Shown here piece by piece: positions 1-17,748 of a stretch of 17,748 nt of DNA. Source of the DNA: an uncultured bacterium (GTDB lineage: Bacteria; Hydrogenedentota; Hydrogenedentia; Hydrogenedentales; JAEUWI01); assembly GCA_963977445.1 (NCBI GenBank), contig CAXBPH010000137.1:1-17748 (forward strand), in the 5' to 3' direction. Under the pieces are notes generated by a model. That model was not told the origin of the DNA and ran no database searches. It saw nothing but the letters and a program-made list of their open reading frames with translations. Made by a program: the position numbers and the translations under genes. The number at the start of each line of letters is the position of its first letter. The stretch's first letter is position 1.

Positions 1-47
1 CGGTGGCAGAACGCCTAATCTGCTACTTGATTTTTATCTATCATGGA

Positions 48-426
48 TGTCCCGTAGTTGGCGGCGATGGCCTGGGGCTTGTTTCGCCAACGTCGGGACA
101 GCCACACCTGTTACCGTTGGTCTTGCTGGGGGTGGTGGGCTCTATGGCTCGACGACTTGTGTGCTACCGTAATCGTGTGGTGAGACAGTCCCCTTGTGGC
201 TGTGACTACTGGTGATGCTGGGGGTGGTGGGCTCTATGTTTTGTCGGCTCGTGTGCTACCGCCACCGTGCGGTGAGGCAGTCCCCGTGGCCCTCAGGGGG
301 ACGGCCCCGACGGTCTTCGTGTGCTTTTCATTGTTGCCTGCTTTAGCCAAACACGGGGTGATCTGCGCTGTATGAGAGTTGCCACGTCGGTGCAGTCCCC
401 TGTCGTCGTGTGGTGAGGCAGTTCTC
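48..426. repeat. Dispersed structured intergenic repeat, copy 1 (REP/BIME- or MITE-like), with an internal 92-nt duplication
   Basis: 48-193 aligns without gaps to 5924-6069 and 216-400 to 6000-6184 (hand count: 26 mismatches in 185 nt). TGCTGGGGGTGGTGGGCTCTATG starts at both 124 and 216. CAGTCCCC occurs at 186, 278 and 393, with degenerate CAGTTCTC at 419. Hairpin TGTCCCG-TA-GTTGGC...GCCAAC-GT-CGGGACA at 48-100. Confidence 0.9.
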
Positions 427-429
427 CTG

Positions 430-1239
430 CTACCGTTCCAATTTATCCAGGACGAAATTCATCGCGGCCGTTGTGTCTTCGTAGTTGGTGGTGTGGCCCG
501 TTTCCGGGCGATGGATATGGAACACGTCGGGCTGTAATTTCTTCAGTATGGTGGCCAGCCGTATCACACTCTCTGGTGGCACCGAGGTGTCTTTGCCGCT
601 GGTGGTCAGGGCGATGGGCATGGTCAGTCGGTGGGGCCAGTATTCCGCACTGCGCTTCCAATACTCCTCAGGGAGCTCCTGCTTTGTTCCACCGAAGGAA
701 TCTGTGATGAATTCCTGGAACATCTCGTATTCGAGGTGGTTCGCGGTGCCGTTGAGGGCGACAACGCCATCCACCAGATCGGGGTGGAGGGCGGCGAAGG
801 TGAGGCTGGATGAGGCACCCATGGAACCACCGCCGATGACCACCTTGCGGATCTTGAATTCCGCTTTGAGCAAGGCAATAAGCTGGACGACATCGCTCTC
901 GGCCTTTGGGCCCATCCAGGAGGTTTTCGCGCGGTAGTCGGGGGATACGAAGATCATTTCATGTTCCAACGCAACGTCACGGAAGCCCTGGCACTCGGGT
1001 CGGGTATCGGTTGCGAATTGCCACCGATCCGAGCCGTGACCGTGGAGGGCGATGAGGAGGTCATGCTCCACATCAGTGGCCATAGCGGGGGGGAGCCGCA
1101 ATAGGTAGGCTTGCTCCGAACCATCGGCCGCCGTAAAGCTTCGGTCCAGCGGCGCATCATAGTCGGCGGCCGTGGCCATCGTCATAAACACGAGGAGAAA
1201 AACGGGGGCCATCAGAAAGCGGGTAGGGTGAAAAAGCAT
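430..1239 (-). CDS. Secreted alpha/beta-fold hydrolase (esterase/peptidase S9-like), ~269 aa
   Basis: LIALHGHG oxyanion region, nucleophile elbow GGSMG, candidate Asp (GKDTSV) and His (TGH). N-terminal signal peptide ending ATAA|D. Start placed at ATG 1239, 4 nt after the upstream stop and with GGAG upstream; the ORF-track start at 1437 overlaps the upstream gene. Confidence 0.85.
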   Translation of the reverse strand: MLFHPTRFLMAPVFLLVFMTMATAADYDAPLDRSFTAADGSEQAYLLRLPPAMATDVEHDLLIALHGHGSDRWQFATDTRPECQGFRDVALEHEMIFVSPDYRAKTSWMGPKAESDVVQLIALLKAEFKIRKVVIGGGSMGASSSLTFAALHPDLVDGVVALNGTANHLEYEMFQEFITDSFGGTKQELPEEYWKRSAEYWPHRLTMPIALTTSGKDTSVPPESVIRLATILKKLQPDVFHIHRPETGHTTNYEDTTAAMNFVLDKLER

Positions 1240-1243
1240 GTAT

Positions 1244-1720
1244 TCAGGACTCCAGGTCAGTTTCCAGCGAAACAAGTTCCGCGTGAATGCTCCCGTCCTC
1301 CAGCGTAATGCGGGCGACGGTAATGGGCAGGGAAAAGCGGCGGGGTCCGGCACTGCCGGGATTGAGATAGAGTACCCCCGCTTTTTCGGTGACACTTGGT
1401 TTGTGGGAATGGCCGTAGATAACGGCATCAAAGCCACCGGCTACGGGGTCGATATCGAGCTCTTCGATAATGTGTCGGACGTAGATAAAACATCCATTCC
1501 ACTTCACCACATCAAACTCGGGCAGGGTTGCCCCCAATTCTCCCCGGTCCACATTGCCCCGGACGGCGTGTACCGGAGCGATCTCCGCCAATTGGGTCAG
1601 TATTTCGGGTTTCCCAACATCACCTGCGTGGATGATCAGTTCGCAGCCGGTGAGGGCCTGAATGGCTTCGGGCCGCAGGAGGCCATGGGTATCGGAGATG
1701 ATGCCAAGCCAGGGTGTCAT
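1244..1720 (-). CDS. Metallophosphoesterase, YfcE/MJ0936 family, 158 aa
   Basis: All canonical motifs present: ISDTHG, HAGD, VRGNVD, GHSH, NPGSAG. ATGA overlap with the upstream gene at 1717-1720. Confidence 0.93.
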   Translation of the reverse strand: MTPWLGIISDTHGLLRPEAIQALTGCELIIHAGDVGKPEILTQLAEIAPVHAVRGNVDRGELGATLPEFDVVKWNGCFIYVRHIIEELDIDPVAGGFDAVIYGHSHKPSVTEKAGVLYLNPGSAGPRRFSLPITVARITLEDGSIHAELVSLETDLES

Positions 1721-2424
1721 GACGAAGGCTCCGACTGCTCACGGATCAGGAAGATTTTCTGCCATATCTTCCGGCTCAATCCCGTGGTCAGGGTTTCCAC
1801 ATCATTGACGGCGGAAACGACGGTGCCATCAGGAAAGTGCTGGGCATAGATGGACGCGAGCTTACCCACCAAAGACAAGAGCTCGCTGCAATAGTCGAGA
1901 TAGCGGTTCAGTTCATAGGAATCCATATCCCGGGACGGCGATGAGGAAGTGCGTCGGGCATCGGGATGGAGCTCGGTGGGGTCTTTGGTGAGCTGGTGCA
2001 TATCGATAACGTGGGCGATGGTGCGTAGTTCATTGAGAGACTGCAAGGCCCGGGCACGTTTAATCCGGGATTCGATGCTTACCAGGAAAAAAACGGCTGC
2101 CCCCATGAGGACGAGGTCGTTGATGCCTGCTTCGAGGGCCTGGATGAAGTCGGTCATGGGAAAGCTTCCGACTTCAAACTCTACCGTGGTGAATCCCAAA
2201 ATCAGCATCAAGGCCAGGAATACGATGAGAAAGCCGACGGCAAGTCGCAGGGCCCGGTTGGGCGTGGCGATCCACATGCATTTGGATTCCGTCTCCAGGG
2301 CGATATCATTGAGCTCTCGGGCGACGAGGGCGAGACTGGAGTCGGGAAAACGCTCGGTGATGCGGTGCTCCAGCCGCTCCAGCGTTTCTTTTGTTTTTCC
2401 CAAATCAAGAGTTCTGTAGGCCAT
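1717..2424 (-). CDS. Conserved uncharacterised membrane protein (2 TM), ~235 aa
   Basis: Two hydrophobic segments, then AHVIDMHQLTKDP, RYLDYCSELLSL and LSRKIWQKI blocks that I recognise from a widespread hypothetical family. ATG at 2424 preferred to GTG at 2448. Stop overlaps the next start. Confidence 0.85.
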   Translation of the reverse strand: MAYRTLDLGKTKETLERLEHRITERFPDSSLALVARELNDIALETESKCMWIATPNRALRLAVGFLIVFLALMLILGFTTVEFEVGSFPMTDFIQALEAGINDLVLMGAAVFFLVSIESRIKRARALQSLNELRTIAHVIDMHQLTKDPTELHPDARRTSSSPSRDMDSYELNRYLDYCSELLSLVGKLASIYAQHFPDGTVVSAVNDVETLTTGLSRKIWQKIFLIREQSEPSS

Positions 2425-2515
2425 GGGATCCCCGATACGTGCGCACACTGCGCCTTGTTCTGCTGACGACGTTGTAGCACTATTTTGCCTGACGGTGCAA
2501 AAGGGTGGGGCGGCC

Positions 2516-3616
2516 TCAAGATTTGGGAAGGAAATGTATCAGCGTCATTTCGGGAGGGCAATTCAAGCGAATTGAGGGGAGTCCTCTATGGTGTTCGGCG
2601 CCTATGCCGGCAGATACGTTTAACCCGGTGTTTCCCACCGTACGATATCCACGTGCCCAATCACGGGGAATGGTGCTGAAGATGACCAGGGGGCCAAAGA
2701 AAGGGATGCGAATCTGTCCCCCATGGGTATGGCCGGCAAGGCACAAATCGATGGGAAAATCGTTGACCTTCAGTATGTAGTCCGGGCGATGGCCCATGAC
2801 AATATTTAACGCGGCCTGATCGATGTTGAGCCAGCGCTGGATGCCCTCTCGGGCCCGTGTCTTTTCGCTGGATGAGCGCACGGTCAGGCCGTAGAGACGG
2901 AGGTTGATGCCCTCGGCGTGGATGAGGGCTTCCTCATTGCGGAGGTAGGCGATACCGCCCATTTTTTCCGGACCATAGGGCAAGAGGGGGCCTGTCGTGT
3001 CGCCCTCGACCATATACATGCCCAGGGGCGGGTTCAGGGTTTGAAAGAGGGCGGCAAGTTTGGGAAGTTCGGTCTGATAAGTTGCTGGCGCGACGGGCTG
3101 GAGGAGGTCGCCCGTGTGGACAATGAGGTCGGGGTTGAGTTCACGGATTTTTGCAAAGACTTTTTCTTCGTAGGAGCCAATGGCGGCCGATTGGATATCC
3201 GTGATATGGAGCAAGGTGAAGGGCCGGTCAATCTTCTCGGTCATCAAGGTGACGTGGCGGATCTTCAGGTTGTGTGGCTCAATGTGGGTGGCGTAGATTC
3301 GCACGGCCACCAGGAGCAGGGCCAACACGATCCAGGTCAGGGAGTATCGCCTGGGCTTTTTGCTTGATGGGGATGCGAGACGAAAAGCGACGGACCCAGA
3401 CAGCAGCATCAGGACCGGTATGGCGAGGGTATTGGTATCATAGGCGATATGAACCATGGTGCCGAACGGGATAAGTCGGTGGCAGAGCAGGAAGACCAGG
3501 TTTGCTAAGACAAAGGCAATCGGGGCCATCAGGAGGAGCTGGGTTGCCCTGCGTGCGCGGCGGTCTATGGCCTCCGGGATCGATGCGTAGCGATCGCCCA
3601 CGGTTGTGCTTTTCAT
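2516..3616 (-). CDS. Membrane-anchored metallophosphoesterase, YkuE/YaeI-like, 366 aa
   Basis: Three N-terminal TM segments, then IEP, LLHITDIQ, PDLIVHTGDL, GHRPD, LCLAGHTHGGQIRIP, VSAGIG and RLNCPPE, the typical YkuE-type layout. Confidence 0.9.
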   Translation of the reverse strand: MKSTTVGDRYASIPEAIDRRARRATQLLLMAPIAFVLANLVFLLCHRLIPFGTMVHIAYDTNTLAIPVLMLLSGSVAFRLASPSSKKPRRYSLTWIVLALLLVAVRIYATHIEPHNLKIRHVTLMTEKIDRPFTLLHITDIQSAAIGSYEEKVFAKIRELNPDLIVHTGDLLQPVAPATYQTELPKLAALFQTLNPPLGMYMVEGDTTGPLLPYGPEKMGGIAYLRNEEALIHAEGINLRLYGLTVRSSSEKTRAREGIQRWLNIDQAALNIVMGHRPDYILKVNDFPIDLCLAGHTHGGQIRIPFFGPLVIFSTIPRDWARGYRTVGNTGLNVSAGIGAEHHRGLPSIRLNCPPEMTLIHFLPKS

Positions 3617-3690
3617 GGAATGTACCCTTGCCGAAAGAGATAGTTCATGGCGTCCTGGAAGGAGGCGATGGCCCCGGATGGTTCTGCGTG

Positions 3691-5619
3691 CTATTGGTCT
3701 GCCTCGTCGTGAGTTGACGGGCTTTCGGGGGTATTCAACGGAAGCCAGAGCACTACGGTCGTACCGCCTTCGGGATTGTTCGCGAACTCAATTCCCCCAC
3801 CGTGGGCCGTCAGAATTTCGGATACGATCGAGAGCCCCAAACCGACACCAAAATCTTTCGTCGTGAAGAGGGGTTCGAACATTTTTGTACGTACGTCCTC
3901 ATCAATGCCCGTGCCGTTGTCCCGGCTCACGACTTCCAGTCGATCATCGATTATGCGGCTGGAGAGTGACAGGGTTGCTTCTCCATCAGCGAAATAGCTT
4001 CCGTCGGCATTTAACATGGAGTCGCATGCGTTTTGCCATATGTTGATAATACAACGACGAAAATTGACCTGATCGATTTCGAGCCTGGCCGTTGCGGAAA
4101 AGTCCTGTTTCACCTGTATGATCGCGGGAAAAGCGAAATCCTCCCGGGTCTCCTGCAACCAGGGTTGGAAGTCCGTCATTTCTCTTTTGTGGGGTCGATT
4201 GCGGGTGTAGTCGAGTAGTTCCTCAATAATTCGGTCGCACCGAAGGATATTCCGCTCAGCCCGAGCCAGGGGGCGTTCCACGTTGAGGTCGGCCGATTTT
4301 GTCCGTTTCATGACCATATACAGGGATGCCCGGATTGTACCCAGGGGGTTGCGTAATTCATGGCTGACGGTGGCGATCAGTTTGCCCAACACGGCCATGC
4401 GCTCTTGCTTCAACAGTTCGACCTGCGCTTCCTCCAAGGCCAGCGTACGTTCGCGCAACCGGAGTTCCAGCTCACGGCGATGTTTTATATGGTCCTGCTC
4501 TCTGGCTTGAGCAATTTTCTGGGTTGTTGCCAACTCGTTGGCCTGGGCACGGCTCTGTCCCACGGTCCAGAAGACGAACGCCAGCATGAGGCTGAGGAGG
4601 GCGCCGCTTCCCCCGGCGATCAACGGTGTCGTGGTGTCTATGGTGGATTGAAAGGCAGGTGTGGGGCGTATTCGTATCGTCCAAACACGATCTGCGATAT
4701 TTCGGTATTGTAAGGTTTCGAAGGTTGATCGATAGGTCAACACCACCGGTTTAAGGCCGGTGGTCGCAAAGTTCTGCTTTTCAAAATCGAAGAGTTGATC
4801 GTTTTGCTCGGTAGATTCACCGTCGAATATATCCAAATTGAGCATGTCTTCGGTGACGTCAGCAATACCGATGAATAGATTGTCGATGATAATCGGGGCA
4901 AAGAGCACGCCGTCGAGGACCGCCAGCCGCTCTGCGGGCGTCTTCGGGTTGCTATGCTTCTTGTACAGCGGGACAAAGTAGAGAAAGCCGGCCCGTGGGA
5001 CCGCATCCTGAACCAGGTCAATCGGGCGGGTCAGGGTGTGTTCCCCCGTCGCAATGGCCTTTTCGACGGCGGCCCGCCGAAGGGATTCTGCGCCTACGTC
5101 ATACCCCAGTGCTTCTTTATTGCGTTCCCGGGGCTCGATGAATCGAATGGGGTAGAGATCGGGTGCACTGCCCGTGGTATGTACCGTGTAGTCCGGTGCG
5201 GCATCGAGACGCTCCGTGGCTTCAAAAGCGGCCAGGTCTCCACGGAGAACGCGCTGTACCAGACCAAATCCGATTGCGCCAGGGAACTCGACGTCAAAAT
5301 TCCGGGACTCCACAAAGGTCCGGAATTCTAATCGTGTAACTTGCTCACTCCCCACGAAGAGATCCCGGGCCCCCATGAGGCCGTGGCCCGTGAGTTTTAT
5401 ACGCCGTTGGATTTCATCGGCCAGCCGTTCCGCTCGCCGTTCAAATTGGAGTTGCGCCTCAATATGGGATTTTTGATGGGTCCACCAGGCAAGAAATCCA
5501 GACAGTATTAACCCAATGCACAGGGCAGTAAGTGGCGGGAAACAGGAAGCCCGATTCCCCCGTGCTGTGATGGTGCCATCAACATCGGGTTCCGATGACG
5601 CTTCCCGTAGTTCCACCAA
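3691..5619 (-). CDS. CHASE-domain sensor histidine kinase, ~642 aa
   Basis: TM-CHASE-TM layout (VTRLEFRTFV, FPGAIGFG, FIEPRERNKEALGYD, LVQD). H-box SHELRNPL, N-box NIWQNACD, G1 DNGTGI, FEPLFTTK, G2 GVGLGL. GGGAG SD precedes TTG 5619 / GTG 5616. Confidence 0.93.
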   Translation of the reverse strand: MVELREASSEPDVDGTITARGNRASCFPPLTALCIGLILSGFLAWWTHQKSHIEAQLQFERRAERLADEIQRRIKLTGHGLMGARDLFVGSEQVTRLEFRTFVESRNFDVEFPGAIGFGLVQRVLRGDLAAFEATERLDAAPDYTVHTTGSAPDLYPIRFIEPRERNKEALGYDVGAESLRRAAVEKAIATGEHTLTRPIDLVQDAVPRAGFLYFVPLYKKHSNPKTPAERLAVLDGVLFAPIIIDNLFIGIADVTEDMLNLDIFDGESTEQNDQLFDFEKQNFATTGLKPVVLTYRSTFETLQYRNIADRVWTIRIRPTPAFQSTIDTTTPLIAGGSGALLSLMLAFVFWTVGQSRAQANELATTQKIAQAREQDHIKHRRELELRLRERTLALEEAQVELLKQERMAVLGKLIATVSHELRNPLGTIRASLYMVMKRTKSADLNVERPLARAERNILRCDRIIEELLDYTRNRPHKREMTDFQPWLQETREDFAFPAIIQVKQDFSATARLEIDQVNFRRCIINIWQNACDSMLNADGSYFADGEATLSLSSRIIDDRLEVVSRDNGTGIDEDVRTKMFEPLFTTKDFGVGLGLSIVSEILTAHGGGIEFANNPEGGTTVVLWLPLNTPESPSTHDEADQ

Positions 5620-5687
5620 GGTTTTTTCTCCCGAAAGGATGCTTTGTATTTATCACAACGTATGACGACGAAAAAGGTTATCGTGTC

Positions 5688-5711
5688 GATGCTGAAGGTC
5701 CTGTCAGCATC
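5688..5711. promoter_or_regulatory. Perfect 8-8-8 inverted repeat upstream of the CHASE kinase (possible operator or hairpin)
   Basis: GATGCTGA-AGGTCCTG-TCAGCATC, about 70 nt upstream of the start codon. Function is inferred only. Confidence 0.3.
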
Positions 5712-5923
5712 TTGGCACAACGGGGTCTTGGGGTCAAGGAGTACGGGCTGGGGTGCTTCGAGGAACGAAATGGATCAGGGTCATTTCGGGCGGAAAATTT
5801 ATGCGGATCGACGGCATGTTTTTGTCTTTGGGACTGTCTCAGCCCCGCGTTTTCAGTTAGCTAGGTCGACGAAAAACGGAGGGGTGATTGTTGTCGGGCG
5901 TTGGTGCTTTTGGTGGCTGTGAT

Positions 5924-6184
5924 TGTCCCGTAGTTGGCCGAGTTTGCCCGGGGCTTGCTTCGCCAACGTCGGGACAGCCACACCTGTTATCGCTGTTCAT
6001 GCTGGGGGTGGTGGGCCCTATGTTTCGGCGACTCGTATGGTACCGCGATCACGTGGTGAGGCAGTCCCCGAGACCCTCAGGGGGACGGCCCCGACGGTCT
6101 TCATATGCTTTTCATTGGTGCCTGCTTTAGCCAACCACGGGGTGTTTTGCGTTGGAGGGTCGTTGCCAGGTCGGTGCAGTCCCC
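5924..6184. repeat. Dispersed structured intergenic repeat, copy 2
   Basis: Gap-free match to 48-193 and 216-400, in the same orientation. Begins 15 nt after the stop of the sigma54 regulator. Both hairpins retained. Confidence 0.9.
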
Positions 6185-6199
6185 GCGAGCTACTATTCG

Positions 6200-7588
6200 C
6201 TAATTGGCGGAGGGCACTTCGATCCCGGCGTCCTGGTACTCCTTGAGTTTGTTGCGGAGAGTACGCACGCTGATGCCGAGGAGTTCGGAGGCTCGGGTAC
6301 GGTTTTGGCTGCAGTGTTCGAGGGTCGTAAAAATGAGCTGGCGCTCCATTTCGGAGACCGTGGTGCCGGCGCCAAAGTCTGACGAAGATTCTTGCTTCAG
6401 GAGACTGGACGTGTTGAACTGAAAGTCTTCGGGACTCAGCTCGTTGCCGCTGGCGAGGACGACGGCCCGTTCGATGGCGTTTTGGAGCTCGCGGACGTTG
6501 CCTGGCCAGCTATAGACCGTCAGGGCGTGGCGCGCTTCGGAAGTGAAGCCGGTAATGGACCGCCCATTCTCCCGGTTGAAGCTGCTCAGAAAATGCTCTG
6601 CCAAGTGCGGTATATCTTCCCGTCGTTCACGGAGGGGAGGGAGGGGGATCGTAATCACGTTCAGGCGAAAGAAGAGGTCTTCCCGGAATTTTCCCTCCGC
6701 CACGGCGTCTTCGAGGTCCCGGTTGGAGGTGGCGACGATTCTGGTGTCTATGGGAATGGTCTGGGTGCCGCCGACCCGTTCAATTTCCCGTTCCTGGAGG
6801 GCCCGCAGCAGTTTTGCCTGGAGTTCCACGTTGATTTCGCTCACTTCGTCGAGAAGCAGGGTGCCGCCATCGGCGAGTTCAAAACGACCAATTTTTCGGT
6901 CATGGGCCCCGGTAAAGGCTCCCTTTTCATGACCGAAAAGCTCACTTTCCAAGATGCCCGCCGAGAGGGCCGCACAGTTTACCTTGATGAAGGGTTTGTT
7001 AGCGCGGACACCCCCGAAATGAATGGCCCGTGCGACGAGTTCCTTACCGGTGCCGCTGGCGCCGCGGATGAGGACCGTCGCGCGGCTATCCACGACTTTG
7101 GCGATATCATCCTGCACCTGTTTCATGGCGGCGCTGTTGCCCACCATGGCACCATTGTCGTAGCGGGTGTTGAGCTCTTCCCGGAGATAGCGGTTTTCCT
7201 GGGTGAGGCGGGCGAGCTCCAGGGCGCGGGTGACCGCCAGTTCCAGCACGTCAGGGGCGAAGGGTTTTAGAATGTAGTCGGTGGCACCGCCCTGGAGTGC
7301 CCGAACGGCCGTTTCAATCGTGCCATAGGCCGTCATGACGATGACCCGCGTTTCCGGGTGCTTTTCGAGAACGGCCTTCAGGACGGCCAGGCCGTCGATG
7401 GGGGTCATCTTGAGATCGGTAACGACGACATCATGTTGATAGGTTTCAAAAAGGGCGATACCATCGGCACCATTGGCGGCCGTATCGACATGGTAGCCCG
7501 CGCGGATCAGGGCTTCTTCGACATACTCACGCATGAGTAGTTCGTCGTCTACGACCAGAATTCTATGTTTGGATTGGACCGTCGTCAT
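6200..7588 (-). CDS. Sigma54-dependent response regulator (REC-AAA+-Fis HTH), NtrC family, FlrC/FleR-like, 462 aa
   Basis: REC (ILVVDDE, TDLKM, MTAYG, KPF), Walker A GASGTGKE, GAFTGA, Walker B LLLDEV, WPGNVRELQN, and HTH ending LGISVRTLRNKLKEY as seen in flagellar activators such as FlrC, FleR and FlbD. Confidence 0.95.
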   Translation of the reverse strand: MTTVQSKHRILVVDDELLMREYVEEALIRAGYHVDTAANGADGIALFETYQHDVVVTDLKMTPIDGLAVLKAVLEKHPETRVIVMTAYGTIETAVRALQGGATDYILKPFAPDVLELAVTRALELARLTQENRYLREELNTRYDNGAMVGNSAAMKQVQDDIAKVVDSRATVLIRGASGTGKELVARAIHFGGVRANKPFIKVNCAALSAGILESELFGHEKGAFTGAHDRKIGRFELADGGTLLLDEVSEINVELQAKLLRALQEREIERVGGTQTIPIDTRIVATSNRDLEDAVAEGKFREDLFFRLNVITIPLPPLRERREDIPHLAEHFLSSFNRENGRSITGFTSEARHALTVYSWPGNVRELQNAIERAVVLASGNELSPEDFQFNTSSLLKQESSSDFGAGTTVSEMERQLIFTTLEHCSQNRTRASELLGISVRTLRNKLKEYQDAGIEVPSAN

Positions 7589-7596
7589 GGAATGCG

Positions 7597-8745
7597 TTAC
7601 TCCGCCTGGGGCAGTTGTATAGCGATGCGCGTGCCTTTGCCGGGCGCGCTGTGGGCTGAAAGTACGCCTCCGTGGCCTTCCACGATCTTCTGTGAGACGG
7701 CCATGCCGAGCCCCGTACCTTTTTCTTTGGTGGTGAAGAAGGGGGAAAAGACCTGTTTCAATGCGTCGTCATCCATACCCGATCCGGTGTCTTGAACCGA
7801 TAGATGGACGACATTCTCTCCCGCGACGGCGCTGAGACGTATTTCGCCTTTGTTTTCGATACTCTGGACCGAATTTACAAGAATATTCATCAAGACCTGC
7901 CGCAGTTTATCGGCATCGGCCAATATGCGCAAGTCGGGGTCAATTTCGGTGAAGATGGTAATGCGGGTTGGGTCATATTCCATGTAGCGCATGGCGGCCT
8001 GGGCGATACTCGCGCAGGATGCGGGGGACATCTTGAGTTCCACCGGGCGGGTGTATTCGAGCAGTCCATTGACCACTTTTTCCAGGCTGGCGGTGCCTGC
8101 AAGAATCTTTTGCACCAGACGGTGTCTCGGGTCGCTTTCGGGGGTGTCCTGCGAGAGGAAGGTCGCAAATCCACGGATACCACCGAGAGGATTGCGAATT
8201 TCGTGGGCGACGGTGGCGGCCATTTCGCCAATGGCGGCCAGACGGTCGATTTGGCGGACCTGCTCGCGCAGTGCACTGAGTTCACTCAAATCCTGAAAAG
8301 TCTTCACATAGCCGAGTCGGTTTCCGTCTCGATCGGCGATGACGGAATCGCGCTCACTGACGGGCACGGCCCGGCCGCTTCGGGCATTGAGCTCCATGCT
8401 CCCGGGGATGGAGGAGGCCGCGAAGGGACGACCGAATACGTCGCGAAAGGGTTGTCCGACTACATCAGTGGCATCAAAACCAAGGACGAGGCCTGCGGCG
8501 CGATTGAACCGGGTAACCCGCTCCTCCGTATCTATGGCAATTACACCATCGGAAATACTTTCGAGGAGATTGGACAGGTAATCCGTGGTGAGGGCCAATT
8601 GCAGATTCTTAGTGGCCAGCTGTTGATCCAGATCGGTCACGCGCTGCTGGAGGTGGCGATAGGCCTCTTCCATGCTGGCGGTCGTCTTGGTAAACAGATC
8701 AAAGGCCTGGGCCAATGCTTCTACGTCAGTTTTGGGAGCTTCCAT
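7597..8745 (-). CDS. Cytoplasmic PAS-domain sensor histidine kinase, FlrB/FleS-like, 382 aa
   Basis: N-terminal coiled coil (LAQAFDLFTKTTASMEEAYRHLQ) like FlrB/FleS, PAS, H-box AHEIRNPLGG, DTGSGM, FSPFFTTKEKGTGLG. No TM. Ends 8 nt before the regulator. Confidence 0.93.
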   Translation of the reverse strand: MEAPKTDVEALAQAFDLFTKTTASMEEAYRHLQQRVTDLDQQLATKNLQLALTTDYLSNLLESISDGVIAIDTEERVTRFNRAAGLVLGFDATDVVGQPFRDVFGRPFAASSIPGSMELNARSGRAVPVSERDSVIADRDGNRLGYVKTFQDLSELSALREQVRQIDRLAAIGEMAATVAHEIRNPLGGIRGFATFLSQDTPESDPRHRLVQKILAGTASLEKVVNGLLEYTRPVELKMSPASCASIAQAAMRYMEYDPTRITIFTEIDPDLRILADADKLRQVLMNILVNSVQSIENKGEIRLSAVAGENVVHLSVQDTGSGMDDDALKQVFSPFFTTKEKGTGLGMAVSQKIVEGHGGVLSAHSAPGKGTRIAIQLPQAE

Positions 8746-8820
8746 GTAGGGTCTCGTACCTGTTGACTGATATTTTTTTGAGCCTTCGCCCGCGCCGAAA
8801 CTGCTAAGGAGTGGCGTGCG

Positions 8821-9258
8821 TCAGGCTTCTTTGTCGACAAAGTCTGGGGATACCAGCATCTCTGGCTGGTAAATAGTGACAGAGCGACGTCCCCGGCGCA
8901 AGTCATTGAGGGCGAGTCGCTTGGTGCGCAGGCGCGCCTCGGTGCTGCGTTGTACTGCTTTGAAGCGCTGTTGGACCTGTTCAGAGAGCAGCTGGGCCTG
9001 TTTTGACAGGGCCCGAATGGCTTCTCGTTCCCCGTCATCCATGGTGTCATCGTGCTTCCACTCGTAGGCAAGCCCATGGTATTCCTTGGCCAGATCGCGG
9101 GCTTCTTTTTCCCGCACGGCTTCGCGCTGGATGAGTGCTTCCAGGGCTTCATCGGGAATCTGCTCGGCACCATCCAGATCGGTGAGGGCCTTTTCCGTCC
9201 AGCTGATCTGGCGTTCCAGGAAGTTGGTAATTCGGTAGGCGAGGGGATAGGTGGGCAT
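8821..9258 (-). CDS. Helical protein, possible FlgN/FliT-like flagellar export chaperone, 145 aa
   Basis: All-helical amphipathic pattern. C-terminal ...LRRGRRSVTIY...FVDKEA with a late Tyr is reminiscent of FlgN/FliT. Starts 2 nt after the upstream stop. The CDS is well supported; the family call is tentative. Confidence 0.65.
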   Translation of the reverse strand: MPTYPLAYRITNFLERQISWTEKALTDLDGAEQIPDEALEALIQREAVREKEARDLAKEYHGLAYEWKHDDTMDDGEREAIRALSKQAQLLSEQVQQRFKAVQRSTEARLRTKRLALNDLRRGRRSVTIYQPEMLVSPDFVDKEA

Positions 9259-9260
9259 GG

Positions 9261-12200
9261 CTATCCCGCCTGCGGCGCTTGCGCCATGGGCATGCCTCGC
9301 TGGCGTTGTTCCAATCGGGCAATATTGGCTTTCACACCGGCCTCCTGGGCCCAGGGCGAATCAGACGCAGCGATTTGTTCGTAGAGGGTCAGACATCCCG
9401 TGTAGTCAGCGAGTTGGAGCAACGCATTTGCACGCTGGTATCGCGCCCAGTCGGGATCGGAGCGGAGTCCCGTTACCGGTATGGAGGCGGATTCACTGGC
9501 TTCTTCCGCGATGGAAAAGGCGAAGGTGGCGGTGCGATAGTCTTCTTTTTCATAGAGATAGTCGCCCCACGCAATGGCCGCATCAACGAGATAGGGCGTA
9601 TCGATAGGTGCGTCGTCAACGTGCGCCTTGAGATCCATCACCATACGCCGAGCGGCAGCAGCACGACCCGTGTTGAGATAGGTTCGAAGGAGGGCTTGAT
9701 CCGAATCCTGCGTACGGGATTCGGGGTAATTGAAATAGGCCTGCTCCATTTTTTCGAGCCCCCGTTGGGGTGCAATGGAAAGGAGGGCTTCTCCTTCTTT
9801 CATCAGCAGATTAAATGCGGTTCGTGGGCGGAGGCGCGCAAGATCGAACTTTTCGATGGCTGATTGGGCACTTTCGAGGTCGCCCGTATCAATGAGATCG
9901 ACGGCCGCCTGGGCAAAAGTTTCGGGCTCTGCCGCTTCTGAAATAATTTCTTTTGCCGTGCTGTTCACGTGGCGATCGAGGCCGAGATCCTTGTAGATCG
10001 TCTGCATCGCTTCCAGCGTGGGGAGATAGTGTGAAGTTCCCTGGGTGGCTGCTTTCAGGGCCTTGAGGTCCTCCAGGGCCCGTTCTGTTTTTCCTTGCTC
10101 GTGGCGCAGTTGTGCCACTTCGATGCCCCCGTTAAGGGCTTCAGGCGAACCACCGTAGTGGTTCTTGAGGCGTTCATAGGTATGGATGGCATCCCCGGGC
10201 ATTAGGGCCGCGCGGTAGTAGCGTGCCGCATTAAGCAGGAGATTGGGATCGGCGGCCCCCGCATCGTCGGCGGCGACAAAGGCCAGGGCTGCGGCGAGTG
10301 GATTTCCGTCCAGCCCCTGCAATTCACCATCGTTGCGTAGCACGCGGGGGTTATGGGGGAATTCCAGGGCCGCCCGCTGCGCCGTCTTTACGGCATGCTC
10401 TCGTTCGCCCAGGGCCTCATATACCTGCGACTGCTCAATAAACGCGTCGGGTCGCAGGGGACTGTCCTCGAAAAAAGCGAGTAAATCGGTGAGGGTGTCC
10501 CGGGCATTTTCCAGCTCATCGGCCGCCCGGTAGGTTTGGGCCAGCAAGAGGTACACTTCGTCATTGCCGTCCAGGGTGGTGGTGGTTTCGAGGTGATTGG
10601 TGAGATACCGTTTCGCATTCTCGTATTCGCCACTTTCATAGGCGAGTCTTCCGAGGCGAACAAGGGCCTTGGCACCCAAAGTAGAGTCGGGTGCCTCCTG
10701 TGCCATGCGGATATAGATGGTTCGTGCATCCGAAGAGTTGCCTGCGCGTTGCTGGGCATCGGCATAGGCAAGTCGCGCCTCGCCCGCCCAGACGGAGGCC
10801 GGATATTGAGAGAGCAGGTTTTGGGCATAGATGGCTGTCGTCAGGGGGTCGTTTTCACGTAGCGCAAGCTGGGCAGCATCCAGCAGCATGCGATCCCGAT
10901 TGGGGGCATCTTCATATTGCTCAAAGATGTTCTTGTAAATTTCGAGGGCCGCCAGAGGCTGGTCTTTGGAGAATAGTTGGGCTTTCCAATACAGGGCCTC
11001 CGGTGCGCGGGGATGGGCCGGTGCTGCCTTGAGGACTTCATCGATTCGGCCCGTCATTTCGTCGAAGGCGGGGCTTCCCCATTCACCATGAAAGCCACGG
11101 TATTGCGCCTCCAGCCGAACGTAGAGGGCATCGTTTCGGAGTTCGCCGGGATAGGCCCGCTCAATGGGGCGGTCCAGTTCGTCGACCACACCGAGGTAAT
11201 TTCCATTGGCCAACATGTCGCGGGAGCGTTCCAAAGCAATATCGAGTGCCGCTTCATCGCGGGCCGTATTGGTGTGGGGGCGCACTTCCCGGTTGATGGT
11301 CATAAACAGTCCCGTGCCGGTGGCAAATACGGAGCCCACGAGAAAACAGGCCACCAGTCGCAGTGCGTTTTCTTTTACGAAAACGGCAAGGGGCGATTGT
11401 TTCCTGAAACGCTTTTTCGGCGCCTTTGATGGGCTGAGTTCCTGGACCTTCTCCGTTGGCGGCCCTTCGCCCCGAGCGCTGGCCTGCGCCGCGTCAATGG
11501 CACTTTCCAACGCGTTTTGTTTCGCCTTACTTCGCTCTTTGTCCTGCTCTTTGGAGGCCTCGATTAATTTGTCGAGATCGCTTTGGGAGAGCAGATCGGG
11601 TCCTGAATCTGAGGCGGTGGCCGCCGCGGCCAGGTTCTCCGACCCGATTTCGCTTTGGGACGCTGCGCTTCGCTCGTCGGATGCTTCCTGCTGGGCGCTG
11701 GCGATAAGGGAGTCGATCATATCTTGCGAAATGTCGCCTATTTCGCCATCGTCTTCCTCCTCCTCCTCCTCCTCCGGACTTCCCGCATCTGTCGCTAAGC
11801 CGTCCAACACCCCGGAATTATCCAAATCGGCCATCAGGGAATCGATGCTGGACTTACTCAGCGATATATCATCTCCATCAATCTCGTCCGGGAGAATGGG
11901 GGCGTCCAATTGGTCATTGTTGAGTGGACTTTCGTCGCCGGAATCGACAATGAGCGCATCAATATCAGACTGGTCGAAAGTACCATCTTGTGCCGGGTCT
12001 TTTGGGGCACCTGTCTGGGCATCAAAGAGCTCGGATAGTTCGTCGTCATCAAGTGCCGTCGCCGAACTACTGTCGGCGCTATCGCCACCGGACAGTAGGG
12101 CGTCCAAGTCGGCCTGGGAGAGGAGACCGCCACCTTCCGCCTGTGGTTCAGCGGATGCTTCGTCCTGACCGCCGAGTAGTGCATCCAGGTCGTCTTGAGA

Positions 12201-13637
12201 CAGGGGTGCGTCATCGTTTGCTTCGGGCTGGGTCGGTGCCTCATCCTGTCCAGCTATCAAGGCGTCGAGGTCGTCCTGTGACATGGGACTGTCGTCTTCA
12301 ACCGCCGGCTCGGGTGTTTCGATCTCTCCGGAGATCATTGCATCGAGATCGGCTTGCGACATGGGACTGTCGTCTTCGACGTCCGGCTCAGGAGTCGTTG
12401 GTGTATCGCTCTGGCCCGCGATGAGTGCGTCAAGGTCTTCCTGCGACATGGGGCCGTCGTCTTCATCGGCAGGCTCTGGTGTTGTTGGTGTATCGCTCTG
12501 GCCCGCGATGAGTGCATCGAGGTCTTCCTGCGACATGGGACTGTCGTCTTCAACGGCCGGCTCGGGTGTTGATGGTGTCTCGCTCTGGCCCGCGATGAGT
12601 GCATCGAGGTCGGCCTGTGACATGGGACTGTCGTCTTCAACGGCGGGTTCGGGTGTTGTTGGTGTATCGCTCTGCCCTGCGATGAGTGCATCGAGGTCGG
12701 CCTGCGACATGGGACTGTCGTCTTCAACGGCCGGCTCGGGTGTTGATGGTGTCTCGCTCTGGCCCGCGATGAGTGCATCGAGGTCGGCTTGCGACATGGG
12801 ACTGCCGTCTTCAACGGCGGGCTCAGGTGTTGTTGGTGTATCGCTCTGGCCCGCGATGAGTGCATCGAGGTCGGCTTGCGACATGGAGCTGTCATCTTCA
12901 GGGGCAGGCTCGGGTGTTGTCGGTGTGTCGCTTTTTCCGGCAATCAATGCGTTTAATTCCTCTTGGGAGAGGGTATCGTCGTTGTTGTCATCCAACACGG
13001 GCGTGGGCGCACTATCAACCGGTTCGGAGATGTCTTTTTCGGGTTTTGCCGTAGGCGAAGTTTCGGAGGAAGAAACGGGGGCTGCGGTAGCCGCGCCTTC
13101 CAACGCTTCACGCCGGTGGGTCTCACGCACGACCAGTGCATCCAATAGGGATTGGTCCAGCGGTGGCTCTTCCTCAAGCCACGCGTCCATATCTTCAATC
13201 GGGATTGGTGCTTCTTTCGGTGCCGACGCCTCTGCCAATACGGGCTGGACGCCCTCGTCCGACGTGCCGATTAAATCGTCATCGGGCAGTGATTGGGCGA
13301 TGGCAGCATCGGTTGTGTTGGCCTGTGCGGATGCAATCAGGGCAGTGGCTTCATCACCGGTCGGTGCGGGTTGTGCCTGGGTAGATGCCCGCTTGCGCGC
13401 TGCGGCCTGTCGGGGGCGTCGGGCTGGGGGGATATACGCCGCGTCTCGCGCAGCCCTCGCGGCGATATGTTCTTCTTCATTTCGGAGGACCAGGGGGGTA
13501 TTGTCATCGAGAAAATCCGTGTCTGCCAGAAATCCGTCGTCGAGCAAGGCAGAGGGGAGGCCTGCTTCAGCGGCCTCCAACGCTTTCAACGTTGCTTCGT
13601 CAAGTGACGAAGTTTTCTGCTCGGATTGGTCACTCAT
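9261..13637 (-). CDS. Large bitopic protein: acidic repeat-rich N-terminal region, one TM helix, C-terminal multi-TPR domain (~1458 aa)
   Basis: Uninterrupted ORF. About 16 SQxDLDAL-type motifs, a basic patch KAPKKRFRK, TM LVACFLVGSVFATGTGLFMTI (11295-11357), then YbgF/BamD-style TPRs (APEALYWKAQ, YPASVWAGEARLAYAD, KALVRLGRLAYESGEYENA). Start ATG 13637; alternative ATG 13673. Confidence 0.92.
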   Translation of the reverse strand: MSDQSEQKTSSLDEATLKALEAAEAGLPSALLDDGFLADTDFLDDNTPLVLRNEEEHIAARAARDAAYIPPARRPRQAAARKRASTQAQPAPTGDEATALIASAQANTTDAAIAQSLPDDDLIGTSDEGVQPVLAEASAPKEAPIPIEDMDAWLEEEPPLDQSLLDALVVRETHRREALEGAATAAPVSSSETSPTAKPEKDISEPVDSAPTPVLDDNNDDTLSQEELNALIAGKSDTPTTPEPAPEDDSSMSQADLDALIAGQSDTPTTPEPAVEDGSPMSQADLDALIAGQSETPSTPEPAVEDDSPMSQADLDALIAGQSDTPTTPEPAVEDDSPMSQADLDALIAGQSETPSTPEPAVEDDSPMSQEDLDALIAGQSDTPTTPEPADEDDGPMSQEDLDALIAGQSDTPTTPEPDVEDDSPMSQADLDAMISGEIETPEPAVEDDSPMSQDDLDALIAGQDEAPTQPEANDDAPLSQDDLDALLGGQDEASAEPQAEGGGLLSQADLDALLSGGDSADSSSATALDDDELSELFDAQTGAPKDPAQDGTFDQSDIDALIVDSGDESPLNNDQLDAPILPDEIDGDDISLSKSSIDSLMADLDNSGVLDGLATDAGSPEEEEEEEDDGEIGDISQDMIDSLIASAQQEASDERSAASQSEIGSENLAAAATASDSGPDLLSQSDLDKLIEASKEQDKERSKAKQNALESAIDAAQASARGEGPPTEKVQELSPSKAPKKRFRKQSPLAVFVKENALRLVACFLVGSVFATGTGLFMTINREVRPHTNTARDEAALDIALERSRDMLANGNYLGVVDELDRPIERAYPGELRNDALYVRLEAQYRGFHGEWGSPAFDEMTGRIDEVLKAAPAHPRAPEALYWKAQLFSKDQPLAALEIYKNIFEQYEDAPNRDRMLLDAAQLALRENDPLTTAIYAQNLLSQYPASVWAGEARLAYADAQQRAGNSSDARTIYIRMAQEAPDSTLGAKALVRLGRLAYESGEYENAKRYLTNHLETTTTLDGNDEVYLLLAQTYRAADELENARDTLTDLLAFFEDSPLRPDAFIEQSQVYEALGEREHAVKTAQRAALEFPHNPRVLRNDGELQGLDGNPLAAALAFVAADDAGAADPNLLLNAARYYRAALMPGDAIHTYERLKNHYGGSPEALNGGIEVAQLRHEQGKTERALEDLKALKAATQGTSHYLPTLEAMQTIYKDLGLDRHVNSTAKEIISEAAEPETFAQAAVDLIDTGDLESAQSAIEKFDLARLRPRTAFNLLMKEGEALLSIAPQRGLEKMEQAYFNYPESRTQDSDQALLRTYLNTGRAAAARRMVMDLKAHVDDAPIDTPYLVDAAIAWGDYLYEKEDYRTATFAFSIAEEASESASIPVTGLRSDPDWARYQRANALLQLADYTGCLTLYEQIAASDSPWAQEAGVKANIARLEQRQRGMPMAQAPQAG
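12087..12971 (-). repeat. Coding tandem repeat, 87-bp (29-aa) unit, consensus MSQADLDALIAGQSDTPTTPEPAVEDDSP
   Basis: Unit starts at 12971, 12884, 12797, 12710, 12623, 12536, 12449 and 12362 (exact 87-nt period), then shorter or diverged units at 12284, 12203 and 12122. Confidence 0.97.
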
Positions 13638-13779
13638 GAATAATCTGGTAAACTCCCGGCCGCGATGCCGCATTGTGGCTCAGAAACGGGCCGTGCCCTC
13701 CGCATGGACAACGCTTCCCGTGAGGTATTTAAGGTGGGGCACACCAGGAACTTGTGCATCCAAGTCACCCCGTGAGTCC

Positions 13780-13808
13780 ATTCTATCATGCCTCCTGGTC
13801 GGTCGCAA
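13780..13808 (-). promoter_or_regulatory. Sigma70-type promoter for the TPR/chaperone/kinase/regulator operon
   Basis: Minus strand TTGCGA (13808-13803), 17-nt spacer, TAGAAT (13785-13780), with an extended -10 TG. Confidence 0.65.
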
Positions 13809-13857
13809 TTCCTCTTTCCACTATTATCGGCACAATTCGGGTAGATCATTATTCCAG

Positions 13858-13887
13858 ATGGCATGATTGGGGACAACATGCTAGACT
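13858..13887 (+). promoter_or_regulatory. Candidate extended -10 promoter giving a leaderless transcript for the PAS gene
   Basis: TG-C-TAGACT (13879-13887) ends 6 nt before ATG 13894. Weak -35 ATGGCA at 13858-13863. No SD at normal spacing. Confidence 0.45.
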
Positions 13888-13893
13888 GGGCTG

Positions 13894-14793
13894 ATGAATT
13901 ATGGGCGTCACATACCACTATCTATCCTGGTCTTGCTTATCGGGGTGATGGTCGCGTTGGTGGGGGCATCGTTTGCCATAAACCTTGCACCATCTCCCTA
14001 TACGGGGAGCGTGGTGGCGACGATTGCGATCCTGGTGTTCCTGGCGGCGACGGGCTTTATCTTCTGGATCGTTCGGGAACTGGAACACAGCGAAGAGTGG
14101 TTGCGCGTCGTGGTGGAGAGTGCTCACGATGGCATTATCACCACCGATGGCTATGGGTTTATAGAGCGAATCAATACGAGTACGGTATCCATGTTTGGGT
14201 ATCGTCCCGGTAAACTGGTGGGTGAACACGTTTCCGCCCTGCTTTCGTCTGCCCATGGTGAACGTGGCGACTCGGAGGATTTTGTCGCCTATCTTGAGCG
14301 GGAGGGAATGGGCGAGTTGGGGGTGCCCCATGAAGTGAGCGGGCTCCGCCTTGACGGCCAGCGCTTTCATATGGATATGTCTATTGCTCATGCCCGCCTT
14401 GGCGAAGAGGACATGTTTATCATCATGGTGCGCGACGTGACGGAACGGGTGGGGGCGCAGCGGGTATTGCAGGAGGCCCGGGACCAGCTGGAACACCGGG
14501 TTCGTGAGCGAACTGCCGCACTCGAGGAATCCAATAGTCAGCTTGCCTCCGAAGTGTCCCAGCGTAAGACTCTCATTGAGCAATTGCAGCAGGCATTGAC
14601 CGAATTAAAGACCCTCAACGGACTGCTGCCGATCTGCGCTTCCTGCAAGAAGATTCGCGATGACAAGGGGTACTGGAACCAAATCGAAGTCTATATCCGT
14701 GACCATTCGGATGCAGAATTCAGCCACGGAATCTGCCCGGGTTGTATCGAGGAACTCTATCCGGAACTGAGCCGGCCCCTGAACGAGACGTGA
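13894..14793 (+). CDS. Membrane PAS-domain signalling protein with a C-terminal Cys/His-rich putative zinc-binding tail, 299 aa
   Basis: Two TM helices, FixL-like PAS/PAC (SAHDGIITTD, MFGY, LRLDGQRF, VRDVTER), coiled coil (LEHRVRERTAAL), then GLLPICASCKKIRDDKGYW...FSHGICPGC. No kinase, GGDEF or HTH domain. Confidence 0.92.
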   Translation: MNYGRHIPLSILVLLIGVMVALVGASFAINLAPSPYTGSVVATIAILVFLAATGFIFWIVRELEHSEEWLRVVVESAHDGIITTDGYGFIERINTSTVSMFGYRPGKLVGEHVSALLSSAHGERGDSEDFVAYLEREGMGELGVPHEVSGLRLDGQRFHMDMSIAHARLGEEDMFIIMVRDVTERVGAQRVLQEARDQLEHRVRERTAALEESNSQLASEVSQRKTLIEQLQQALTELKTLNGLLPICASCKKIRDDKGYWNQIEVYIRDHSDAEFSHGICPGCIEELYPELSRPLNET

Positions 14794-16403
14794 TAGGGCG
14801 CTGGCAGAGGATGGTTTTTTCATTTTGCCTTGCGGTGACTATCGTTCTGAGCGCCCTTGCGTGGTCATTTAACGTTCTTTCCTTTGACGATGCGAAAATG
14901 ACCGTGTTCTGGCCGTGTCTGTTTGTGCTATTGGTATTTCGCAGCAACGGGACCCGGTCGATCGTGGCGGGACTGCGGGCATGGCTGCCGGCGTGGCTCG
15001 GTTTGTTCGTCGTCGCCGCATCGAGTTTCGGAATCGCCCACGTGCCAGCACTCAGCATGGCCGGTATCTTACGGGGGGGCGGGCTCCTGGTGTTTGCCAC
15101 GCTGGCCTGGGGAATGACCCAATCGCCTCGGGGGCGTCGCGGTGTCTTCGCGGCGTTGCTCGGGGGGGGATTCCTCGTTGCCGTGTTGGCCTTGGGCCAG
15201 CAGTTCGGGCTTCTGAACGTGCTATTTCCAGCCTTCGACCACTATGACCAGGCTATGTATGGGGTTTTCGGCAACCAGGCGCTACTTGGGGGCTACCTGG
15301 CGCTGGCAATCCTCATGATACCCGCTGTATTCGGCGCGGGGCAGCGCAACATGTCAACGTGGAAGGCGCTCCTCGGACTTTTCCTGGTTGCGGTGATGTT
15401 TCTGGCCCTGATTCTTTCTGAGTCGCGCGGGGGGCAATTGGCGTTGTTGGTAGGGACCCTTGCCTGGTTGGCCACCGGACGTGTCACATCCCAGAGAAGT
15501 GTCCGTCTCGCCATTGTGGCGGTGGGGGTGGGGATATTGATTGTTGTGCTGGCGGGGGGCGCAAGCCAGGACAAATGGTTCCAAACCGCCGGTGACACCG
15601 ACAGGGGCAGTCAGGTCCGTTCGTGGATTTGGTCGGGTAGTATGCAGATGGGTCTGGCTCACCCGGTACGGGGCGTCGGCGTCGGTAATTTCGCTTATTG
15701 GGCTCCCTCCTACATGGGGGACGTCCCTGCGACCTATCACAACGAGCGCACGACCTACCATGCCCACTTTGACCTGTTGGAATTCTGGTGTGAAACGGGT
15801 CTTGTGGGGTTGGTCTTTCTGGTCGGGCAATTTTCCCGATTTCGCCTTCGGAGCGGTCCGGCCTTTGGGGCCATGATGGCCCTGATCGTCTTTTCCTGTT
15901 TTCAGCCGGCCTGGGCGAGCACACCCCACGCGATGGCCTTCCTGCTGCTACTGGGGATGAACTTGCGCTCCAGCGTGCCCCGCTACGTTCCTGACGTGTT
16001 GCCGATCGCTTCGAACCGGCCGTACATTGGATTGGTGGTAGTGACCGTGGTCGGTGGGATGCTCTATGGGGCCCTGGTCCTGCGCCCGAGTTTTCTCTTG
16101 CGCCGTGCCGAAGACAGACATCTTGCGGGCCAGGAGGCGGGGCCGGACTACGAAAAAGCGGTGTCGGCGGGCGGATTTCAGGGCGAGGCCCAGGAAAGCT
16201 ACGGGATGTATCTTCTGGGGCAGGGCCGGCCCGATGCCGCATTGACATCATTTCGCGTCGCGCAAAAGGAATTGGATACGGGCAGACTCTATTTCTTGAT
16301 GTACGAGGCGGCCACGGCCCTGGGCGACGAAGAATCAGCAGGGCAGTACCGGGAAGCGTGCCTGGCGCGATGGCCCTGGGCGACGTCTCGATTTTTACGG
16401 TGA
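14790..16403 (+). CDS. O-antigen ligase / Wzy_C family membrane glycosyltransferase with C-terminal TPR-like tail
   Basis: Many TM segments; GVFGNQALLGGYL, LILSESRGG, RSWIWSG...HPVRGVGVGNF, HAHFDLLEFWCETGLVG. GTG 14790 overlaps the upstream TGA (GTGA); ATG 14811 is an alternative start. Confidence 0.88.
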   Translation: MIGRWQRMVFSFCLAVTIVLSALAWSFNVLSFDDAKMTVFWPCLFVLLVFRSNGTRSIVAGLRAWLPAWLGLFVVAASSFGIAHVPALSMAGILRGGGLLVFATLAWGMTQSPRGRRGVFAALLGGGFLVAVLALGQQFGLLNVLFPAFDHYDQAMYGVFGNQALLGGYLALAILMIPAVFGAGQRNMSTWKALLGLFLVAVMFLALILSESRGGQLALLVGTLAWLATGRVTSQRSVRLAIVAVGVGILIVVLAGGASQDKWFQTAGDTDRGSQVRSWIWSGSMQMGLAHPVRGVGVGNFAYWAPSYMGDVPATYHNERTTYHAHFDLLEFWCETGLVGLVFLVGQFSRFRLRSGPAFGAMMALIVFSCFQPAWASTPHAMAFLLLLGMNLRSSVPRYVPDVLPIASNRPYIGLVVVTVVGGMLYGALVLRPSFLLRRAEDRHLAGQEAGPDYEKAVSAGGFQGEAQESYGMYLLGQGRPDAALTSFRVAQKELDTGRLYFLMYEAATALGDEESAGQYREACLARWPWATSRFLR

Positions 16404-17572
16404 CAAAGGATCTGGTGGATTTCCGACGGGGTTTTCTATCGAAATCACGGTGTCGGACCGGTCATCCGAGTTTCCGTCGAAGGTGGCCGGCAGGAGACTT
16501 TGGATGGTTACCACATCATCAACATCCACACCTTCTTTGATGTGGACCCGATACACGCGGTCGACCTTGGGGACAAAAACATCGGAGTGCCACGTCGTAT
16601 CGTAGACCTGACCGCTCACTACCCGGGTCCCGGTATTGGCTTCGACGATGGAAATTTCCCGACGAAGGGGATGGGAGGTCTGAAGGTCAATCTGAACGCG
16701 ATTACCCCGAAGATCCAACCAACGGGAGCCCGAAGATTTCCATTGAAACACGGGTAAACTTGTCGTGGCCACGCCAAGGGGTTGGGGGTGCCCGTCATTG
16801 GATTTTACGGAGGCATGGATTGCCGGCCATTCCTGTACTGGATTTAAGACCTCGCCGACGAGGATAGACTCAACGGAATAGATTGTCATGTTGGCAAGAA
16901 GAAGCAGAGCCAGTCCCTGGGTAACCCATAGTCCGGTGCTTTTCAAGGGAGACAACGCGAGGCCCTGTTTCAACAGCAACCATGCAATCAGGCCGGACAG
17001 GAACAGAACCGGCAAGAAAAGTGTGGGAGAAAACCAGGAGAATACGTAGGCCAGGGTGGGGGGGATCACGGCCACACAAACGATACGCCGGGTCGTGCAG
17101 CGCGGCTTTATCCCGAATATCCACAGCAGTATGTTCAAGAGCAGCGGTGCCACCAGGATGGTCAACGTGCCCACGAGCAGACGGGTCATGGTCATTTCGT
17201 GTTGGATGAAGTCTACCAGTGAAGTCGGCGCTTGGTTGGGACCCTGATTGTCGTTGTATATCCGCAGGCCCCCCACAATGACCGCAGCGATTAAAAGGGT
17301 GAATCCAACCCAGAAGAATGGCCCATCCGGTTGGCGTCGCGTGACCTGTCCCTGCTCCTGGGAGCGCTTGGCGATGCCGGGCGTCATATGGCCCTGGGGT
17401 TTGTGATGGAGCAGGATGGACTTGCACTGCCAGCAATTGCTTTGACCGCCGTTATTCTGGGCACCGCACATAGGGCACACATTGCCCTGGCTCAAATCGA
17501 TTCCGCTGTCGCTGTCGGTTAGTCGAAGATCATCGGCGTCATTAATCGGGACTACCGGAGGTTTTTTTTTTT
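16395..17572 (-). CDS. Zinc-ribbon multi-TM membrane protein; probably the C-terminal part of a frameshifted TPR gene
   Basis: CPMC-x10-CWQC ribbon, about 5 TM segments, beta-rich C-terminal domain. The ORF-track N-terminus (17660-17573) looks like out-of-frame translation of the TPR frame. The 3' end overlaps the convergent ligase gene by 9 nt. Confidence 0.75.
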
Positions 17573-17748
17573 GTCCGTGTCCGATACGGCACTGCGCAGA
17601 CGGGAGGCTGCATGTCCGGCCATGGGGTGGTGGGGGTCGAGTTCGAGGGTCTTTTCCCACATGATAGCGGCGTTGCGGTGGTCTCCCGCGATTTCCAATA
17701 CCCGGGCCAATTGCTCATACAGCCCTATTTCATCGGGCCAGATAGCGA
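17552..17748 (-). CDS. Partial TPR-containing reading frame entering from the right edge, ending just after an A11 tract
   Basis: Hand translation from 17746: AIWPDEIGLYEQLARVLEIAGDHRNAAIMWEKTLELDPHHPMAGHAASRLRSAVSDTDKKKNLR*, containing a clear TPR unit. Not listed in the ORF track. Confidence 0.8.
   Translation of the reverse strand, partial: AIWPDEIGLYEQLARVLEIAGDHRNAAIMWEKTLELDPHHPMAGHAASRLRSAVSDTDKKKNLR

Follow-up and report, generated by a model that had tools for sequence, protein, structure and literature searches.

The 17,748-nt stretch of DNA analysed here (the window), from an uncultured Hydrogenedentota bacterium, encodes P0001, a membrane protein that carries 16 copies of a motif resembling the N-terminal peptide of FliM. 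With a probability of roughly 40%, we read P0001 as a flagellum-linked array that offers multivalent docking to partners of the FliM motif, most probably phosphorylated CheY (CheY~P); it would be a docking platform with many arms next to the flagellar motor. The features concerned are as follows.

9261..13673, minus strand: gene for P0001, 1470 aa (ORF list and translation)
11562..13160, minus strand: array of 16 FliM-type (EIDAL-like) motifs, residues 172-704 (pattern search)
12093..12971, minus strand: core of 11 consecutive copies, residues 235-527 (motif starts 235-518)
11562..11861, minus strand: three membrane-proximal motifs, LSKSSIDSLM, ISQDMIDSLI, and LSQSDLDKLI, conserved position by position in orthologues
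11616..11639, minus strand: ENLAAAAT, a further conserved linear motif, which lies between the last two EIDAL-like motifs
11301..11357, minus strand: single TM helix, N-in, residues 773-791 (19-aa hydropathy 1.95)
9294..11276, minus strand: periplasmic TPR superhelix, about 660-680 aa (Pfam TPR_14, TPR_19, TPR_21, TPR_6)
8821..9258, minus strand: P0031, a 145-aa cytoplasmic three-helix protein of cluster c3, directly downstream of the P0001 gene
7597..8745, minus strand: PAS-HisKA-HATPase histidine kinase, same operon (Pfam)
6200..7588, minus strand: REC-AAA+-HTH sigma54-dependent response regulator, same operon (Pfam)

P0001 has an acidic N-terminal region, followed by one TM helix and a C-terminal TPR domain. 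This agrees with the membrane-anchored TPR protein of the preliminary description: there is one hydrophobic helix (773-791), Pfam recognizes TPR_14, TPR_19, and TPR_21, and AF2 predicts a superhelix. The array region has a Pro/Ser/Thr/Ala-rich acidic composition, with a net charge of -144 over the first 760 residues. Lys and Arg residues flanking the TM helix number 7 upstream and 3 downstream in P0001 and, averaged over 34 proteins (P0001 and 33 orthologues), 4.6 upstream versus 1.6 downstream; this bias supports a cytoplasmic location of the array, as originally proposed. For the last 700 residues, AF2 predicts an all-alpha superhelix of 36 helices (mean pLDDT 89). Foldseek searches with the TPR model returned only generic TPR superhelices; the top bacterial match, at rank 9 (TM 0.28), was 9hmf_K, a C. 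jejuni flagellar periplasmic scaffold chain, and no sequence relation of the domain to known motor scaffold proteins was detectable. The superhelix probably acts as a scaffold.

The motifs were located with the relaxed pattern [LMIFV][SDT][QKE]xx[LIM][DN]x[LM][LIVM]; the 16 copies in P0001, which start at residues 172, 235, 264, 293, 322, 351, 380, 409, 438, 464, 491, 518, 566, 605, 648, and 695, are also described by [LMIF][SD][QK]xx[LI]DxL[ILMV]. The preliminary description had reported about 16 motifs, and we recovered its array to the base (residues 172-704, 11562-13160), with the 11 consecutive copies (residues 235-518) and all five diverged copies (LDQSLLDALV, FDQSDIDALI, LSKSSIDSLM, ISQDMIDSLI, and LSQSDLDKLI). 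This array is far beyond chance expectation: 2000 shuffles of the N-terminal 760 residues gave a mean of 0.007 motifs and a maximum of 1. Across 35 proteins (34 orthologues plus P0001), there are 166 motif matches in 14,523 N-terminal residues, 2 in 24,086 residues of the C-terminal parts, and 1 in 130,186 residues of 398 other ORFs at the orthologue loci.

Most core copies are 29-aa units such as EDDSPMSQADLDALIAGQSDTPTTPEPAV, and the core DNA is an 87-bp tandem repeat (12339-12932, 6.8 copies, 88% matches by TRF, which also reports periods of 174 and 261 from 12265). The three membrane-proximal motifs are found again in P0002-P0004, P0010-P0012, and L001-L005/L009; the distal copies evolve fast. 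In the alignment of orthologues, the E, N, A, and A columns of ENLAAAAT are nearly invariant, and the pattern EN[LIV][AV]A[AS] occurs in 22 of the 34 orthologous ORFs.

The 154 distinct motif instances give the consensus (D/E)3-x-P-[LM]-S-Q-x-[DE]-[LI]-D-A-L-[IL]-A-G, which agrees with FliM SQAEIDALLNG at every conserved position. When three repeat units were searched by phmmer against 177,635 PDB sequences, the sole match was the FliM N-terminus (8umd_C residues 3-34, E=0.035), in an alignment that spans motif and linker, and the FliM-like nature originally claimed for the motif holds up in this respect. The match is marginal, and the motif is short, at about 10 residues. Over the 154 instances, Q, D, and L are conserved at 98%, 96%, and 97%, and the linkers are variable. 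When the codons of the seven 29-aa units in the window were compared, 52 differences were synonymous and 22 non-synonymous in the motif (252 comparisons), versus 59 and 100 in the linker (357 comparisons), the pairs not being independent. These values support purifying selection on the motif relative to the linkers, as had been suspected.

Similar arrays are present on other proteins. With the array as query, phmmer gave 84 matches among 1.84 billion representatives, and nine of these combine an array, a TM helix, and a 131-144-aa tail. A ten-protein profile built from these nine and P0038 matches FliL of both C. jejuni (9hmf_O, E=1e-8) and H. pylori (7sgn_A, E=2.5e-6). FliL homologues of Desulfobacterota have 6-14 motif copies, and all 10 of 10 further FliL-type relatives carry 6-8 motifs, including one from the cultured Desulfatiferula olefinivorans. 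One array match is a FliN-type protein (FliMN_C, E=1.9e-22) with five motifs, and at least two motifs occur in 51 of 120 FliN-type proteins (the five-motif protein and 119 relatives among the matches listed); those FliN-type relatives with a named organism are Planctomycetota and have 0-3 motifs. Judged from these matches, the array recurs independently on the bona fide motor proteins FliL and FliN. Similar arrays are also found where no flagellar domain is recognisable: on Zn-ribbon proteins (P0039, P0070, and P0073), on Big_9 proteins (P0058 and P0066), and on many proteins without any Pfam family. Our literature search found no paper describing such motif arrays on P0001-type or FliL proteins, in line with the earlier statement that no characterised protein is known to have this architecture.

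The P0001 family is confined to Hydrogenedentota, with 34 orthologous loci in MAGs of this phylum; 26 orthologues share 42-73% identity over the C-terminal 700 aa of P0001. Motif copy number is highly variable (0-20 across the 34 loci). Orthologues lacking the motif, which the preliminary description regarded as a point against its reading, do exist: 7 of the 34 orthologous ORFs have no clean motif (three of the seven are truncated) and 12 have only one or two, while the others carry arrays of up to 20. Because of these counts, we regard the array as an accessory module that is dispensable for the family, not its core. The kinase gene still lies downstream in the untruncated L024, L026, and L031 (no clean motif) and L030 (one motif), and three of these four keep the regulator gene too.

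In the conserved operon that starts with the P0001 gene, a small helical protein is encoded next, and then come the genes for the soluble PAS kinase and the sigma54 response regulator. The small protein, P0031, belongs to a family (cluster c3, 15 members) whose alignment shows a conserved tail, YRPxxxxxPxFxDRxA; its AF2 model has a pLDDT of 83, and it had no PDB match by fold or sequence. Pfam FlgN was found below the cut-off in two of six c3 members scanned (E=0.001 and 0.015), and the Atlas gives FlgN leads only; on these weak leads, P0031 may be FlgN-like. The kinase has no TM segment. Its gene comes after the TPR gene in most untruncated loci; the kinase cluster c1 is represented in 26 of 35 sources and the regulator cluster c2 in 19 of 35. 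The regulator matches AtoC, PEP_resp_reg, FlbD, and FlgR of NCBIfam, all below their cut-offs. The flagellar regulator pairs FlgS/FlgR and FlrB/FlrC likewise combine a soluble PAS kinase and a sigma54 regulator. A search for a sigma54 promoter upstream gave none.

Flagellar genes lie within 10 kb in only 4 of the 34 loci: L008 (FlgA, an FlgG-type rod protein, and MotB), L014 (FliH), L021 (FliF and FliG), and L030 (FliD and FliS). Along with the arrays on FliL and FliN, they provide new evidence for a flagellar link. A Pfam scan of 229 neighbouring ORFs of at least 120 aa detected no flhF or flhG, and CheA, CheW, CheR, CheB, and MCP were absent from these ORFs and from the window.

CheY is not the sole textbook partner of the FliM motif, because FlhG, a MinD-like ATPase, docks there too. 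According to PMC6946799, CheY binds the conserved EIDAL motif at the FliM N-terminus. In S. putrefaciens, according to 10.1101/2022.04.21.489128, this motif is necessary and sufficient for FlhG binding, and without it FlhG does not get to the pole. PMC12826062 adds that FlhG contacts FliM/N via the FliM N-terminus, or FliY in B. subtilis, and that the sigma54 activators FlrA/FleQ also interact with FlhG. Since the motif is a documented docking site for FlhG as well, sequence alone cannot pick CheY.

We favour CheY~P as the probable partner of the array, with FlhG as its main rival. The host would be a flagellated Hydrogenedentota bacterium, and P0001 a single-pass inner-membrane protein whose cytoplasmic half forms a disordered, strongly acidic tether with 16 docking peptides of the FliM (FliY/FliN) type. 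Each copy would fold as a short amphipathic helix on the surface of a partner that recognizes the FliM N-terminus, most probably phosphorylated CheY. One P0001 molecule could then hold many CheY~P near the membrane, beside the motor. The switching signal would thereby be buffered or concentrated, or P0001 and FliM would compete for it; the array copy number, shifting fast through tandem duplication, would set the capacity. That P0001 sits at the motor, which partner it binds, and how this affects the cell are what we infer here. The multivalent response-regulator sponge or landmark proposed in the preliminary description is supported in part, as regards FliM likeness, cytoplasmic placement, variable copy number, and flagellar link; no che gene was found among the 229 neighbouring ORFs scanned.

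It is unlikely, in our estimate, that the array instead docks FlhG, the MinD-type ATPase for flagellar number and place, and that P0001 serves as a landmark or sink collecting it at the membrane or motor, rather like HubP of Vibrio; control of flagellar number would then be tied to the adjacent sigma54 regulator. As a large acidic repeat protein with a single TM helix, P0001 is like HubP/FimV in plan, and its operon includes a sigma54 activator. The FlhG contacts cited above, with the FliM EIDAL motif (10.1101/2022.04.21.489128) and with the FliM N-terminus, FliY, and FlrA/FleQ (PMC12826062), also fit. However, no flhF/flhG was among the 229 neighbouring ORFs scanned. In addition, Pfam finds no LysM domain, a hallmark of HubP/FimV, in P0001, and arrays on FliL, a stator-associated, late-assembling part, suit a switching signal better than an assembly factor. 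Quite improbable is binding of the array to the receiver of the operon's own sigma54 regulator or to the PAS kinase, with the TPR protein as a membrane sensor or anchor that has no direct CheY link. The order of TPR protein, small protein, kinase, and regulator is conserved (c1 in 26/35, c2 in 19/35), the kinase, lacking a membrane segment, must receive its input from a partner, and the alpha4-beta5-alpha5 face bound by the FliM motif is common to receiver domains. Yet NtrC-type receivers use this very face for dimerisation, and array-bearing FliL and FliN are without such an operon as far as seen. Moreover, L024, L031, and the 5'-open L032 (no clean motif) and L030 (one) keep both kinase and regulator; the two-component link is therefore independent of the array.

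Within the motif, conservation falls on specific residues (S, Q, D, A, L, and the G two positions later) and is FliM-like position by position, the array recurs on FliL and FliN, and purifying selection appears to act on the motif, not the spacer. This makes it doubtful that the motifs are amphipathic helices in an acidic spacer, used for self-association, membrane or condensate formation, or another partner, with a convergent likeness to FliM. Such a role would be consistent with the short motif and marginal FliM match (E=0.035), with the similar arrays on the Zn-ribbon, Big_9, and Pfam-less proteins without a flagellar domain, and with ENLAAAAT, a second conserved motif, which shows that the region holds other linear motifs. 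We consider it very improbable that this is an envelope or exopolysaccharide locus unrelated to flagella (as PEP-CTERM PrsT/PrsK/PrsR) beside an O-antigen-ligase-like gene. Such a locus would combine a TPR protein, a kinase, and a sigma54 regulator. A Wzy_C protein is encoded upstream in the window and in L001, L002, L009, L010, and L023, and the TPR domain is similar to the repeats of YbgF/CpoB and BamD. Against TIGR02915 (PEP_resp_reg) the regulator reaches 439 bits, and TIGR02916 matches the kinase; however, all matches are below curated cut-offs (439 vs 502.6, 88.5 vs 300, and 69.7 vs 90.1), neither the window nor the neighbouring ORFs scanned include an exosortase or PEP-CTERM gene, and the FliM-type array would be left unexplained.

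The docking array for CheY~P that we prefer can be compared with several known systems. The array has the same conserved residues and spacing as the FliM N-terminal peptide (LSQxEIDALL; also in FliY and some FliN), the likeness includes the Gly two residues past the motif and the acidic Pro/Thr-rich linker behind it, and both are cytoplasmic and flexible. FliM, in contrast, has one copy at the extreme N-terminus of a C-ring protein with CheC-like and SpoA domains, whereas the 16 copies of P0001 are internal and belong to a membrane protein in which Pfam finds neither a FliM nor a FliN domain, and most copies have Leu for Ile and Asp for Glu. Array-bearing FliL homologues (e.g., Desulfatiferula olefinivorans JCM14469_21600) follow the same plan of cytoplasmic array, one TM helix, and periplasmic domain, but come from a different phylum and have, in the periplasm, a FliL domain of about 135 aa instead of TPR repeats. 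The polar landmarks HubP/FimV are, like P0001, large single-pass membrane proteins with a long acidic cytoplasmic repeat region, which in HubP/FimV recruits flagellar regulators. In HubP/FimV, an N-terminal LysM domain lies in the periplasm and the repeats follow towards the C-terminus; in P0001 the orientation is reversed, LysM is missing (Pfam), and the repeat carries the FliM motif. HubP interacts with FlhF and FlhG (PMC12826062). PflA/PflB of Campylobacter and Helicobacter and FlcA of Borrelia are long membrane or periplasmic TPR superhelices in a flagellar setting, like P0001, but they have no sequence relation to it, and the fold match is generic (9hmf_K, TM 0.28). We know of no cytoplasmic motif array in PflA, PflB, or FlcA. 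Finally, the CheZ C-terminal helix and the CheA P2 domain are CheY-docking elements that share the concept of a tethered element raising the local CheY concentration; these are single copies on a pathway enzyme, compared to the array of 16 in P0001.

P0001, a 1470-residue membrane protein of an uncultured Hydrogenedentota bacterium, most likely displays many FliM-type docking peptides in a row along an extended acidic tether beneath the inner membrane. The features that define it in the window are:

9261-13673, minus strand: gene of P0001, an ORF encoding 1470 residues
11616-11639, minus strand: ENLAAAAT, a second linear motif of the form (GS)ENLAAAAT, between the last two EIDAL-like motifs; present in 22 of the 34 orthologous ORFs

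The preliminary description had placed the array of about 16 EIDAL-like motifs (FliM-type, resembling LSQxEIDALL) at 11562-13160, and our pattern search returned exactly these coordinates, corresponding to 16 motifs at residues 172-704 under a relaxed pattern. The run of 11 consecutive copies that it had reported was recovered at residues 235-518. Units of this run are mostly 29 residues long, e.g., EDDSPMSQADLDALIAGQSDTPTTPEPAV, and at the DNA level the run is an 87-bp tandem repeat. The shuffled N-terminal region contained 0.007 motifs on average vs. the 16 actually present; the pattern also matched once across 398 neighbouring ORFs (130,186 residues) and twice across TPR halves totalling 24,086 residues. 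It had been proposed that selection acts on the motif itself, and codon differences among the window's seven equal-length units support this, being mostly synonymous in the motif (52 synonymous vs. 22 non-synonymous) and mostly non-synonymous in the linkers (59 vs. 100). Likewise, in 154 distinct motif instances from 35 proteins (the window protein and its 34 orthologues), conservation reaches 96-98% at Q, D, and L, and the linkers drift. Opposite the array, the plus strand has an overlapping open frame of 527 aa (12283-13866); because homology and domain continuity favour the minus-strand gene, we take this frame to be most likely an artefact of repeat and G+C content.

The N-terminal peptide of FliM is the textbook meeting point of the chemotaxis signal and the flagellar motor, usually present as one copy per FliM subunit. 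When three repeat units of P0001 were searched with phmmer against every PDB sequence, the sole match was FliM (8umd_C, residues 3-34), with DSILSQAEIDALLNGDSDTKDEPTPG aligned to DSSMSQADLDALIAGQSDTPTTPEPA across both motif and linker. The E-value of this match (0.035) is marginal, so independent support for the FliM likeness was sought. The EIDAL peptide of the FliM N-terminus is the CheY-binding site, as stated in PMC6946799. A predicted complex of P0001 residues 256-290 with the non-cognate E. coli CheY from Swiss-Prot scored 0.01 vs. a mark of 0.34, a result obtained without controls that counts neither for nor against binding. A single-domain receiver encoded near the orthologous gene at locus L009 was rejected as a CheY-like partner, as it is of the phytochrome-associated Rcp type.

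The first ~760 residues of P0001 are rich in Ala, Ser, Pro, and Thr and carry a net charge of -144. They are followed by the sole hydrophobic helix of the protein (residues 773-791), which has seven Lys and Arg residues before it vs. three after it; the mean over the window protein and 33 orthologues (34 proteins) is 4.6 vs. 1.6. By the positive-inside rule, this asymmetry places the acidic region in the cytoplasm and the TPR domain in the periplasm. The last ~680 residues consist of TPR repeats (Pfam TPR_14, TPR_19, TPR_21, and TPR_6), which AlphaFold2, using 27 aligned sequences, models as an all-helical superhelix with a mean pLDDT of 89. Searches of the PDB, both with the TPR family profile (A1) and with the TPR domain as a single sequence, returned only consensus or generic TPR proteins, CpoB, BamD, and YbgF, and did not find PflA, PflB, or FlcA. 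Scores against curated models led us to reject identity with YbgF/CpoB (TIGR02795, 69.7 bits vs. a cut-off of 90.1) and with BamD (TIGR03302, 28.6 bits vs. 81.4). Foldseek likewise placed generic eukaryotic TPR superhelices at the top; a match to the Campylobacter jejuni scaffold chain 9hmf_K, at rank 9 with a TM score of 0.28 amid generic TPR matches, is a lead only. Based on this generic fold match, which has no counterpart at the sequence level, the periplasmic TPR half may anchor P0001 at the motor, as PflA, PflB, and FlcA do.

Searching with the TPR half yielded 26 orthologues, both source-named ones of which are labelled Candidatus Hydrogenedentes. The same search of species-representative genomes gave 34 loci, all in Hydrogenedentota MAGs except for a few whose automatic labels read "Nitrospirales" or "uncultured bacterium". 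The 34 orthologous ORFs vary widely in motif number: 15 contain 3-20 copies, 12 contain one or two, and seven contain none, the last group including one C-terminal fragment and two ORFs cut at the 5' end. Even "empty" N-termini retain degenerate copies, such as KQEDLDRLM and LPQDLLDSLV. The three membrane-proximal motifs and ENLAAAAT are kept position by position among orthologues, and the distal copies expand and contract. Since copy number varies this widely and the changes fall on the distal copies with the proximal motifs staying in place, the array is a fast-evolving accessory to a stable TPR protein. At L017, the locus whose orthologue has 20 motifs, a 1255-aa coiled-coil protein is encoded directly upstream (L017:1138-4902).

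In the window and at most untruncated loci, three genes lie downstream of the TPR gene on its strand, encoding a three-helix protein of 145 residues (P0031 in the window), a soluble PAS-HisKA-HATPase kinase, and a REC-AAA+-HTH sigma54 regulator. The surrounding features of the window are:

3691-5619, minus strand: second sensor kinase, located immediately after the sigma54 regulator and containing a periplasmic CHASE domain
8821-9258, minus strand: P0031, a 145-aa three-helix bundle with a conserved disordered C-terminal tail, RRGRxxxxxYRPxxxxxPxFxDRxA
13894-14793, plus strand: PAS-only protein of 299 aa, divergent from the TPR gene and kept at L009 (cluster c17)
14742-16403, plus strand: Wzy_C (O-antigen-ligase-like) membrane protein, upstream of the TPR gene
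16395-17660, minus strand: 421-aa protein without a family, upstream of the TPR gene

The flagellar regulators FlgS/FlgR and FlrB/FlrC likewise combine a soluble kinase and a sigma54 regulator. By NCBIfam, the operon's pair is no nearer to these two systems than it is to AtoS/AtoC or to the PEP-CTERM pair, with all scores below cut-off, and the PEP-CTERM PrsK/PrsR/PrsT set was rejected (TIGR02915, 439.1 vs. 502.6; TIGR02916, 88.5 vs. 300). P0031 could be assigned securely to no family and is a weak lead to FlgN: Pfam FlgN (PF05130) scored 20.0 and 16.2 bits vs. a cut-off of 30.5 in two of the six cluster members scanned, and FlgN appears in 27% and 11% of members of Atlas clusters. No PDB entry matched P0031 by sequence profile or by fold (Foldseek). 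A longer ORF overlapping P0031 (8721-9173) is probably spurious. The Wzy_C and 421-aa proteins (clusters c4 and c6) also adjoin the gene in its closest relatives, at L001, L002, L009, and L023, and c4 alone does so at L010. At L002, the regulator is followed by a ~629-aa kinase (c1, assigned by cluster alone) similar to the kinase at 3691-5619; an FHA-sigma54 activator lies near the orthologue at L012 (L012:20613-22067).

Flagellar structural genes occur within 10 kb at four of the 34 loci (Pfam, 229 neighbouring ORFs): FlgA, a rod protein, and MotB at L008; FliH at L014; FliF and FliG at L021; and FliD and FliS at L030. These genes show the phylum to be flagellated, and their proximity hints at a linkage, though the signal is not strong. 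Pfam detected no chemotaxis, flhF, or flhG genes among the same 229 ORFs. A sigma54 promoter scan gave 21 matches vs. 17.9 expected, with none upstream of the TPR gene.

We then looked at the array outside this family. A phmmer search with P0001 residues 160-720 against 1.84 billion representative proteins gave 84 matches, and 43 of the 81 new proteins have at least three motifs. Some of these carriers belong to P0001's own TPR family, with an array, a TM helix, and a ~680-aa tail. Nine other representatives combine an array and a TM helix with a tail of only 131-144 residues. Together with P0038, these nine were built into a ten-protein profile, which matches FliL of C. jejuni (E = 1e-8) over both TM helix and periplasmic domain and also FliL of Helicobacter pylori (E = 2.5e-6); in four of the ten, Pfam FliL is found below threshold at the expected place. 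Relatives of the array-bearing FliL include one from the cultured Desulfatiferula olefinivorans (JCM14469_21600) and others named FliL by JGI, and all ten new relatives have 6-8 motifs. Overall, these FliL homologues carry 4-14 motifs in a cytoplasmic N-terminal array before the TM helix (P0047, P0063, P0067, P0075, P0076, P0085, P0099, P0105, P0106, and P0113-P0122, all outside the window). We found no description of FliL homologues with FliM-type arrays in the literature.

The array also occurs on FliN-type proteins. P0103 has five motifs, and the set formed by P0103 and its 119 relatives (P0123-P0241) includes, among the matches listed, 43 proteins with one motif, 37 with two, 13 with three, and one with five; thus, at least two motifs are present in 51 of the 120 among the matches listed. 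Organism-named members of this set are Planctomycetota/Phycisphaerae, and several of the FliN relatives carry the precomputed Pfam family PF28396. Further carriers show an N-terminal zinc ribbon or a Big_9 domain, or lack any recognisable domain; P0039, P0070, P0073, P0058, and P0066, outside the window, are Zn_ribbon_4 or Big_9 proteins with 2-5 copies, and in such proteins the motif could have partners outside flagella. Multiplication of the FliM peptide therefore recurs on C-ring and stator-associated proteins of other phyla, and three carriers (the TPR protein, FliL, and FliN) apparently acquired their arrays in parallel. Of all the evidence, this recurrence speaks most strongly for common partners of the Hydrogenedentota array and the FliM peptide.

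Which of these partners the array would bind can be weighed from the same comparisons. We favour CheY~P, with a probability of about 0.4, because the switching signal acts at the sites of the FliL and FliN arrays and because rapid change in copy number would suit a buffer or concentrator of variable capacity, here one of CheY~P. The main rival is that the array captures the ATPase FlhG in the manner of HubP. FlhG is the second documented partner of the FliM peptide, as described in two sources (10.1101/2022.04.21.489128 and PMC12826062), the first describing the EIDAL motif as necessary and sufficient for FlhG binding in Shewanella; nonetheless, we consider FlhG capture unlikely. The array might instead act inside the operon's own two-component pathway. 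This we regard as improbable, since orthologues with zero or one clean motif retain the kinase and regulator, i.e., the pair persists without the array. A non-specific spacer, or some other partner, is about as unlikely as FlhG.

Buffering of CheY~P could extend to a broader, more speculative picture, which we hold to be doubtful. Three unrelated flagellar or flagellum-linked proteins, namely the TPR membrane protein (Hydrogenedentota), FliL (Desulfobacterota), and FliN (Planctomycetota), would each, independently, have gained multi-copy FliM-peptide arrays on their cytoplasmic tails and would jointly form a previously undescribed motor accessory, an acidic disordered "brush" around the C ring. 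The number of CheY~P (or FlhG) molecules held by such a brush might run from tens to hundreds, and the brush might set switching gain, speed, or memory, with rapid expansion and contraction of the repeats tuning its capacity.

If true, arrays of up to 20 copies on membrane proteins near the motor would insert a new layer between the switch and CheY~P (or FlhG), acting as a local buffer, concentrator, or competitor of evolvable capacity. This bears on what determines motor sensitivity outside the enteric models and on the control of flagellar number. The array is also the first functional handle on a conserved operon of Hydrogenedentota, a phylum for which PMC10866078 has nothing on motility. 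The idea is readily testable with short peptides, standard CheY binding assays, and the array-bearing FliL of the cultured D. olefinivorans.

HubP and FimV have an N-terminal periplasmic LysM domain, a TM helix, and then cytoplasmic acidic repeats. P0001 lacks LysM (Pfam) and has the reverse orientation, with the array N-terminal and inside and the TPR repeats outside, so identity with HubP/FimV was rejected. Identity with PflA/PflB/FlcA is not detectable, as the PDB searches gave no sequence relation and the fold match to 9hmf_K is low-ranking. The suggestion that no characterised protein has the P0001 architecture agrees with our literature search, which covered papers outside subscription-only access and found neither such a protein nor any description of multi-copy FliM-type arrays. 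A parallel exists with FliM and FliY, which share with P0001 the LSQxEIDALL consensus with a flexible linker and a cytoplasmic site on a flexible tether. In FliM/FliY, however, a single N-terminal copy is borne on a C-ring protein (CheC-like and/or SpoA), whereas P0001 has 16 internal copies and neither domain; Pfam finds no FliM, CheC, or FliMN_C domain in it. Since it has neither the single copy nor the C-ring carrier, P0001 is not a member of the FliM/FliY/FliN family. Its novelty is that of a known docking peptide in a multivalent, membrane-anchored arrangement.
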